64,000 nucleotides of DNA from assembly GCF_947501905.1 (NCBI RefSeq), contig NZ_CANMXL010000004.1, positions 144,777-208,776 of the forward strand, written 5' to 3'. A model generated the notes under the pieces. The model worked only from the letters and a program-made list of their open reading frames with translations. It was not told the origin of the DNA and ran no database searches. The translations under genes and the position numbers were made by a program. Source of the DNA: an uncultured Winogradskyella sp. (GTDB lineage: Bacteria > Bacteroidota > Bacteroidia > Flavobacteriales > Flavobacteriaceae). This document shows positions 1 through 64,000 of the stretch, piece by piece; within the stretch, counting starts at the first letter, position 1; each line of letters opens with the position of its first letter.

Positions 1-1
1 C

Positions 2-706
2 ACACATCCAGTATGTTTAAGTGATAATCCAAAAGATAAAAGATTGCGAGTATCAATCTTAATCGAATGGGATAATTACAGTTACGTTGTTGACTGTGGG
101 CCAGATTTTAGACAGCAAATGCTTAGAGCAAACTGTACAAAATTAGATGGTATTATTTTTACTCATGAGCATGCGGATCATATTATGGGACTTGATGATA
201 TTAGGCCATTCTTTTTTAGACAAGGCGATATAGATATATATGCCCATAAACGCGTAATGGAAGCTTTGGAGCGCACATTCTCTTATATTTTTGAAACTGA
301 AAATAGATATCCTGGAGCGCCTAGTGTTAATGAAAATTATGTAGATGGTAACCCATTTACAGTTGGTGATTTGCAAATTGTGCCAATTGATGGATTACAT
401 AATAAGCTTCAAGTTTATGGTTATAGGTTTGATAAATTTGCCTATTTGACGGATATGAAAACCGTTGCAGATTCCGAAATTGAAAAGTTGCAAAATCTAG
501 AGATTTTAGTTATTAATGCTCTACGTGAAGAGCCTCATGAATCCCATTTTAACTTAGAAGAGGCCTTAGATTTTATAGACAAAGTAAAGCCAGGAAAAGC
601 TTATTTAACTCATATTAGCCATCTTTTAGGGTTCCATGATAATGTGCAACAAAAACTGCCAAAAAACGTTTATTTAGCTTACGATAACCTTCAAATAACT
701 ATTTAG
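2..706 (+). CDS. MBL-fold metallo-hydrolase (PhnP/beta-lactamase-like), 5'-partial
   Basis: It has the HxHxDH motif (THEHADH). The frame stays open upstream of the track's TTG at 44 back to base 2 (THPVCLSDNPKDKRL...), so the gene runs off the left edge. Confidence 0.8.
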   Translation, partial: THPVCLSDNPKDKRLRVSILIEWDNYSYVVDCGPDFRQQMLRANCTKLDGIIFTHEHADHIMGLDDIRPFFFRQGDIDIYAHKRVMEALERTFSYIFETENRYPGAPSVNENYVDGNPFTVGDLQIVPIDGLHNKLQVYGYRFDKFAYLTDMKTVADSEIEKLQNLEILVINALREEPHESHFNLEEALDFIDKVKPGKAYLTHISHLLGFHDNVQQKLPKNVYLAYDNLQITI

Positions 707-709
707 AAT

Positions 710-1213
710 ATGAAAAGCAGAATCTTTATGTACTTGTTTATCTTTTCAGTATTGCTGATAATATTTCAGTATGTGAATTCAAAAAGTATAATTGATGAAT
801 ATGAAAAAGATATAAAGACTTTTAAATCTAAGATTTCAAATTTTGAAGATGAACAAACCTTATTGAATGATAAGATTTTTGATTTATCAAATTTTAGCAT
901 CAACGGTAATGAAGAAGCCATTACATATTTTGAAGACCTAGGTATTAATACTGATGAGTTAATACTAAAACTTAAAGATGGTTTGTTAGAAATGAATGCA
1001 CATAAAGGTCTTGACCACCCGATAATTCCTTATGCATCAATGACAGAATCTAGAATAATCATTGACCAAATTAGGATTCTTAATCATAAATGGATACTTA
1101 CTAGTTTTACAGACGGCAAGCACTCTGGCGAGCTTTTTATCAATTATAGAGTGAATGATAAAGGAGAACTTGCTTATAAGTTAACGGATTATTTTCTATA
1201 CCCAATTAACTAA
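710..1213 (+). CDS. hypothetical protein with N-terminal membrane anchor or signal
   Basis: The 167-aa ORF has a hydrophobic N-terminus (IFMYLFIFSVLLIIF). It starts 4 nt after the previous stop. I recognised no family. Confidence 0.5.
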   Translation: MKSRIFMYLFIFSVLLIIFQYVNSKSIIDEYEKDIKTFKSKISNFEDEQTLLNDKIFDLSNFSINGNEEAITYFEDLGINTDELILKLKDGLLEMNAHKGLDHPIIPYASMTESRIIIDQIRILNHKWILTSFTDGKHSGELFINYRVNDKGELAYKLTDYFLYPIN

Positions 1214-1857
1214 ATACGGTCTTTTAACCAATCCTTAAATTCATAGAAGTTTTGTGGCGCAACACCGTGCCCAACAGGAAATTCGCTGTAGGTGTTTTTT
1301 ATGTCTAAACTATCTAAAAACGGTTTGCTACGGCGTGCCCAATCTACGGGAATAACTTGGTCCATACTTCCATGAGAGCAGTAGAAGTCAAGATGTTTGC
1401 AGCTTTCTTTTTGTAAGTCTTCAGGTAATATTGCTTCATTTATATATCCGCTTAACGCTACTATATTTTTTACTTTTTTAGGATAGGTAAGCGCTACAGA
1501 GTAACTTAAAATTGTACCTTGACTGAAGCCAAGTAATGTTACATTATCTGAATCCAGAGGATAAGTTGTACAGGCATAATCTATAAATCCTGATAAAATA
1601 TCTCTTGAAGATTTAGCTTGCTTATCATCACTCCATTTGCCTTGTACAGCATCAAAATTAATAGCATACCAGGCATTTCCATAAGGCTGCATTTGATATG
1701 GCGCTCTAACGGAAATAATGAATAATTCTTCAGGTAATTCAGAAGAAAAAGAAAATAAATCATTTTCGTCACTACCATAGCCATGGCACATAATTAATAA
1801 AGGTGCATTTTCTTTTAACGTCGAAGGACGTTTAATATAATGAAGAGGAGCTGACAT
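1210..1857 (-). CDS. phospholipase/carboxylesterase-family alpha/beta hydrolase
   Basis: It has a GFSQG nucleophile elbow and a C-terminal GHG histidine. I moved the start to the internal ATG (MSAPLHYIK...), because the longer ORF to 1902 would overlap the upstream gene's 3' end. Confidence 0.75.
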   Translation of the reverse strand: MSAPLHYIKRPSTLKENAPLLIMCHGYGSDENDLFSFSSELPEELFIISVRAPYQMQPYGNAWYAINFDAVQGKWSDDKQAKSSRDILSGFIDYACTTYPLDSDNVTLLGFSQGTILSYSVALTYPKKVKNIVALSGYINEAILPEDLQKESCKHLDFYCSHGSMDQVIPVDWARRSKPFLDSLDIKNTYSEFPVGHGVAPQNFYEFKDWLKDRI

Positions 1858-1861
1858 AAAA

Positions 1862-2191
1862 TTATTGTAAAGACTTAAAAATATTCTGGAATAAATCTCC
1901 AACTATAGGGAGCTTGTGAAGTTTCCCAGTTACAGCACCAATAATACCATACGCAAATAGCGCTAAAAAGAATATCCAAAACGAATAGCTAATCATCCAG
2001 CTATCAAATCCACTTACCATATAGGCTATGATAAAATAAATTAGCCAAAGCCCTAAGCCTTGTCTTACATGAAAAGCAGTAAAAGCATTTTTCTTATCCT
2101 GACTCATATAAAAGGCAATTAAAGTACCAATAATAGTGATGTAGGCTATTGTAGCAAACTTTTTGCCTTCTTGAATTGTTTCTTCAGTCAT
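1862..2191 (-). CDS. small integral membrane protein (about 3 TM helices)
   Basis: The 109-aa ORF has three hydrophobic segments and sits tightly between its neighbours. The family is uncertain (possibly DUF4870-like). Confidence 0.5.
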   Translation of the reverse strand: MTEETIQEGKKFATIAYITIIGTLIAFYMSQDKKNAFTAFHVRQGLGLWLIYFIIAYMVSGFDSWMISYSFWIFFLALFAYGIIGAVTGKLHKLPIVGDLFQNIFKSLQ

Positions 2192-2192
2192 T

Positions 2193-3446
2193 TTATGCTA
2201 TTACAATTTTGTTGTTAGAAATGATGCCATAAGCCCTCCCTTTTAATTCATAGCCTAAAAAGCAGCTATTCTTTGATGTAGAGTTTATATTCTTGTTCGA
2301 GAAACTATATGCAGTATCAGGGTCAAATAATGATAGATTCGCTTTTTGACCTTCAGAAATTTGTGCTTCTTCAACTCCAAATCTTGATTTTCCTTTAGTT
2401 AATATAGAAACTGTTTTCTTGGTTGTAAATATATTCTGAAGCGCTCCAAAAGCAGACTCTAAACCAATAGTACCGTATGTGGCATGGTCAAACTCAACTT
2501 TTTTGTGTTCAATATCAATAGGGTTGTGGTCAGTAGTGACCATATCAATAGTCCCATCTCGTAATCCTTCAACTAAAGCATCTGTATCTTTTTGTGTTCT
2601 CAGAGGTGGCATGACTTTAAAATTAGTGTCAAAATCCTGAAGAGTATTATCTGTAAAACACAAGTTATGTATAGCAACAGAGCAAGTGACGTCTAACTTT
2701 TTGGCTTTTGCTTCACGGATTAATTCTACCGATTTTGCCGTGCTAATGGTAGGTATATGTAATTTGCCTTCAGTGTATTCTAAAAGGAATAAATCTCTTG
2801 CAACTTGCAGTTCTTCCGCAAGTGAAGGATTTCCTTTTAGCCCAAGTTTTGTGCTATTTATATGCTCATTCATAACACCAAGTCCAGAAATTTTAGATTC
2901 TTGAGGATATGAAAGTACAAGACCATCAAAATTACTGGCGTATTGCAATGCTATTTTTAAAAGATTGGGATTGCTTATTGGCTTCTGGTAATCATAGAAT
3001 GCTACGGCTCCGGCATTTTGCATATCGTACAATTCGGCTAAATCTTTACAATCAGAGGCTTTGGTTAGTGCACCAATAGGTTTTAAATTAACAGCATGCT
3101 TATCAGCTTTTGCTAAGACAAATGCAATATCTGCATTACTGTCTATTACAGGATTTGTATTGGCATTAAGCGCAACAGAAGTGAATCCAGATCTAGCGGC
3201 TGTATCAAGACCATTAGCAATTGTTTCGCGCTCTTCAAAGCCTGGTTCACCAAAAGAAACAGAACTATCAAACCATCCTTGAGACACATGGAGGTTGTCA
3301 AATTTAATTTCTCGATAATTTTTGGGATTTGAAATGCGTTTGGAAATCTTACTAATAACGCCGTTCTCAATTAAAATATCAACAATCTGATTATGGAAAT
3401 CACTTTTAGAATCGACGATTGTAGCAGATTTTAGGAGTGCATTCAT
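2193..3446 (-). CDS. dihydroorotase-like amidohydrolase, metal ligands substituted (probably non-catalytic)
   Basis: It is collinear with class I DHOase (VS.G..D....F.EPG.E..ET, NT.P, MPPLR, TDH.P). However, the canonical DLHVHFREPG is DSSVSFGEPG here, and other His/Asp ligands are also replaced. Confidence 0.7.
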   Translation of the reverse strand: MNALLKSATIVDSKSDFHNQIVDILIENGVISKISKRISNPKNYREIKFDNLHVSQGWFDSSVSFGEPGFEERETIANGLDTAARSGFTSVALNANTNPVIDSNADIAFVLAKADKHAVNLKPIGALTKASDCKDLAELYDMQNAGAVAFYDYQKPISNPNLLKIALQYASNFDGLVLSYPQESKISGLGVMNEHINSTKLGLKGNPSLAEELQVARDLFLLEYTEGKLHIPTISTAKSVELIREAKAKKLDVTCSVAIHNLCFTDNTLQDFDTNFKVMPPLRTQKDTDALVEGLRDGTIDMVTTDHNPIDIEHKKVEFDHATYGTIGLESAFGALQNIFTTKKTVSILTKGKSRFGVEEAQISEGQKANLSLFDPDTAYSFSNKNINSTSKNSCFLGYELKGRAYGIISNNKIVIA

Positions 3447-5365
3447 TTAAGATATTTTAAAATTAGCATTTCTATTATTAAAAATACTAGGGCAAAAATA
3501 ACAAACCATTTCCATAGCGCATTAATACTAGAGTTACTTTTTATTGTTTCTATTGCAGAAACTAGTGCTGAATCTATTGAATAATCGCTATTTGTATTGA
3601 GTTTATTGTAGCTGAGATTACTCTCAGAGCGCATGTAATTAAAACTAAGTTTTAACAGTTGATTGTTGTCTTCTCTCACGTTCAAAATCCCAGCAAACTT
3701 AGGATATTCATCAGTAGTGATGCTTACTTTTTTGCTAAAAGTTTGTTGTAATGGTATTACTTTATCATTATCCTTTTCTAGACTTAGAATAGCATCTTGA
3801 GACAATTGTGTGTTGATATCTATAACATTTGTATTTCCAATAGTGTAGTATAGTTTTGGTAATTCTAGACTCTGTTTTCCAATATTGTATAGTATGGGAA
3901 CTATTAAAGGCGATTTTTTAAAATTACTATTATTACTATTTATAGCTGCTGTAAAAAGGTATGACTTACCACTATTGACTAGAAATACGCTGTTATCTTC
4001 ATAATTAAATACTGCATTAGAGTTGTTATTCAAACTATAAGATGTATTAACTTTTGGATACTGAAAATTGCTAACACGATTGTAAAATGCATCTCTGATT
4101 ATTGGATGGTCATAATTTATGTTTGTTACTCGCTTTTCTGAGTTATTTTCTTTAGAATAATTAGGAAGATTTAATGAATTAACTAATTGATTGTAAGCAT
4201 TTAAGTTAATTCCTTCTGAAGGAATTATTAAAATACTGCCGCCGTCAGATTTGAATGCTTTTAATGCAGTTATTAATGCATTTGAAATCGTATTTAATTC
4301 ATTTAAAATTATAAGATTTTGAGATTCAAGTTTGCTATAATCTAAAGATGTATATGAGAAGGGTTCATAGATAAATTCATCATCAGTATACAACTTTTTC
4401 AGAAAATCATCTGAAGCCTCATTAATACTTAACACCTTAATCTTTTCAGCTGAATTAACATTAAAATAAAAGTTGTTATCATACTGTAGGCTGGCATCTT
4501 CTATGGATATTTTGCCGTTAAATTCAGTATTTGTAGGGATTGTAAAAGTCGTTTTTGCTTCTTTTTCAATATCTAAAGCTGTTTTGGCAGAAAGCGTTTC
4601 GTTGTCAAATAGCGATACCGAAACATTTTTTATCGGACTTCCTTGATTAGAAAGGGTAGTGGTCAGTTCAATATTTTCTGTTGTATATTTTGAGATGTAT
4701 AAACTATCTATGCTAATATTATTACTATATACAGCTTTTGGTTGAACTAGCTTTAGAGTAACTGTACTATCTGTATCAAATGTTAATGGCTCATCTTTTT
4801 GTTGAAAATCAGATACTAAAATTAAATTTTTTACTGATGCTTTATCTTTAGAGAAATATTGTTTTCCCTTTAAATATGCAGATTTATAGGATAGCTGATT
4901 AGTAGAATGTTGTAATTTTATTAAGTCGTTTGCAATAGCTTTTACAGAAGTGTTTCTGTAGGTTTCATCGTTTGTATAGATTGTTATTTCATCCTCTTCA
5001 GTATAAGCTCTCAATACATCTTGGATAGCTTCATTAAGTAAGCTGCCATTATTTCCTTTGGCTTCCATACTAAAGGAGTTATCTAAATAAATTACCGTTT
5101 CATTTTTAGAATTAAAAGCATCAGACTTAGTGGTAAATGGCTGAGCAAAGGCAAAAACTAAACATGTAAGAAGCAAAAGTCTAGTTAACAAAGTCAACCA
5201 TTTTTTTATTTGTGAGCTTTTGCGAGTTTGTAGCTTTACATTTTTTAAAAATTTTACATTAGTAAAAGCAACTTTTTGAAAACGTCTTAATTGAAATAAA
5301 TGAATAATAATTGGAATAAGCAGTAAGAGTAGTGCCCATAGAAGTTCTGGATGTTTAAACTGCAT
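3443..5365 (-). CDS. BatA-domain (N-terminal double-transmembrane) protein
   Basis: The N-terminus MQFKHPELLWALLLLLIPIIIHLFQLRRFQKV.F is the characteristic BatA/two-anchor signature, and there is a C-terminal TM helix. Its stop overlaps the start of the downstream DHOase-like gene by 4 nt. Confidence 0.7.
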   Translation of the reverse strand: MQFKHPELLWALLLLLIPIIIHLFQLRRFQKVAFTNVKFLKNVKLQTRKSSQIKKWLTLLTRLLLLTCLVFAFAQPFTTKSDAFNSKNETVIYLDNSFSMEAKGNNGSLLNEAIQDVLRAYTEEDEITIYTNDETYRNTSVKAIANDLIKLQHSTNQLSYKSAYLKGKQYFSKDKASVKNLILVSDFQQKDEPLTFDTDSTVTLKLVQPKAVYSNNISIDSLYISKYTTENIELTTTLSNQGSPIKNVSVSLFDNETLSAKTALDIEKEAKTTFTIPTNTEFNGKISIEDASLQYDNNFYFNVNSAEKIKVLSINEASDDFLKKLYTDDEFIYEPFSYTSLDYSKLESQNLIILNELNTISNALITALKAFKSDGGSILIIPSEGINLNAYNQLVNSLNLPNYSKENNSEKRVTNINYDHPIIRDAFYNRVSNFQYPKVNTSYSLNNNSNAVFNYEDNSVFLVNSGKSYLFTAAINSNNSNFKKSPLIVPILYNIGKQSLELPKLYYTIGNTNVIDINTQLSQDAILSLEKDNDKVIPLQQTFSKKVSITTDEYPKFAGILNVREDNNQLLKLSFNYMRSESNLSYNKLNTNSDYSIDSALVSAIETIKSNSSINALWKWFVIFALVFLIIEMLILKYLK

Positions 5366-5457
5366 TCGCTTATGTTATCAATTAATAGTTAATTTCAAAT
5401 ATAGGCATTGATAGAAAATTACAAAGCTTCGGTTTTGAGAAATTTAACGTTTTGTGT

Positions 5458-6465
5458 TTAGCAGAAGAAAAAGTAATCAGTCATAGGTTTCATGTTTAGT
5501 TTCTGAAAATATTCTGTTATATGTTCCTGCTCAGTTTCATTGGCCACAGTTACAATAGTTTGCGGATTTTTTATGGTTGCTAAATCTTCGAAAGGTAGTA
5601 GTTTTTGTCCATAAATATCTTTTCCTATTTTTTTAGGGTTATCGCATATCCAATGAAACGAGATGTCTTGCTCGACCAATGACTTGGCTATAGCTTTTCC
5701 TTTAAAACCTGCACCCCAAATGGTAATTGGACGAGAATTGTCATAATCTAGCTTTAAGAAATAATGTAATTTAATCTCCAAAAAATAATTCTGTGCATAG
5801 TGTTCATGAGTCCGAGAAGTGCGTGTACTATAATCACGCCAATAATGTAAAAGCTGCTGACTTGGTATACATTTAAAACCATGCTCATAGAATCTAAAAG
5901 TTAAATCGTAATCTTCTGGGTATCTATTTGGGTTAAAAGCATCACAAGTTATTAAATCGTCTCGATGAAGCATCCAACAAGGCGAAGCAATAACACATTC
6001 TTTATAAATTTCTGAATAGTTTGTACCATCTTTAGTCAGCTTATTTAACCAAGCTTCATATTTAGCATAACCATCACTGATACCAACGTCGCTAAAATAT
6101 TTTACAAGACCTAGAGCAACATGCTTATTTCCATACTCTTGAAGTTGATTAACCATGACTTCTAGCTTGTTATCGCTCATAATATCATCACTATCCATTC
6201 GGGTGATATAATTACCCGAACTTTCTGAAAAAGCCATTTGAAGCGCAGATATTATACCTTCGCCAGGATTTTTAAATAGTTTTATACGACTGTCTTTTTT
6301 TGCAAACTTTTCAACAAGCTTATAGGAATTATCAGTAGAATGATCGTCTACAATGAGTAGCTCCCAATTGGTATGAGTTTGTTTTATAATAGAATCTAAA
6401 CATGCTTCGATATATACCGAAACATTCTTAAAAGGCGTTAATATGCTAACAAGAGGTTTTGTCAT
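5458..6465 (-). CDS. family 2 glycosyltransferase with a C-terminal extension
   Basis: The N-terminus is VSILTPFKN....I..C..S...Q....WELLIVDD.S.D, and a DSDD motif follows. These are typical of GT2. Confidence 0.75.
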   Translation of the reverse strand: MTKPLVSILTPFKNVSVYIEACLDSIIKQTHTNWELLIVDDHSTDNSYKLVEKFAKKDSRIKLFKNPGEGIISALQMAFSESSGNYITRMDSDDIMSDNKLEVMVNQLQEYGNKHVALGLVKYFSDVGISDGYAKYEAWLNKLTKDGTNYSEIYKECVIASPCWMLHRDDLITCDAFNPNRYPEDYDLTFRFYEHGFKCIPSQQLLHYWRDYSTRTSRTHEHYAQNYFLEIKLHYFLKLDYDNSRPITIWGAGFKGKAIAKSLVEQDISFHWICDNPKKIGKDIYGQKLLPFEDLATIKNPQTIVTVANETEQEHITEYFQKLNMKPMTDYFFFC

Positions 6466-6526
6466 TGCACGAATATAACAATCCTCATTTTAACATAAAC
6501 TTTACTAATTTATTTGTAACACGTAG

Positions 6527-6534
6527 TAGATTTG
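6527..6534 (+). promoter_or_regulatory. candidate Bacteroidota -7 promoter box (TAGATTTG)
   Basis: It matches the TAnnTTTG consensus and lies 29 nt upstream of the ATG at 6563. I found no convincing -33 element. Confidence 0.3.
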
Positions 6535-6562
6535 CTCGTCAAGTAAAAAAACAATTAATAAA

Positions 6563-8452
6563 ATGAAAAATTATATTTCAATTATTGCGCTTTCAGGACT
6601 ATTATTAGGTTGTGGGCCAACAAAACCAAAGGTTGATGATTCTGCAGCTAATAATCCTATTGTTACTGCATTAGATTTAATGAGCATTGATAATGATAGA
6701 GTTCCAGTAACTATTAATCCTGGTCGCTTTACTGTGGAGACAGTAACTTATCGTTTACCAAAAGTCGTACAAGGAACCTACTCAGTCGCAGATTATGGAC
6801 GTTATGTTGATGATTTTACTGCTTTGGATTACGACGGTAACACATTAAGTGTTGATAAAGTTGATACCAATACTTGGAGTATTTCTGATGCTACAAAGCT
6901 TGATAAAATCACGTATTTAGTAAATGATACTTTTGATACCGAAAAGCAAGGGGGTATTGGCGGTGAAGATATTTTTTCTCCTGCAGGAACAAATATTGAA
7001 CCCAATAACTATGTATTAAATCTCCATGGTTTTATTGGGTATTTTGATAATTTAAAAACCAACCAATATGCTTTGGATGTTACAGCTCCTGCAGACTTTG
7101 CAAGAACTTCTGCCTTAGAAGACAAAGGTTCTGAAGCTTCTGCTGATGGGAAGAGCATAACTAGTAAGTATTTTGCTCAGCGTTATTTTGACATTACAGA
7201 TAACCCAATGATGTATGGTAAGCTTGATGTAGAAGAGTTTATGGTTGGAGATATTAAAATTGTATTAAGTGTCTTCTCTCCAAATAAAACACACACAGCT
7301 GCAAGTTTAAAGCAAACTATGTTTGACATGATGCAAGGCCAAAAAGCATATTTAGGAGATGTTAATAGTACACCACGATATGATATTTATTTATACTTAT
7401 CTGATGGTTCTGAAACTGCGCCTAAAGGTTTTGGGGCTTTAGAGCATCACACGTCTACTGTAGTTGTTTTACCAGAGTCAATGCCAGAAGCAGCTTTAGC
7501 AAAATCAATGACTGATGTTGTAGCACACGAGTTTTTTCATATTGTAACTCCTTTATCAGTGCATTCTGAGGATGTACACTATTTTGATTACAATAACCCA
7601 ACGTTTTCTAAACATTTGTGGATGTATGAAGGTGTAACAGAATATTTTGCACAACACTTCCAAGTTTATAAAGGTTTAGTTAAACCTTCAGATTTTTATA
7701 ATGTTGTTAAAGGAAAAATAGATTTTTCAAAGCGTTATAATGATGCCCAGAGTTTTACAGTAATGAGCGAAAATGTACTGAAAGAAGGCTATAAAGAAAA
7801 CTACGTTAATGTATATCAAAAGGGTGCTTTAATAGGTATGTGTATTGATATTTTAATGCGTAGCGAGAGTAATGGTACGCGCAGCATGCTGTCATTAATG
7901 AAAGAGTTATCAGCTAAGTACGGAAAAAGTAAACCTTTTGTAGATGATAATTTGATTACTGAAATTACAGCAATGACATATCCTAGTGTTGGAGAATTCT
8001 TAAAGACTCATGTCGAAGGTGATGTGCCGATAAATTATGAAGATTTCTTTAAAATGGTTGGTTTAACTAATGGAGAAACAGAAGTTGAAACCAACTACAT
8101 ATTTGCAGGCGGTCAGAATATAATCTTTAGCGGTGCACCAGATAAAGGTATCTTTTTCACAGAAGTGGCATTAAACAATTCGTTTTGGAAATCTCAAGGT
8201 ATTCAAGCTAACGATGTTATTAAGACTGTAAATGGTAAAGAATTAACACTGCAGAATGCACAAGAAGTTATAGGTGGAATGGTGACATGGGGAGAAGGGC
8301 AAGACATAGAAATGGGCTTAGAACGTAATGGAGAACCAGTTACTGTAAAAGCTAAATTGACTAAAGCGTATGCTACAATAAGTGGTCTTAAGGAAGATGA
8401 TAACGCTACTCAAACACAAGTAGATTTAAGAAATGCTTGGCTAAAAGGATAA
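6563..8452 (+). CDS. M61-like zinc metallopeptidase lipoprotein with C-terminal PDZ domain
   Basis: It has a lipobox (LLLGC), an HEFFH zinc motif, a downstream EGVTEYF, and a PDZ-like C-terminus (GIQANDVIKTVNGKEL). Confidence 0.7.
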   Translation: MKNYISIIALSGLLLGCGPTKPKVDDSAANNPIVTALDLMSIDNDRVPVTINPGRFTVETVTYRLPKVVQGTYSVADYGRYVDDFTALDYDGNTLSVDKVDTNTWSISDATKLDKITYLVNDTFDTEKQGGIGGEDIFSPAGTNIEPNNYVLNLHGFIGYFDNLKTNQYALDVTAPADFARTSALEDKGSEASADGKSITSKYFAQRYFDITDNPMMYGKLDVEEFMVGDIKIVLSVFSPNKTHTAASLKQTMFDMMQGQKAYLGDVNSTPRYDIYLYLSDGSETAPKGFGALEHHTSTVVVLPESMPEAALAKSMTDVVAHEFFHIVTPLSVHSEDVHYFDYNNPTFSKHLWMYEGVTEYFAQHFQVYKGLVKPSDFYNVVKGKIDFSKRYNDAQSFTVMSENVLKEGYKENYVNVYQKGALIGMCIDILMRSESNGTRSMLSLMKELSAKYGKSKPFVDDNLITEITAMTYPSVGEFLKTHVEGDVPINYEDFFKMVGLTNGETEVETNYIFAGGQNIIFSGAPDKGIFFTEVALNNSFWKSQGIQANDVIKTVNGKELTLQNAQEVIGGMVTWGEGQDIEMGLERNGEPVTVKAKLTKAYATISGLKEDDNATQTQVDLRNAWLKG

Positions 8453-8472
8453 ATTATAAAGTTTTAGGTTTT

Positions 8473-8502
8473 AAAAAGGCTTTCATATTGGAAGCCTTTT
8501 TT
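8473..8502 (+). terminator. Rho-independent terminator after the M61 peptidase gene
   Basis: AAAAGGCTT-(9-nt loop)-AAGCCTTTT is followed by a T-run, 20 nt after the stop codon. Confidence 0.6.
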
Positions 8503-8509
8503 AATTTTT

Positions 8510-8582
8510 GTCATTTCGAGCAAATGCGAGAAATCACATAATAAAGTTTAAAGTAAAATGAGAGTGATGCTTTTTAAATGAC
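8510..8582. repeat. palindromic repeat module, left copy (arms 8510-8537 and 8564-8582)
   Basis: GTCATTTCGAGCAAATGCGAGAAATCAC faces a degenerate inverted arm, GTGATGCTTTTTAAATGAC. The termini GTCATTT/AAATGAC and ATCAC/GTGAT pair. Confidence 0.55.
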
Positions 8583-8881
8583 TAAACAATTTGATTGTTT
8601 AAAGATTCCCATTTAGGGTTAAATTTTGAAATCAAATTGTTCTTCTTTTCCCTTCTCCATTTCTTAATCTCTTTTTCTCTTCTAATAGCATCTTTAGGTG
8701 ATTCAAAACCTTCATAATAAACCAAATAAACACAATTGTATTTGCCAGCAAATGACTTTTTGACATTCCGACTATCGAAGTAATGCTGTTCTAATCGTCT
8801 TTGGATATTATTAGTTACACCAACATAAACTGTTGTTCTATATTGATTTGTAGTTATATATACAAATTGGTTGTGAAGCAT
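8582..8881 (-). CDS. GIY-YIG nuclease family protein (small, URI-domain only)
   Basis: The 99-aa protein carries the FVYITTN...TVYVGVTNN..RRL.QH.....Y.E......AI.REK.IK pattern, which covers the GIY-YIG, Arg and Glu motifs. Confidence 0.85.
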   Translation of the reverse strand: MLHNQFVYITTNQYRTTVYVGVTNNIQRRLEQHYFDSRNVKKSFAGKYNCVYLVYYEGFESPKDAIRREKEIKKWRREKKNNLISKFNPKWESLNNQIV

Positions 8882-8899
8882 AATAAGTTAAATTATCAG

Positions 8900-8994
8900 T
8901 CATTCGAAATAAGTGAAACGATTGAGAAATCACATCTTAGATTAATTAATGAATAAAGCCACTTGTGTGATGTCTCACTACGTTCGACATGACT
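8900..8994. repeat. palindromic repeat module, right copy (arms 8900-8934 and 8968-8994)
   Basis: GTCATTCGAAATAAGTGAAACGATTGAGAAATCAC faces GTGATGTCTCACTACGTTCGACATGAC. The reverse complement of the second arm, GTCATGTCGAACGTAGTGAGACATCAC, aligns with both plus-orientation arms. Confidence 0.6.
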
Positions 8995-9000
8995 AAAGTG

Positions 9001-10488
9001 TTAATACTTCGCAGCTTTACCATTAGCCGCAGAGTTTTTTATAAACTCACGTAAATCGTCATTTGCTTTAATTAAGTCTTCATTTCTTAAGTACATCATG
9101 TGTCCGCTTCGGTAACCTTTAAAGTAAAAACGGTCTTTCATCTTGCCACTTGGGTCGACTTGCCATTGGCTATATTTTGCTTGAAAATAAGTTGTAGCAC
9201 CATCATAATAACCAGATTGCGTTAGCACTTTTAAATAAGGGTTTTGCGCCATAGCTTGACGTAAGTTTTCTCGAACGTTATCATTAGTCCTATCCCAATT
9301 GCCAACATTACCAAATACATTGTATTTAAGGTCAGTTTTAAAGCCTAATTCGTTCTGAATGTAATAATTAATAGCTGGCGTAAAAGAATGCAGCCACGAG
9401 GTTAATTCTGCACTATAATCGGGGCTCGTACCAGTTTCAACTCTATCAATACCAATATATCTTGAATCTAATCGCCCTATAGTTTGCCCTGTTTTATCGC
9501 GTAATAATTCTTTCCAGAAAAAACGATTTGGTACATCTAGATTTTGTTTTAAAATAACATCTTTAGATAGGCCAGAGTAGTAGCTCATCTTTTCAGCAAT
9601 TGCTTTTCTTTCACTGTCAGAAATAAAACCGCCTTTTGCAATAGCTGGCATCAATTTATTAACAGCAAAATCTTCAGCTTCAGGAAGTATATCTAATAAG
9701 TCCTTGTTTTGTAGTTGACTTGGCAGCATTTTATGATACCAAGCGGCAGCCGTGTAATATGGCAAATTAAGACTTGACGATACTGGCCCACCAACACGTA
9801 ATACTTTATAATCTGCTGGTGATACCATAATTACACCATTAAGGTACATCCATTGGCTATTTTGTAATTCTAATCCTAAACCCATCACACGTGTGCCGCC
9901 ATAGCTTTCGCCAATAATATATTTAGGGGATTCCCAACGGTTATTTCGAGTTACAAACGTATTAATCCAACTTGCTAAGTATTTGACATCTGCATTGATA
10001 CCAAAAAAGGTTTTATCATCCTCATATTTACCATTTTTAAGCATCACTTTTCTGGAATAACCAGTATTTACAGGATTTACAAATACAATATCCGCAACAT
10101 CTAAAATAGAATTTGGATTACTTTTCACACCATAAGGTTGTACAGGGTAGCCTTCATCATCAACATTAAGTACTTTTGGTCCAGTATAAGCAATGTGCAT
10201 CCAAACGGATGCGGAACCTGGACCACCATTAAATGATACAATCAATGGACGTTTATTGCCTTTAGTATCATTGGTGCGTTTGTAATAGGTGTAGTATAAT
10301 GACGCCATAACTTCTCCATCTGCATTCCAAACAGGTTGAAAACCAGTCATAGCTTTATAATTGACGGTTTTACCTTTTATTGTTGCGGAATGCGTTGTTG
10401 TAATAACTGTATCAATTGGTGTTTTAAGATTTTGAGAAAAACTAAAAACAGTAGCGAATAAAAGAAGGTATGTAAATCTGAAAGACAT
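9001..10488 (-). CDS. S10-family serine carboxypeptidase, secreted
   Basis: It has a signal peptide, the GESYGG catalytic serine motif and an NGGPG.S motif. Confidence 0.8.
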   Translation of the reverse strand: MSFRFTYLLLFATVFSFSQNLKTPIDTVITTTHSATIKGKTVNYKAMTGFQPVWNADGEVMASLYYTYYKRTNDTKGNKRPLIVSFNGGPGSASVWMHIAYTGPKVLNVDDEGYPVQPYGVKSNPNSILDVADIVFVNPVNTGYSRKVMLKNGKYEDDKTFFGINADVKYLASWINTFVTRNNRWESPKYIIGESYGGTRVMGLGLELQNSQWMYLNGVIMVSPADYKVLRVGGPVSSSLNLPYYTAAAWYHKMLPSQLQNKDLLDILPEAEDFAVNKLMPAIAKGGFISDSERKAIAEKMSYYSGLSKDVILKQNLDVPNRFFWKELLRDKTGQTIGRLDSRYIGIDRVETGTSPDYSAELTSWLHSFTPAINYYIQNELGFKTDLKYNVFGNVGNWDRTNDNVRENLRQAMAQNPYLKVLTQSGYYDGATTYFQAKYSQWQVDPSGKMKDRFYFKGYRSGHMMYLRNEDLIKANDDLREFIKNSAANGKAAKY

Positions 10489-10517
10489 AAGTTATTTTTT
10501 TAGAAGCCTAAAAATAA

Positions 10518-11288
10518 CTAAAAGCCTTCAAAAACACCTAGTCCAAAAAGTGCAAAATCATATTTCACCGGATCATTGACATCAAGCTTGCGTAGATTCT
10601 TATCTAACTCTGCTAATGCTTTACCATCATTTTGCTTACGTTTTAATAAGCCCAATTTGCGAGCAACATTGCCAGAATGTACATCAAGCGGACAGCTTAA
10701 TTGTCTAGGAGATAATGATTTCCAAATACCAAAGTCAACGCCATTGTTGTCATTACGTATCATCCAACGTAAAAACATGTTAATACGCTTGGCTGCAGAA
10801 TTTTTTAATGGGTCGCTCACATGTTTTTTGCTACGCTCTAAATGTTCTATCTCAAAAAAGTGCTGCTTGAATTTATGTATAGAATTCTGAAGAGAATTGG
10901 TCTCAGCATATTTGGCAAAAACAGCCTCTAAACCATTATGAGTAATATAAATATGTCTGAGGCTAGTTATAAACTGAATAAAGTCATAATCATTAAACGT
11001 ACGATGCACAAAGGATTGTAATTGTTCTAAATCTGAATCTTGGTGTTGCATCACAAACTCAAAAGGTGAGTGGTCAAGCAAATTAGCCATGCGCTTGGCA
11101 TTGGTGATGATGCTCTTACGATTTCCCCAGGCGATAGTTGCGGTTAAGAACCCAATAATTTCTATGTCTTCTTTTTTTGAAAACTGATGTGGTACTTGAA
11201 TGGGGTCACTCTCAATAAACCTTGGGTTATTGTATAGCTCTACCTTATTGTCTAAAAAATCTTTGAGTTCTTCTTTTTTAAGTTTCAA
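10518..11288 (-). CDS. TIGR02757/DUF2400-family conserved protein
   Basis: The IESDPIQ.PH.F....DIEI.GFL.ATIAWGNRKSII pattern is recalled from this family. Function is unknown. Confidence 0.6.
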   Translation of the reverse strand: MKLKKEELKDFLDNKVELYNNPRFIESDPIQVPHQFSKKEDIEIIGFLTATIAWGNRKSIITNAKRMANLLDHSPFEFVMQHQDSDLEQLQSFVHRTFNDYDFIQFITSLRHIYITHNGLEAVFAKYAETNSLQNSIHKFKQHFFEIEHLERSKKHVSDPLKNSAAKRINMFLRWMIRNDNNGVDFGIWKSLSPRQLSCPLDVHSGNVARKLGLLKRKQNDGKALAELDKNLRKLDVNDPVKYDFALFGLGVFEGF

Positions 11289-11360
11289 AAGCTTGAAGTA
11301 TTGTTTTGTAAAAATAATGCTAAAAGAACTATCTTTAGTATAATTATAACATGAAATGTA

Positions 11361-11780
11361 ATGTCTGGATTAGCTACTAAAGAAACCAATAAAAGTGTTA
11401 GTGCTTTTATTGAAAGTATTGATAATGATGCAAAACGTAATGATAGTAAGGTTTTAATTCACTTAATGTCTGAGATTACTGGTAATGAGCCAAAAATATG
11501 GGGAGATAATTTTATAATAGGTTTTGGGAAGTATAACTATAAAAGGAAGAATGGCAAAGAAGAGTTTGAATGGTTTAATGTTGGTTTTGCACCTCGCAAA
11601 TCTAAAATCACCATTTATCTCACTTTTGATATTGAGAAAGAGCAAAAACTAATGCCTAAACTTGGAAAATTTAAGTATGGAAGAGGCTGCCTTTATATTA
11701 ATAAATTGGCAGATATAGATATAGCAATACTAAGGCTACTCATTTCTAAAAGTAAGGATGCCAAATGGAATCAGTTTTAA
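11361..11780 (+). CDS. DUF1801 (YdhG-like) domain protein
   Basis: The 139-aa protein has V..FI.S......R.D...L..LM and a layout typical of DUF1801. Confidence 0.55.
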   Translation: MSGLATKETNKSVSAFIESIDNDAKRNDSKVLIHLMSEITGNEPKIWGDNFIIGFGKYNYKRKNGKEEFEWFNVGFAPRKSKITIYLTFDIEKEQKLMPKLGKFKYGRGCLYINKLADIDIAILRLLISKSKDAKWNQF

Positions 11781-11892
11781 AACACTAACTTAGCTAAACT
11801 TCTGATATTATATATGTTTCTGATTTCTAGTGGAATTATAAAAACAAACTCATATCATTTTAGTTGTAAATAATTTAAATAACATTAATTCC

Positions 11893-13242
11893 ATGAAAAG
11901 CATTAAGCCATTATTAATTATATGTTTTGTATTATTTACAAGCTATGTTTCAGGGCAATTATGTGACCAAGATAAAAGGTTTACATCAGTTGAGTATTTC
12001 TTAGACTCCCAAATAGATTCTCTTAAAAATGTCACATATGGTAATGCCATTGATTATAAAGGGAAATCTCAAAATCTAAAAATGGACTTTTATTTTCCTG
12101 ATAATAAATTAGATACAGTTGAAAAGCGTCCTTTCATACTTCTTATTCATGGTGGTGGTTTTGTTGGCGGACAAAAAGAAGGTTTCGCATATCACTGTAA
12201 GGAACTCGCAAAAAGAGGTTATGTAGCTGCAACCATGAGTTATCGTCTTGGGTTTGATAAAAATGTCATGGGCGAAAATGCAAAAGCAGTATATAGAGCA
12301 CAACAAGACACTCATACAGCACTCAATTATGTATCCAAGCAAGCAGAAAACTTAAGAATAGATACGCAATGGGTCTTTGTGGGAGGGTCTAGCGCTGGAG
12401 CAATCACCTCACTATATGCAGGCTTTGCGAATCAAGCAGAATGGAATAGTGTATTGCCACAATTTGAGTCTTTACTTGGTCCATTAAAAGCATCAGAGGA
12501 CAGTCAGGCTCAAAATATTTCTATAAAGGGTATATATAATAAGATGGGAGCAGTTTTTCCAATGGTGTTTACTTCAGGTGATTTAATTCCTGCCATTTCA
12601 TTTCATGGTGATAAAGATAAAACAGTACCAATTGGCAAAAGTCAAATTGCTGGATTTGGATCTACACCAATTCATGAAATATTGACCAAAGCAGGTGTTT
12701 GTAACAATCTTACCATAGTTCAAGGTGGCGGTCATAGTATTTATATATCTAAAGAAGGGGAGGACTTTAGGATTAATCGAATTGCCAATTTCTTTAAAAG
12801 TTTGATTTGTGATAGTTGTACGAGTAATGTATTTAAAGATCAAGTAGATAATAATCGTACAGAGATTACCTTTGAGGAATTAGATGCAATCAAGAATGGA
12901 AGTATTCAGGAATTAGATGCGCTAATTGATGTAAAAAAAATAGATAAATGCCATGGAATACAAGGTGGATTGTATAATTATCTAGCATTTAGCATAAAGT
13001 TAGAATCTTTTGAATCACTAAAATATTTTGTAAATAAAAAAGCGAATTTGGAGGGTAATTGTACTGGAAAAACACCCCTCATGTATGCTGCTAAATATGG
13101 GCAATTAGATGCTGTTAAACTCTTACTTGAAAATGGCGCAGATTTAAAATCGACCAACAACGGGAAATCAGCACTAGATTATGCTTCAGATTATGGACAC
13201 TCAGAAATCAAAAAATATTTAGAAGACTACAAATCCAATTAA
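11893..13242 (+). CDS. secreted alpha/beta-hydrolase (esterase/lipase, HGGG type) fused to C-terminal ankyrin repeats
   Basis: It has a signal peptide, an HGGGF oxyanion motif and a GGSSAGA nucleophile elbow. The C-terminus contains GKTPLMYAAKYGQLDAVKLLLENGADL and GKSALDYASDYGHSEIKKYL, which are canonical ANK repeats. Confidence 0.75.
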   Translation: MKSIKPLLIICFVLFTSYVSGQLCDQDKRFTSVEYFLDSQIDSLKNVTYGNAIDYKGKSQNLKMDFYFPDNKLDTVEKRPFILLIHGGGFVGGQKEGFAYHCKELAKRGYVAATMSYRLGFDKNVMGENAKAVYRAQQDTHTALNYVSKQAENLRIDTQWVFVGGSSAGAITSLYAGFANQAEWNSVLPQFESLLGPLKASEDSQAQNISIKGIYNKMGAVFPMVFTSGDLIPAISFHGDKDKTVPIGKSQIAGFGSTPIHEILTKAGVCNNLTIVQGGGHSIYISKEGEDFRINRIANFFKSLICDSCTSNVFKDQVDNNRTEITFEELDAIKNGSIQELDALIDVKKIDKCHGIQGGLYNYLAFSIKLESFESLKYFVNKKANLEGNCTGKTPLMYAAKYGQLDAVKLLLENGADLKSTNNGKSALDYASDYGHSEIKKYLEDYKSN

Positions 13243-13273
13243 AACTATTTACAACTACACGTATAACTCGAGA

Positions 13274-13654
13274 TTATTTCACAGCTACCATACTAATTTC
13301 CACATTAACAAACTTTGGTAAGTTAGCGACTTCAACCGTTTCGCGAGCAGGTGCTGTCGCTTCATTAAAATAGGTGGCATAAACCTCATTAATCTGTGAG
13401 AAGTTATGCATATCGCTAATAAAAATCGAGGTTTTAATCACATTTTCAAAAGTCATATCAGCAGCAGCTAAAACCGCCTTCATGTTTTCCATAACTTGCT
13501 TAGTTTCGGTTTTAATATCATCTAAAACCAATTCCATAGTATCAGGGTCTAATGCTATTTGCCCTGAGGTATATAATGTATTTCCTGATAAAACGGCTTG
13601 GTTATATGGACCAATAGGTGCGGGTGCTTTTGAGGTGTTTATTATTTTTTTCAA
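13274..13654 (-). CDS. ridA: RidA/YjgF-family reactive-intermediate deaminase
   Basis: It has the APAPIGPYNQA....N.LY.SGQI motif. I prefer the internal TTG start, which gives MKKIINTSKAP (126 aa, the typical length), over the track's TTG at 13684. Confidence 0.8.
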   Translation of the reverse strand: MKKIINTSKAPAPIGPYNQAVLSGNTLYTSGQIALDPDTMELVLDDIKTETKQVMENMKAVLAAADMTFENVIKTSIFISDMHNFSQINEVYATYFNEATAPARETVEVANLPKFVNVEISMVAVK

Positions 13655-13709
13655 GATTATGAAGTTTAAGGTTTTGTACTTCAAAAATAAGTAATAAAAC
13701 CGACTCTTA

Positions 13710-16517
13710 TTAGTTACCTAAACGCTGATCTGGCTGACGACGTTGCTCGTATTTTAAGTCTTTTAAGAAGTTAGACTTAATACCGATAAAGAAATTCCAA
13801 GATGATAAATTACTAAATGGTACCCAAGAAAAATTCATACGCCAACTCAATAAATCGCGTTCAAAACGGAATTGCGTAAACGTAAAGCCTTTGTTTAAAA
13901 AATCATAACCGGATGATGCACCAACAGTCCATTTAGGTGATAACTCTATATCACCAGAAAACATTAATGAGTGTGATGCAATTTGGTCTTGACGTCTTGT
14001 ATTATTATAATTCACGGCATAGGCAAGTCGTAAATTCCATGGAATTTTATAGTTGTAATCTGTAAGATTGGCTTCTTTTTCTTTTTGGCGCTCTTTATCT
14101 TCTTCAGTGTAAATGCGGTCTGTGAAATCTTCGGTACGTCCAAATAAGTCATCGGTACGACCATTAGCTCGCACAGATTCATCACGTTCGCGTCTATCCT
14201 TTTCAGACTCTGGTTTTCCACTGAAAGAATCGTTGTTGAGCGAGTAGCTCATATTCATGTTAGCAGCCGTTAAACGAAACAGACTACCACCATTATCAAT
14301 ATTGAAGGTATTGATTTTATTGTTGTTATTGTCTAATGCGTATGGGTCTAAAGTCGCTGAAAAATTCACAGACATTTTATCCTTTAAAAATTTTAGCCCA
14401 CCGTTAATACGTAATGGTGCTAAGTTTAAAGAATCTGCAGCTAAATCATAGCGCGTGCTAAAATTTAAGTTATTGATTAACGTAATCTTCTTTGGTTCTG
14501 TTTCTGTAGAATCTTTAGAACGGATTTTTGCTTCAAAATTATTACCAATATCTAAGCCTATTGAACTAGAGTATCGATTATTTGGTGCACCAAAAATGGA
14601 GCCTTGGAATCTGGTAAATTCTTCTACTTCTCTAATAGTATTGCCATCTGCATCAACTGTTTCAAAGGTTTCAAACTCTTCAAAATATTGATCAAAAGCG
14701 GGTTGAACGGTATAACTTATTGATGGTCGCATAACATGCCTAATGGCTTGTATTTTTGCGTCTTTATTCTTTTTATTAAACGGAAACATACCATATAAGG
14801 TTGTTCCAATATTAGCACTAAAATTATAAGTTCTAAAGCTGTCAAAGCCATTGATATCAGTAGTTATAATTGATTGTGTGTTTTCATCAAAGCTACGTCT
14901 TATGGTGTTTAAAGTCCAATTTTCTTGAAATGTTGTACTTGCACTGACACTAAAATAATCAAATAGCTTAAAGTTTGTTGTTAGTGGGATTGTATGTTGC
15001 ATACCAGCTAAAGCATCATCAAACATTTCACTTTTGCCAAATAAAGAATCTGTGGTCGTAATACGATATTCTGCTCTAGAATTGTATTGAAAATTGATGT
15101 TTTGAATAATTCCTTTTTTGGCACCACTTTTTGGAGCAAAAGGAAACACTCTACCAACAGAAACCTGTAAAGTAGGTAAGGTGAGGTTTATTTGCTCAGT
15201 TTGCGTGTTCTGAGAATGTGTTGCAGTTGCATTAACATTAACCTGTGGTTCTCCAGGAAATGTTTTGGAAAATGAGACTGAAGATGCTAGCGTGTTATTT
15301 TGTGAGTTAACAATGTTATTTTGGTTAACAGATTGTCTAAAAAACTGACTACTACCTAAATTGACTGAGGCCGAGAATCTAGAATTTGGGTTTGCTTTTG
15401 TGTCTTGTGTATGAGACCATCTTAAGTTATAGATAGTATTCTGCGTAAAATCAGGAAAACCTCGCTCGCTGGTCAATAAATTTTCATACCTAAACGCTAG
15501 ATTTCCATTAAAACGATAACGCTCGGCATAATTACTTTCTATACGTAAACCATAACTTCCATTGGTGTAATAATCACCAAGAACTGCCAAGTCTAAATAA
15601 TCACTAATAGCAAAATAATACCCGCCATTTTGTATAAAATAACCACGATCACTACCTGTGTCTTCACCAAAAGTAGGGAAGATGATACCCGATTTTTGTT
15701 CTTTACTCAGCGGAAAGTATGCAAAAGGTAAGGCGATAGGTGTAGGTACACCATAGATTTCCATATAGGTAGGGCCAACTACGATTTTCTTTCCTGGTAC
15801 TAGTTTAATTTTGTCTGATATAAACTGATATTCAGGATCATCAAGGTCTTCTGCTGTAGTAAAACGTGCATCTTTCATGAAAAGCGTAGAATCATTTTCT
15901 CGCTTTGTTAGTGGCGCAAAAATGTTCATTCCAGAATCTTCAGTTCTAGAATTAAAAATGATGGCCTTTTTATTTTCTTTATTAAAAATGATAGAGTCAG
16001 GCTCAACTTTGTTTTGCGCTTGTGTAAAAACAGGCTGCTGTGAGTAACCTGTTGAATCCTTTAAACGACCTGCATAGATTAGGTTGGTGTTGTTATCTAT
16101 AACAATAACCCCAGCAGTAATCTCCATATCTTGATACTTTACAACTGCTTTATCGTATAGATATATTTTTTGTTCTTTGTTATTGAGAGTAACACGACCA
16201 TCTGCACTATAAGTCACTTTATCTTCTAAAAATTCTTTTGGTTTTTTAATAGAATCGCTCTTTATAGAATCCACAACCTTTAGGTTTGGTTTAGGTTTTA
16301 TTAAAGAATCTACAGAAATAGTCGTACTGTCTTTTTGTATTGGCTTAGGTTTTACAGCAGGGATTTCTGGCTTAGGTTTGTTTGGAATATCCTGAGTATA
16401 GCCAAAAGTGTTAATAAACACTGTAAAACTAAGGGCAAAAAGTATCTTTAGGCTATTTGTACGCAAACCTTTAAATGGTATTTTTGTAAAAGAATGGCTC
16501 GGTTTTTGAAACCCCAA
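13710..16517 (-). CDS. lptD: large outer-membrane beta-barrel protein, putative LPS-assembly protein LptD
   Basis: The 935-aa protein has a signal-like N-terminus, an OstA-like region and a long run of aromatic-terminated beta strands. It is divergent from an amidase gene, as in other flavobacteria. The start is a TTG and is uncertain. Confidence 0.55.
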   Translation of the reverse strand: MGFQKPSHSFTKIPFKGLRTNSLKILFALSFTVFINTFGYTQDIPNKPKPEIPAVKPKPIQKDSTTISVDSLIKPKPNLKVVDSIKSDSIKKPKEFLEDKVTYSADGRVTLNNKEQKIYLYDKAVVKYQDMEITAGVIVIDNNTNLIYAGRLKDSTGYSQQPVFTQAQNKVEPDSIIFNKENKKAIIFNSRTEDSGMNIFAPLTKRENDSTLFMKDARFTTAEDLDDPEYQFISDKIKLVPGKKIVVGPTYMEIYGVPTPIALPFAYFPLSKEQKSGIIFPTFGEDTGSDRGYFIQNGGYYFAISDYLDLAVLGDYYTNGSYGLRIESNYAERYRFNGNLAFRYENLLTSERGFPDFTQNTIYNLRWSHTQDTKANPNSRFSASVNLGSSQFFRQSVNQNNIVNSQNNTLASSVSFSKTFPGEPQVNVNATATHSQNTQTEQINLTLPTLQVSVGRVFPFAPKSGAKKGIIQNINFQYNSRAEYRITTTDSLFGKSEMFDDALAGMQHTIPLTTNFKLFDYFSVSASTTFQENWTLNTIRRSFDENTQSIITTDINGFDSFRTYNFSANIGTTLYGMFPFNKKNKDAKIQAIRHVMRPSISYTVQPAFDQYFEEFETFETVDADGNTIREVEEFTRFQGSIFGAPNNRYSSSIGLDIGNNFEAKIRSKDSTETEPKKITLINNLNFSTRYDLAADSLNLAPLRINGGLKFLKDKMSVNFSATLDPYALDNNNNKINTFNIDNGGSLFRLTAANMNMSYSLNNDSFSGKPESEKDRRERDESVRANGRTDDLFGRTEDFTDRIYTEEDKERQKEKEANLTDYNYKIPWNLRLAYAVNYNNTRRQDQIASHSLMFSGDIELSPKWTVGASSGYDFLNKGFTFTQFRFERDLLSWRMNFSWVPFSNLSSWNFFIGIKSNFLKDLKYEQRRQPDQRLGN

Positions 16518-16630
16518 AATTACATATATTTTTTTGTGATTGATTTAATATTACAATTAAAGTTTCAAATATAGTCGAGCTAAATAAAATAAGGTAATAA
16601 ACATAGATTAATTGCCGTTTTAAAATTTAC

Positions 16631-17761
16631 ATGAAAACGAATAAGAATTACATATTAGTATTAGTGCTTACAGCATTTATCACATCTTTAACATCTTTTA
16701 GTTTTGCTCAAGCTCCAGATAATAGGTTTATAGTGGTATTAGATGCAGGTCATGGTGGTAAAGATCATGGTAATATTGGTAATGGTTATAAAGAAAAGGA
16801 TATCTCTCTAAAGGTAATGTTAGAGTTAGGTAAAGAGTTAGAAAAATTAAAAAATGTAAAAGTAATCTATACTCGAAAGACTGATACGTTTATTGATTTG
16901 TGGAAACGTGCTGATATTGCTAATAAAGCTGACGCGGATTTGTTTGTGTCTATTCATTGTAATTCAGTGGCTAATCCTAAACCTTACGGAACAGAAACAT
17001 GGGTTTTAGGAGAAAAAAATACAGGTAGAAATTTTGAGTTTGCAAAGCGTGAAAACGAAGTGATTTTTTTAGAGGAAGACTACGAAAAGAACTATGCAGG
17101 TTTTGACCCAAGTTCTCCGGAGTCAACTATAGCCATTGGGATTGAGCAAGAAGTTTATGTAGAGCAAAGTATTCTTTTGGCTCGTAAGATTGAAGATGCA
17201 TTTAAAAATAAAGTAAAACGTAAGAGTAGAGGCTTAAAACAAAAAAGTCTATTGGTTATTAGAAATACATACATGCCTAGTGTATTGGTTGAATTAGGAT
17301 TTTTGACCAATAAAAGAGAAGGCGCTTTTTTAAATACAAAAGCAGGCCAATCTAAAATGGCAAAAGCTATTAAAGAAGCCATTATTGATTATAAAAATGA
17401 ACTAGACCAAAATATTGGCGAAAGTATTTTTGTGGATACAGATGAAACCATAATAGAAACTGACACTGCAGAAGTAGAAAGACAAACAACACGCGTTATT
17501 GAAGATGTTACTTTTAAAGTGCAGATTGCGGCGAGTTCAAGAAAACTAGAGACAAAACCTTATAATTTTAAAGGCCTATCTGATATAAGTCGTGAAAGTC
17601 TAAATAATCTTTATAAGTATTATTATGGCGCAACTTCAGATTATAATCAGGCAAAATTTCTTGAAGAAACTGCTAAATCCAAAGGCTATACGTCCTGTTT
17701 TATAGTAGCATACAAAAACGGAAAGAGGATTCCAGTAGAAGAGGCGCTTAAAAGACGATAA
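16631..17761 (+). CDS. N-acetylmuramoyl-L-alanine amidase (Amidase_3) with C-terminal SPOR domain
   Basis: It has LDAGHGGKD and SIHCN motifs. The C-terminus FKVQIAAS...Y.YYYG......A......K.KGY...FIVAYKNG matches a SPOR domain. Confidence 0.8.
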   Translation: MKTNKNYILVLVLTAFITSLTSFSFAQAPDNRFIVVLDAGHGGKDHGNIGNGYKEKDISLKVMLELGKELEKLKNVKVIYTRKTDTFIDLWKRADIANKADADLFVSIHCNSVANPKPYGTETWVLGEKNTGRNFEFAKRENEVIFLEEDYEKNYAGFDPSSPESTIAIGIEQEVYVEQSILLARKIEDAFKNKVKRKSRGLKQKSLLVIRNTYMPSVLVELGFLTNKREGAFLNTKAGQSKMAKAIKEAIIDYKNELDQNIGESIFVDTDETIIETDTAEVERQTTRVIEDVTFKVQIAASSRKLETKPYNFKGLSDISRESLNNLYKYYYGATSDYNQAKFLEETAKSKGYTSCFIVAYKNGKRIPVEEALKRR

Positions 17762-17821
17762 AATAGAACCCTTCTTAACTATTTTATTCCTAATTTTGTT
17801 ATTAACCAAAGATCAAAAACA

Positions 17822-18769
17822 TTGAAAATTTCTAGAGAAGTTAAAACTGCCGTACTCGTTATTTCTGGAGTGCTTCTTTTCATATATCTTTTTAATTACC
17901 TTAAAGGCCAAGACCTGTTTTCAGATGAAGTAGAATTCTACACGGAGTTTGAATATAATGCATTGACAATGTCATCTCCAGTTACCATTATGGGTAATAT
18001 TGTTGGTAAAGTAGAGAATATTAAATATGATTTTCAAACAGGAAAAACTAGAGTTGAATTTTCTGTAGACCCAAGATTAGAGTTTTCTAAAAGTTCTAAA
18101 ATTCGTTTGTACGAAACTGGAATTATGGGTGGTAATGCCTTAGCTGTAATAGATTCTAACGAAGGGACAAAAGCAAAAAAAGGAGATTTTATTCAATCTG
18201 AAATCCAACCAGGTTTAATTTCTTCATTAAAAGATAATTTTTCAGGTTTAAGTACTAATCTAGATAAAACATTACGCTCTGCAGATACACTCATGGTAAG
18301 TCTTAATGGATTAGTAGCAGACGAATCTGACGCTGGGCTAAAAGCGACAATCAAAGAACTTAATTCAACTCTGAAATCATTTAAAAACTTATCGTATTCT
18401 ATTCAAGGTGTAGTTAAAAGGAATGATGAAAAGATTGCTGCTACTCTAGAAAGCTTTAAAACTGCAAGTGCTAACCTTTCCATCTTATCAGAAGATTTGA
18501 AAAAGGCTGAGTTATCTAAAACTATTGCTGATTTTGACAAGACATTATTAAATATAAATACTCTTTTAGCAAGTTTTGAAAAAGGAGAAGGTTCCTTAGG
18601 TAAGCTTCTTAAAGATGACAAGTTGTATAATAATCTTGAGGCAGCTTCTAAAGAAATGGAATTATTATTATTAGATATAAAGTTACATCCTGCACGTTAT
18701 AGACGCATATTGTCTAAAAAAGAGATTCCATACGAAGCGCCTACTGAAGAACAAAAACAAAAGAACTAA
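17822..18769 (+). CDS. MlaD/MCE-family protein
   Basis: It has an N-terminal TM helix (MKISREVKTAVLVISGVLLF), an MCE-like beta domain and a coiled-coil tail. The start codon is TTG. Confidence 0.7.
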   Translation: MKISREVKTAVLVISGVLLFIYLFNYLKGQDLFSDEVEFYTEFEYNALTMSSPVTIMGNIVGKVENIKYDFQTGKTRVEFSVDPRLEFSKSSKIRLYETGIMGGNALAVIDSNEGTKAKKGDFIQSEIQPGLISSLKDNFSGLSTNLDKTLRSADTLMVSLNGLVADESDAGLKATIKELNSTLKSFKNLSYSIQGVVKRNDEKIAATLESFKTASANLSILSEDLKKAELSKTIADFDKTLLNINTLLASFEKGEGSLGKLLKDDKLYNNLEAASKEMELLLLDIKLHPARYRRILSKKEIPYEAPTEEQKQKN

Positions 18770-18777
18770 ATCATTTC

Positions 18778-20082
18778 ATGGACTATTTACCAAATATAAT
18801 TTTTGCAGTAATCCTAATTGCTGGCGTAGGTTATTTTGCCAGAAACATTAAAAAACTTATCCGAAACATAAAACTTGGTCATGATGTGCATACAAGTGAC
18901 AATAAAGGTCAACGTTGGAAAAACATGGCACGTATAGCTTTAGGACAAAGCAAAATGGTGGTGAGGCCTGTTGCTGGTTTTCTACACATTATTGTATATG
19001 TTGGTTTTGTGATTATAAATATCGAAGTTTTAGAAATTATAATTGATGGTCTTTTCGGAACACATCGTATAGGTCTAAAAGTGCTTCCAGAATCTGTTTA
19101 TGGTTTTCTGATTGGAAGTTTCGAAATCTTAGCTGTACTTGTTTTAGTTGCTGTTATTGTATTTTGGTTAAGACGAAACATCACTAATATTAAGCGTTTT
19201 AAAAGCTTAAAAGGTTGGCCAAAGAACGACGGTAATATTATTCTATATTTTGAAGTCGTTTTAATGTGCTTATTCCTAGTGATGAATGCTACAGATACTT
19301 CATTTCAAAGCATGAATGCAGGAAATGTAGTTTCACAATATATTTCGCCATTATTCGGAGACAATCCAGATACACTTCATCTTATTGAACGCACTGCTTG
19401 GTGGTTGCATATTATTGGTATCTTGATTTTCTTAAACTATCTGTACTTTTCAAAGCATTTGCACATTTTACTAGCGTTTCCAAATACATACTACGGAAAA
19501 TTAACACCAAAAGGACAGTTCAATAATCTTGAAGCAGTAACTAATGAGGTGAAGCTAATGATGGATCCAAATGCGGACCCGTTTGCTGCTCCTGCAGAAG
19601 ATGATAATGCAGACGAACCTGCAAAATTTGGTGCTAGTGATGTTATGGATTTAAACCGTATTCAGTTGCTTAATGCTTATACTTGTACGGAATGTGGGCG
19701 TTGTACGAGCGAATGTCCAGCAAATCAAACAGGTAAAAAGTTATCACCTCGTAAGATTATGATGGATACACGCGACCGTTTGGCTGAAGTTGGTAAAAAT
19801 ATCGATGCTAATAATGGCGAATTTAAAGATGACGGTAAACAGTTATTAGGCGATTACATTACAAAAGAAGAATTATGGGCGTGTACAACATGTAATGCCT
19901 GTGTTGAAGCTTGTCCTGTAAGTATTGACCCATTATCTATTATTATGGAAATGCGTCGCTATTTGGTTATGGAGGAAAGTGCAGCGCCAATGGAATTAAA
20001 TAATATGATGACCAATATAGAAAACAACGGTGCACCATGGCCTTATAACCAACAAGACCGTTTAAACTGGGTTAACGAATAA
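18778..20082 (+). CDS. membrane-bound (Fe-S)-binding oxidoreductase subunit (multi-TM N-terminus plus 2x[4Fe-4S] ferredoxin motifs)
   Basis: It carries CTECGRCTSECP and CTTCNACVEACP cluster motifs after about 5-6 TM helices. Confidence 0.75.
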   Translation: MDYLPNIIFAVILIAGVGYFARNIKKLIRNIKLGHDVHTSDNKGQRWKNMARIALGQSKMVVRPVAGFLHIIVYVGFVIINIEVLEIIIDGLFGTHRIGLKVLPESVYGFLIGSFEILAVLVLVAVIVFWLRRNITNIKRFKSLKGWPKNDGNIILYFEVVLMCLFLVMNATDTSFQSMNAGNVVSQYISPLFGDNPDTLHLIERTAWWLHIIGILIFLNYLYFSKHLHILLAFPNTYYGKLTPKGQFNNLEAVTNEVKLMMDPNADPFAAPAEDDNADEPAKFGASDVMDLNRIQLLNAYTCTECGRCTSECPANQTGKKLSPRKIMMDTRDRLAEVGKNIDANNGEFKDDGKQLLGDYITKEELWACTTCNACVEACPVSIDPLSIIMEMRRYLVMEESAAPMELNNMMTNIENNGAPWPYNQQDRLNWVNE

Positions 20083-20098
20083 ACCTATAATTAGAAAT

Positions 20099-20752
20099 AT
20101 GAAATACTTTTTCTCAATAACATTATTACTAATGAGCTTGGCCTTGTCTTCTCAAGACAATGATTTCAATAGTTCTACCGCAACATCTAAAGGAAGTTGG
20201 TTAGTTGGTGGGGGTTCTAATCTTTTTTTTAATTCAACGAATTCAAAAGTCGAATCTAATGGACAGGAACTAGATGGTCTAAATACTCTAAGTATTACAT
20301 TAGGAGTTGGAGCTGGCTACTTTGTTGCTAATAATTTAGTTATTGGTTTAGAATTACCAGTTACATTTTCTAGAAGAAAAGATGATGATATAGGTTTTAA
20401 TGTAAGAAATACAACTTTCGTAGTGTCTCCTTTTTTAAGATATTATTTCGGAAATACTAACATTAGACCATTTATTCAAGGAAATATTGGTTTTGGTTCT
20501 TCAAAATCTAAAAATAATTCTGATACTATAATTGCAAATCCAAATGACCCATTAGTTTTTCAGCCTATAGATACTAAATCAGATATATTTCAATACAGTT
20601 TAAATGGTGGAATAGCAATTTTTATTAGTCAAAATGTGGCTTTAGATATTGGAATTGGGTATAGTAGTACAACTACAAAACCTGACACATCAGACATAAA
20701 GTTTAAAAACAATACAATAGGATTTTTAGCAGGATTCAATATCTTTCTTTAA
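20099..20752 (+). CDS. small outer-membrane beta-barrel (porin-family) protein
   Basis: It has a signal peptide, alternating Gly/aromatic-rich strands and a C-terminal aromatic residue (..GFNIFL). Confidence 0.6.
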   Translation: MKYFFSITLLLMSLALSSQDNDFNSSTATSKGSWLVGGGSNLFFNSTNSKVESNGQELDGLNTLSITLGVGAGYFVANNLVIGLELPVTFSRRKDDDIGFNVRNTTFVVSPFLRYYFGNTNIRPFIQGNIGFGSSKSKNNSDTIIANPNDPLVFQPIDTKSDIFQYSLNGGIAIFISQNVALDIGIGYSSTTTKPDTSDIKFKNNTIGFLAGFNIFL

Positions 20753-20766
20753 AAGAAACACAAGCA

Positions 20767-21555
20767 ATGAAAGAGCAACTAAAAGTGCCAACAATGGCAG
20801 AATATATGGCAGAAGGCAAGCAACCAGAAATTTTATTTTGGGTAGGTTCTGCAGGTAGTTATGATGATAGAGCAAAAAAGATTACTAAAGCTTTTGTAAA
20901 GCTATTAAACAATGCAAACGTAGATTTTGCTGTGTTAGGTGCAGAAGAAAGTAATACTGGTGATGTTGCTAAACGTGCAGGAAATGAATTCTTATTTCAG
21001 ATGCAAGCCATGATGAATATCGAGGTGCTTAATGCTTATGAAATAAAGCGTATAGTTACTTGTGACCCACACTCTTTTAATTGCATTAAGAACGAGTATC
21101 CAGAACTTGGAGGTATTTACGATGTTATTCATCATACCCAATACATCAAGGAGTTGATAGATGCTGGAAGATTATCTGTAAAAGGAGACACCTACAAAGG
21201 CAAGCGCATTACTTTTCATGACCCTTGTTATTTAGGGCGAGCTAATAACGAATTTGATGCACCTAGAAACGTGCTTCAAAACACTAATGCTACCTTGGTT
21301 GAAATGAAAAAACATAAGCGTACAGCATTATGTTGTGGGGCTGGAGGTGCACAGATGTTTAAGGAGCCAGAAAAAGGTGATAAAGATGTCAATGTGCTAA
21401 GAACTGAACAAGCTCTTGAAACCACACCAGATATTATTGCTACTGGTTGCCCGTACTGCAATACGATGATGACTGATGGTATTAAAGCTAAAGAAAAAGA
21501 AGATAGTATCATTGTTTTGGATGTTGCGGAACTTATTGCAAACGACCAAGACTAG
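20767..21555 (+). CDS. (Fe-S)-binding protein with cysteine-rich CCG domains (HdrD/GlpC-like)
   Basis: It has CDPH, PCYLGR, CCGAGG and GCPYC motifs, which are typical of two CCG domains. Confidence 0.75.
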   Translation: MKEQLKVPTMAEYMAEGKQPEILFWVGSAGSYDDRAKKITKAFVKLLNNANVDFAVLGAEESNTGDVAKRAGNEFLFQMQAMMNIEVLNAYEIKRIVTCDPHSFNCIKNEYPELGGIYDVIHHTQYIKELIDAGRLSVKGDTYKGKRITFHDPCYLGRANNEFDAPRNVLQNTNATLVEMKKHKRTALCCGAGGAQMFKEPEKGDKDVNVLRTEQALETTPDIIATGCPYCNTMMTDGIKAKEKEDSIIVLDVAELIANDQD

Positions 21556-21557
21556 TT

Positions 21558-21749
21558 ATGAATGCTGCGGAAAAACAAATGCTTAAGATTGCCTTAAGAA
21601 ATGGTGTATTATTTACTGTTATTCTTTTGGTAATTAGTTATTTTAAAAACGGATTAATTAATTATAAGTGGATACCACTTTGGTTCTTGTTCTTTGCGGG
21701 AACAGGTGCGCTTCGCTATTATTATCAAAACAAAAAAACAAATGAATAG
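21558..21749 (+). CDS. small two-TM membrane protein
   Basis: The 63-aa ORF starts 2 nt after the previous stop and contains two hydrophobic helices. Confidence 0.4.
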   Translation: MNAAEKQMLKIALRNGVLFTVILLVISYFKNGLINYKWIPLWFLFFAGTGALRYYYQNKKTNE

Positions 21750-22380
21750 ACTATTATTTTTCGTCTTTTTTACATCTTCAATTTTTATCGGAAGCGCACA
21801 AGACAAAACTAAAGATGAAATTTTACAACTCATAGCTGACGATACATGCAAGTGTATTGCAACTAGTGATGTAAAGGCAAAAAAGACTATGAAAGAGAAA
21901 GAGTTAGCACTTGGTGTATGTCTTATTAAAAGTTACGGTGTTAGAAAAAAAGAGAGTAGTTATTTTAAGAAGAATCCTCAAGTAGATTTTGAAGCTTTAG
22001 GAGAAGAGGTTGGTGTTTTAATGGTAGGTACTTGTGGCGAAGATTTTATGGCGCTTTTTAATGAAGAAGAGCTAGGTGAATACATAGAGGATTATGCAGA
22101 TGATTCTTCACAACTATCCTATACGAGAGGTAATGTATTGAGCTTAGATGTTACATTGGTATCAATGGAAAATAATATTGTATCTTCTATAACAATGACT
22201 GATGATTTTGACAAGTCACATACCTTTGTCATTATCAACGAATTTGATGGTGCTAATCAATTAAAGAAATCTAATTTTGGAAAGCAATTTTATGTAGAAT
22301 ATCAAGAATTAGATATCTACGATTTAAGCGAAAAACGATACGTGAAAAAGAAAGTTTTAAAATCTATCAATAAACAATAA
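21742..22380 (+). CDS. secreted hypothetical protein
   Basis: The internal ATG gives MNRLLFFVFFTSSIFIGSAQ, a good signal peptide. It overlaps the previous stop (ATGAATAG). The track's start at 21694 lies inside the upstream gene. Confidence 0.5.
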   Translation: MNRLLFFVFFTSSIFIGSAQDKTKDEILQLIADDTCKCIATSDVKAKKTMKEKELALGVCLIKSYGVRKKESSYFKKNPQVDFEALGEEVGVLMVGTCGEDFMALFNEEELGEYIEDYADDSSQLSYTRGNVLSLDVTLVSMENNIVSSITMTDDFDKSHTFVIINEFDGANQLKKSNFGKQFYVEYQELDIYDLSEKRYVKKKVLKSINKQ

Positions 22381-22862
22381 TGCTAGTAGATTTCGATACA
22401 CTTCCCGTAGAATCACGTGTTTGGATATACCAAGCCAATCGTTCATTTTCTGAAACAGAAATATCTGAAATAGAGGAGAAGTTAAATGTTTTCATTGAAG
22501 CTTGGACTGCTCATGGACAAGATTTACAAGCAGGCTTTAAAATTGTATATAAACGTTTTATTGTTATTGCTCTAAATCAGAGTTTAAATACCGCAACAGG
22601 TTGTTCTATAGATGCTTCAGTACATTTTATTCAAGAATTAGAAAAGGCTTATAACGTTGATTTAATGGATAAAATGAACGTATCCTACAAACAAGGTGAA
22701 TATATAGCGCATAAATCCTTGATTGACTTCAAGAAAATGGCTAAGCAAAAAGCGGTATCAAAAAAGACCATTGTATTTAATAACTTGGTGACTAATATTG
22801 CAGAATTCAAAGAAAATTGGGAAGTTCCCGCAAGTGAGAGTTGGCATAGTAGATTTCTATAA
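22380..22862 (+). CDS. conserved hypothetical cytoplasmic protein
   Basis: The 160-aa ORF starts where TAATG overlaps the upstream stop, which suggests translational coupling. I recognised no motif. Confidence 0.5.
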   Translation: MLVDFDTLPVESRVWIYQANRSFSETEISEIEEKLNVFIEAWTAHGQDLQAGFKIVYKRFIVIALNQSLNTATGCSIDASVHFIQELEKAYNVDLMDKMNVSYKQGEYIAHKSLIDFKKMAKQKAVSKKTIVFNNLVTNIAEFKENWEVPASESWHSRFL

Positions 22863-22977
22863 TTAAAGATTTCTCAGTCATATCTCGTAATTTTTATAAA
22901 ATTCACAATTCATTTTCCTTTTATTATTTATCGAGATTAAGCATATTTACACTTCTCAAATAATCAATCTGCATTTA

Positions 22978-24201
22978 GTGGCAAAAGATATTTTTTTATT
23001 AAATATTTCAGGTCAAGACAAACCTGGATTAACTTCAGGTTTGACTAGTGTTTTAGCACAATACGGTGCAAAAATATTAGACATTGGTCAAGCCAATATT
23101 CACGATACATTGTCTTTAGGTATGATGTTCGAGATAGAATCTGGCCCTAAATCTTCTGCGGTGCAAAAAGATTTATTATTCAAAGCATACGAGTTAGGAA
23201 TTACTGCAAAGTTTAAACCCATTTCTTTAGACGATTACGAGCATTGGGTTAATTTACAAGGAAAGGATCGCTACATCGTCACTATTCTAGGTGAAAAATT
23301 AGCAGCAGAACAGATTTCTGAAGTCACTAATGTGATATCAGGAAAAGGGTTGAATATTGATTCAATTAAGCGTCTAACAGGTAGATTATCGCTTGTGAGA
23401 ACAGAAGAATATCCTAGAGCATCTATTCAATTGTCCATTCGTGGGCGAATAGATAACAAAACAGAGTTGACTGAAAAATTTATGCAAATTTCGCATGATT
23501 TGGATGTAGATATTGCATTTCAAGAGGATAATATCTTTAGGCGTAATAGACGCTTGGTATGCTTTGATATGGATTCAACTCTAATTCAGACAGAAGTTAT
23601 TGATGAGCTAGCTGAGTTAGCTGGAGTAGGCACCGAAGTAAGAGCTATAACTGAGTCTGCTATGCAAGGCGAGATAGATTTTAATGAAAGCTTTAAAAGA
23701 CGCATGAAACTTCTCAAAGGACTCTCAGAAGATGTGCTACAACAAGTCGCTGTAAACTTACCTATTACTAAAGGTGCTCGACGATTAGTAGATACATTGC
23801 ATAGTTATGGTTTTAAAACGGCTATACTTTCGGGAGGGTTTACTTATTTTGGTAATTATCTTAAAGAAAAATTGGACATCGATTACGTTTATGCTAACGA
23901 GCTAGAAATTAAAGACGGATTCCTCACAGGTAGCTACATTGGTGATATTGTGGACGGAAATAAAAAAGCAGAGTATTTGCAACTACTTGCTGATAAAGAA
24001 GGTATAGATATTAGCCAGACTATTGCTGTTGGTGATGGAGCCAACGATTTGCAAATGCTTAATCTGGCAGGTTTAGGTATTGCATTTCACGCAAAACCAA
24101 AGGTCAAAGACAATGCGCAGAGTTCAATCTCAAGTATTGGCTTAGACGGCGTGCTATATCTTTTAGGCTATCATGACCGTCATATAGACTTGTTAGATTA
24201 G
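22978..24201 (+). CDS. serB: phosphoserine phosphatase SerB with N-terminal ACT domains
   Basis: It has HAD motifs FDMDSTLIQ and GDGANDL, plus an ACT-like N-terminus (ISGQDKPGLTS). The start codon is GTG. Confidence 0.85.
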   Translation: MAKDIFLLNISGQDKPGLTSGLTSVLAQYGAKILDIGQANIHDTLSLGMMFEIESGPKSSAVQKDLLFKAYELGITAKFKPISLDDYEHWVNLQGKDRYIVTILGEKLAAEQISEVTNVISGKGLNIDSIKRLTGRLSLVRTEEYPRASIQLSIRGRIDNKTELTEKFMQISHDLDVDIAFQEDNIFRRNRRLVCFDMDSTLIQTEVIDELAELAGVGTEVRAITESAMQGEIDFNESFKRRMKLLKGLSEDVLQQVAVNLPITKGARRLVDTLHSYGFKTAILSGGFTYFGNYLKEKLDIDYVYANELEIKDGFLTGSYIGDIVDGNKKAEYLQLLADKEGIDISQTIAVGDGANDLQMLNLAGLGIAFHAKPKVKDNAQSSISSIGLDGVLYLLGYHDRHIDLLD

Positions 24202-24316
24202 TTTTAACTGTTAATATATGTCTTTATAAATCTATCTTAAAGTCTTTTTACTTGTTTGTTTTTATGCTAATTTGGCATAGTATTCGTTATAGATTAAATA
24301 CTATAAAAACAAATTC

Positions 24317-27277
24317 ATGAAGCGTATTGCCCTCATCATATTTTTATTCTTTTTTTCTCTTAGTTTTTCACAAGAGAACACACCAAATCCTTTACTAACA
24401 GAAGATATTGAAGCTCAACAGAAGTGGGTTGACAGTGTCTATGATTCTATGACTGTTAAAGAGCGTATTGGGCAATTGTTTATGGTCCAAGCGTTTTCTA
24501 ATAAAGGATTTAAGCACGAAAATGAGATTGCAGCAATGGTAAAACAATATGGCATTGGTGGTGTTATTTATTCAAAAGGAGGTCCAACACGTCAAGTAAA
24601 AATGAATAACAATTTACAGTCAGAATCTAAAATTCCGCTTTTAATTGGTATGGACGCAGAATGGGGTTTGAATATGCGTTTAGATTCTACGTATGCATTT
24701 CCTTGGAATATGACCTTAGGTGCAGTTTCTGATAATAAATTAGTTGAGCAAACAGGTTATCAAATAGGTGAGCACTGTAAGCGAGTCGGCGTCCATTTTA
24801 ATTTTGCACCAGTAGTAGATATTAATACCAATCCAAAAAACCCAATTATTGGAAATCGCTCTTTTGGAGAAGATAAAGATAATGTAACTAATAAAGCTTT
24901 AGCTTTTATGAAAGGTATGCAATCAGCTGGTGTTTTAGCTAATGCAAAACATTTTCCTGGTCATGGAGATACAGATGCAGATTCTCATAAAACTTTGCCG
25001 ACAGTTAGTTTTACTAAAAAACGAATTGATTCTGTAGAACTATATCCCTATAGAAAGCTCATTAAAGAAGGACTGTCTAGTGTTATGGTAGCGCATTTGA
25101 ATATTCCAGAATTAGGGATTCAAAACGGCTTACCTACATCTTTATCTAAATATGTAGTAACAGATTTGCTAAAAAATGAATTAGGGTTTAAAGGCTTGAT
25201 TTTTACGGATGCATTAACAATGAAAGGTGCAGCAGACTTTGTAGAACCTGTAATTGACGGTGTGGCTACTAAGAAAATGGATACACGAGGTGAAATAGAC
25301 CTTATGGCCTTTAAAGCAGGTAATGATGTAATGCTAATGTCCGAAAATGTACCTAAGGGTATTGAAAAGATTTTTAAGGCATTTGAAAAAGGTAATATTT
25401 CTGAAGAGCGCTTGGCGCATTCCGTAAAGAAGATACTAATGGCTAAATATAAGGTTGGGCTTCAGGATTATAAACCTTTACCATATCATGGTGTTCATGG
25501 AGATATAAATAGAGTTGAAGATGATGTTTTATATGGAAAACTCTTTGAAGAAGCGGTTACGGTCTTAAAAAATAAGAATAGCATTTTACCTTTACGCAAT
25601 TTAGAGACTAAGAAGATTGCTTATGTGTCATTGGGTGATGATAAGGGTTCTGATTTTTATAATGAATTAAAAAAATACACTAAAGTTCATAAAGTCTCAG
25701 CAGAAAGTTTGAACGATTTGTTAGAGAAACTTAAAAACTATAATACTGTTGTTATTGGTTTTCATAAATCGAATGCAAACCCATGGAAATCTTATAAGTT
25801 TTCTACTAAAGCATTAACTTGGCTTTATGAGATTGCAAGAACAAATACGGTTGTTCTCGATGTATTTGCAAGACCTTATGCTTTGATGGATTTTAGTACT
25901 ATTGAAAACATTGAAGCTGTTGTGATGAGTTATCAAAATAGTACCATATCACAGCAAAAATCTGCACAATTATTATTTGGAGCTATTGGCGCCAAAGGGA
26001 AATTACCTGTTTCTGCTGGACAATATTTTCAATACGGACAAGGAGAAAGATACAATGCACTTAATAATCTGTCGTACGGACTGCCAGAATCTGTAGGAGT
26101 AGATTCTAAACTATTGAATTTTAAATTAGATTCTATAGCAAATTATGCAGTTAATGAAAAAATGACACCAGGCATTCAGCTTTTAGTAGCTAGAAAAGGA
26201 AAGGTGATTTATAATAAAAACTTTGGGTATCATACATACAGTAAAAAGAACAAGGTAGACTTTGATGATGTATATGATGTAGCATCTTTGACAAAGATTA
26301 TGTCGACATTACCTTTAATCATGGAGCTTCAAGAGAATAATGTGCTGTCGCTAAACACAAAAATTTCAAAATTGCTTCCAGAATATAAAGGCACTAATAA
26401 AGAAGATATTACTATAAAGCAGATGCTGTCTCATTATGCACGTTTAAAACCTTGGGTGCCCTTTTATGCAAAAACACTAGATACGATTACTAAAAAACCT
26501 CTAAAAAAATGGTATAGAAATTCAAGAATTGGAGCATACAATGTAGAAGTGACAGATAATTTATTTATGCGTAAAGATTATAAAGATTCTATACATGATA
26601 TTATTAAAGAAACAGATTTGCTATCTACGCTGCGTTACAGATATAGTGATTTACCTTATTATATATTAAAAAAGTATATAGAAAAATATCACGATAAAGG
26701 TTTGGACGAGCTGATTCAAGACCATATATACCAATCTTTAGGCGCTAATTATGCGACTTACAAACCAAGAGATAAATTCAGTTTAAAAGACATAGTACCA
26801 ACAGAAGTAGATGATTATTTTAGGTATCAAAAAGTACACGGTTATGTTCATGATATGGGTGCAGCTATGCAAAATGGAGTTGGTGGTCACGCAGGTGTTT
26901 TTAGTAATGCAAATGATGTCGCAAAGTTGATGCAAATGTATTTACAGAATGGCTTTTATGGCGGAAAGAGATATTTTAAGACTGAGACTCTAGCACAATT
27001 TACTAAATGCCATTATTGCCATAGAGATAATAGGCGAGGTATAGGCTTCGATAAACCACAGCTTGGTGATGTTGGACCAACATGTGGTTGTATTTCAATG
27101 ACAAGTTTTGGACATTCTGGTTTTACCGGAACTTATGCTTGGGCTGACCCAGAAGAAGAAATTGTATATGTCTTTTTAGCTAATAGAACTTATCCAAAAG
27201 CTGGTAAAAACAGATTATTGCGCGAGAATATTAGAACAGAAATTCAACGTTATATATACGAAGCCATCATAGATTAA
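24317..27277 (+). CDS. glycoside hydrolase family 3 (NagZ-like) fused to a serine beta-lactamase/PBP-like hydrolase
   Basis: The N-terminal half has KHFPGHGDTDADSH and GF.G...TD (GH3). The C-terminal half has an SxxK motif (ASLTK) and an HSGFTGT motif. A signal peptide is present. Confidence 0.8.
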   Translation: MKRIALIIFLFFFSLSFSQENTPNPLLTEDIEAQQKWVDSVYDSMTVKERIGQLFMVQAFSNKGFKHENEIAAMVKQYGIGGVIYSKGGPTRQVKMNNNLQSESKIPLLIGMDAEWGLNMRLDSTYAFPWNMTLGAVSDNKLVEQTGYQIGEHCKRVGVHFNFAPVVDINTNPKNPIIGNRSFGEDKDNVTNKALAFMKGMQSAGVLANAKHFPGHGDTDADSHKTLPTVSFTKKRIDSVELYPYRKLIKEGLSSVMVAHLNIPELGIQNGLPTSLSKYVVTDLLKNELGFKGLIFTDALTMKGAADFVEPVIDGVATKKMDTRGEIDLMAFKAGNDVMLMSENVPKGIEKIFKAFEKGNISEERLAHSVKKILMAKYKVGLQDYKPLPYHGVHGDINRVEDDVLYGKLFEEAVTVLKNKNSILPLRNLETKKIAYVSLGDDKGSDFYNELKKYTKVHKVSAESLNDLLEKLKNYNTVVIGFHKSNANPWKSYKFSTKALTWLYEIARTNTVVLDVFARPYALMDFSTIENIEAVVMSYQNSTISQQKSAQLLFGAIGAKGKLPVSAGQYFQYGQGERYNALNNLSYGLPESVGVDSKLLNFKLDSIANYAVNEKMTPGIQLLVARKGKVIYNKNFGYHTYSKKNKVDFDDVYDVASLTKIMSTLPLIMELQENNVLSLNTKISKLLPEYKGTNKEDITIKQMLSHYARLKPWVPFYAKTLDTITKKPLKKWYRNSRIGAYNVEVTDNLFMRKDYKDSIHDIIKETDLLSTLRYRYSDLPYYILKKYIEKYHDKGLDELIQDHIYQSLGANYATYKPRDKFSLKDIVPTEVDDYFRYQKVHGYVHDMGAAMQNGVGGHAGVFSNANDVAKLMQMYLQNGFYGGKRYFKTETLAQFTKCHYCHRDNRRGIGFDKPQLGDVGPTCGCISMTSFGHSGFTGTYAWADPEEEIVYVFLANRTYPKAGKNRLLRENIRTEIQRYIYEAIID

Positions 27278-27364
27278 TAGAGTTTTAATTATTCGTTAAA
27301 ACTAACAAACTTCAAGCTTTACTATTTCAAATCTTTTAATTTAGCTTAATATAATCAACACAAT

Positions 27365-28501
27365 ATGAAAATTGGAATTGTTTGCTATCCTACCTTTGGT
27401 GGTAGTGGTGTGGTTGCCACCGAATTAGGCTTAGAATTATCTAAACGTGGACATGAAATACATTTTATTACCTATAAGCAACCGGTACGCTTAGAATTGT
27501 TAAGCAAAAATGTACATTTTCATGAGGTGCACGTCCCGGAATATCCATTGTTTCATTACCAACCCTATGAATTAGCTTTATCAAGTAAGTTAGTAGATAT
27601 GGTGAAATTGCATGGTATAGAATTACTGCATGTGCATTATGCGATTCCACATGCTTATGCCGCTTATATGGCACAACAAATGCTAAAAGATGATGGTGTT
27701 TATGTACCAATAGTTACAACTTTACATGGTACAGATATCACCTTGGTTGGTAGTCACCCTTTTTATAAGCCTGCAGTAACTTTTAGTATTAATAAATCTG
27801 ATGCTGTTACTTCAGTATCAGAAAGTTTAAAACAAGATACACTGCGTTTGTTTGATATAAAAAATGAAATTGAAGTAGTACCAAACTTCATTGATATAGA
27901 GAAGCATCAACCAAATTTTACAGACTGCCAGCGTAGTATGATGGCAACAGATGACGAGCTAATAATTACACACATAAGTAATTTCAGAGAAGTAAAAAAC
28001 ATACCAGATGTAATAAAGGTATTTTATAACGTTCAAAAAGAGATTCCAGCAAAATTAATGATGGTTGGTGAAGGACCAGAAAGAGAACCTGCAGAAAACT
28101 TAGTGAAGCATTTAGGTATTAGTGACAAGGTTGTTTTCTTTGGAAACAGTAATGAAATAGATAGAATCTTATGTTTTAGTGATTTATTTCTGTTGCCCTC
28201 GCAGACCGAGAGTTTTGGACTTGCTGCGCTTGAAGCAATGGCATCAAGCGTTCCTGTTGTATCTTCTAATTCTGGTGGGCTTTCTGAAGTAAATAAAGAT
28301 GGTTACTCAGGGTATTTAAGTGATGTTGGAAATGTAGAGGAAATGACTAGAAATGCTCTTAAAATACTTCGAAATAAAGAAACATTACTTGTATTTAAAG
28401 CTAATGCTAAAGCTCAATCTCTAAACTTCGATTTGCACGCTATTGTGCCAAAATATGAAGCGATATATGAGAAAACATTGTCTGAGTATTTAGTAAAATA
28501 A
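27365..28501 (+). CDS. bshA: N-acetyl-alpha-D-glucosaminyl L-malate synthase (GT4)
   Basis: MKIGIVCYPTFGGSGVVATELG, HVHYAIPHA and an E(x7)E region (FGLAALEAMAS) are characteristic of BshA. Confidence 0.8.
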   Translation: MKIGIVCYPTFGGSGVVATELGLELSKRGHEIHFITYKQPVRLELLSKNVHFHEVHVPEYPLFHYQPYELALSSKLVDMVKLHGIELLHVHYAIPHAYAAYMAQQMLKDDGVYVPIVTTLHGTDITLVGSHPFYKPAVTFSINKSDAVTSVSESLKQDTLRLFDIKNEIEVVPNFIDIEKHQPNFTDCQRSMMATDDELIITHISNFREVKNIPDVIKVFYNVQKEIPAKLMMVGEGPEREPAENLVKHLGISDKVVFFGNSNEIDRILCFSDLFLLPSQTESFGLAALEAMASSVPVVSSNSGGLSEVNKDGYSGYLSDVGNVEEMTRNALKILRNKETLLVFKANAKAQSLNFDLHAIVPKYEAIYEKTLSEYLVK

Positions 28502-28532
28502 AAAAAGCCATCTATCAAGGATGGCTTTTTTT
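28501..28532. terminator. bidirectional Rho-independent terminator between convergent genes
   Basis: AAAAAAGCCATC-tatcaag-GATGGCTTTTTTT is a GC-containing stem flanked by an A-run and a T-run. Confidence 0.7.
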
Positions 28533-28549
28533 ATAGACTTTATAGGTGC

Positions 28550-29026
28550 TTAAAATTGATATCTAATACCTAATGCAATATCAAAGTTTGTATCGTCATT
28601 GAAATCCCCAAAACTAATTTCAGGTCTAAAATCTAAGGATATTAAAAGTGGTATATCAAAATCATATTCAATACCAACGTCCCCAGCAATAAAGAAAAAA
28701 GTTTCGCTATCGTTAATTGGTGCATCAAAATCATAAGATCCTACGCCACCACCAGCACCTGCATACCAGTTAAAACCGCCGTCTATGTTCCATACCCATT
28801 GGTAAATTCCTGCGAGTTTAAAACCGTCAAAGTCATCACCAGTTCTCCAGCCCAAGTCTAGTTCTAATCGATTATTATCACCCAATGCACGTTGATAAGA
28901 AATTTCAGCACCAAGACCATCACTATCGCCAAGACGTAATCCAATGGCGTTGTCAGAAATGCTTTGCGCGTTTGTAAATAATAGGCACCCAATTATTGCA
29001 AATGCCGAGAAAACAAATTTTTTCAT
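28550..29026 (-). CDS. small outer-membrane beta-barrel (porin-family) protein
   Basis: It has a signal peptide, 8-strand-like alternating segments and a C-terminal ..GIRYQF. Confidence 0.65.
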   Translation of the reverse strand: MKKFVFSAFAIIGCLLFTNAQSISDNAIGLRLGDSDGLGAEISYQRALGDNNRLELDLGWRTGDDFDGFKLAGIYQWVWNIDGGFNWYAGAGGGVGSYDFDAPINDSETFFFIAGDVGIEYDFDIPLLISLDFRPEISFGDFNDDTNFDIALGIRYQF

Positions 29027-29147
29027 AATGTATCGTTTTTTAATGATTTCCTTTTATTCTGCAAAAATAACGCCAAAACTATTTATATATTTGATTTATG
29101 CACAAAAAGCACTATTTGACCTTTTTATAATTTTTGAATTAAGTAGA

Positions 29148-30539
29148 ATGAAGCCATTAATAGATTCGTTTTTAAATATTCTAAAACCTAGCCAAGTATT
29201 AATTGGTGATAGCTTATCTTCTAGGTATCATCATATTTGGGCTATGGATGTACCGCTTAATGCTCAAGCTATGCTGTTACCAGAGACGACACATCAGATT
29301 TCAGAAATAATGAAAATTTGCAATGAAACTGGAACTGCAATAATTGTTTTTGGTGGTCTTACAAACTTGGTAGGTAGCACAGAAACTGCAGGGGATGAAG
29401 TTGTCATTTCCATGGAACGAATGAATGCTATCGAAACTCCTGATTTACAAAGTAGAACAATTACCGTTGAAGCTGGAGCAATTCTAGAGAGTGTTCAGCA
29501 AGCAGCAGCAAATATCGGGCTTTTATTTCCTTTAAATTTTGGAGCAAAAGGTTCTGCACAAATTGGAGGAGCTATATCTACAAATGCTGGCGGTCTTCAG
29601 GTAATTAGATATGGTATGACTAGAAATTTAGTTTTAGGTCTTGAAGTCGTATTAGCAGATGGTACAATTCTATCTTCGTTAAAAAAGATTATAAAAGATA
29701 ATTCTGCGTATGATTTAAAGCATTTATTTATTGGTTCGGAAGGTACGTTAGGTATTGTTACCAAGGCAGTTTTAAAGTTAGTTGAATCCCCTAAAAGCCG
29801 TGTTTCTGCATTTGTTGGGATTAATGACTTTAATGATGTTGTCTCTTTTATGCGTTATGTAGATCAAGGGTTGGCTGGGACATTAAGCAGTTATGAATTA
29901 ATCTGGAAAGATACCTTTATAACCTTAACACAAGACCAATCGGTTGAGCGATCACCATTACCATATGATTACAACTATTATGTTTTAATTGAAGGACTTG
30001 GGAGTCATCTTGAGCAAGATCAGGCACGCTTAGAAAGTCTATTAGAAGAAGCATTAAACCATAGTATTATTGAAGATGCAGTATTGGCTTATACTGATAA
30101 GGAGCTTAATTGGTTTTGGCATATACGCGAAAACGTAGATGCTTTAGTTACAGTTTGTGATTACGACCAGCATTTTGATATAAGCTTGCCTATTAACTCA
30201 ATAGGAGAAACTATTTCTAAAATCGTTAAAAAACTTTCCAGAATTAAAGGTGTAACTCATATTTTTCCATTTGGTCATGTGGGTGATGGTAATATTCACT
30301 TCATTATTGGGAAACAGAACAATAGTGACGAATTGCGTATGGCCATAAATACAGTAGTATATGAACCCTTATTAGATTTAGGTGGTTCTGTTTCAGCAGA
30401 GCATGGCATTGGATTACATAAAAAAGAATATTTAAATCTTTGCAGAACTCAAGAGGAAATATTTGTAATGCAGCAACTTAAAAAAACACTTGATCCTAAA
30501 AGTATTTTAAATCGTGGCAAAGTTTTGGATATAAACTAA
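29148..30539 (+). CDS. FAD-binding oxidoreductase (GlcD/D-lactate dehydrogenase family)
   Basis: It has an FAD_binding_4-type region (GG.T..VG, GG.ISTNAGG) and a C-terminal SAEHGIG.HK. I chose the ATG at 29148 (MKPLIDSF...), because the track ORF from 28944 overlaps the divergent OMP gene. Confidence 0.8.
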   Translation: MKPLIDSFLNILKPSQVLIGDSLSSRYHHIWAMDVPLNAQAMLLPETTHQISEIMKICNETGTAIIVFGGLTNLVGSTETAGDEVVISMERMNAIETPDLQSRTITVEAGAILESVQQAAANIGLLFPLNFGAKGSAQIGGAISTNAGGLQVIRYGMTRNLVLGLEVVLADGTILSSLKKIIKDNSAYDLKHLFIGSEGTLGIVTKAVLKLVESPKSRVSAFVGINDFNDVVSFMRYVDQGLAGTLSSYELIWKDTFITLTQDQSVERSPLPYDYNYYVLIEGLGSHLEQDQARLESLLEEALNHSIIEDAVLAYTDKELNWFWHIRENVDALVTVCDYDQHFDISLPINSIGETISKIVKKLSRIKGVTHIFPFGHVGDGNIHFIIGKQNNSDELRMAINTVVYEPLLDLGGSVSAEHGIGLHKKEYLNLCRTQEEIFVMQQLKKTLDPKSILNRGKVLDIN

Positions 30540-30550
30540 CCATATTTTGC

Positions 30551-31393
30551 TTAATCATCTTTAGGTTGCTCAACAATTGTAATTGCTGCAATTAAGTCTT
30601 TTGTGTCCATATCCTTTAATTCTTCATCAGGAATAAAAGGAATCAACTTATCATTGGTGTAGTTGTATAATTTCCAGCGTTTTAATCGGTATTCTAATGC
30701 AGTAAAATTTTCAACCCAGTCACCAGAATTTAAATAAGTAGTTGAACCTTTTGAATTAGATTTTACTTCAATTGTTGGTTGGTGAATATGCCCGCAGATA
30801 ACATAGTCATAGCCATTTTGTATTGCCAAATCTGACGCAGTTTTTTCAAAATCACCAATATATTTCACTGCACTTTTTACATTATTCTTAATTTTCTGTG
30901 AAAATGAATAGCGCTCTTTACCGCGTTTTTGTAAATACCAATTTATCCAACGGTTTAAAACAATAAGTAAATCATAACCCCAGCCACCAAGTTTAGCAAT
31001 CCATTTTGCTTTTTGGATTGAGACATCAAAAACATCGCCATGAAAAATCCATGCTTTTTTCCCGTCTAGGTTAAGTAACAATTTGTTAACAATAGAGATA
31101 TTTCCAATTTCGGTATCAGTAAACTTGCGAAGCATTTCATCATGATTACCTGTTACATAACTCACTTTTGTGCCGTTAGCAGAAAAACTCATAATTTTCT
31201 TAATTACCTTTAAATGAGCTTTAGGAAAATACCGTTTATTAAACTGCCATATATCAATAATATCGCCATTAAGCACCAAATGCTTAGGGTCAATACTATT
31301 TAAGTAGTTTAGCAATTTTTTAGCATTACAGCCGTAAGTACCAAGATGCACATCCGAAATAACAACAATATCTAACTTTCGCTTTAAGTTCAA
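30551..31393 (-). CDS. lpxH: UDP-2,3-diacylglucosamine diphosphatase-like metallophosphoesterase
   Basis: It has the calcineurin-like motifs ISDVHLG, NGDIID, GNHD, HGD and GHIH. The size and layout match LpxH-type enzymes. The gene symbol is tentative. Confidence 0.65.
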   Translation of the reverse strand: MNLKRKLDIVVISDVHLGTYGCNAKKLLNYLNSIDPKHLVLNGDIIDIWQFNKRYFPKAHLKVIKKIMSFSANGTKVSYVTGNHDEMLRKFTDTEIGNISIVNKLLLNLDGKKAWIFHGDVFDVSIQKAKWIAKLGGWGYDLLIVLNRWINWYLQKRGKERYSFSQKIKNNVKSAVKYIGDFEKTASDLAIQNGYDYVICGHIHQPTIEVKSNSKGSTTYLNSGDWVENFTALEYRLKRWKLYNYTNDKLIPFIPDEELKDMDTKDLIAAITIVEQPKDD

Positions 31394-31577
31394 ACCTCTA
31401 AATTAATAGTGCAAATAACTTGTATTGATATGACTTAATAGTTAATGGATAATTAACTGTTATTAAGGGAATTGTTATCAAAGTGTTATGTAAATCAAAT
31501 AATAAAGCTTTTATAAAATATAAAATGGGTTTTTGTTTCTGTGAGATTACAATTACATTAGCATAAAATAAATATTG

Positions 31578-32642
31578 ATGGCAGGAAATTCCTTCGGAAA
31601 GTTATTTAAACTTACCACTTTTGGTGAGTCTCATGGTCCAGCAATTGGCGGCATCATTGATGGTTGCCCTGCAGGAATAAAATTAGATTTTGAAGCTATT
31701 CAAAATGAAATGAATCGCCGTAAACCTGGACAATCAAAAATTGTAACTCAACGTAAGGAGCCTGATACAGTAGAATTCTATTCTGGTATTTTCGAAGGAC
31801 AAACTACAGGAACACCAATTGGTTTTGTAATTAAAAACACAAATCAAAAGTCAAAAGACTATTCGCATATAAAAGATGTATATCGCCCAAGTCATGCAGA
31901 TTACACTTATGATAAAAAGTATGGTGTACGCGATTATCGAGGCGGAGGACGAAGTTCAGCTCGTGAAACAGCTAGTAGAGTAGTTGCTGGCGCTATTGCA
32001 AAACAGTTTCTGTCTCAAATAAATATTAATGCATTTACATCTTCGGTTGGAGATATATTTATAGATAAACCCTATCAAGATTTAGATTTCAATAAAATTG
32101 AATCTAATATTATTCGTTGCCCTGATGAAACCTCTGCAGAAAAGATGATAGCTAAAGTTCAGGAAATAAAAAAACAAGGTGATACCATTGGAGGAACTAT
32201 TACTTGTGTGATTCAAAATGTACCTGCTGGATTAGGAGAACCTGTTTTTGATAAGTTACATGCAGAGCTTGGTAAGGCTATGTTATCCATAAATGCGGTT
32301 AAAGGTTTTGAATACGGTAGCGGTTTTTGTGGTGCTAAAATGCAAGGTAGCGAACACAATGATAAATTTAATGAAGATGGAAGCACACAAACCAACTTAT
32401 CAGGAGGTGTGCAAGGAGGTATTAGTAATGGAATGGATATTTACTTTCGAGTCGCATTCAAACCCGTTGCAACTACATTACAAAAACAAGAAACAATTAA
32501 TAGCAAAGGCGAAACAGTCGAAATGCAAGGTAAAGGTCGTCACGATCCATGTGTAGTTCCGAGAGCTGTACCTATTGTTGAAGCTATGGCTGCATTGGTT
32601 TTGGCTGATTATATATTGCTAAACAGAATTAGCAGGTTATAA
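31578..32642 (+). CDS. aroC: chorismate synthase
   Basis: [31 protein letters not shown] and [10 protein letters not shown] are hallmark AroC motifs. The ATG lies one codon after the track's TTG. Confidence 0.95.
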
Positions 32643-32694
32643 TAATTCCTCAATAAGAGCAGGCATTTATGTCTTGAAGTGCTATTTAGCTAGT

Positions 32695-35600
32695 ATGAAA
32701 TATTTAGTTCTAAAGAGAAAAAAGCTATGGAAGCTATTGTTATATCTAGGCATTATACCGCTATTGGTATTAAGTGTAGTGTTTGTGTACATCTATACGA
32801 GACAAGAGACTATTCTACAAAATCAAATCTCTAAATTAAATACTGAACATGCTGCGCTTATAAAGGTTGGAGAAAGCCGTATATCTCTATTTAAGAATTT
32901 CCCCTATGTTTCTATTAAAATTAATGATTTAGAAATTTATGAAACTAAGGCAGTTGATGCTCCAGTAATCACACGCTTAGATAACATTTATATTGGGTTT
33001 AATCTATGGGATGTTTTAAACAAAAATTATGATGTCCAATCAGTTTTGTTAGAAGATGGTTTTCTAAATTTTGTTTTGCATGAAGATGGTTCAAACAACA
33101 TAGAAAATGCTTTAAAAACAGACACAGAAACTTCAGAAAGCAAATCCACTACTGATATTCATCTTGAAAAAATTAAAATTCGAAATTTAGATGTACATAA
33201 GTTAGATGAATCTAATAATCTAGATGTTGAGGCTCTTATTTATTGGGGTAATGGTGGATTTAAAACAGAGAATAGTCAAATAGAAGCGCATATAGATACA
33301 GAATTTGAGCTTAACATAATAAAAGACTTAGATACTACATATATAAAGCATAAACATTTTCAATTTGAAACTGACCTAAATTTTGATAAAACTTCTGGCA
33401 TACTAAGTCTGCAACCTACAACTGTTGTACTGGAACATGCGGATTTTGAATTAGAAGGTACACTTGACACAAAAAATGATATGGATTTAGACCTTTCTAT
33501 TAAGGGCTCAAAATCTAATTTTGATATGCTTATAGCATTTGCACCTCACGACCTCGTCCCAGTTTTAGAAAGTTATAGTAATGCAGGTAATATTTACTTT
33601 AATGGACTTGTAAAAGGCCCTTTGTCCAATAATCAAATGCCATTTATAGATGCAGAATTTGGGACAGATAAGGCGTATTTAGAGAATACTCAAAAGAAGA
33701 GGCGAATTAGTGATTTAGGATTTAAGGGGCATTTTACAAATGGGATAGAACGAAGCCTAGAGAGCATGGAATTTTCATTAACCAATATGAATGCTAAGCT
33801 AGAAAGAGGAAATTTCACAGGAAATTTAGTGGTAAAAAATTTTGAGCACCCAGATATTAATGTCCAAGTCGATGTAGATTTTAATATTAATTTTGTTACT
33901 GAATTTTTTAACATTCAGAGCATAAAAAATACTTCTGGCAATATATCGTTGAAGATGAATTTCCACGATATTATAGACTTTAATCAGCCTGAGCTTGCCC
34001 TAAACAACTTAAACCAAGCTTATTTTAGTGAATTAAAAATTAAAGATTTAAGCATAGCATCAGATGATTTTCCTGCACCACTTGAGCAATTAAATGCTCA
34101 TGTAGTAATAAATGGTAAAGATGCTATAATCGAGAACTTTGATATGCTTCTTGGTAAATCCGATTTATCAATTAACGGGTCTCTTTCTAACTTTCCTTCA
34201 GTTTTCCATCATACAAACGATTCTATTGACGCACATTTAAATATTACCTCCAAGTTGATTGATATTGCAGAATTGACCAAGTATTCTGAAGCTGATAGTA
34301 TAGGTATGAATGAGCAACTAAAAAATCTAAATACCGGTTTATCCTTTAAAACATTAGCTAAAGACTTTACAGAATTTGATTATTTACCAAAAGGAGAATT
34401 CTTTATTGATAGCCTTTATGCAGAATTAGAGCATTATCCACATAACTTTCATGATTTTCATGCCGATATCTTGATTGATAAAAATGATATGAAGGTTGTT
34501 GATTTTACAGGATATATCGATGACTCAGATTTTCATCTTGATGGTTTTGCGCATAATTATGGGTTTTGGTTTCAGGAGACTTTAGATGGAGATGTCGATT
34601 TAGATCTTACTTTGGCTTCAGACTTATTAAGGCTTGAAGATATATTCACATATAAAGGTGAGAATTATGTGCCTGAAGAGTATCGACACGAAATGTTTAA
34701 AAATCTAGAGCTACATCTCAATTCTTCAATGCATTACAAAGCTTCTAGTTTACAATCCATAGATTTAGATATAGACAAGCTAAATACTAAAATGCTGTTG
34801 CATCCTAATACATTCGAAGATTTTCGTGGGCATTTTTACTATGAAAACGACCAACTTGTCGTTAATGACTTTAATGGTAAAATAGGAGACACAAACTTTG
34901 ACATGGATTTAAAGTATTATCTAGGAAAAGATGCTGAAAAAAGTAAAACTAATTCACTAAAGCTAAAGTCTAGCTATATTGATTTTGATGCGCTTTTTAA
35001 ATTTAACCCTGAACCACCAAATAAAGTAGCATTAGTAAATGAGTTTGAAGATGTAAAATCTCATGCTGAAGCTTTCAATATATATGAATTGCCTTTTACA
35101 GATATGGCATTTGACGTCGATGTAAAGCGTTTGAAGTATCATAGAATTGATTTAAAAAATATTGAAGGTCAATTGCGTATGACTCAAAATCATTATATAT
35201 ATATAGATACATTAAATGTTGATTCCGCAGGAGGAAATTTTAAACTCTCAGGTTATTTTAATGGTAGCGACCCAAAGCATATTTATTTTAAACCCAACCT
35301 AATTATGCAAAATGTGGATATTGATAGGCTTGCATATAAGTTTGAAAACTTTGGTCAAGATCATGTGTTATCTGAGAATCTACATGGTAAACTAACATCA
35401 AAAATTACTGGTAATGTACGATTGTATCCAGACATGGTACCTGATCTTGATCAATCTGAAATATATATGAATGTTAAGATTCTAGAAGGTAGACTTGAAA
35501 ATTATGAACCCATGTCTATGCTTTCTGATTATATTGGAGACAAAAACCTAAAAAAGATAAGATTTGATACACTTCAAAATAAAATTGGCATCGATAATGG

Positions 35601-35895
35601 TAAGATTGTTATTCCGAGCATGACTATTGAATCTACCTTAGGGCATATAGAATTTTCTGGGACTCACGATAGTAATCATAATATTGAATACTATATAAGA
35701 ATACCTTGGAAGACAGTAAAGAAAGCGTCTTTGTACAAAATTTTTGGAAACAAGAAAAAAGCAGATTCTATCTATGGAGAAGAGAATATCGTAAAAGTAG
35801 ATAAAACCAAAAGAACACGTTATTTAAACTTAAAGATTATAGGAACAATGGATGACTATGATATATCTTTAGGAAAGAAAAAGAATAAAAAATAA
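32695..35895 (+). CDS. AsmA-family/AsmA-like large envelope protein
   Basis: It exceeds 1000 aa, has a single N-terminal TM helix (LWKLLLYLGIIPLLVL) and is repetitive and beta-rich. This matches the AsmA/TamB-like architecture. Confidence 0.55.
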   Translation: MKYLVLKRKKLWKLLLYLGIIPLLVLSVVFVYIYTRQETILQNQISKLNTEHAALIKVGESRISLFKNFPYVSIKINDLEIYETKAVDAPVITRLDNIYIGFNLWDVLNKNYDVQSVLLEDGFLNFVLHEDGSNNIENALKTDTETSESKSTTDIHLEKIKIRNLDVHKLDESNNLDVEALIYWGNGGFKTENSQIEAHIDTEFELNIIKDLDTTYIKHKHFQFETDLNFDKTSGILSLQPTTVVLEHADFELEGTLDTKNDMDLDLSIKGSKSNFDMLIAFAPHDLVPVLESYSNAGNIYFNGLVKGPLSNNQMPFIDAEFGTDKAYLENTQKKRRISDLGFKGHFTNGIERSLESMEFSLTNMNAKLERGNFTGNLVVKNFEHPDINVQVDVDFNINFVTEFFNIQSIKNTSGNISLKMNFHDIIDFNQPELALNNLNQAYFSELKIKDLSIASDDFPAPLEQLNAHVVINGKDAIIENFDMLLGKSDLSINGSLSNFPSVFHHTNDSIDAHLNITSKLIDIAELTKYSEADSIGMNEQLKNLNTGLSFKTLAKDFTEFDYLPKGEFFIDSLYAELEHYPHNFHDFHADILIDKNDMKVVDFTGYIDDSDFHLDGFAHNYGFWFQETLDGDVDLDLTLASDLLRLEDIFTYKGENYVPEEYRHEMFKNLELHLNSSMHYKASSLQSIDLDIDKLNTKMLLHPNTFEDFRGHFYYENDQLVVNDFNGKIGDTNFDMDLKYYLGKDAEKSKTNSLKLKSSYIDFDALFKFNPEPPNKVALVNEFEDVKSHAEAFNIYELPFTDMAFDVDVKRLKYHRIDLKNIEGQLRMTQNHYIYIDTLNVDSAGGNFKLSGYFNGSDPKHIYFKPNLIMQNVDIDRLAYKFENFGQDHVLSENLHGKLTSKITGNVRLYPDMVPDLDQSEIYMNVKILEGRLENYEPMSMLSDYIGDKNLKKIRFDTLQNKIGIDNGKIVIPSMTIESTLGHIEFSGTHDSNHNIEYYIRIPWKTVKKASLYKIFGNKKKADSIYGEENIVKVDKTKRTRYLNLKIIGTMDDYDISLGKKKNKK

Positions 35896-35916
35896 AGATT
35901 TACTATAAATTAGCAT

Positions 35917-37224
35917 ATGAAAAAACTCGCACTACACTGGAAGATTATTATAGGAATGGTTCTTGGAATAGCCTTTGGACTAGGTTTCACGACTTTTGAA
36001 TCTGGCCCTGGAATTATTGGAGATTGGATTAAACCATTTGGAACAATTTTTATTAATTCATTAAAATTAATTGCCATCCCATTAATTCTTGCGGCATTGA
36101 TAAAAGGTATTTCTGATTTAAGAGATATATCTAGTTTATCAAAAATGGGTTTGAGAACAATTGTTACCTATGTGATAACAACAATAATTGCTGTTTCAAT
36201 AGGATTATTAGTGGTGAGTACTATTCAACCTGGTAATTCTATAGAAGAAGATACTAGAAACGAACTAATCGAAGCTTATGGAGGTGATGCCGAAGCAAAA
36301 CGTGTAGCTGCCCAAAATCAAAAAGAAGCTGGACCTTTACAAGCTTTAATTGATTTGGTACCAAGTAATATAGTGAGTGCAGCTTCAAGCAATAGAAATA
36401 TGCTGCAAGTTATTTTCTTTGCTGTATTCTTTGGTATTGCATTGATTCTTATTCCTGAAGAAAAATCAAAAACAGTAAAGAAGTTTTTTGATGGACTTAA
36501 TGAAGTCATACTCAAAATGGTTGATTTAATAATGTTAGCTGCGCCTTATGGTGTTTTTGCTTTAATGGCTGCATTAGTTGTCGAAGCTCCAAGTACTGAC
36601 TTATTTGCGGCTTTGGGTATGTATGCATTATCCGTAGTAATTGGTTTAGCTTTAATGGTTGTTTTCTATATAACACTGGTTAAGCTATTTACAAAAAAAT
36701 CACCGAGTTTTTTTTTAAATGGTATAGCTCCAGCTCAATTATTAGCCTTTTCAACCAGTAGTAGCGCAGCTACATTGCCAGTAACAATGGAACGAGTTAC
36801 GGAACATCTTGGCGTTGAGGAAGAAGTATCAAGTTTTGTGCTACCAATTGGAGCAACAATCAATATGGATGGTACGAGTTTGTATCAAGCTGTTGCTGCT
36901 GTCTTTATTGCCCAAGCATTTGGAATGGATCTTTCATTTGGAACTCAACTTGGTATTATTGCTACAGCGACTTTGGCTTCCATTGGTTCAGCAGCAGTTC
37001 CAGGTGCAGGAATGGTTATGCTAGTAGGTGTGTTAGGTTATGCAGGAATCCCTGAAGCTGGATTGGCATTGATATTTGCTGTCGATAGACCCTTAGATAT
37101 GTGTAGAACTGTTATTAACGTAACTGGCGATGCCACTGTATCAATGCTGGTAGCTAATTCTCAGGATAAACTTCATGACCCAAAACCCAAAGAATGGGAT
37201 GACCATTATGAAGCTGTAAAATAA
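35917..37224 (+). CDS. dicarboxylate/amino acid:cation symporter (DAACS, GltP-like)
   Basis: It has SSSAATLP and NMDGT motifs and multiple TM helices. Confidence 0.85.
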   Translation: MKKLALHWKIIIGMVLGIAFGLGFTTFESGPGIIGDWIKPFGTIFINSLKLIAIPLILAALIKGISDLRDISSLSKMGLRTIVTYVITTIIAVSIGLLVVSTIQPGNSIEEDTRNELIEAYGGDAEAKRVAAQNQKEAGPLQALIDLVPSNIVSAASSNRNMLQVIFFAVFFGIALILIPEEKSKTVKKFFDGLNEVILKMVDLIMLAAPYGVFALMAALVVEAPSTDLFAALGMYALSVVIGLALMVVFYITLVKLFTKKSPSFFLNGIAPAQLLAFSTSSSAATLPVTMERVTEHLGVEEEVSSFVLPIGATINMDGTSLYQAVAAVFIAQAFGMDLSFGTQLGIIATATLASIGSAAVPGAGMVMLVGVLGYAGIPEAGLALIFAVDRPLDMCRTVINVTGDATVSMLVANSQDKLHDPKPKEWDDHYEAVK

Positions 37225-37283
37225 TTTGGGAAAACACTTAAAGTTAGTATCTTAACTTTTCATAAAAACCAACCTATAAAATT

Positions 37284-38321
37284 ATGAATGTTTGTTTCAT
37301 TATGTATCCATGGGAAAACATTGACCCAGAAAATGATACAAGTTTAGCTTTAATAAAAGAATGTGTTAAAAGAGGGCATGGTGTAGCCATGTGTACGCCT
37401 GCAAATTTGACGATACGTGATAGTGTGACTAATGCCTTTTGTAACGTCATTAGCCGTATGGACAAAGTACCATCAACGCTAAAGGCATTTTATAAAAAGG
37501 CGACTCTAAGAGAAGAAATGCTACCGCTAGCAGGCTTTGACGCTATTTTCTTTAGAGCAAATCCGCCTTTAGATCCATTAATGCTTAATTTTTTAGACTC
37601 TGTAAAAGATGATGTGTTTATCGTAAATTCTTTACAAGGTATGCGAGAAGCTAATAACAAACTCTATACTGCTGCTTTCGGTGATGCACATAGTAATATT
37701 ATACCTAACACACATGTCTCAAAAAACAAGAACTACTTAATTCAACAAATTAAGGAGTCCAAATCGGACAAGATGATACTTAAACCTTTAAATGGTTTCG
37801 GTGGTTCTGGTGTTATTCTTATAGAGAAATCTGCCATGAGTAATATTAATTCATTGCTCGATTTTTATATCAGTGCTGGAGAAGGCGAATCAAATTATGT
37901 CATTCTTCAAGATTATATAGAAGGTGCTGATAAAGGAGATGTTAGAATTTTAATGCTTAATGGCGAAGCAGTTGGTGCTATGAAACGTGTTCCTGGAGAT
38001 GATGACCATCGCTCTAACGTTTCTGCCGGTGGTTCTGTGCAAAAGCATACTTTAACCAAAGAAGAGAAAGCATTATGCAGGCAAATTGGACCAAAACTTG
38101 TAAAAGATGGCTTATATTTTGTTGGTATTGATGTTATAGGCGGAAAACTTGTTGAAGTAAATGTCATGTCTCCTGGAGGAATAACTTATATCAATAAAGT
38201 ATATAAGAACAAGCGTAAGGTTGAAGAAAAAGTTATTGACTTCTTAGAGAGTAAAGTGCTTGATAATCTTGAGGCGTTTAATAGAAGAACTCGCCTACGT
38301 AAAACAGTTGAAGACGCATAA
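37284..38321 (+). CDS. GshB-like ATP-grasp ligase (annotated-type 'glutathione synthase'; true substrate unknown)
   Basis: It is collinear with E. coli GshB: D.S.A...E...RG, R..PP.D, N..Q..R..NEK, ILKPL.G.GG, D.R.L...GE, R.N...GG and FVG.D.IG..L.E.NV.SP. Confidence 0.75.
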   Translation: MNVCFIMYPWENIDPENDTSLALIKECVKRGHGVAMCTPANLTIRDSVTNAFCNVISRMDKVPSTLKAFYKKATLREEMLPLAGFDAIFFRANPPLDPLMLNFLDSVKDDVFIVNSLQGMREANNKLYTAAFGDAHSNIIPNTHVSKNKNYLIQQIKESKSDKMILKPLNGFGGSGVILIEKSAMSNINSLLDFYISAGEGESNYVILQDYIEGADKGDVRILMLNGEAVGAMKRVPGDDDHRSNVSAGGSVQKHTLTKEEKALCRQIGPKLVKDGLYFVGIDVIGGKLVEVNVMSPGGITYINKVYKNKRKVEEKVIDFLESKVLDNLEAFNRRTRLRKTVEDA

Positions 38322-38332
38322 ATATTAACATA

Positions 38333-39487
38333 ATGCTTCAAATTGAATCGCCATTAGTTTCTGTAAATTGGCTTCATAAACATATTGAGGCTGAAAACTT
38401 AGTTGTCTTAGATGCTACTATCCCCAAAGTTGCTATTAATGAATTAGTATTCGATTCGGGTTACATTCCAAAATCACAATTTTTTGATATCAAAAATAAG
38501 TTTAGTGATGTTTCTGGTCAGTTTCCAAATTCGTTGCCAAGTTCTAAACAGTTTCAAATTGAAGCTCAAAAACTTGGTATTAGCAATAACAGTGCTATAG
38601 TAGTTTACGATTTACATGGTATCTATTCAAGTGCAAGAGCTTGGTGGCTATTTAAATACTTTGGACATAATAATGTAACGGTTTTAGATGGTGGTTTACC
38701 AGAGTGGAAGAAAAATGATTATGAAACAGTTAGTGGTTGTGAAGTTCCAAAATCTCTTGGGAATTTCATAGCAAAACCTAAAGAATCATTAATTACAGAT
38801 TTTAAAGGTGTAAAGTCATTTTCAAACTCTGAAAAAGCATTAATTTTTGATGCACGTTCTCAAAAACGCTTTTCTGGAGAAATACCAGAACCTAGAGAAG
38901 GATTGCGAAGTGGGACAATTCCAAATTCAGTAAATTTACCATATACTGAGTTACTTTATATGGGTAAGTTAAAATCTAAAGAGCAATTAAAACAGCTTTT
39001 TGAAGATTTAATTAATGAGCAAAAAACCTATGTTTTTAGTTGTGGCACAGGAATTACAGCTTGCAATTTAGCACTCGGAGCAACAATAGCAGGCTATGAA
39101 GATTTAATTGTTTATGATGGCTCATGGACAGAATACGGAACATTAACTCATAATAATATGGAGGCACCAAATTGGACAAAAGATGAGTTTATGGCATATA
39201 TATTATTATATGCTGCACATTCAGATTTTAAAGAAGATAATCATGAACGTAATGTTATCATCTCAAAAGTAGATATGCATACTTTTCAGAAAATTCATGA
39301 TGAATTTTCAAACGATAATGATTACCAATGCATTCAAAAAATACTGGCTTCTGTTGAAAAGCACAATTATTCTTCTGAGAATATGGATCAAATATTAGCC
39401 GATATTAAAGGGCTATTTTTCGCAGATGGCGACTTTGATATTAAAGAACATTCCATGCTTTTATTCTTAAAGCGTATTTTAAAATAG
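38333..39487 (+). CDS. tandem-rhodanese sulfurtransferase (SseA/3-mercaptopyruvate type) with an extra C-terminal domain of about 110 aa
   Basis: It contains two rhodanese repeats. The active-site loop is SCGTGITAC, with the Cys codon at 39041-39043. From about residue 275 onward the sequence is helical and non-rhodanese. Confidence 0.75.
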   Translation: MLQIESPLVSVNWLHKHIEAENLVVLDATIPKVAINELVFDSGYIPKSQFFDIKNKFSDVSGQFPNSLPSSKQFQIEAQKLGISNNSAIVVYDLHGIYSSARAWWLFKYFGHNNVTVLDGGLPEWKKNDYETVSGCEVPKSLGNFIAKPKESLITDFKGVKSFSNSEKALIFDARSQKRFSGEIPEPREGLRSGTIPNSVNLPYTELLYMGKLKSKEQLKQLFEDLINEQKTYVFSCGTGITACNLALGATIAGYEDLIVYDGSWTEYGTLTHNNMEAPNWTKDEFMAYILLYAAHSDFKEDNHERNVIISKVDMHTFQKIHDEFSNDNDYQCIQKILASVEKHNYSSENMDQILADIKGLFFADGDFDIKEHSMLLFLKRILK

Positions 39488-39493
39488 AATTAT

Positions 39494-40324
39494 ATGCTCA
39501 AACTTCCTGTTTCAAAAATTATAGAAAACATTAATTCTGAAACCTGTTTTTATGCCGTGTCAGATGATTATTCTTTCACTATAAAAATTGACGAATATGT
39601 CCCATATGCTTGCGGTGCAGTACATGATGGGCATCAATTCAGAAAAGAGCTTTGGGATAATTGTTTGCATACAGAATATGATCGTTGGTATGAAGAAGAC
39701 CCTGAAACTAAGAATATGATTGTATCTCATCCTATAGTTATTGCTGGATGCGATTCGCGTTTTGAATACGATTTAAATAGAGCACCAGACGAAGCTGTTT
39801 TTGTTACTGCTTGGGGAAAACAACTATGGAAAACGCCATTGCCAGAAGCGCAAAAAGAGAGAAGTCAAGAAAAGCATGCAAATTTTTACAGAGTAGTAGA
39901 GGCTTTGATATCTAAATTAGAAGACAAGTTTGGCGTATGTATTGTCTATGATATGCACAGTTATAATTGGCAACGTTGGGATAGAGAAGTACCAACTTGG
40001 AATTTAGGAACTTCAAATGTTGATAATAAGCGCTTTGGAGGTTCTATAGAATCATGGCGCGCTATTTTAGAATCTATTGATTTGCCTAAAGACATTAAGC
40101 AAACCGCAAAGATTAATGATACTTTTCAAGGTAATGGGTATTTCTTAAAATTTATTACCAATAACTTTAAAAATACCTTAGTTTTGGCAACTGAAATTGC
40201 TAAAGTGTATTGCGATGAGTATAATCAGGTTATTTACCCTGAAGTAGTTGCCGCAGTAGAAAATCAGCTTAGAGATTTACTACCAAAACATGCAGCAGAT
40301 TTTTACAAAACGTTTTCTAGTTAA
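39494..40324 (+). CDS. N-formylglutamate amidohydrolase (FGase)-family hydrolase
   Basis: The AVHDGH, SRFEYDLNR and DMHSY motifs match the FGase-family pattern (H.G., SR...D.NR, .HS.). Confidence 0.65.
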   Translation: MLKLPVSKIIENINSETCFYAVSDDYSFTIKIDEYVPYACGAVHDGHQFRKELWDNCLHTEYDRWYEEDPETKNMIVSHPIVIAGCDSRFEYDLNRAPDEAVFVTAWGKQLWKTPLPEAQKERSQEKHANFYRVVEALISKLEDKFGVCIVYDMHSYNWQRWDREVPTWNLGTSNVDNKRFGGSIESWRAILESIDLPKDIKQTAKINDTFQGNGYFLKFITNNFKNTLVLATEIAKVYCDEYNQVIYPEVVAAVENQLRDLLPKHAADFYKTFSS

Positions 40325-41481
40325 TGCCAAGTATAAAGACTACACAAGAGTTTCAAGAGGTTTTTGATATCGATTCTAATCTTAACAGGTTAGTAAAAAA
40401 CATTGAACTTCTTAACTATATAAATCCATTAAATATTTCTGCAGAAAAAAAGAAATTCTTTTCAGCTAAGTATAATTACGAACCAGAATTTAAGTATCCA
40501 AAGATTAAATTTAATGGTTATAAACTCCATCGTTTGTTTTTTTCTCAGCGTCTGGAGCGCATAGAAGATGACGATATTCGTCAATTATATGAAGATATTA
40601 TTTATGAATATTCTGGACTTATAGAATGTATAGAAACAATTGGAAAAGGGAAAAAATTCTACTATAACAGCTTAAAAAGTTTTGGAACTCCTACAGAACG
40701 TGATATTGAGAATGCAAAATTTATTTTGCGTTTTGATGATGTAGATGAAGAAGATTTAGAACCAATACATGATGTGTTATATGCTAAGGACTATTTTGAA
40801 AACTATTCAAAACGTTATGGTTTTAAGTATAACCTAAAGATTAGCAATAATATTTCTGCAGCTGCTATGGTACTTAATAATACACAGACCCTAGTATTGC
40901 GTAAAAATCATAAATACAGCAATAATCAATTAAAAGTACTAGCAAATCACGAAATTGGTGTGCACTTGGTAACAACTTTTAACGGTTTGTCTCAACCACT
41001 TAAGGTGTTTTCTAATGGATTTCCAAATAATGTCGAAACACAAGAAGGTTTAGCTGTTTACTCAGAATATATGAGTGGTTCCTTAACCATGTATCGATTA
41101 CGAGAATTAGCATTTAGAGTTATCGCAGTTGACAGTTTGAGTAAAGGTTATAGCTTTTCAGATACCTTTAATTTATTAAACGGGCAATATAAACTTGAAC
41201 GTCATAAAGCATTTAGTATCACACAACGTGTGCATCGTGGTGGTGGTTTTACAAAAGATTTTTTGTATTTAACTGGTTTAAGAAATGTCTATCAATATGC
41301 GAAACAGAATAAAGATTTAGGAAAACTGTTAATGGGTAAAGTCTGTAAGTCATATTTGCCAACTATTGATAAACTTACTGATTTAGGACTAGCAATACCT
41401 CCAAAGTATTATACAGATGCTTACGAGAATAATAGCAATACCAATTCTAAATTGGATTTTATTTTAGATGGTTTAAAGTAA
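40324..41481 (+). CDS. DUF1704 / QEGLA-motif putative metallocarboxypeptidase ('flavohemoglobin expression-modulating QEGLA motif protein' family)
   Basis: It has the HEIGVH (HExxxH) motif at 40948-40965 and an exact QEGLA motif at 41041-41055. The start overlaps the upstream stop (TAATG). Confidence 0.75.
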   Translation: MPSIKTTQEFQEVFDIDSNLNRLVKNIELLNYINPLNISAEKKKFFSAKYNYEPEFKYPKIKFNGYKLHRLFFSQRLERIEDDDIRQLYEDIIYEYSGLIECIETIGKGKKFYYNSLKSFGTPTERDIENAKFILRFDDVDEEDLEPIHDVLYAKDYFENYSKRYGFKYNLKISNNISAAAMVLNNTQTLVLRKNHKYSNNQLKVLANHEIGVHLVTTFNGLSQPLKVFSNGFPNNVETQEGLAVYSEYMSGSLTMYRLRELAFRVIAVDSLSKGYSFSDTFNLLNGQYKLERHKAFSITQRVHRGGGFTKDFLYLTGLRNVYQYAKQNKDLGKLLMGKVCKSYLPTIDKLTDLGLAIPPKYYTDAYENNSNTNSKLDFILDGLK

Positions 41482-41482
41482 A

Positions 41483-41621
41483 AGCCTCAAAGCTAGATTT
41501 TTCAGTCTATCATCTTCAAAATGAAACTTATAATAGGGTAGACTTGCCATATTTTAAGAACCTGATTCGTTCCCAACTAACAGAAGCTAGGCTCAAGTTA
41601 ACATAATCTAGCTTTGAGGCT
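41483..41621. repeat. perfect 16-bp inverted repeat with 107-nt spacer
   Basis: AGCCTCAAAGCTAGAT (41483-41498) and ATCTAGCTTTGAGGCT (41606-41621) are exact reverse complements. The left arm begins 2 nt after the DUF1704 stop. Confidence 0.8.
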
Positions 41622-41745
41622 CAATTAACCAACCATCAACTTTAAACTCATTATTAAAAGTAGCTACAATGCTACATATCTAAAAACGACTATGAGTAAA
41701 CAGTCCATTTTTTAAAGTGAAATAGTATTTTGAATGAGTAAAGGC

Positions 41746-42168
41746 TTAATCTAAGAATTTTGCCTTCAATTCTGGTGTTGGAATCATACAAGCATCTCTT
41801 TTTCCATACCATTTGTATCTGTTTTTGGCAATAAAATCGTAAAACCAATTTCTTATAAAAGCAGGAATAATAAAGAATACTGCCATTATGTTTGTTGGGA
41901 AGTTGAGAGACTTACCCACATGCAATGCAGCTGCAGATTTGCTATAAATTTTATATGTTTCAGGATTAAAAAGTAAGATAGAATCTATCTCTGTAGTATC
42001 TATATTAAACTCATTAATTATAGTTTCTCCTATTTTACTTTGCAATGGCGCAAATAGAAATTTATTTTTCTTATCTCGCTTTATAACATACAAGACACTA
42101 CTATTACAAAGGTTGCATACACCATCGAAAAGTATTAATCGCTTGTCTTTTGGAATGTTATTAATCAT
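41746..42168 (-). CDS. DCC-family thiol-disulfide oxidoreductase (DUF393)
   Basis: It has the FDGVCNLCN motif near the N-terminus. Confidence 0.8.
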   Translation of the reverse strand: MINNIPKDKRLILFDGVCNLCNSSVLYVIKRDKKNKFLFAPLQSKIGETIINEFNIDTTEIDSILLFNPETYKIYSKSAAALHVGKSLNFPTNIMAVFFIIPAFIRNWFYDFIAKNRYKWYGKRDACMIPTPELKAKFLD

Positions 42169-44333
42169 TTTTTTACTTCTACTAATTCTAATAAATCCAC
42201 ACTGACATTAGTCGTAAATAAACCGTAATTCACTGTAGCTTTTCCTTTTTCAATATCATCTATACTACCAATAGCACGTCCGTCATGCATGCGCACACGA
42301 TCTCCAATTTTAAGTATTGGTTTTGGAGGCGCAGGTTTTTCTAGTTGCTTTTTCTTAGCCGCTTTTTTCTTTTTTCTAATAACTTCTACTTTCTTTTCGG
42401 CTTCCTTTTTGATTTGAGCTTCTTTAGCTTTTTCTGCTTTTTTCTGCTTTGCTGAAACTTTTTTACGCTTAGAGTTTTCAATCTGTACCAATCTGAATAA
42501 CTCTGCCATTAACTCACGTTTCTTGTTATTATTTTGAAATTTTTCAGCCAAGTCATTTACTTTTTGGCCCAAATATATCAGACGTTGATTACTGTCATAT
42601 AACTCTTGATAGCTTTCTAGCTTTTTTTGCACTTTCTGGTTAATACCTTCAAGTTTTTCTGCCTCAGTAAGTTTTTTCTTTTCATTTTCTTTTAAAGAAC
42701 GCTCTGTTCGCTCTAGTTTACTACGTTGCTTCTGAAGTTTAGCAATTGTAGCATCAAAACGTACTTTACCACGTTCTATCTTTTTCTTTGCTTTGTTGAT
42801 TAGGCTATACGGAATACCATTTTTCTGTGCAACCTCAAAAGTAAAAGAACTTCCGGCTTGTCCAATAACCAATTTATAAATTGGTTCAAGTGTACGTTCA
42901 TTAAACAACATATTTGCGTTACGCATATACGGTAACTCGTTTGCTAATAATTTTAAATTCGAATAATGAGTCGTAATTATCCCAAAAGCCTTTCTGTCAT
43001 AGAAGACTTCTAAAAAACTCTCTGCTAATGCACCACCTAATTCGGGATCAGAACCTGTACCAAACTCATCAATTAAGAATAGCGTATTCTTATTACACTT
43101 TCTTAAAAAATAGTTCATTTGTTTTAGACGATAACTATATGTACTTAAATGATTCTCTATAGATTGATTATCACCTATATCGCTTAAAACTCGGTCAAAC
43201 AAACACACTTGACTACGTTCGTGAACTGGAATAAGCATACCACTTTGTAGCATCACTTGCAATATGCCTACAGTTTTTAAAGTGATACTTTTTCCTCCGG
43301 CATTTGGACCAGAAATGACAATGATTCTACTATCATCTGCTAAGCTTATCGTCTGCGGAAATGTTTCCTCGCCATTTTCAGTATTAGTTAAATAGAGTAG
43401 AGGATGATAAGCATCACGAAGATACATGCTGCGCTTTTCAGAAATTTCTGGAAGAATGGCATTCATGCTTCTTGCGTATTTTGCCTTAGCGGATATAACA
43501 TCAATCTTAATTAAAAACTCCTGATATTGGCTTAATAGAGGTAGAAATAGACGTATATAATCGGTTAGTTCCTTTAGAATTTTAATAACCTCTTCTTTCT
43601 CTTCGTATTCAAGATTGTTAAGCTCTCTAGAATAGTTTAAAGTCGTTTCTGGCTCTATGTAGACAATACTCCCAGTTTTGCTACCTCCCATAATGGCGCC
43701 TTTGACTTTGCGTCTGTACATAGATTTAACTGCTAAAACACGTTTATTCTCAATTACAGATTCACGTATATCGTCTAAATATTCAAGATTATGATATTTG
43801 TTTAATGCCGATGAAAAACTCGTATTAATTTTTGATCTAAGACCACCAATGGACTTACGCAAAATAGCTAAAGCAGGAGATGCATTATCTTTTATATCTC
43901 CAAAACGGTCAACTACTGCATCTATTTGTTCAATAATAGATGTGTTGTGCTCTATCGGATTAGAAAGCTTATAAAGATTAGGATAGTATTCTTTAAATTT
44001 CGTAAAGAACTTTAAAATTGTATTAACCGTTAAAGAAGTACTAACTATCTTCTGTAAACTTTGCGCCTCTAAATAGGTGTTTTCAATATTTAAAAGCTTT
44101 ATTTCTTTCGTTAAAGCTTCGAAGCCATGATTTGGGATACGATTGTCGTTATCAAAAGAAGATACATACTCATTTGTATATGCTAGTTCTTTTTTTAGGA
44201 TTTCGGTATCAGAAAATGGGATAACTGATAGTGCTGATTCTTTCCCCAAATTAGTGATACAGTGCTCACTTAATTGAGATTGAACAGTACCAAACTCTAA
44301 GTCATCTAATGTTTTCTGATGTATATTAATCAT
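42165..44333 (-). CDS. mutS2: MutS2-family protein (MutS domain III/V ATPase) without a recognisable Smr domain
   Basis: It has the Walker A motif GPNAGGKS and DE.G.GSDP, followed by a long K/E-rich linker and a short KOW-like C-terminus (IGDRVRM..G..G.I). I prefer the ATG start at 44333 over the TTG at 44345. Confidence 0.8.
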   Translation of the reverse strand: MINIHQKTLDDLEFGTVQSQLSEHCITNLGKESALSVIPFSDTEILKKELAYTNEYVSSFDNDNRIPNHGFEALTKEIKLLNIENTYLEAQSLQKIVSTSLTVNTILKFFTKFKEYYPNLYKLSNPIEHNTSIIEQIDAVVDRFGDIKDNASPALAILRKSIGGLRSKINTSFSSALNKYHNLEYLDDIRESVIENKRVLAVKSMYRRKVKGAIMGGSKTGSIVYIEPETTLNYSRELNNLEYEEKEEVIKILKELTDYIRLFLPLLSQYQEFLIKIDVISAKAKYARSMNAILPEISEKRSMYLRDAYHPLLYLTNTENGEETFPQTISLADDSRIIVISGPNAGGKSITLKTVGILQVMLQSGMLIPVHERSQVCLFDRVLSDIGDNQSIENHLSTYSYRLKQMNYFLRKCNKNTLFLIDEFGTGSDPELGGALAESFLEVFYDRKAFGIITTHYSNLKLLANELPYMRNANMLFNERTLEPIYKLVIGQAGSSFTFEVAQKNGIPYSLINKAKKKIERGKVRFDATIAKLQKQRSKLERTERSLKENEKKKLTEAEKLEGINQKVQKKLESYQELYDSNQRLIYLGQKVNDLAEKFQNNNKKRELMAELFRLVQIENSKRKKVSAKQKKAEKAKEAQIKKEAEKKVEVIRKKKKAAKKKQLEKPAPPKPILKIGDRVRMHDGRAIGSIDDIEKGKATVNYGLFTTNVSVDLLELVEVKK

Positions 44334-44439
44334 ATTTACTTCCAATGAAATGGAAACTCTTATTTAATTCGAAGGCAAATTTAAGTGAATTCAATTATAG
44401 CACCTAATGCATTAAGAGGCTTTTATTATTTGTTAATTT

Positions 44440-44447
44440 TATATTTG
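44440..44447 (+). promoter_or_regulatory. candidate -7 box (TATATTTG) upstream of ung
   Basis: It matches TAnnTTTG but ends only 5 nt before the ATG, so it implies a leaderless or very short-leader mRNA, or it is a chance match. Confidence 0.2.
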
Positions 44448-44451
44448 TAAT

Positions 44452-45126
44452 ATGAACGTATCAATTGATTCCAGTTGGAAAATATATCTTTCCCCAGAAT
44501 TTGAGAAGCCTTATTTTTCTGAACTTGTAGACTTTGTGAAAAAAGAATATGCTACGAATACTTGCTACCCAAAAGGGTCAGAGATTTTTAATGCATTTAA
44601 TCATTGTAATTTTGATGATTTAAAAGTGGTTATCATTGGTCAAGATCCATATCATGGCCCAAATCAAGCCAATGGTTTATGTTTTTCTGTTAATGATGGT
44701 GTTGCTCATCCACCGTCTTTAATTAATATTTTTAAAGAACTAGAAGCAGATATTAATATGGTTTATCCAAAAAAAGGGAACTTGATAACTTGGGCAGACC
44801 AAGGCATACTGCTATTGAATGCAACTTTAACGGTAAGAGCTCACGAAGCTGGAAGTCACCAGAAAAAGGGGTGGGAAATATTTACAGATGCAGTTATTAG
44901 AATTATTAGTGAACAAAAAGAAAATGTAGTGTTTTTACTTTGGGGAGGATTTGCTAAAAATAAAGCGAAATTAATAAACCAAAAGAGACATCACATTTTA
45001 ACATCTGGACATCCTTCACCATTAAGTGCTAATCGAGGTTATTGGTTTGGTAATAAGCATTTTAGTAAAACAAATAGCATGCTTAAATCGCTAGATAAAC
45101 AGGAAATAGACTGGAGGGTTAATTAA
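44452..45126 (+). CDS. ung: uracil-DNA glycosylase
   Basis: It has the GQDPYH motif, LLLNA.LTV and a HPSPLS motif. Confidence 0.95.
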   Translation: MNVSIDSSWKIYLSPEFEKPYFSELVDFVKKEYATNTCYPKGSEIFNAFNHCNFDDLKVVIIGQDPYHGPNQANGLCFSVNDGVAHPPSLINIFKELEADINMVYPKKGNLITWADQGILLLNATLTVRAHEAGSHQKKGWEIFTDAVIRIISEQKENVVFLLWGGFAKNKAKLINQKRHHILTSGHPSPLSANRGYWFGNKHFSKTNSMLKSLDKQEIDWRVN

Positions 45127-45715
45127 CAGTAAAAACATACTTACCTTGTTCATCAGAATTAACAATTCTTGAAGTAATATTAACATATCCTCTTTCGTAA
45201 ACACCTAGATTGACGGTTGTTTCCCCATTCGAATTATTAAACAAAAATTGAGGCCCTGCCAAATAATAGACACCTGACTCTAATAACTGAATGTTAAACT
45301 TACTACGGAACGAGTTTCCATTATAGAAGCTAATCACTTCAATTAATTGATTGTTTAATCTCACTTCACCTTCAGTAGTGTTAATACTGTTTTCATTTAA
45401 TGGGATTTCTACAACAGATTCAAAAGCTGTTTCTTTATAAAGAACTAGCTGATGAAATGCTCTTGATTCATCAATTTCAGCATATGTAAAATCACTTAAA
45501 TTTATATCAACATCTTCTATCGTAGTCTGATTATCTTGTATAATAGTTTCAATAAATATAGAATCTCCAATATTAAATGAAGTTTGATTGCTATCTACAG
45601 AAATAAGATTATTATTCTCTACACGAAGCGTTTGGTTGGTAATATCTTCTTCAGGGCAACAAAGTGATGCGCAAAGAGAAAATCCAACCATGAGTGTAAA
45701 AGAAAAAGCTTTCAT
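45119..45715 (-). CDS. hypothetical lipoprotein
   Basis: It has a signal peptide with a Cys-rich lipobox region (GFSLCASLCC). I recognised no family. Confidence 0.45.
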   Translation of the reverse strand: MKAFSFTLMVGFSLCASLCCPEEDITNQTLRVENNNLISVDSNQTSFNIGDSIFIETIIQDNQTTIEDVDINLSDFTYAEIDESRAFHQLVLYKETAFESVVEIPLNENSINTTEGEVRLNNQLIEVISFYNGNSFRSKFNIQLLESGVYYLAGPQFLFNNSNGETTVNLGVYERGYVNITSRIVNSDEQGKYVFTVN

Positions 45716-45766
45716 TAATTTCGTTTTATGATAGATGATATAAAAACGAAATGGTTGCGTATCTTA

Positions 45767-46621
45767 TTAAACTTTATATGTTAAATCCTCGTATGTCCAT
45801 TTTTCTGGGATAATATTGAGATTAAACAATTCATCTTGAACTTTATTTAAGGTCTTTTTATCAATCAATTCTTGAGACCATTCAGTTAGGGATAACCATT
45901 CTTGAACGTCTTCTAGTTCTTGTTTATAACGGTTTGCAATAGTTCTATCTATACTTGGAATATTTTTAAATTCTGAAGTTGTACTGTTTATTATTTCTAA
46001 AATTGTTTTTACATCTTCTAAATTCTCTTTTAAAAATTCTTCTCTAACAGCTATAACAAAGCATGGCCATGGTGAAGGACAATTACCAATGCGCCTAAAT
46101 ATACCATCATCTACTAATGGCTTGGTGGTAAATTTTTCCCACATAAAATAGTCAGCATCACCGTTTGTTAAACCTTTTACTGCGCCATCTAAATTTTTAA
46201 TAACTGAAAAATCCAAATCTTCATCTAGATTCCAATTATTATTTTTCGCGTTAACATACGCCATTAAATGAGATCCCGACCCATAACGACTAATTGCCGC
46301 TCGTGTTCCTTTTATATCATCAATTGTATTGAATTTTGAATCTTCAGCAACATGAATACCCCAAATTAGAGGTGATTTCGTATAGGTTTGTATAATTTTT
46401 GAAGGATTACCAGCAATAATATCTTTAACGATACCTTCGGTGAGTATTACAGCTAAGTCAATATCACCTTCACGTAAGCCTTTGCACATTTGTCCGGTAC
46501 CACCATGGTAATCGTGCCATCTAAGATTGATATCTTCAGCTTTGTATTCACCATTTTTAAGGGTCAAATACCAGGCTAAATTAAAATGTTCAGGAACGCC
46601 TCCTATATTTATTTTCTTCAT
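45767..46621 (-). CDS. cytoplasmic periplasmic-binding-protein-fold (NMT1/THI5-like/SBP-like) protein
   Basis: It has no signal peptide. The N-terminal IGGVPEHFNL.W, alternating beta-alpha pattern and size are typical of type 2 PBP-fold proteins. Confidence 0.45.
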   Translation of the reverse strand: MKKINIGGVPEHFNLAWYLTLKNGEYKAEDINLRWHDYHGGTGQMCKGLREGDIDLAVILTEGIVKDIIAGNPSKIIQTYTKSPLIWGIHVAEDSKFNTIDDIKGTRAAISRYGSGSHLMAYVNAKNNNWNLDEDLDFSVIKNLDGAVKGLTNGDADYFMWEKFTTKPLVDDGIFRRIGNCPSPWPCFVIAVREEFLKENLEDVKTILEIINSTTSEFKNIPSIDRTIANRYKQELEDVQEWLSLTEWSQELIDKKTLNKVQDELFNLNIIPEKWTYEDLTYKV

Positions 46622-46645
46622 ATTTGCGTTTAGAAAAGCTTAAAT

Positions 46646-47518
46646 TTATATGTTTACGATACGCTCTAAAGCATACATAATCAGATGTTCTACTGTTTGT
46701 TTAGGGTTTTGGCTAAAAGTACCATTTGCTCTGTTGGCAATAATGGCATTTAATGACAACGCTTCATGTCCTAGAAGCTTAGACAAGCCATAAATAACCG
46801 AAGTTTCCATTTCGAAATTAGTGATTCTAAAATCTTTATAACTGAAATTATCTAGTTTGGAATTAAGATTTGCATCTTGTAATGGTAATCTTAACACTCG
46901 GCCTTGAGGTCCATAAAATCCTCCAGCAGTACCAGTCATACCCTTTAAAACGATATCACTTTCAAAGTATTTCTGTAAGTAAGCACTATTGTTTATAATA
47001 ATTGGTCTTGCTTTGTTTTTATCCCAACCAGTGTGCTCTATAAATTTATCTTCAATTTCAGGGTTATTAATACCATCAATTTGATAGAAGTGCAACATGC
47101 CATTAACATCTAGACCATGTGTACTTATTAAAAAAGAATCTACAGGGATGTCGGCTTGTAATGAACCAGATGTACCAATTCTTATAATGTTTAAGCTAGT
47201 TAAATTCTGTTTTGGCTTGCGAGTTTCCAAGTCGATATTAACTAATGCATCAAGTTCGTTGAGAACAATGTCTATGTTGTCTGGTCCTATACCAGTAGAT
47301 ATTACAGTTATCCTTCGGTCTTTATAATAACCGGTTTGTGTTTTAAATTCTCTTTTTTGAGTAGTAAATTCAATGCTTTCAAAATGGGTTGTTATTTTTT
47401 CTACACGATCTTGGTCTCCTACAAAAATTATGGTGTCAGAAATGTGTTCTGGTCTTAAATTCAAATGATAAACACTACCATCAGGATTTAGTATAAGTTC
47501 TGAGTCTTTAATTGACAT
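46646..47518 (-). CDS. nucleoside phosphorylase (PNP_UDP_1 family, uridine-phosphorylase-like)
   Basis: It is collinear with E. coli Udp: GD.DRVEKI, REF.T, STGIG, RIGTSG and EMES. Confidence 0.75.
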   Translation of the reverse strand: MSIKDSELILNPDGSVYHLNLRPEHISDTIIFVGDQDRVEKITTHFESIEFTTQKREFKTQTGYYKDRRITVISTGIGPDNIDIVLNELDALVNIDLETRKPKQNLTSLNIIRIGTSGSLQADIPVDSFLISTHGLDVNGMLHFYQIDGINNPEIEDKFIEHTGWDKNKARPIIINNSAYLQKYFESDIVLKGMTGTAGGFYGPQGRVLRLPLQDANLNSKLDNFSYKDFRITNFEMETSVIYGLSKLLGHEALSLNAIIANRANGTFSQNPKQTVEHLIMYALERIVNI

Positions 47519-48449
47519 GCGAGACAGTTTTTATGAGTTTATTTTCGGTAGTGCTGAATTGATAATCTAATCTTGAAATACCACCATATATGATATTATT
47601 ATTAATTTCTGTAGCTAGATTATGTTCTCCTAACAAGGCTTCATGTCCTTTTCTGGTGAGTATCAATTTTTTATCTGTAGCTTTAAAAAAGTCAGTTAAC
47701 TTATTTACCATTCTTTGAAATTGAATATCTCCAAAACCATAATAACCTTGGTAGTTAAGACAATATCCTAACAAATGGTGTTCCGATTTTATATCCTTTT
47801 CTTTGATAAGCTTAAGTATGTTCTCTTCTATAGCACAAAGACCCGTTTTTTGATTTGGAAATCGCTCTAAATGTGCTTTTAAGCAATTGGTCAAATACTT
47901 AAAATTTGAATTTTTAGTAATGTATGGTTTAAATATATTATGGTCTTTTCCACAGTAAGTACGCCATAAAGTAATTGCTAAATCTATATCGTCTTGAGTT
48001 AGCAAAACGCGATTTTGATAATGCTCCTCTAGTTCTTCTGAGCTTAACTCTGGTAATCCTTTTAAATCTTTTTCGCCTTCAACACGACCACTGCAAATAA
48101 GGTATAGTGGTTTGTTGATTTCCTTTTGATGCAATAAGCTGATAACCGCAATTAGATTAATATGACAGAATAAATCGTACTCAAACCAGAGGTTAATTTC
48201 TTTATATGCTTCAACATTATCAAGAATCGCTATTGATTCACTCAAATTATAATCTATAGGATTAACATCATAATATTCAGCTAAGAATGACTTTCTGGTA
48301 TTATAAAACGCTTCTGAATCAATTAATGGTACAGTAGGACCTTCGCTAAGCATTTCTCGCCAAGTCAATATATCCTCTTTAAAATCTAATTCTCTTAGGT
48401 AGTTGGTCAAGCTATCACCGTTTGTAATATGCAAAGCTGTTTTAGTCAT
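47508..48449 (-). CDS. DUF1835-domain protein
   Basis: The N-terminus ALHITNGDS is recalled as DUF1835-like. Function is unknown. Confidence 0.45.
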   Translation of the reverse strand: MTKTALHITNGDSLTNYLRELDFKEDILTWREMLSEGPTVPLIDSEAFYNTRKSFLAEYYDVNPIDYNLSESIAILDNVEAYKEINLWFEYDLFCHINLIAVISLLHQKEINKPLYLICSGRVEGEKDLKGLPELSSEELEEHYQNRVLLTQDDIDLAITLWRTYCGKDHNIFKPYITKNSNFKYLTNCLKAHLERFPNQKTGLCAIEENILKLIKEKDIKSEHHLLGYCLNYQGYYGFGDIQFQRMVNKLTDFFKATDKKLILTRKGHEALLGEHNLATEINNNIIYGGISRLDYQFSTTENKLIKTVSHVN

Positions 48450-48454
48450 AATTA

Positions 48455-48784
48455 TTAGCCACCAACACGTTTTACATTAAAGCCTTTGTCTTTAAGAATG
48501 CTCATTATTTTATCCCGATAATCACCTTGGATAATAATTTTATCATCTTTAAAACTACCACCAACACTAAGTTTTTGCTTCAATTCTTTAGCCAGCATTT
48601 TGAAATCTTTAATAGCACCAGTATAGCCTTCTAAGATTGTAATTGGCTTGCCTTTACGCTTTTCGTATTTGCATATAATTGGGTCGTCTTGCAGCCAAAT
48701 ATCTGACTTTTCTTCAGCTTCATTTTCTGAAACTTCTGGAATATGGTCAGGAAAGAGGTTTTTTAATTGATCTTGTAAATCCAT
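48455..48784 (-). CDS. yciH: SUI1/YciH-family translation initiation factor
   Basis: The 109-aa protein has RKGK..T...G and a C-terminus GG....D.I..QGD.RD.....L...GF, typical of SUI1. Confidence 0.8.
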   Translation of the reverse strand: MDLQDQLKNLFPDHIPEVSENEAEEKSDIWLQDDPIICKYEKRKGKPITILEGYTGAIKDFKMLAKELKQKLSVGGSFKDDKIIIQGDYRDKIMSILKDKGFNVKRVGG

Positions 48785-48793
48785 TATCTGTGC

Positions 48794-49741
48794 TTACTTT
48801 TTCAGACCCAATTCTATCAAACGTTCATTTAAGAATTCTCCTGCGGTGATATCTTCAAACTGCTTTGGATTATTTTCGTCTACGCAACTATCTAAAACAT
48901 CTAATTTCATTTCGCTAATTGGATGCATAAAGAAAGGAATAGAGTAGCGAGATGTTCCCCATAATTCTCTCGGTGGATTCACCACACGATGTATTGTAGA
49001 TTTTAATTTGTTATTGGTATGTCTAGACAACATATCTCCAACATTAATCATTAATTCGTCTGGCTCAGCAATAGCATCAATCCAATCTCCTTTATGGTTT
49101 TGCACTTGTAAACCACGACCTTGAGCGCCCATTAATAAAGTGATAAGGTTAATATCGCCATGTGCAGCAGCTCTAACAGCATTTTTTGGTTCATCAATAA
49201 TCGGTGGGTAATGTATTGGTCTTAAAATAGAATTACCGTTATGTATATAATTGTCAAAATAATTTTCTTCAAGTCCAACAAAAAGGGCTAATGCACGCAA
49301 TACGTATTTTGCTGTTTCTTCAAGTTTTGCATAAGTTTTTTTACCAACAGCATTAAAATTTGGTAATTCTTTTACTTCAACATTTTCAGGGTATTCTTTA
49401 CGACGTTCTTCATCATCTTCAACATACTGTCCAAAATGCCAAAACTCTTTTAAATCGCCTTCTTTTTTGCCTTTTGCACTTTCCTTTCCAAAAGAGATAT
49501 AACCTCGTTGACCACCAATGCCTTCTATTTCGTATTCACGTTTCTTTTCAACAGGTAAATCAAAAAAGTTTTTAACTTCAGTATAAAGACTATCAACTAA
49601 TTCATCATCTAAAAAATGACCTTTCAATGCTACAAAGCCAATGTCTTCATAGGCTTTTCCAATTTCATTTATGAATTTTTGCTTTCTGTTTGGGTCACCG
49701 GATAAAAAATCTTTAAGGTCTACACTAGGTATTCTGTCCAT
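48794..49741 (-). CDS. 2-oxoglutarate/Fe(II)-dependent oxygenase (isopenicillin N synthase family)
   Basis: It has the HxD motif (AHGDINLITLL), a distal His (STIHRV) and an RYSIPFF motif. Confidence 0.8.
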   Translation of the reverse strand: MDRIPSVDLKDFLSGDPNRKQKFINEIGKAYEDIGFVALKGHFLDDELVDSLYTEVKNFFDLPVEKKREYEIEGIGGQRGYISFGKESAKGKKEGDLKEFWHFGQYVEDDEERRKEYPENVEVKELPNFNAVGKKTYAKLEETAKYVLRALALFVGLEENYFDNYIHNGNSILRPIHYPPIIDEPKNAVRAAAHGDINLITLLMGAQGRGLQVQNHKGDWIDAIAEPDELMINVGDMLSRHTNNKLKSTIHRVVNPPRELWGTSRYSIPFFMHPISEMKLDVLDSCVDENNPKQFEDITAGEFLNERLIELGLKK

Positions 49742-49857
49742 GATATGCAGTTTTATTAATTACATGTAATACAAATCTAGTGAAAACCCAATAAAAACAG
49801 GAGATTTATACCAATAAAATTGATGAACTATTAGTTATAATTTCTATCTATTTTAGT

Positions 49858-49865
49858 TACATTTG
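49858..49865 (+). promoter_or_regulatory. candidate -7 promoter box (TACATTTG) for the E1 dehydrogenase gene
   Basis: It is an exact TAnnTTTG match 26 nt upstream of the ATG at 49891. It abuts the track's TTG at 49867, which argues against that start. Confidence 0.35.
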
Positions 49866-49890
49866 ATTGACGATTAAAAATGTTACATAC

Positions 49891-51891
49891 ATGTCTAACC
49901 CAACATTGAAACCTATAAATTATAACAGAGCTTCTCTAAGTGACGAGAAGCTAATACAGTTATATTATAACATGCTAAGACCTCGGTTAATAGAAGAGAA
50001 GATGCTTATTCTACTGAGACAGGGCAAGATATCTAAATGGTTTTCTGGTATTGGTCAAGAGGCGATTTCTGTTGGTGTTACTATGGCATTGGATAAAGAA
50101 GAATATATTTTGCCAATGCATCGTAATCTAGGCGTTTTTACGACTAGAGAGATTCCGTTATTTCGATTGTTCTGCCAGTGGCAAGGAAAAGCAAGTGGAT
50201 TTACAAAAGGACGTGACCGCTCTTTTCATTTTGGAACACAAGAATTCAATATTGTTGGAATGATATCGCATTTGGGACCGCAGCTTGGTGTTGCAGATGG
50301 TATTGCTTTGGCTAACCTATTGAAGAAAAATAATAAGGCAACTGCTGTTTTCACAGGAGAAGGTGGAACTAGCGAAGGCGATTTTCATGAAGCGTTGAAT
50401 GTGGCTTCTGTTTGGCAATTACCAGTACTATTCTGTATTGAAAATAATGGTTATGGGTTATCCACACCAACTGCTGAGCAATATAATTGTGAGCATTTGG
50501 CTGATAGAGGCAAGGGTTATGGTATGGAATCTCACATTATTGATGGTAATAATATTACAGAAGTCTATACAAAAGTTTCTGAATTGGCTGAAGACATTCG
50601 TCAAAATCCACGTCCAGTGCTACTAGAATTTAAAACTTTTAGAATGCGTGGTCATGAAGAGGCAAGCGGTACTAAGTATGTACCGCAAGAATTAATGGAC
50701 CATTGGGCTGCAAAAGACCCTTTAGAAAATTACCAAGAGTACTTAAGAACTCAAGGGATTTTAACCGAAGAAAAAGAGGTTGAATTTAAGGAAGCTATCA
50801 TTCATGAAATTAATGAGGCTTTAGACAAAGCTTATGCAGAAGAAAAAATAGTGCCAGACATAAGTATTGAATTAAATGATGTGTATAAATTATTTGTATA
50901 TCAAGAAGTTAATAAAAATAAAGAAATAAAAGAACTACGTTTGATAGATGCTATTTCTGAAGGCTTAAAACAGTCTATGAAGCGTCATAATGACCTAGTC
51001 ATTATGGGTCAAGATATCGCTGAATATGGTGGTGTTTTTAAAATTACTGATGGTTTTGTTGAACAGTTTGGTAAAGAAAGAGTGCGCAATACACCGATTT
51101 GTGAATCTGCCATTGTTGAAGCTGGAATGGGATTATCTATTGCGGGAATGAAAGCTGTTGTAGAAATGCAATTTGCTGACTTTGTGAGTTCTGGTTTTAA
51201 TCCAATAGTAAATTATTTAGCAAAATCCCATTACCGTTGGAATCAGCAAGCTGATGTAGTAATACGTATGCCTTGTGGTGCTGGTGTTGCTGCCGGGCCA
51301 TTCCACTCGCAAACCAATGAAGCTTGGTTTACTAAAACACCAGGTTTAAAAGTGGTATATCCTGCTTTTCCTGCGGATGCTAAAGGTTTATTAGCTACGG
51401 CAATTAATGACCCAAATCCTGTGTTGTTTTTTGAACATAAGGCTTTATATAGAAGTATTCGTCAAGACGTACCTACAGATTATTACACATTGCCTTTAGG
51501 AAAAGCGTCTCTGCTTAAAGAAGGAAATGGTATTACCATAATAACTTATGGTGCAGGCGTGCATTGGGCTTTAGAGATTATAGAAAACAATGCTGATATC
51601 TCTGCGGACTTAATTGATTTGCGCTCATTACAGCCTTTAGATAAAGAGGCTATTATTAATTCTGTAAAGAAAACCAATAAAGCCATTATATTACAAGAAG
51701 ATTCTATGTTTGGAGGTATAGCTAGTGATTTGTCAGCTATGCTGATGGAAGAGTGTTTTGAATATCTAGATGCACCAGTAAAGCGTGTGGCGAGTTTAGA
51801 AACACCAATACCTTTTGATAGCCAATTAGAGCAGCAGTATTTAGCAAAAGGTAGATTTGAAGATGAACTGAAGAAGTTGTTGGAGTATTGA
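49891..51891 (+). CDS. fused alpha/beta E1 component of a 2-oxoacid dehydrogenase (TPP-dependent)
   Basis: The N-terminal half has the TPP-binding GEGGTSEGDFHEALN motif. The C-terminal half is a transketolase-like Pyr/C-terminal domain (NTPI.E..I.G...G.A..G). Confidence 0.85.
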   Translation: MSNPTLKPINYNRASLSDEKLIQLYYNMLRPRLIEEKMLILLRQGKISKWFSGIGQEAISVGVTMALDKEEYILPMHRNLGVFTTREIPLFRLFCQWQGKASGFTKGRDRSFHFGTQEFNIVGMISHLGPQLGVADGIALANLLKKNNKATAVFTGEGGTSEGDFHEALNVASVWQLPVLFCIENNGYGLSTPTAEQYNCEHLADRGKGYGMESHIIDGNNITEVYTKVSELAEDIRQNPRPVLLEFKTFRMRGHEEASGTKYVPQELMDHWAAKDPLENYQEYLRTQGILTEEKEVEFKEAIIHEINEALDKAYAEEKIVPDISIELNDVYKLFVYQEVNKNKEIKELRLIDAISEGLKQSMKRHNDLVIMGQDIAEYGGVFKITDGFVEQFGKERVRNTPICESAIVEAGMGLSIAGMKAVVEMQFADFVSSGFNPIVNYLAKSHYRWNQQADVVIRMPCGAGVAAGPFHSQTNEAWFTKTPGLKVVYPAFPADAKGLLATAINDPNPVLFFEHKALYRSIRQDVPTDYYTLPLGKASLLKEGNGITIITYGAGVHWALEIIENNADISADLIDLRSLQPLDKEAIINSVKKTNKAIILQEDSMFGGIASDLSAMLMEECFEYLDAPVKRVASLETPIPFDSQLEQQYLAKGRFEDELKKLLEY

Positions 51892-51904
51892 ATCAAAATT
51901 GAAT

Positions 51905-52447
51905 ATGAAAAATAAGTACAATAAAATTAATATTGTGTTTAATAAAAAAGAAATAAAATTTCCAAATGGTTATTTCTTCAAGCAAAGCCAAGTCAATACT
52001 TCAAAAAAAATATTATCAACTGAAATTTCTGAAGTAAACTTAAATACTTTTCCGCCTTCATTAGTTTATAAAGATATAGAAGTGATTTTTGTAAAAAATG
52101 ATTGCAAAAATTCTTTAAAAGATTTTGCTAAAAAAAATAATATACCAATAATAGATAGGCTTGATATATGGGAACATATGTGTCGACCATATCTTGATAC
52201 AGAATTTGAAGAACAGGAGAAAGTAGAGTCTTTAAAATTACTTGAAGCGAATGGTGTTTCGAGAAAAGATGTAACTCAAATCCGAAAGAAGATTAATTTT
52301 ACGATGTTCTTAAACTTTATAGTATGGGAATGGTGTTATTTGGGATTGTATGATTATTTAAGTTGGACATTTTTAAATAAAAAAAAGTATTGGTGGGCTA
52401 TGGAGGTAGCTTTAAGAAATTACTTCAAACTCTCAGCCACAGCCTGA
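51905..52447 (+). CDS. hypothetical protein
   Basis: The ORF is about 180 aa and Lys/Asn-rich, with a Trp-rich hydrophobic C-terminus. Its 3' end overlaps the convergent dipeptidase gene by 28 nt. I recognised no family. Confidence 0.4.
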   Translation: MKNKYNKINIVFNKKEIKFPNGYFFKQSQVNTSKKILSTEISEVNLNTFPPSLVYKDIEVIFVKNDCKNSLKDFAKKNNIPIIDRLDIWEHMCRPYLDTEFEEQEKVESLKLLEANGVSRKDVTQIRKKINFTMFLNFIVWEWCYLGLYDYLSWTFLNKKKYWWAMEVALRNYFKLSATA

Positions 52448-53715
52448 CACTCATCTAAAACCCTAAGCAAATTACCAGACCATAATTGTTCTATTTGTTC
52501 TTCTGAATACCCACGACGTACTAATTCTAAAGTCACATTAAAGGTTTCTGAGGCATCATTCCAGCCTTCAATACCACCACCGCCATCAAAATCACTACTA
52601 ATACCAACATGGTCAATGCCCATTTTACCAACTAAATAATCGATATGGTCTACAAAGTCAGAGACATTAACTTCTGGTGGAAAATCAGCCATAGCATCAA
52701 TTTTAGCTTTAGCCAAATCATTAATTTTTGATAAATAACCACTTTCTCTAATAGAATCCTGTAGTGTCTTATCTAAAGCTCTAAACTCACGACGACCATA
52801 ATAAGTGACACCTAATGAGTCTGCTATTTGGGTTTTAATTTCTGTAGATTTCTTATTTCTAGCTTCTGATTTTTCTGTACTTAAATAACTTCTAAAAGCC
52901 ACAGTTTGTACAACACCACCATTATCTTTTAGCCATTGTAGTTGCTCATCATCAAGGTTACGACTATGATCACATAAGGCTCTAGCTGAAGAGTGTGAGG
53001 CAATGATTGGTGCTTCTGTGAGTTCTATCATTTGACGCATAGCTTCTTTTGATGGATGTGAAACGTCTATCATCATACCGACTTTATTCATTTCTTTAAG
53101 CACCATTTTCCCGAAATCACTTAACCCATTATGCAACCAATTATTATCAGCTTCACCAGTATTACTATCACACAACTGGCTGTGCCCATTGTGTGATAAG
53201 GACATGTATCGTGCTCCTAAATCGTAAAATTTCTGGACATTTTCAATATCTAATCCAACAGGGTAACCATTTTCAATACCAATCATGGCCACTTTTTTGC
53301 CAGATGCATTGATACGTCTGACATCATCAGATGTTCTAGCCAATTCAATTTGATTTGGTGCATAATCTCTAACTAAACGATGAATAGCGTTAAACTTTGA
53401 CATGGCATTGGTATGTGCTTTTTCAAAACCTTCTCTAGATAATGAATCTTGTCCTGTATATACGATAAACCATGGCACATCTAAACCACCTTCTAGCATT
53501 TTTGGCAAGTTTACCTGGTTATCCAATCGTTGCGTATAATTAATCGAATCTGTGAAATTTGCCACATTAATATCGCAATGTGTATCTAAGGTGATAACGC
53601 GGTCGTGAATGTCTTTGGCATAAGCGATTAATTCTTCTTCAGTTTTCGGTTCAGATTTACAACTTGATATTAGAATGGTTAGAACAAGAAAGGGTAGTGT
53701 AGCTTTTAATTTCAT
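52420..53715 (-). CDS. M19-family membrane dipeptidase lipoprotein
   Basis: It has a lipobox (LISSC) and the DTHCD, SLSHNG, DVSH, ASHSS and SSDFDG motifs of renal-dipeptidase-type enzymes. Confidence 0.8.
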   Translation of the reverse strand: MKLKATLPFLVLTILISSCKSEPKTEEELIAYAKDIHDRVITLDTHCDINVANFTDSINYTQRLDNQVNLPKMLEGGLDVPWFIVYTGQDSLSREGFEKAHTNAMSKFNAIHRLVRDYAPNQIELARTSDDVRRINASGKKVAMIGIENGYPVGLDIENVQKFYDLGARYMSLSHNGHSQLCDSNTGEADNNWLHNGLSDFGKMVLKEMNKVGMMIDVSHPSKEAMRQMIELTEAPIIASHSSARALCDHSRNLDDEQLQWLKDNGGVVQTVAFRSYLSTEKSEARNKKSTEIKTQIADSLGVTYYGRREFRALDKTLQDSIRESGYLSKINDLAKAKIDAMADFPPEVNVSDFVDHIDYLVGKMGIDHVGISSDFDGGGGIEGWNDASETFNVTLELVRRGYSEEQIEQLWSGNLLRVLDECQAVAESLK

Positions 53716-53765
53716 AATCGAAGTTTCAATTTTGCATAAAAATAATGTAGTAAAGCGTTAAAAAC

Positions 53766-53794
53766 AAAAAACCAGCATTACAACTAATACTGGT
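53766..53794 (-). terminator. Rho-independent terminator (minus strand)
   Basis: The minus strand reads ACCAGTATTA-gttg-TAATGCTGGT followed by TTTTTGTTTT. The single imperfect pair is a G-U wobble on the minus strand but a C-A mismatch on the plus strand. Confidence 0.6.
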
Positions 53795-54099
53795 TTATTC
53801 AAATTCGATTCTGATTAGATTCATAGTCTAATGTTTTCTAGGTCGTCATCTAAACTGTTAGATGTGTTGACGATTTTTGATAAGGCTTTCATAATTGATT
53901 GATTTTAAAAGATTATCTAAAACGCCTTTTACTGTTCCAAGTAAAACTTTTAGCTTCTGAATTCCTGCTCGTTAACTGATTGTTGTTTAATGTTCTCATG
54001 ATTGTTCGATTTTTAATTGATTACACTATAAAGACGACCAATAAAAATTTATGTTACAACTAAAACACTGATTTAACAGACATTAACGTTACATTAACC

Positions 54100-54663
54100 T
54101 TAGTCACGTTTAACGTTAACTTCAGATAGTATAAAAGGATAAGCCTCTTTTACTGCCTTTAATTCTTCTTTTGATAACTCATCAGGAATCTTATCATATG
54201 TCTTTTTCGCATATGCTGCGCGTAAATCATAATAGGCATCACTTATTTCATCTTGAACAGCTATATACATACCATAATTGGTCAATGCATCGTGTTTTAA
54301 TGATATTATAGCTTCTGAAGGTTTATCTGATGAGTTAGGCAATTGCTCACCATTACAATAATCACAAACCTTCTCTCCATTGTTATCTATAAATGCAATA
54401 ACTAAATCTTTTAATTCTTCTAGCTCTATAATTTCATCTTCAGCCATAATTTCATTATTCATATTTATATAAATCTTAAAGATGTTTTTATCATTTATTA
54501 TTATATCACAATCGGGCGTTAAACATTTTGGAGGTAGTTTTCTTAAAATTCCTTTATCTGCAGAAATAGTAGTGGTGACTAAGAAAAAGATGAGTAGTAA
54601 AAAAGCAATATCTGCCATTGAACCAGCATTAACGGATGGGGCATTTCTTCTTGAGTTTCTCAT
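54100..54663 (-). CDS. ExbD/TolR-family biopolymer transport protein with an extended Cys-containing periplasmic domain
   Basis: The N-terminus is MRNSRRNAPSVNAGSMADIAFLLLIFFLVTT, the typical ExbD TM segment. I prefer the ATG at 54663. No exbB or tonB gene is adjacent. Confidence 0.7.
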   Translation of the reverse strand: MRNSRRNAPSVNAGSMADIAFLLLIFFLVTTTISADKGILRKLPPKCLTPDCDIIINDKNIFKIYINMNNEIMAEDEIIELEELKDLVIAFIDNNGEKVCDYCNGEQLPNSSDKPSEAIISLKHDALTNYGMYIAVQDEISDAYYDLRAAYAKKTYDKIPDELSKEELKAVKEAYPFILSEVNVKRD

Positions 54664-54762
54664 AATAGTTGACGTTTTTAGGATTAATGTTAAAGAAATC
54701 ACAAAAACAATACCACTTTTAAAATGTTGTTAACAAGAGCCTTTGAAACCGTTATTATGTGC

Positions 54763-54770
54763 TATTTTTG
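54763..54770 (+). promoter_or_regulatory. candidate -7 promoter box (TATTTTTG) for the SF2 helicase gene
   Basis: It matches TAnnTTTG. It lies 26 nt before the TTG at 54796 and 62 nt before the ATG at 54832. Confidence 0.3.
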
Positions 54771-54831
54771 CAAAATTGGTCCGTTAAACAATTAATTGGC
54801 CTCAGCTATTAATACACATTTTAAGCATCAT

Positions 54832-56346
54832 ATGTCTGTAGACACCCAAATACAAGTAGAAAAAGAGAGTAAAAAGCGACTCTACGATTATCAAATATCT
54901 GACCTCAATCGAATTTTTGATGTCATGGATGAATCTCCTGATGATTATAATTTGCTCTACCAGTTACCAACTGGCGGCGGAAAAACAGTTATTTTTTCAG
55001 AGATTGTTAGACGTTATATTAAAGACAGAAACAAAAAGGTAGTTATACTTACACACCGTATTGAGTTGTGTAAGCAAACCTCGAGTGTACTTTCTGGGTT
55101 TGATGTAAAAAATAAGATTATAAACAGTAAAGTAAAGGATTTACCTGACCAGGATGAGTATCAATGTTTTGTTGCAATGGTTGAGACTCTGAATAATCGT
55201 TTATCTGAAAATGATTTTGAACTCAAAGATATTGGGCTTGTAATTATTGATGAAGCACATTATAACTCATTTAGGAAGTTATTTAAATTCTTTGATAATT
55301 GTTTTATTCTTGGGGTTACAGCTACGCCTTTAAGTAGTAATATTAAGTTACCAATGAAGGATAATTATAACAATCTAATTGTTGGTGATGATATTTCTAC
55401 ATTGATTAAAAACGGGTTTTTGGCTAAAGCCGAAATGTTAAGTTACGATGTTGGATTAACATCTTTAAAAGTTGGTATTAATGGTGATTATACGGTAAAA
55501 TCGTCTGAAGCATTATATACCAATAGCTTTATGCAAACAAAGCTTCTAACTGCATTTGATGACACTTCCAAAGGTAAAAAGACATTAATCTTTAATAATG
55601 GTATCCATACATCTAAAGAAGTCTACCATACATTTAGAAGAGCTGGTTATAATGTAAGGCATCTTGATAATACTGCGAATAAAGAAGAGCGAAGAGAAAC
55701 ACTTGAATGGTTTAAGGATACACCTGATGCTATATTAACTTCGGTAAGTATATTGACGACTGGTTTTGATGAGCCATCGGTAGAGTCTATAATCTTAAAT
55801 CGTGCTACAAGATCATTGACTTTATATTTTCAAATGATTGGTCGTGGCTCACGTATCTATGGTGATAGAAAATCGTTTCAGGTTGTAGATTTGGGTAATA
55901 ATATTGCTCGTTTTGGACCTTGGGATCAGCCTGTAGATTGGCAGCATATTTTCAAATATCCAGATTTTTATTTGGAGAATATTGTTGATGACGATACGCT
56001 AGAACGTGATTTTGTTTATGAAATGCCAGATACACTTCGTAAAAAGTTTAAAAAGTCCGAATCTTTGGATTTTAATGTGAAGGCTGAGTATAAGCAAGTT
56101 CTTAATTCAGGAAAAAAATCATTTACAGTAATTGAGCGCTCGATAGAGCAACATTCAAAAATATGCATCGAAAATTGCGAAGATGTTTTTGAAGCCCGAG
56201 AGTTGATAAAAGAATTGCAAGACGAAATAGCTTATAGAATTAAGCAATATTGCTATTGTATTATGAACAGTACTCAAAACTACAAAGACTGGCTTTTTGA
56301 AGAGTATAACAGGCGTTTAAGACTAAGTTTCAACGGAAAGTTTTAA
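54832..56346 (+). CDS. superfamily 2 DEAH-type helicase (ResIII/SSL2-like) with a C-terminal extension of about 130 aa
   Basis: It has motif I (PTGGGKT), motif II (IIDEAHY), motif III (GVTATP) and motif VI (QMIGRGSR). The start is ambiguous between the TTG at 54796 and the ATG at 54832. Confidence 0.8.
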   Translation: MSVDTQIQVEKESKKRLYDYQISDLNRIFDVMDESPDDYNLLYQLPTGGGKTVIFSEIVRRYIKDRNKKVVILTHRIELCKQTSSVLSGFDVKNKIINSKVKDLPDQDEYQCFVAMVETLNNRLSENDFELKDIGLVIIDEAHYNSFRKLFKFFDNCFILGVTATPLSSNIKLPMKDNYNNLIVGDDISTLIKNGFLAKAEMLSYDVGLTSLKVGINGDYTVKSSEALYTNSFMQTKLLTAFDDTSKGKKTLIFNNGIHTSKEVYHTFRRAGYNVRHLDNTANKEERRETLEWFKDTPDAILTSVSILTTGFDEPSVESIILNRATRSLTLYFQMIGRGSRIYGDRKSFQVVDLGNNIARFGPWDQPVDWQHIFKYPDFYLENIVDDDTLERDFVYEMPDTLRKKFKKSESLDFNVKAEYKQVLNSGKKSFTVIERSIEQHSKICIENCEDVFEARELIKELQDEIAYRIKQYCYCIMNSTQNYKDWLFEEYNRRLRLSFNGKF

Positions 56347-56435
56347 CTTTTTTTTGAAAGGTTTTTGTTTTTTATGCGTTTAATTTGAAATAGGTATAGT
56401 TTTTGTTGCTTATGCCTTAATAAATTAAATCAAAT

Positions 56436-57143
56436 ATGTACAATCGTTTTTTAATCATTCTCTGCTTTATAGCCTTTGGCTTTACGCTGAATGCTCAAGT
56501 GACTGATAAAGAGAAAAAGACGATTAGAATCCCAGCTGTAGAATCTAAGAAAGAAAAAGATTCGACACCGATACGTATTAAAGTTGCTCCAAAGAAAAAT
56601 CCAAAAGCAGACAAAGACAAATCTAGTAATAAGAGTAATACTATTTCTAGAAAAAAGGCAACTGAAGTCGAACGTCCTTTTTCCTTAATTTATGATGATG
56701 GTTTAAGAAACCCTGGTGAAATTTTCGAAGAACGCTGGAAAAAAGAAGCCCAAGCTTTAGGCATAAGAAAATTTATGAGTGATCAATTCTTAGGTCAATA
56801 TAATATAGATACTGAGTTTGTAAATATAGTTTGTCGTGATCACGAGTATCCTGATGGTGACCGAGTAAGCGTCTCTTTAAATGGAGAAATAGTATACAGA
56901 AATGTGACGCTAACTTCTCAATACAGACGCTTAAAAATCAACCTTATTGAAGGTATTAATATGATTGATATCACAGCTCTTAATCAAGGGGATTCTGGAC
57001 CAAATACAGCAGAATTTGTTGTTTATGATGATAAAGGGAATGTCGTATCATCAAAGGAGTGGAATTTACTTACTGGTGTAAAAGCCAAAATCACGTTTAT
57101 TAATGAGAAACCAAAGATTACGGCTAAGAATGAAGGCAACTAA
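56436..57143 (+). CDS. secreted hypothetical protein
   Basis: It has a signal peptide (FLIILCFIAFGFTLNAQ), a Lys-rich linker and a beta-rich C-terminal domain. Confidence 0.45.
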   Translation: MYNRFLIILCFIAFGFTLNAQVTDKEKKTIRIPAVESKKEKDSTPIRIKVAPKKNPKADKDKSSNKSNTISRKKATEVERPFSLIYDDGLRNPGEIFEERWKKEAQALGIRKFMSDQFLGQYNIDTEFVNIVCRDHEYPDGDRVSVSLNGEIVYRNVTLTSQYRRLKINLIEGINMIDITALNQGDSGPNTAEFVVYDDKGNVVSSKEWNLLTGVKAKITFINEKPKITAKNEGN

Positions 57144-57711
57144 TACTTTCATATGCTCCAGGTTTCATATTACCTAGTTTATAATCTCCAATTCTAACGC
57201 GAACCAATCTCAATGTTGGTAAACCTACTTTAGAAGTCATTTTCCTAACTTGTCTAAACTTACCTTCAGTAATAGTAATGCTCAACCAAGATGTAGCACC
57301 ATGGCGCTCATCACGTACAAAGCGTTCTGTAATATGCGATGTGTCTTTTAAAATTTCTGCTTTGCAGGGTTTAGTCATATATGGTTTACTGTTAACAGAG
57401 ATTTCAACACCTTTTTTTAATTGATTAACTATATTGTTAGTAATAATACCATCAACCATAACATGATATTCTTTTTCAATATTAGCACTTCTAATATACT
57501 CGCTAAATTTCCCATCAGTTGTTAAAAGAAGTAAACCCTCTGATTTTTCATCTAAACGACCAATTGCCATTGTTTTTTGAGAAAAATCGAACAAGTCACT
57601 TAATAACTTTTTATTGCGACGCTTATTCTGGTTGTTTACAAACTGACTTAAATATCCATAAGGTTTATATATTTTATAATGTGTATGTACTACCAAAATG
57701 TGATGAAGCAT
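57124..57711 (-). CDS. RsuA/RluE-family pseudouridine synthase
   Basis: It has YKIYKPYGYLSQF and the catalytic GRLD..SEGLLLLT motif. Confidence 0.8.
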   Translation of the reverse strand: MLHHILVVHTHYKIYKPYGYLSQFVNNQNKRRNKKLLSDLFDFSQKTMAIGRLDEKSEGLLLLTTDGKFSEYIRSANIEKEYHVMVDGIITNNIVNQLKKGVEISVNSKPYMTKPCKAEILKDTSHITERFVRDERHGATSWLSITITEGKFRQVRKMTSKVGLPTLRLVRVRIGDYKLGNMKPGAYESISCLHS

Positions 57712-58496
57712 TTTTGCAAGTTATTATTACTGTTTTTAAGCCATACCATAGGTGAGCGTTCTTTATTCATGCAATCTTTAATTATTCTCTTAGCCTCAAT
57801 AAAATCTATCCAATCTACTTCATAATATGGCTCCACTAACCAGTTCAGTTTATTTGGAATATAAAAATTAAAACTTTTAAATAGTTCAATCTTATTGAAA
57901 GAGAGATAAAATCCTGAAATGCAGTCGTAATTTAGAGGTGATATATCTTTAATATGGCTTTCAAAGGGTAAGAATAACTGGGCTTTATAAGAAACTTGCT
58001 GACTAATGTCTTCTGTTTGAATATTAAATGTCTCCAATGCGTCTCTACAGTGGTTGGAGTAGAGAAGTGGTAGTTGCTTATCTCTTAGCTTTTGAAGCTT
58101 ATAAACTAGTCTGTCTTTTTGGTTTGGACCAATCCATTTCGATAATTCATCTCCATTCACATTTGGGTCATAGAGGTAGAATTTATAAATCACTTCAAGA
58201 TGAATACATTTGGATTTGTCTTTTAGTATAAAGTCCAATTCACCAATAGTAATTTTATCATTTTTAATCTGAATATTTTCAGCTTTAACATCTGTATTTT
58301 CTGAATTTTTTAGCTGATGACTTATAAATTCTTCAACACGTTTGCCCAGTCTAATCTCTTTAAATCTAGAATGATTTTCAATAGAAAATAACTTAGTTTC
58401 AAATTGAAATTGTTCAAGTTCAAAAACATCTGAATTACTCCAAAGATTATGAGTTTTTAAAAACCCTTTATACTGAAATTCGATGTTGTTTTTCAT
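57690..58496 (-). CDS. DUF1853-family protein (PD-(D/E)xK nuclease-like core)
   Basis: GELDFIL...(x10)...HLEVIYKFY matches a D...E.K restriction-endonuclease-like signature. The family name is recalled, not searched. Confidence 0.5.
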   Translation of the reverse strand: MKNNIEFQYKGFLKTHNLWSNSDVFELEQFQFETKLFSIENHSRFKEIRLGKRVEEFISHQLKNSENTDVKAENIQIKNDKITIGELDFILKDKSKCIHLEVIYKFYLYDPNVNGDELSKWIGPNQKDRLVYKLQKLRDKQLPLLYSNHCRDALETFNIQTEDISQQVSYKAQLFLPFESHIKDISPLNYDCISGFYLSFNKIELFKSFNFYIPNKLNWLVEPYYEVDWIDFIEAKRIIKDCMNKERSPMVWLKNSNNNLQKCFITFW

Positions 58497-58553
58497 TCGG
58501 ATTTAAAAATACAAAGAAGCATTAATAATTGAAGTGGCGGACTTAAATAAGTT

Positions 58554-58561
58554 TACCTTTG
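58554..58561 (+). promoter_or_regulatory. candidate -7 promoter box (TACCTTTG) for the DEAD-box helicase gene
   Basis: It is an exact TAnnTTTG match 18 nt upstream of the ATG at 58579. It lies inside the longer GTG-initiated ORF from the track. Confidence 0.35.
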
Positions 58562-58578
58562 CAGCAAAATTATTAGCA

Positions 58579-59697
58579 ATGGCAACATTTTTAGAACTTG
58601 GTATTTCAAAATCTTATGTAAAAGGTTTAAAAGAGTTAGGAATTAAGCATCCTACAAAAATACAGCAAGAAGTTATACCTGTTTTATTAGAATCTAAAAC
58701 TGACTTAATTGGTTTAGCACAAACTGGCACAGGAAAAACAGCAGCTTTTGGCTTACCAGTATTAAATTCAATAGATGCCAGTAATGATAATGTACAAACT
58801 TTAATTATTGCACCTACAAGAGAGTTGGTGCAACAAATTAAAAAGCAGCTTTTTAAATTCACAAAATATATTGACCACAAGATTTTTGTAGAAGGTGTTT
58901 ATGGTGGCGAAAAGATGGATAGGCAAATAAAGGCACTTTCTAGAACTACCCACATAGTTGTTGCTACACCAGGGCGATTATTAGACCTTGTAGAAAGAGG
59001 TGCAGTGGATATTAGTCACGTTAAAACTTTAGTTTTAGATGAGGCAGATGAAATGCTAAGTATGGGCTTTAAAGAAGATTTAAGTAAGATTTTAAAGTAT
59101 AATACTGAAACACGAAACACATGGCTGTTCTCTGCAACGATGCCCAACGAAATTCTGAAGATGGTTAAGACCTATATGTCTCATGATGCTGTGCGTATTG
59201 AGATTGATAAAAACGCTTTAGTAAATGAAAATATTTCACATCATTTTATAAATACGTCAATACCAAATAAAACCTTAGTTATCAGTAAACTTTTAGATAA
59301 ACATCCAAATGATAGAGGTGTTATTTTCTGTAGAACAAAAGCTGGTACAAAAAAATTAGCACAAGAGCTTAAAAACGAAGGTTTTTCAGTTGATGCATTA
59401 GAAGGCGATATGCAACAAAAAGAGCGTGATAAAGTGATGCGCGCATTTAAAAATGAAAGTTTACAATTTTTAGTGTCTACTGATGTTTCTGCCCGCGGTA
59501 TTGATGTCAATAATTTGGCGTTTGTGATTCATCATCAATTACCAGAACAGCTAGAATATTATACGCATCGTAGTGGCCGAACTGCAAGAGCTGGGAAAAC
59601 AGGACAATCAATTGCTTTAATTATATCTGGAGAAATGCAAAAAGTTGTTGATACCCAAAAAGCATTAGATATTACCTTTAAAGAGTTTACTCTGTAA
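58579..59697 (+). CDS. DEAD-box ATP-dependent RNA helicase
   Basis: It has a Q-motif region, AQTGTGKT, PTRELV, DEAD, SAT and HRSGRTARAG motifs. Confidence 0.9.
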   Translation: MATFLELGISKSYVKGLKELGIKHPTKIQQEVIPVLLESKTDLIGLAQTGTGKTAAFGLPVLNSIDASNDNVQTLIIAPTRELVQQIKKQLFKFTKYIDHKIFVEGVYGGEKMDRQIKALSRTTHIVVATPGRLLDLVERGAVDISHVKTLVLDEADEMLSMGFKEDLSKILKYNTETRNTWLFSATMPNEILKMVKTYMSHDAVRIEIDKNALVNENISHHFINTSIPNKTLVISKLLDKHPNDRGVIFCRTKAGTKKLAQELKNEGFSVDALEGDMQQKERDKVMRAFKNESLQFLVSTDVSARGIDVNNLAFVIHHQLPEQLEYYTHRSGRTARAGKTGQSIALIISGEMQKVVDTQKALDITFKEFTL

Positions 59698-59809
59698 CTT
59701 TAGAGCAAACATTAAGTCGCTTAATTATTTGATAATTAAAGGTTAAAGTCGTAATTTTAACTATTATCGGTATAATTTTTGATTAACTTTAAGGTATAAA
59801 TCTTTAGTT

Positions 59810-60391
59810 ATGAAAAAATCAATTCTCATATTAGTTCTCAGTCTATTTGTTTCTAGTATTAGTTTTTCTCAGACTCGAGCAGAAAGAAAACAAGCTAAAA
59901 AAGAGCGAATAGAAACTCAGTATAACGAGACAAAAGCATTAATTGAATCCGGAAGCTTTCAATTTGAAGCAAAATGGGCTATCCCATTAGGGAATGATAT
60001 TTCAAGTATTGGGCTAAGCCTTCCTGGCGGTGGAGCCGTTTTTCAAGGTGGTAGAGTAGATATTTCAAACAATTCTAATAAGGTGAGTATTGATGCGAAT
60101 AATGCTGATGTCTATTTACCATATTTTGGTCGTGTCTTTTTTCCAAAACGCATCTCAAATGAACGAGGTATACAATACAAAGGTGAAATTGAAGATTATA
60201 CTATTGATTATAACGAAAAGAAAAAAGTAATAACAATTAAGTTTAAAGCCGACTCACCGGGTGATTTTTTAAAATTTATATATAGAATTAATTATGGTGG
60301 CAACACCACAATAACTGTTAATAGTACTAACAGACAAACCATTTCTTATAATGGTAAAATCACTGCATTGAAAGAAAAAGGAGCTAATTAA
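59810..60391 (+). CDS. secreted hypothetical protein (possibly DUF4251)
   Basis: It has a signal peptide and an LPYFGR motif. The family assignment is from memory only. Confidence 0.4.
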   Translation: MKKSILILVLSLFVSSISFSQTRAERKQAKKERIETQYNETKALIESGSFQFEAKWAIPLGNDISSIGLSLPGGGAVFQGGRVDISNNSNKVSIDANNADVYLPYFGRVFFPKRISNERGIQYKGEIEDYTIDYNEKKKVITIKFKADSPGDFLKFIYRINYGGNTTITVNSTNRQTISYNGKITALKEKGAN

Positions 60392-62571
60392 TTGCGTTTT
60401 CCTGGCTTATAGGTTTCTTCAGCTACTTTAATAACATCTTCATAATAGTAAGGCACATCTTTAAATTCCATATCCGCATAACGCTGTGCTTGGTCATTAA
60501 AATGAGGTGAATTTATATTACTGCTTTGACCACCAGCTAACATTGTTTTAGCTTTTACTTTATCACCAAACTCTACTACTGCAACAAAGCTATTACCACG
60601 AGTTCCGTATATCTTCTTGGCTTCTGGGTTTGTGTAACTAACGCCATATGCAGCCAATGCTCCCCAACGACCTGATGCAAAACCAACTGGAATACTGGGT
60701 TTGTTATCATCAAATTTTTGCTTGATATCGCTGTTGAGTCTTTGATAACGATTGACTTCTCCCCACGGTAAATTCCAAGACCCGAAAGTTTCTGTGAGGT
60801 AGTTAATTGTCTCTTTAAATATTTTCAATTTTTCAAAATCTGGTGATGAGTCGCTTCCAAAGTATTCAAATAGCTGCATAGAATTCATTGGATTTGGTCG
60901 ACTACCATTACGCAAAACATTCATTCCATAAAAATGAGCTAAGGTCATAGCTACTGATTCTTTTGAAGTTTTATAATCCCAGTTTCTTAGTATTTCTATA
61001 GCTCCACCTAATTCTTTAGTTCTATCAATTTTGTCATATGCTGCGGTTAATCCTGGAATCAAAACTTCGAAAGCTGGCAAATATGGATCATGTGCCATTT
61101 CAATAACAGAATCTAAAGTATAATCTTTGTTTTTACTTAATAAATCTATTGCATGAACACCTCTAAAATTTTCGCGATTTAAGGACATATAATTTGGATA
61201 ATCTTCTACTTTAGGGCTAAACTCTGCAGCAGCTGTAAAAGGCGTAGAATTACAATTCTGGAGCCAACCATTTTCAGGGTTTAATAGTGTGATATGTTGA
61301 TCTACTTCGTGTAATCCTTGCCAATCTGTTTTTGGATTACTGCCATCTACTGGTTGTCTATAATTAAAGCTAATATCGCGTTTAGGGATAAAATTACCAT
61401 GGAAATAAGCAATATTGCCTTCAGCATCTGCATAGACCGTATTGTTAGATGAATTGGTTTTTATATTCATCATGTTTCTAAACCCATTATAACCGTCTTG
61501 TTTGGTACGGATGTAAGATTGCTCTAAAGCTTTTACTGGTTCCCACATCATAGCAGTGGCAATCCATTTGCCATCTTTACTCTGAGTAATTGGTCCGTGA
61601 TGTGTTCTGTAAAATGGAAACGTTTTAGTTTTAATAGAATCGCCATCTTTATACTTTAGTGTTGTTTCAAAAGATTTTACTTCTCTTAATTCCTTACCAT
61701 AGCGATACATGAGTTTGTCTTCAACCTTTATTAAATCTTCTTCAAATTCATCAATAACATCAGTATAAGTAGAAGTATGCATCCAACCGGTTTTCTCATT
61801 AAATCCTTGATAAACAAAAAACTGCCCCCAAGTTACTGCACCATAGGCATTAAGTCCTTCTTCGCTTACTACATGAACTTCTCCTCGAAAAAAGAATGAG
61901 GTATGTGGATTAATCAATAAAATTGGGTTTCCAGATTTTGTTAGCTTTCCTGATATTGCAATACCATTAGAGCCAGAAGGTTCAGTTTCCAACCGTTCTT
62001 TTTTTGATTTAGCCTCTTCGAATAGTTTAGAATCCCCACCTTCATAAAAGGCTTTAATCTTTCTGGTAGACACACGTTCAATATCGCCACCAATAGAGCC
62101 TTCAGAAAAGTACATAGACATCCAAGGTTCAAACTTTGTAAGCAAACGTGGTTTTACTTCTGGATGTGTGTATAGATAATAATTAATACCATCTGCAAAA
62201 GCGTTGCACAATTCTTTTAACCAGTCTGGGCTTTTGTCATAATTTTCTTTGGCTTCATCAATGGTCATAAACATCTTAGCACGTAAATCACTATATATGG
62301 CAGACTCTCCTTCAACCTCTGCTAATCGACCTGTAGCCCATATATAATTTTGCTCTACACGATTAAAATCATCTTCACATTGTGCATATAATAAACCAAA
62401 AACAGCTTCTGCATCTGTTTTGCCATAAACATGTGGTATGCCAAAATTGTCCCTAATTATTGTGATATTTTCAGCAATTTCTTGCCATCTTTCGACATCA
62501 GTTAGTTTAGGTTTCTCCGTTTTACAAGAAATAAATAATAAAGAAATAAATAGTAAAGAAACGTACTTCAT
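60388..62571 (-). CDS. penicillin/AHL-acylase family protein (Ntn hydrolase, peptidase S45)
   Basis: The 727-aa protein has a lipoprotein-type signal (LFISC) and a candidate autoprocessing site, EPSG|SNGIAISG, which would give an N-terminal Ser nucleophile. Confidence 0.75.
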   Translation of the reverse strand: MKYVSLLFISLLFISCKTEKPKLTDVERWQEIAENITIIRDNFGIPHVYGKTDAEAVFGLLYAQCEDDFNRVEQNYIWATGRLAEVEGESAIYSDLRAKMFMTIDEAKENYDKSPDWLKELCNAFADGINYYLYTHPEVKPRLLTKFEPWMSMYFSEGSIGGDIERVSTRKIKAFYEGGDSKLFEEAKSKKERLETEPSGSNGIAISGKLTKSGNPILLINPHTSFFFRGEVHVVSEEGLNAYGAVTWGQFFVYQGFNEKTGWMHTSTYTDVIDEFEEDLIKVEDKLMYRYGKELREVKSFETTLKYKDGDSIKTKTFPFYRTHHGPITQSKDGKWIATAMMWEPVKALEQSYIRTKQDGYNGFRNMMNIKTNSSNNTVYADAEGNIAYFHGNFIPKRDISFNYRQPVDGSNPKTDWQGLHEVDQHITLLNPENGWLQNCNSTPFTAAAEFSPKVEDYPNYMSLNRENFRGVHAIDLLSKNKDYTLDSVIEMAHDPYLPAFEVLIPGLTAAYDKIDRTKELGGAIEILRNWDYKTSKESVAMTLAHFYGMNVLRNGSRPNPMNSMQLFEYFGSDSSPDFEKLKIFKETINYLTETFGSWNLPWGEVNRYQRLNSDIKQKFDDNKPSIPVGFASGRWGALAAYGVSYTNPEAKKIYGTRGNSFVAVVEFGDKVKAKTMLAGGQSSNINSPHFNDQAQRYADMEFKDVPYYYEDVIKVAEETYKPGKRN

Positions 62572-62581
62572 GATTGCTAAA

Positions 62582-62618
62582 ATTTGTTGCGTGAAGTTAA
62601 TTCACACAGACAACAAAT
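62582..62618 (-). terminator. possible hairpin terminator/attenuator between the M23 and acylase genes
   Basis: ATTTGTTG-c-GTGAA-gttaa-TTCAC-acaga-CAACAAAT forms a compound hairpin. Only a short T-run follows it on the minus strand. Confidence 0.3.
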
Positions 62619-62648
62619 CAAAACCAGTAAAATTTAAATCAGATTATA

Positions 62649-63575
62649 CTATAGTTCTAAAACTAATTTCTGCCCAATTCTTAGTGTTGAAGATTTTCTG
62701 ATTGAATTTGTTCTGCAAATCGCAGCAATAGAGACATTGTTACGTTTCGAAATTCTAGAAAGTGTGTCACCAGACCTAACAACATATACTTTTTTAGTTT
62801 TTACTAAACTCGCTAATGCTTGCTCTTTAGTAGTAAACAACTTAAGCTTAGATTTACGTCTTGGACTATGTAATGATGCGCGTGTCCATTCTTTGGTAAC
62901 CCATAATTCTTTAGACCTTATTTTATTATCTTCAGAAAAATCAAAAATATATTCTGGATGTATGTATTGACCTTTATAACTTGTTACTAAATGTAAGTGA
63001 CTACCTGTAGAACGCCCAGTATTACCACCTTTACCAATAAGTTGACCTTTTGCAATAGTGTCATTTGGCTTTACTTTTATTTTAGATAAATGTGCATAAG
63101 CCGTTTCAAGACCATTATAATGTCTAATAACTACGACTTTGCCATGACCGCGACTATATTTTGCAAAACGTACCACACCATCTAATATACTAACAACACT
63201 ATCTCCAGTAACCAAATCGATATCTATGCCTTGATGTGGTCTTCCACGACGCCAACCATAGCGAGACGTAATAACCTTATTTTTTGTAATTGGTGAGGCG
63301 TAATTAGAATCTTTGAATGTAATCTGTAATGGAAACTTAACCACTTCATTTCGGTAGGGATTAAAATTTACAGTATCCCAAAACTCTGCTTTTATATCAA
63401 TAGAATCATTTACAGCACTATCTAAATCTACTAAAGGAATAATAATTTCTTGAGTGGGAAGCCCTTTTTCAGGTATTGATTTAACAACAATTTTTAAAGA
63501 ATCCTGAGGCGTATTTTGGGTAAATAATAGAGTAGAAGCCAACAGAAATACAATTGAAGCTATTATAGGTTTCAT
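62649..63575 (-). CDS. M23-family metallopeptidase with C-terminal LysM domain
   Basis: It has HQGIDI and GNTGRSTGSHLH motifs. The LysM signature is YVVRSGDTLSRISKRNNVSIAAICRTNSI.....L..GQKL. Confidence 0.85.
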   Translation of the reverse strand: MKPIIASIVFLLASTLLFTQNTPQDSLKIVVKSIPEKGLPTQEIIIPLVDLDSAVNDSIDIKAEFWDTVNFNPYRNEVVKFPLQITFKDSNYASPITKNKVITSRYGWRRGRPHQGIDIDLVTGDSVVSILDGVVRFAKYSRGHGKVVVIRHYNGLETAYAHLSKIKVKPNDTIAKGQLIGKGGNTGRSTGSHLHLVTSYKGQYIHPEYIFDFSEDNKIRSKELWVTKEWTRASLHSPRRKSKLKLFTTKEQALASLVKTKKVYVVRSGDTLSRISKRNNVSIAAICRTNSIRKSSTLRIGQKLVLEL

Positions 63576-63672
63576 TTGATTATAAATAATAGATGCGCAA
63601 ATGTAAACGATATATAAAGCGTTCTATTATAAGTTAACTAAAGTTTATCCTAAAAATATTAACATTTAAGGA

Positions 63673-64000
63673 TTACTGATATTTCCAATATTCTCTTGCA
63701 CCAGTAGTACACTCACAATTACTAACGCCTTGTAGTAAATCTATACCAATAGTAATACTATGTGTTCCTGAATTATAACCCGCTAAATCATTAACTGTAA
63801 ATTGGTAAGAATACGCAAAGTAGAATCCTTTTTTCATGACGCCTGCCATAGGTCCAATATTAAGAGGCTTTAATAATTGATCATTTAAAAAACGATAAGA
63901 AGCTCCAATCCAGTAGTAATCACCATATCTATTTAGCTTTCTATACTTAAAATTAATGTCAGTACTTGATCGTCCGTCACTGTTAAATCTTTGGTAAAAC
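63673..64000 (-). CDS. PorP/SprF-family T9SS membrane protein, 5'-partial (runs off the right edge)
   Basis: This ORF is not in the supplied track, so I translated it by hand: ...FYQRFNSDGRSSTDINFKYRKLNRYGDYYWIGASYRFLNDQ...YSYQFTVNDLAGYNSGTHSITIGIDL...WKYQ*. The Y.F....L..YN.G.HEI..G pattern is typical of PorP/SprF. Confidence 0.55.
   Translation of the reverse strand, partial: FYQRFNSDGRSSTDINFKYRKLNRYGDYYWIGASYRFLNDQLLKPLNIGPMAGVMKKGFYFAYSYQFTVNDLAGYNSGTHSITIGIDLLQGVSNCECTTGAREYWKYQ

Follow-up and report, generated by a model that had tools for sequence, protein, structure and literature searches.

A widely conserved trio of a GshB-like ATP-grasp ligase, an FGase-fold hydrolase and a MATCAP-family peptidase with predicted ligase and carboxypeptidase functions

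In a gene cluster of a Winogradskyella species (Flavobacteriaceae), three genes form a unit that is widely conserved, and their products probably act as a ligase and carboxypeptidases, as predicted from their families. The three encode an ATP-grasp ligase (g1), an FGase-fold hydrolase (g3) and a MATCAP/DUF1704 gluzincin (g4); a rhodanese gene that lies among them (g2) is accessory. We tentatively suggest, with a little less than even confidence, that g1, g3 and g4 make up one cytoplasmic module that synthesises and shortens a small peptide containing glutamate and so sets its level.

In the window (the whole 64,000-nucleotide stretch of DNA that was analysed), five ORFs follow one another on the forward strand: a DAACS/SDF-family symporter (435 aa; 35917-37224; Pfam SDF PF00375), g1 (345 aa; 37284-38321), g2 (384 aa; 38333-39487), g3 (276 aa; 39494-40324) and g4 (385 aa; 40324-41481). 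The symporter and g1 are 59 nt apart, g1 and g2 11 nt, and g2 and g3 6 nt; g3 and g4 overlap by 1 nt, where the TAA stop (40322-40324) runs into the ATG start (40324-40326). This layout had been described in the first-pass annotation and is confirmed by the ORF list; the motifs that it read, SCGTGITAC in g2 and HEIGVH and QEGLA in g4, are found in the translations, and all four of its family assignments stand in Pfam/NCBIfam profiles and, for g3, in Foldseek. Directly 3' of the g4 stop, on the same strand, a 17-bp perfect inverted repeat flanks ~105 nt (41483-41621; z = -4.3). The repeat, part of which W. haliclonae retains with a single compensatory change, could be either a terminator or some structured element.

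Three genes, rather than four, make up the conserved unit. Of 77 informative Flavobacteriaceae loci, 69 carry the complete trio, and beyond this family both hydrolases are usually one fused protein of ~660 aa, with an N-terminal domain to which g3 is homologous (phmmer E down to 1e-102). Among 80 metagenome loci anchored on this FGase-MATCAP fusion (GC 29-63%), an NF009110-type ligase is encoded in 75, directly upstream in 71, and the two ORFs overlap in 58. Where the ligase is missing, three loci have no space upstream. Ligase, FGase and DUF1704 are thus functionally linked, and more strongly than had been guessed. Among 150 cluster representatives listed, 97 are long proteins (at least 580 aa), 35 of them FGase-MATCAP fusions, and the remaining 62 have a degenerate FGase-like domain, without the conserved His/Asp motifs, fused to MATCAP (hhalign probability 98.7%). 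Gene order varies as well, with FGase>MATCAP>ligase and 4-nt overlaps in locus L087, and FGase>X-MATCAP>ligase in L084 and L085, where an intact FGase is encoded beside the degenerate-FGase-MATCAP protein; in L089, a RimK gene and an AstE/AspA gene adjoin the fusion. An association that recurs across phyla, in several orders and as fusions, is far from chance. At eight Flavobacteriaceae loci g4 lies beside the symporter and g1 and g3 are missing, so at that site g4 can work, or at any rate be retained, in the ligase's absence.

The symporter and the rhodanese are distributed differently from this core. The symporter matches Pfam SDF at 1e-124, and its best NCBIfam matches, GltP and DctA, are far under their cut-offs. 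Of 86 surveyed loci, 67 have it upstream in the same orientation, all 67 being among the 81 Flavobacteriaceae loci of that survey, as does 1 of the 80 metagenome fusion loci. It is a lineage-specific neighbour limited to Flavobacteriaceae and outside the conserved core, and its linkage may be inherited synteny.

The N-terminal part of g2 (38333-39157) has two Pfam Rhodanese stretches (8e-28) of the 3-mercaptopyruvate sulfurtransferase type, with the active-site loop CGTGITA, and g2 scores 202 bits on NF008557, under the cut-off of 250. Its C-terminal part (39158-39487), recognised from homologues and an AF2 model, is a TerB-like domain of ~108 aa with zero Pfam matches. Of 128 homologues of this domain detected, the best 120 are almost without exception stand-alone proteins (105-113 aa), some of which UniRef names TerB or DjlA_N, and in W. 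luteola it is a separate 111-aa ORF. The AF2 model (pLDDT 87) has six helices, and its best PDB match is 2h5n (PG1108; TMq 0.63-0.65, probability 0.99). A reading of g2 as a plain rhodanese was rejected, as it carries this fused domain, which most relatives encode by a gene of its own. The rhodanese occurs at 21 of 81 Flavobacteriaceae loci and at none of the 80 metagenome loci; no gene was detected between g1 and g3 in 44 of the 86 surveyed loci (43 of those Flavobacteriaceae), and in most genera the g1 and g3 ORFs overlap by 4 nt. The rhodanese::TerB-like gene is an insertion in a variable slot, limited to the Winogradskyella subclade of the flavobacteria, as the first-pass annotation had allowed when it raised the possibility of a lineage-specific insertion. 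The core idea of that annotation, in which a ligase would make an amide bond and two hydrolases could remove it, holds; the sulfurtransferase that it placed at the centre is local, and because the rhodanese is absent from most loci, persulfide or thiocarboxylate chemistry is not intrinsic to the system.

Matches of g1 to GSH-S_N (2e-24, full-length substrate domain) and GSH-S_ATP (7e-55) place it near glutathione synthetase, and E. coli GshB (1gsa) aligns to it over residues 5-304 (E=3e-38), with K125, K160, the GxGG loop, R210, R225, R233, E281 and N283 kept. The lid loop and catalytic residues of GshB are invariant across the g1 family, whereas 79 positions invariant in the family differ in E. 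coli GshB. On NF009110, g1 scores 460.7 bits (cut-off 408) and passes; on TIGR01380, the canonical GshB model, it scores 232.6 bits (cut-off 299.05) and fails. Six distant triad-linked homologues behave in the same way (435-463 and 191-241 bits with g1 included), and E. coli GshB passes TIGR01380 and fails NF009110. By these reciprocal cut-offs g1 is not a canonical glutathione synthetase, in keeping with the separate gshB of Photobacterium damselae, and by its profile matches g1 is a GshB paralogue of subfamily NF009110/PRK12458. Among the core proteins it varies least, with a median identity of 82% within Flavobacteriaceae and of 59% to the metagenome loci. Since the whole substrate-binding N-domain and the lid loop of GshB are kept, the target of g1 would seem to be a small molecule rather than a protein C-terminus.

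The first hydrolase, g3, matches FGase (PF05013) at 1.6e-13, and its AF2 model (pLDDT 97.4) finds the FGase structures 2q7s and 2odf first in Foldseek (TM ~0.7), then M14 carboxypeptidases. It is not HutG, given a score of 19 bits on the HutG equivalog TIGR02017 (cut-off 279) and no hut genes found nearby. The second, g4, matches MATCAP (PF08014) at 4e-99 and reaches 319.6 bits on TIGR02421, under the cut-off of 338.65. Its motifs are HEIGVH at residues 209-214 and QEGLA with E241; among 25 diverse homologues E241 never varies, and H209, E210 and H214 each show conservation of 90% or more. The g4 family profile matches human MATCAP (7z5g) at 6.6e-19 with HExxxH and EGLA aligned, and on this alignment g4 is a true homologue of the human tubulin-trimming enzyme.

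In the module that we propose, g1 would spend ATP on converting the C-terminal carboxylate of a small, acidic peptide, probably of gamma-glutamyl type, into an acyl phosphate and would then add one amino acid. As a gluzincin carboxypeptidase of MATCAP type, g4 would take off the C-terminal residue, and g3, a carboxypeptidase-like amidase, would split the leftover N-acyl-amino acid or dipeptide, the two hydrolases acting as a single physical unit. The module would hold the peptide metabolite at a steady-state level, as do the Gss synthetase/amidase, RimK/RimB and CphA/CphB pairs, and would probably respond to osmotic or other stress. In RNA-seq of P. damselae (1% vs 3% NaCl), the ligase paralogue changed +38-fold and the adjacent gene for the 660-aa QEGLA fusion +27.5-fold, and the separate canonical gshB moved in the opposite direction (-1.6-fold). 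FGase relatives such as HutG release glutamate. We propose a glutamate theme because of these HutG relatives, the deglutamylation by MATCAP/TMCP enzymes, which trim acidic tails (PMC10499314), the RimK and AstE/AspA genes at L089, and the SDF symporter. Co-expression of a ligase with hydrolases of its product would be a futile cycle unless regulated, which counts against the module; alternatively, the hydrolases might make the ligase substrate from a larger precursor (remodelling or salvage). The literature found on family members comprised a single RNA-seq table plus a regulatory phenotype ascribed to PA3697, and no biochemistry was found for any member.

The trio could also tag and trim protein C-termini, as a counterpart or ancestor of tubulin tyrosination/detyrosination or of RimK/RimB, with g1 extending the C-terminus of a specific protein by one residue or several, and g4, together with g3, removing them. 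TTL, the ligase opposing detyrosinases, belongs to the ATP-grasp enzymes and has a fold like that of GshB; g4 has the aligned catalytic motifs of MATCAP, and the ligase and peptidase genes are translationally coupled, although the FGase fold is known for substrates the size of N-acyl-amino acids. That bacteria have cycles of this kind is shown by RimK and RimB, an ATP-grasp ligase and opposing peptidase in one operon, and ligase-peptidase hybrids exist (PMC11957791). We nevertheless consider such tagging unlikely: the N-domain and lid loop kept in g1 enclose a small substrate in GshB, on the model of the RimK family g1 reaches just 97 bits (cut-off 143), and no conserved candidate gene for a protein substrate was found in the cluster, the neighbours of which vary between phyla.

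We likewise doubt that g1 is a genuine synthetase of glutathione or an analogue in a thiol-peptide pathway, in which g3 and g4 would make or recycle gamma-Glu-Cys-type peptides (e.g., from imported glutathione, phytochelatins or conjugates) and the rhodanese would handle the sulfur set free. A marginal pass of the lenient canonical model NF003573 (282 bits vs cut-off 272), the retention of all GshB catalytic residues and the 3-MST-type rhodanese in the slot at 21 loci would fit such a pathway, but most clusters lack the rhodanese. A DCC1-like thiol-disulfide oxidoreductase lies convergent downstream of the cluster, but DCC1 and MutS2 are at variable distances, as is typical of inherited synteny. 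Also in favour of the pathway, the NCBI family name ties the QEGLA family, of which we take PA3697 to be a member, to flavohemoglobin (NO-stress) expression. Regulation of fhp by PA3697 is cited in PMC8070244. The reciprocal profile failures of g1 and E. coli GshB and the oppositely regulated gshB of P. damselae argue against the pathway, as do the absence of gshA-B pairs from Bacteroidetes in a published genome survey and the N-methyl-bacillithiol made by the flavobacterium Polaribacter. By far the least probable reading is that nothing but inherited synteny keeps the genes together and that they serve unrelated glutathione synthesis, histidine catabolism and housekeeping proteolysis, the separate roles implied by the database names 'glutathione synthase' and 'N-formylglutamate amidohydrolase'. 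The linkage persists through changed gene order, fusion and phylum, g3 does not score as HutG, and in Photobacterium they are induced together; this reading is effectively refuted by the data on fusion and co-occurrence.

Compared with GshB (E. coli, 1gsa, TIGR01380), g1 has the same GSH-S_N and ATP-grasp domains, collinear over ~300 residues, with the ATP/Mg ligands, R210, R225, R233 and the lid loop in common, and it presumably also activates the C-terminal carboxylate of a peptide as an acyl phosphate. It is ~30 aa longer at the C-terminus, its subfamily is always coupled to two hydrolases and coexists with canonical gshB in Photobacterium, and it occurs in Flavobacteriaceae, in the phylum where the survey found no gshA-B pairs. 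TTL and MATCAP/TMCP likewise pair an ATP-grasp ligase with a MATCAP-family gluzincin carboxypeptidase, and HExxxH and (Q/E)EGLA of the bacterial enzyme align with human MATCAP (profile E=6.6e-19). However, the bacterial pair shares one operon with an FGase-fold domain, of which we know no case in eukaryotic MATCAP; its ligase is GshB-like and not TTL-like, there is no tubulin, and the proteins, judged by length, appear to be without the microtubule-binding extensions of MATCAP. In RimK/RimB (RimABK; S6 polyglutamylation and its removal), a glutamate ligase of the ATP-grasp type is likewise encoded together with the peptidase that opposes it, but the RimB-type peptidase is a retropepsin and not a zinc enzyme, and g1 is much nearer GshB (NF009110 460 bits vs RimK model 97 bits). 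With HutG (PF05013; 2q7s, 2odf), g3 shares the zinc-carboxypeptidase-like fold (TM ~0.7) and presumably the hydrolysis of an N-acyl-amino acid amide bond, but it is fused or translationally coupled to MATCAP and is not a HutG equivalog. In glutathionylspermidine synthetase/amidase (Gss) and in cyanophycin synthetase/cyanophycinase (CphA/CphB), an ATP-grasp synthetase is fused to, or encoded with, the hydrolase that degrades its product, giving regulated turnover of a peptide metabolite or store; there the substrates are known, and the hydrolases, a CHAP amidase and a serine peptidase of family S51, are unrelated to g3 and g4.

The cluster comprises five genes on the forward strand. In the ORF listing, an SDF/DAACS symporter gene (35917-37224, 435 aa) is followed by genes for a GshB-like ATP-grasp ligase (g1; 37284-38321, 345 aa), a rhodanese with a TerB-like tail (g2; 38333-39487, 384 aa), an FGase-fold hydrolase (g3; 39494-40324, 276 aa) and a MATCAP/DUF1704 gluzincin (g4; 40324-41481, 385 aa). 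The gaps from the symporter through to g3 are 59, 11 and 6 nt, and g3 and g4 overlap by 1 nt (TAATG). This layout, together with the motifs SCGTGITAC, HEIGVH and QEGLA in the translations, is as described in the first-pass annotation, and profile and fold searches upheld its GSH-S, Rhodanese, PF05013 and PF08014 assignments. GC content is even across the region (about 0.31-0.36). The organism is a Winogradskyella species (Flavobacteriaceae). Its g4 protein is 97% identical to one from W. haliclonae, whose genome has the same gene arrangement; an exact-sequence database look-up of g4 returned no record. Inspected by eye, the N-termini of g1-g4 have no obvious signal peptide. An Rfam search of the window gave no match, and a scan for promoters and terminators was uninformative, with fewer sigma-70-like sites than in shuffled sequences, Bacteroidota promoters being outside the models of that scan. 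A reading as a defense system was dropped, as none of g1-g4 matched PADLOC models.

The ligase resembles glutathione synthetase in architecture and probably departs from it in family. It consists of GSH-S_N and GSH-S_ATP domains (Pfam) and aligns with E. coli GshB (1gsa) across residues 5-304. The equivalents of K125, K160, the GxGG loop, R210, R225, R233, E281 and N283, as well as the lid loop, are present in g1 and invariant in its family, so that g1 has the ATP-grasp catalytic residues by which GshB is recognized. The alignment also reveals 79 substitutions relative to E. coli GshB that are specific to the g1 family. Curated NCBIfam models on balance favor the earlier suspicion that g1 is something other than an ordinary GshB: its best model is NF009110/PRK12458 (460.7 bits, cut-off 408), while it falls below the cut-off of TIGR01380 (232.6 bits versus 299.05) and only marginally exceeds that of NF003573 (282 bits versus 272). 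E. coli GshB has the reverse pattern, with 464 bits for TIGR01380, 496 for NF003573 and 222 for NF009110. Six ligases linked to the same triad in other lineages score 435-463 bits on NF009110 and, like g1, stay under the TIGR01380 cut-off, although two of them are only 30-37% identical to g1. Given these scores and their reversal in E. coli GshB, NF009110 is the ligase family of the g1-g3-g4 trio, and probably a sister to GshB that is distinct from it. Its members carry the name glutathione synthase in public records, which is probably wrong or incomplete; a literature search found no biochemical study of this "glutathione synthetase" subfamily.

The two hydrolases belong to different metallopeptidase-like families. 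A single-sequence PDB search with g3 gave no significant match, and its fold was assigned from the PF05013 match (51.8 bits, cut-off 28.9; E 1.6e-13) and from an AF2 model (pLDDT 97.4), for which the best Foldseek matches are the FGase structures 2q7s and 2odf, followed by M14 metallocarboxypeptidases. It was rejected as HutG on the equivalog TIGR02017 (19.1 bits versus a cut-off of 278.75), and the 20-kb neighborhood of the W. haliclonae orthologue has no hutU/H/I-type Pfam domains. For g4, the PF08014 match is strong (332 bits, cut-off 27; E 4e-99) and identifies a MATCAP/DUF1704 gluzincin, with HEIGVH at residues 209-214 and an invariant E241 in the (Q/E)EGLA motif. A profile of 25 diverse g4 homologues matches human MATCAP (7z5g) with E=6.6e-19, with HExxxH and EGLA aligned. 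On TIGR02421 (QEGLA), a model built on proteobacterial members, g4 stays under the cut-off (319.6 bits versus 338.65). Literature searches with QEGLA, DUF1704, TIGR02421 and the NCBI product name returned nothing functional beyond RNA-seq, the amidoligase survey of Iyer et al. 2009 lying outside the search, and the MATCAP literature that was found does not mention bacterial homologues.

The genome scan returned the best 80 loci by similarity, all from Flavobacteriaceae, and the full Flavobacteriaceae set holds 81 loci from about 30 genera. Where upstream sequence sufficed, g1, g3 and g4 occur in that order in 69 of 77 loci, and in most genera the g1 and g3 ORFs overlap by 4 nt. When five further loci (L082-L086) are added, the symporter lies upstream in 67 of the 86. 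At eight loci (L043, L044, L048, L055, L061, L066, L070 and L073, from some Flagellimonas, Arenibacter, Cellulophaga and Sediminicola) the symporter is directly followed by an intact g4, with neither g1 nor g3 at the site; close kin, such as other Flagellimonas species, retain the full trio. Downstream and convergent, at variable distances, are a gene for a DCC1-like thiol-disulfide oxidoreductase (41746-42168, reverse strand, in the window) and mutS2. The DCC1-like gene adjoins mutS2 across Flavobacteriaceae, at 7 nt to several kb from g4, and both look like inherited synteny, not operon members. Immediately 3' of the g4 stop, at 41483-41621, about 105 nt are flanked by a perfect inverted repeat of 17 bp (AGCCTCAAAGCTAGATT and its complement); the element occurs once in the window and has a predicted fold with z = -4.3. 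In the W. haliclonae copy the stem persists despite two disruptions, and one of its pairs has changed in compensation from G-C to A-T. This element may be a long terminator, an attenuator or a small element.

To cover other phyla, the analysis turned to cluster representatives and a metagenome scan. A full-library search with g4 returned 2206 cluster representatives, most of them 600-690 aa long and with MATCAP as their C-terminal domain. A length of 580 aa or more is reached by 97 of the best 150. The N-terminal part is a g3-type FGase domain in 35 of the 97 (phmmer E down to 1e-102; Pfam-confirmed), making them FGase-MATCAP fusions. In the other 62 (e.g., P0299, P0305 and P0317), Pfam does not recognize the N-terminal domain, which is a degenerate FGase (hhalign probability 98.7%, E=3.5e-16) from which the conserved His/Asp blocks are missing. 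At L084 and L085 such a degenerate-FGase-MATCAP gene (L084 4178-6052) is flanked on one side by a stand-alone FGase gene that is intact and on the other by an NF009110 ligase gene. Gene orders elsewhere include ligase then fusion in another Bacteroidota genome (L083), MATCAP alone (L086), FGase, MATCAP and ligase with 4-nt overlaps (L087), and ligase followed by two tandem FGase-MATCAP fusions on a Vibrionaceae-like contig (L088). A 103-aa ORF that overlaps the ligase start at L088 was weighed as a possible substrate and dropped because it has a signal peptide and no conservation. At L089 (5054-6921) the GshB-like ligase gene is broken by a transposase, and directly 3' of the fusion lie genes for an AstE/AspA-family deacylase and for RimK, the latter with a Rimk_N domain; this arrangement could reflect functional replacement of the ligase.

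With the L088 fusion as its anchor, the metagenome scan yielded 80 loci (L090-L169) with GC contents of 29-63%. Of these, 75 have a ligase; in 71 it is the gene immediately upstream on the same strand, and in 58 the ORFs overlap. At three ligase-less loci the anchor is at a contig edge. Conservation is highest for the ligase: median identity to the window protein is 59% for g1, compared with 41% for g3 and 38% for g4. The symporter occurs in one of the 80 loci, a LysR (HdfR-like) regulator in 21 and a DUF413 (MaoP/YifE-like) gene in 20, the latter two often beside the ligase-fusion pair in Gammaproteobacteria-like contexts. Together, the fusions and the coupled ORFs show that the FGase-like and MATCAP domains function as a single unit and that this unit operates with an NF009110 ligase. 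The proposal of a ligase and hydrolase system is thereby borne out. The conserved linkage of the three genes extends to Vibrionaceae-like and Gammaproteobacteria-like contexts, and the arrangement is not specific to Bacteroidota. Within this widespread operon family, the window cluster is an unremarkable case, conserved by vertical descent.

The rhodanese, by contrast, had been taken for an integral part of the system, and this did not hold. Its two Rhodanese stretches (Pfam) and CGTGITA loop fit a tandem rhodanese of the SseA (3-mercaptopyruvate sulfurtransferase) type, whose second rhodanese domain carries a catalytic loop of the form CG[ST]G[VI]TA; on the corresponding equivalog, NF008557, it scores 202.4 bits, under the cut-off of 250. 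A Pfam search gave no match for its last ~108 residues, which in nearly all relatives form a separate protein of 105-113 aa, in some cases named TerB or DjlA_N in UniRef. The model of this tail is a six-helix bundle (pLDDT 87) whose only meaningful PDB neighbor is the TerB-like PG1108 (2h5n; TMq 0.63-0.65, probability 0.99, but E=0.35). Given the stand-alone relatives and the fold match, we suggest that the window and W. haliclonae carry a rhodanese::TerB-like fusion. Between g1 and g3, nothing was detected in 44 of the 86 loci (43 Flavobacteriaceae and L083), a rhodanese plus a TerB-like domain in 10, a rhodanese only in 11, a TerB-like domain only in four, and a hypothetical protein plus a TerB-like domain in two. 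The filled slot is limited to one subclade (Winogradskyella, Hanstruepera, Formosa, Xanthomarina, Algibacter, Lacinutrix, Flaviramulus and relatives), and neither a rhodanese nor a TerB-like domain was found at any of the 80 metagenome loci. Since slot contents differ within one subclade, the rhodanese is a lineage-specific, interchangeable accessory, and its fused form in Winogradskyella is a local variant. In W. luteola (L007 5988-6818) and W. aquimaris (L008), the space between g1 and the TerB-like gene encodes, instead of the rhodanese, a hypothetical protein of 276 aa that has a hydrophobic segment near its N-terminus, which points to a gene-replacement hotspot.

Published RNA-seq of Photobacterium damselae, contrasting 1% with 3% NaCl, includes a pair of this kind (PMC10308900). 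On chromosome II, RS17020 ("glutathione synthase", 1029 nt) was up 38-fold at 1% NaCl and RS17025 ("QEGLA motif protein", 1983 nt) 27.5-fold, while a DUF413 gene upstream of RS17020 was up 9-fold (PMC10308900). RS17025 overlaps RS17020 by 17 nt and has the length of a fusion. The authors took RS17020 to be GshB; a second gshB of 948 nt on chromosome I was down 1.6-fold (PMC10308900). The data suggest that RS17020 is an NF009110-type paralogue, not GshB.

Enzymes of the GshB type activate a small peptide by phosphorylating its C-terminal carboxylate, to which they join an amino acid, and FGase-fold and M14-like enzymes cut N-acyl-amino-acid bonds beside a free alpha-carboxylate. MATCAP/TMCP enzymes strip C-terminal residues off acidic tails and deglutamylate (PMC10499314). 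In the simplest scheme, g1 would join X-Y and Z at the expense of ATP to give X-Y-Z, g4 would return X-Y-Z to X-Y and Z, and g3 would split X-Y into X and Y. Such a synthetase/hydrolase pair would govern a small, probably glutamate-containing peptide. That g1, g3 and g4 form a small-peptide ligase/carboxypeptidase module is a tentative reading, to which we give somewhat less than even odds. The SDF symporter, the RimK and AstE/AspA-family genes at L089 and the low-salt induction suggest a tie to glutamate or osmotic homeostasis.

A protein could instead be the substrate, in a cycle of C-terminal tagging and untagging; we consider this unlikely, and the complete GshB N-domain and invariant lid loop favor a small substrate over a protein for g1. 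We are similarly doubtful of a more speculative idea, in which the genes would run a bacterial cycle of C-terminal amino-acid addition and removal on a protein or signaling peptide, a prokaryotic forerunner of tubulin tyrosination/detyrosination serving rapid adaptation to osmotic or redox stress or, in a variant, would make a novel glutathione-like thiol peptide in Bacteroidota, where gshA-B pairs were not found. True synthesis of glutathione or an analogue, or thiol-peptide recycling, also seems improbable to about this degree. The recruitment of a rhodanese into the cluster speaks for it, as does the NO-related product name of the QEGLA family. That name probably derives from P. aeruginosa PA3697, a presumed member of this family; PMC8070244 cites regulation of fhp by PA3697. 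However, the model scores of g1 and the coexistence of a canonical gshB in Photobacterium argue against a glutathione role, and a survey found gshA-B genes absent from Bacteroidetes, in which Polaribacter makes N-methyl-bacillithiol (PMC6282198). To a set of unrelated neighbors held together by synteny alone, next to such fusions and overlaps, we give almost no credence. The remaining probability belongs to schemes beyond these four readings.

The interest of the cluster lies in the operon family rather than in the Winogradskyella copy. Its parts already have names in public records, probably misleading ones, and glutathione synthesis should not be inferred from a GshB-like gene that adjoins or overlaps an FGase/MATCAP gene. 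With one ligase and a two-domain hydrolase, the enzyme set is minimal, very tightly linked and easy to express. It could show what role MATCAP-type enzymes had ancestrally, making testable what they did before tubulin existed, as well as what the second "GshB" does and why the ligase-fusion pair ranks among the most strongly induced genes of a marine pathogen at low salinity. The genes for the ligase and its putative opposing hydrolase are co-encoded and co-regulated, as expected of systems of the RimK-RimB, TTL-MATCAP or Gss type. As synthetase/hydrolase pairs, RimK/RimB (PMC11957791), Gss and CphA/CphB are analogous to the module proposed here for g1 with g3 and g4.
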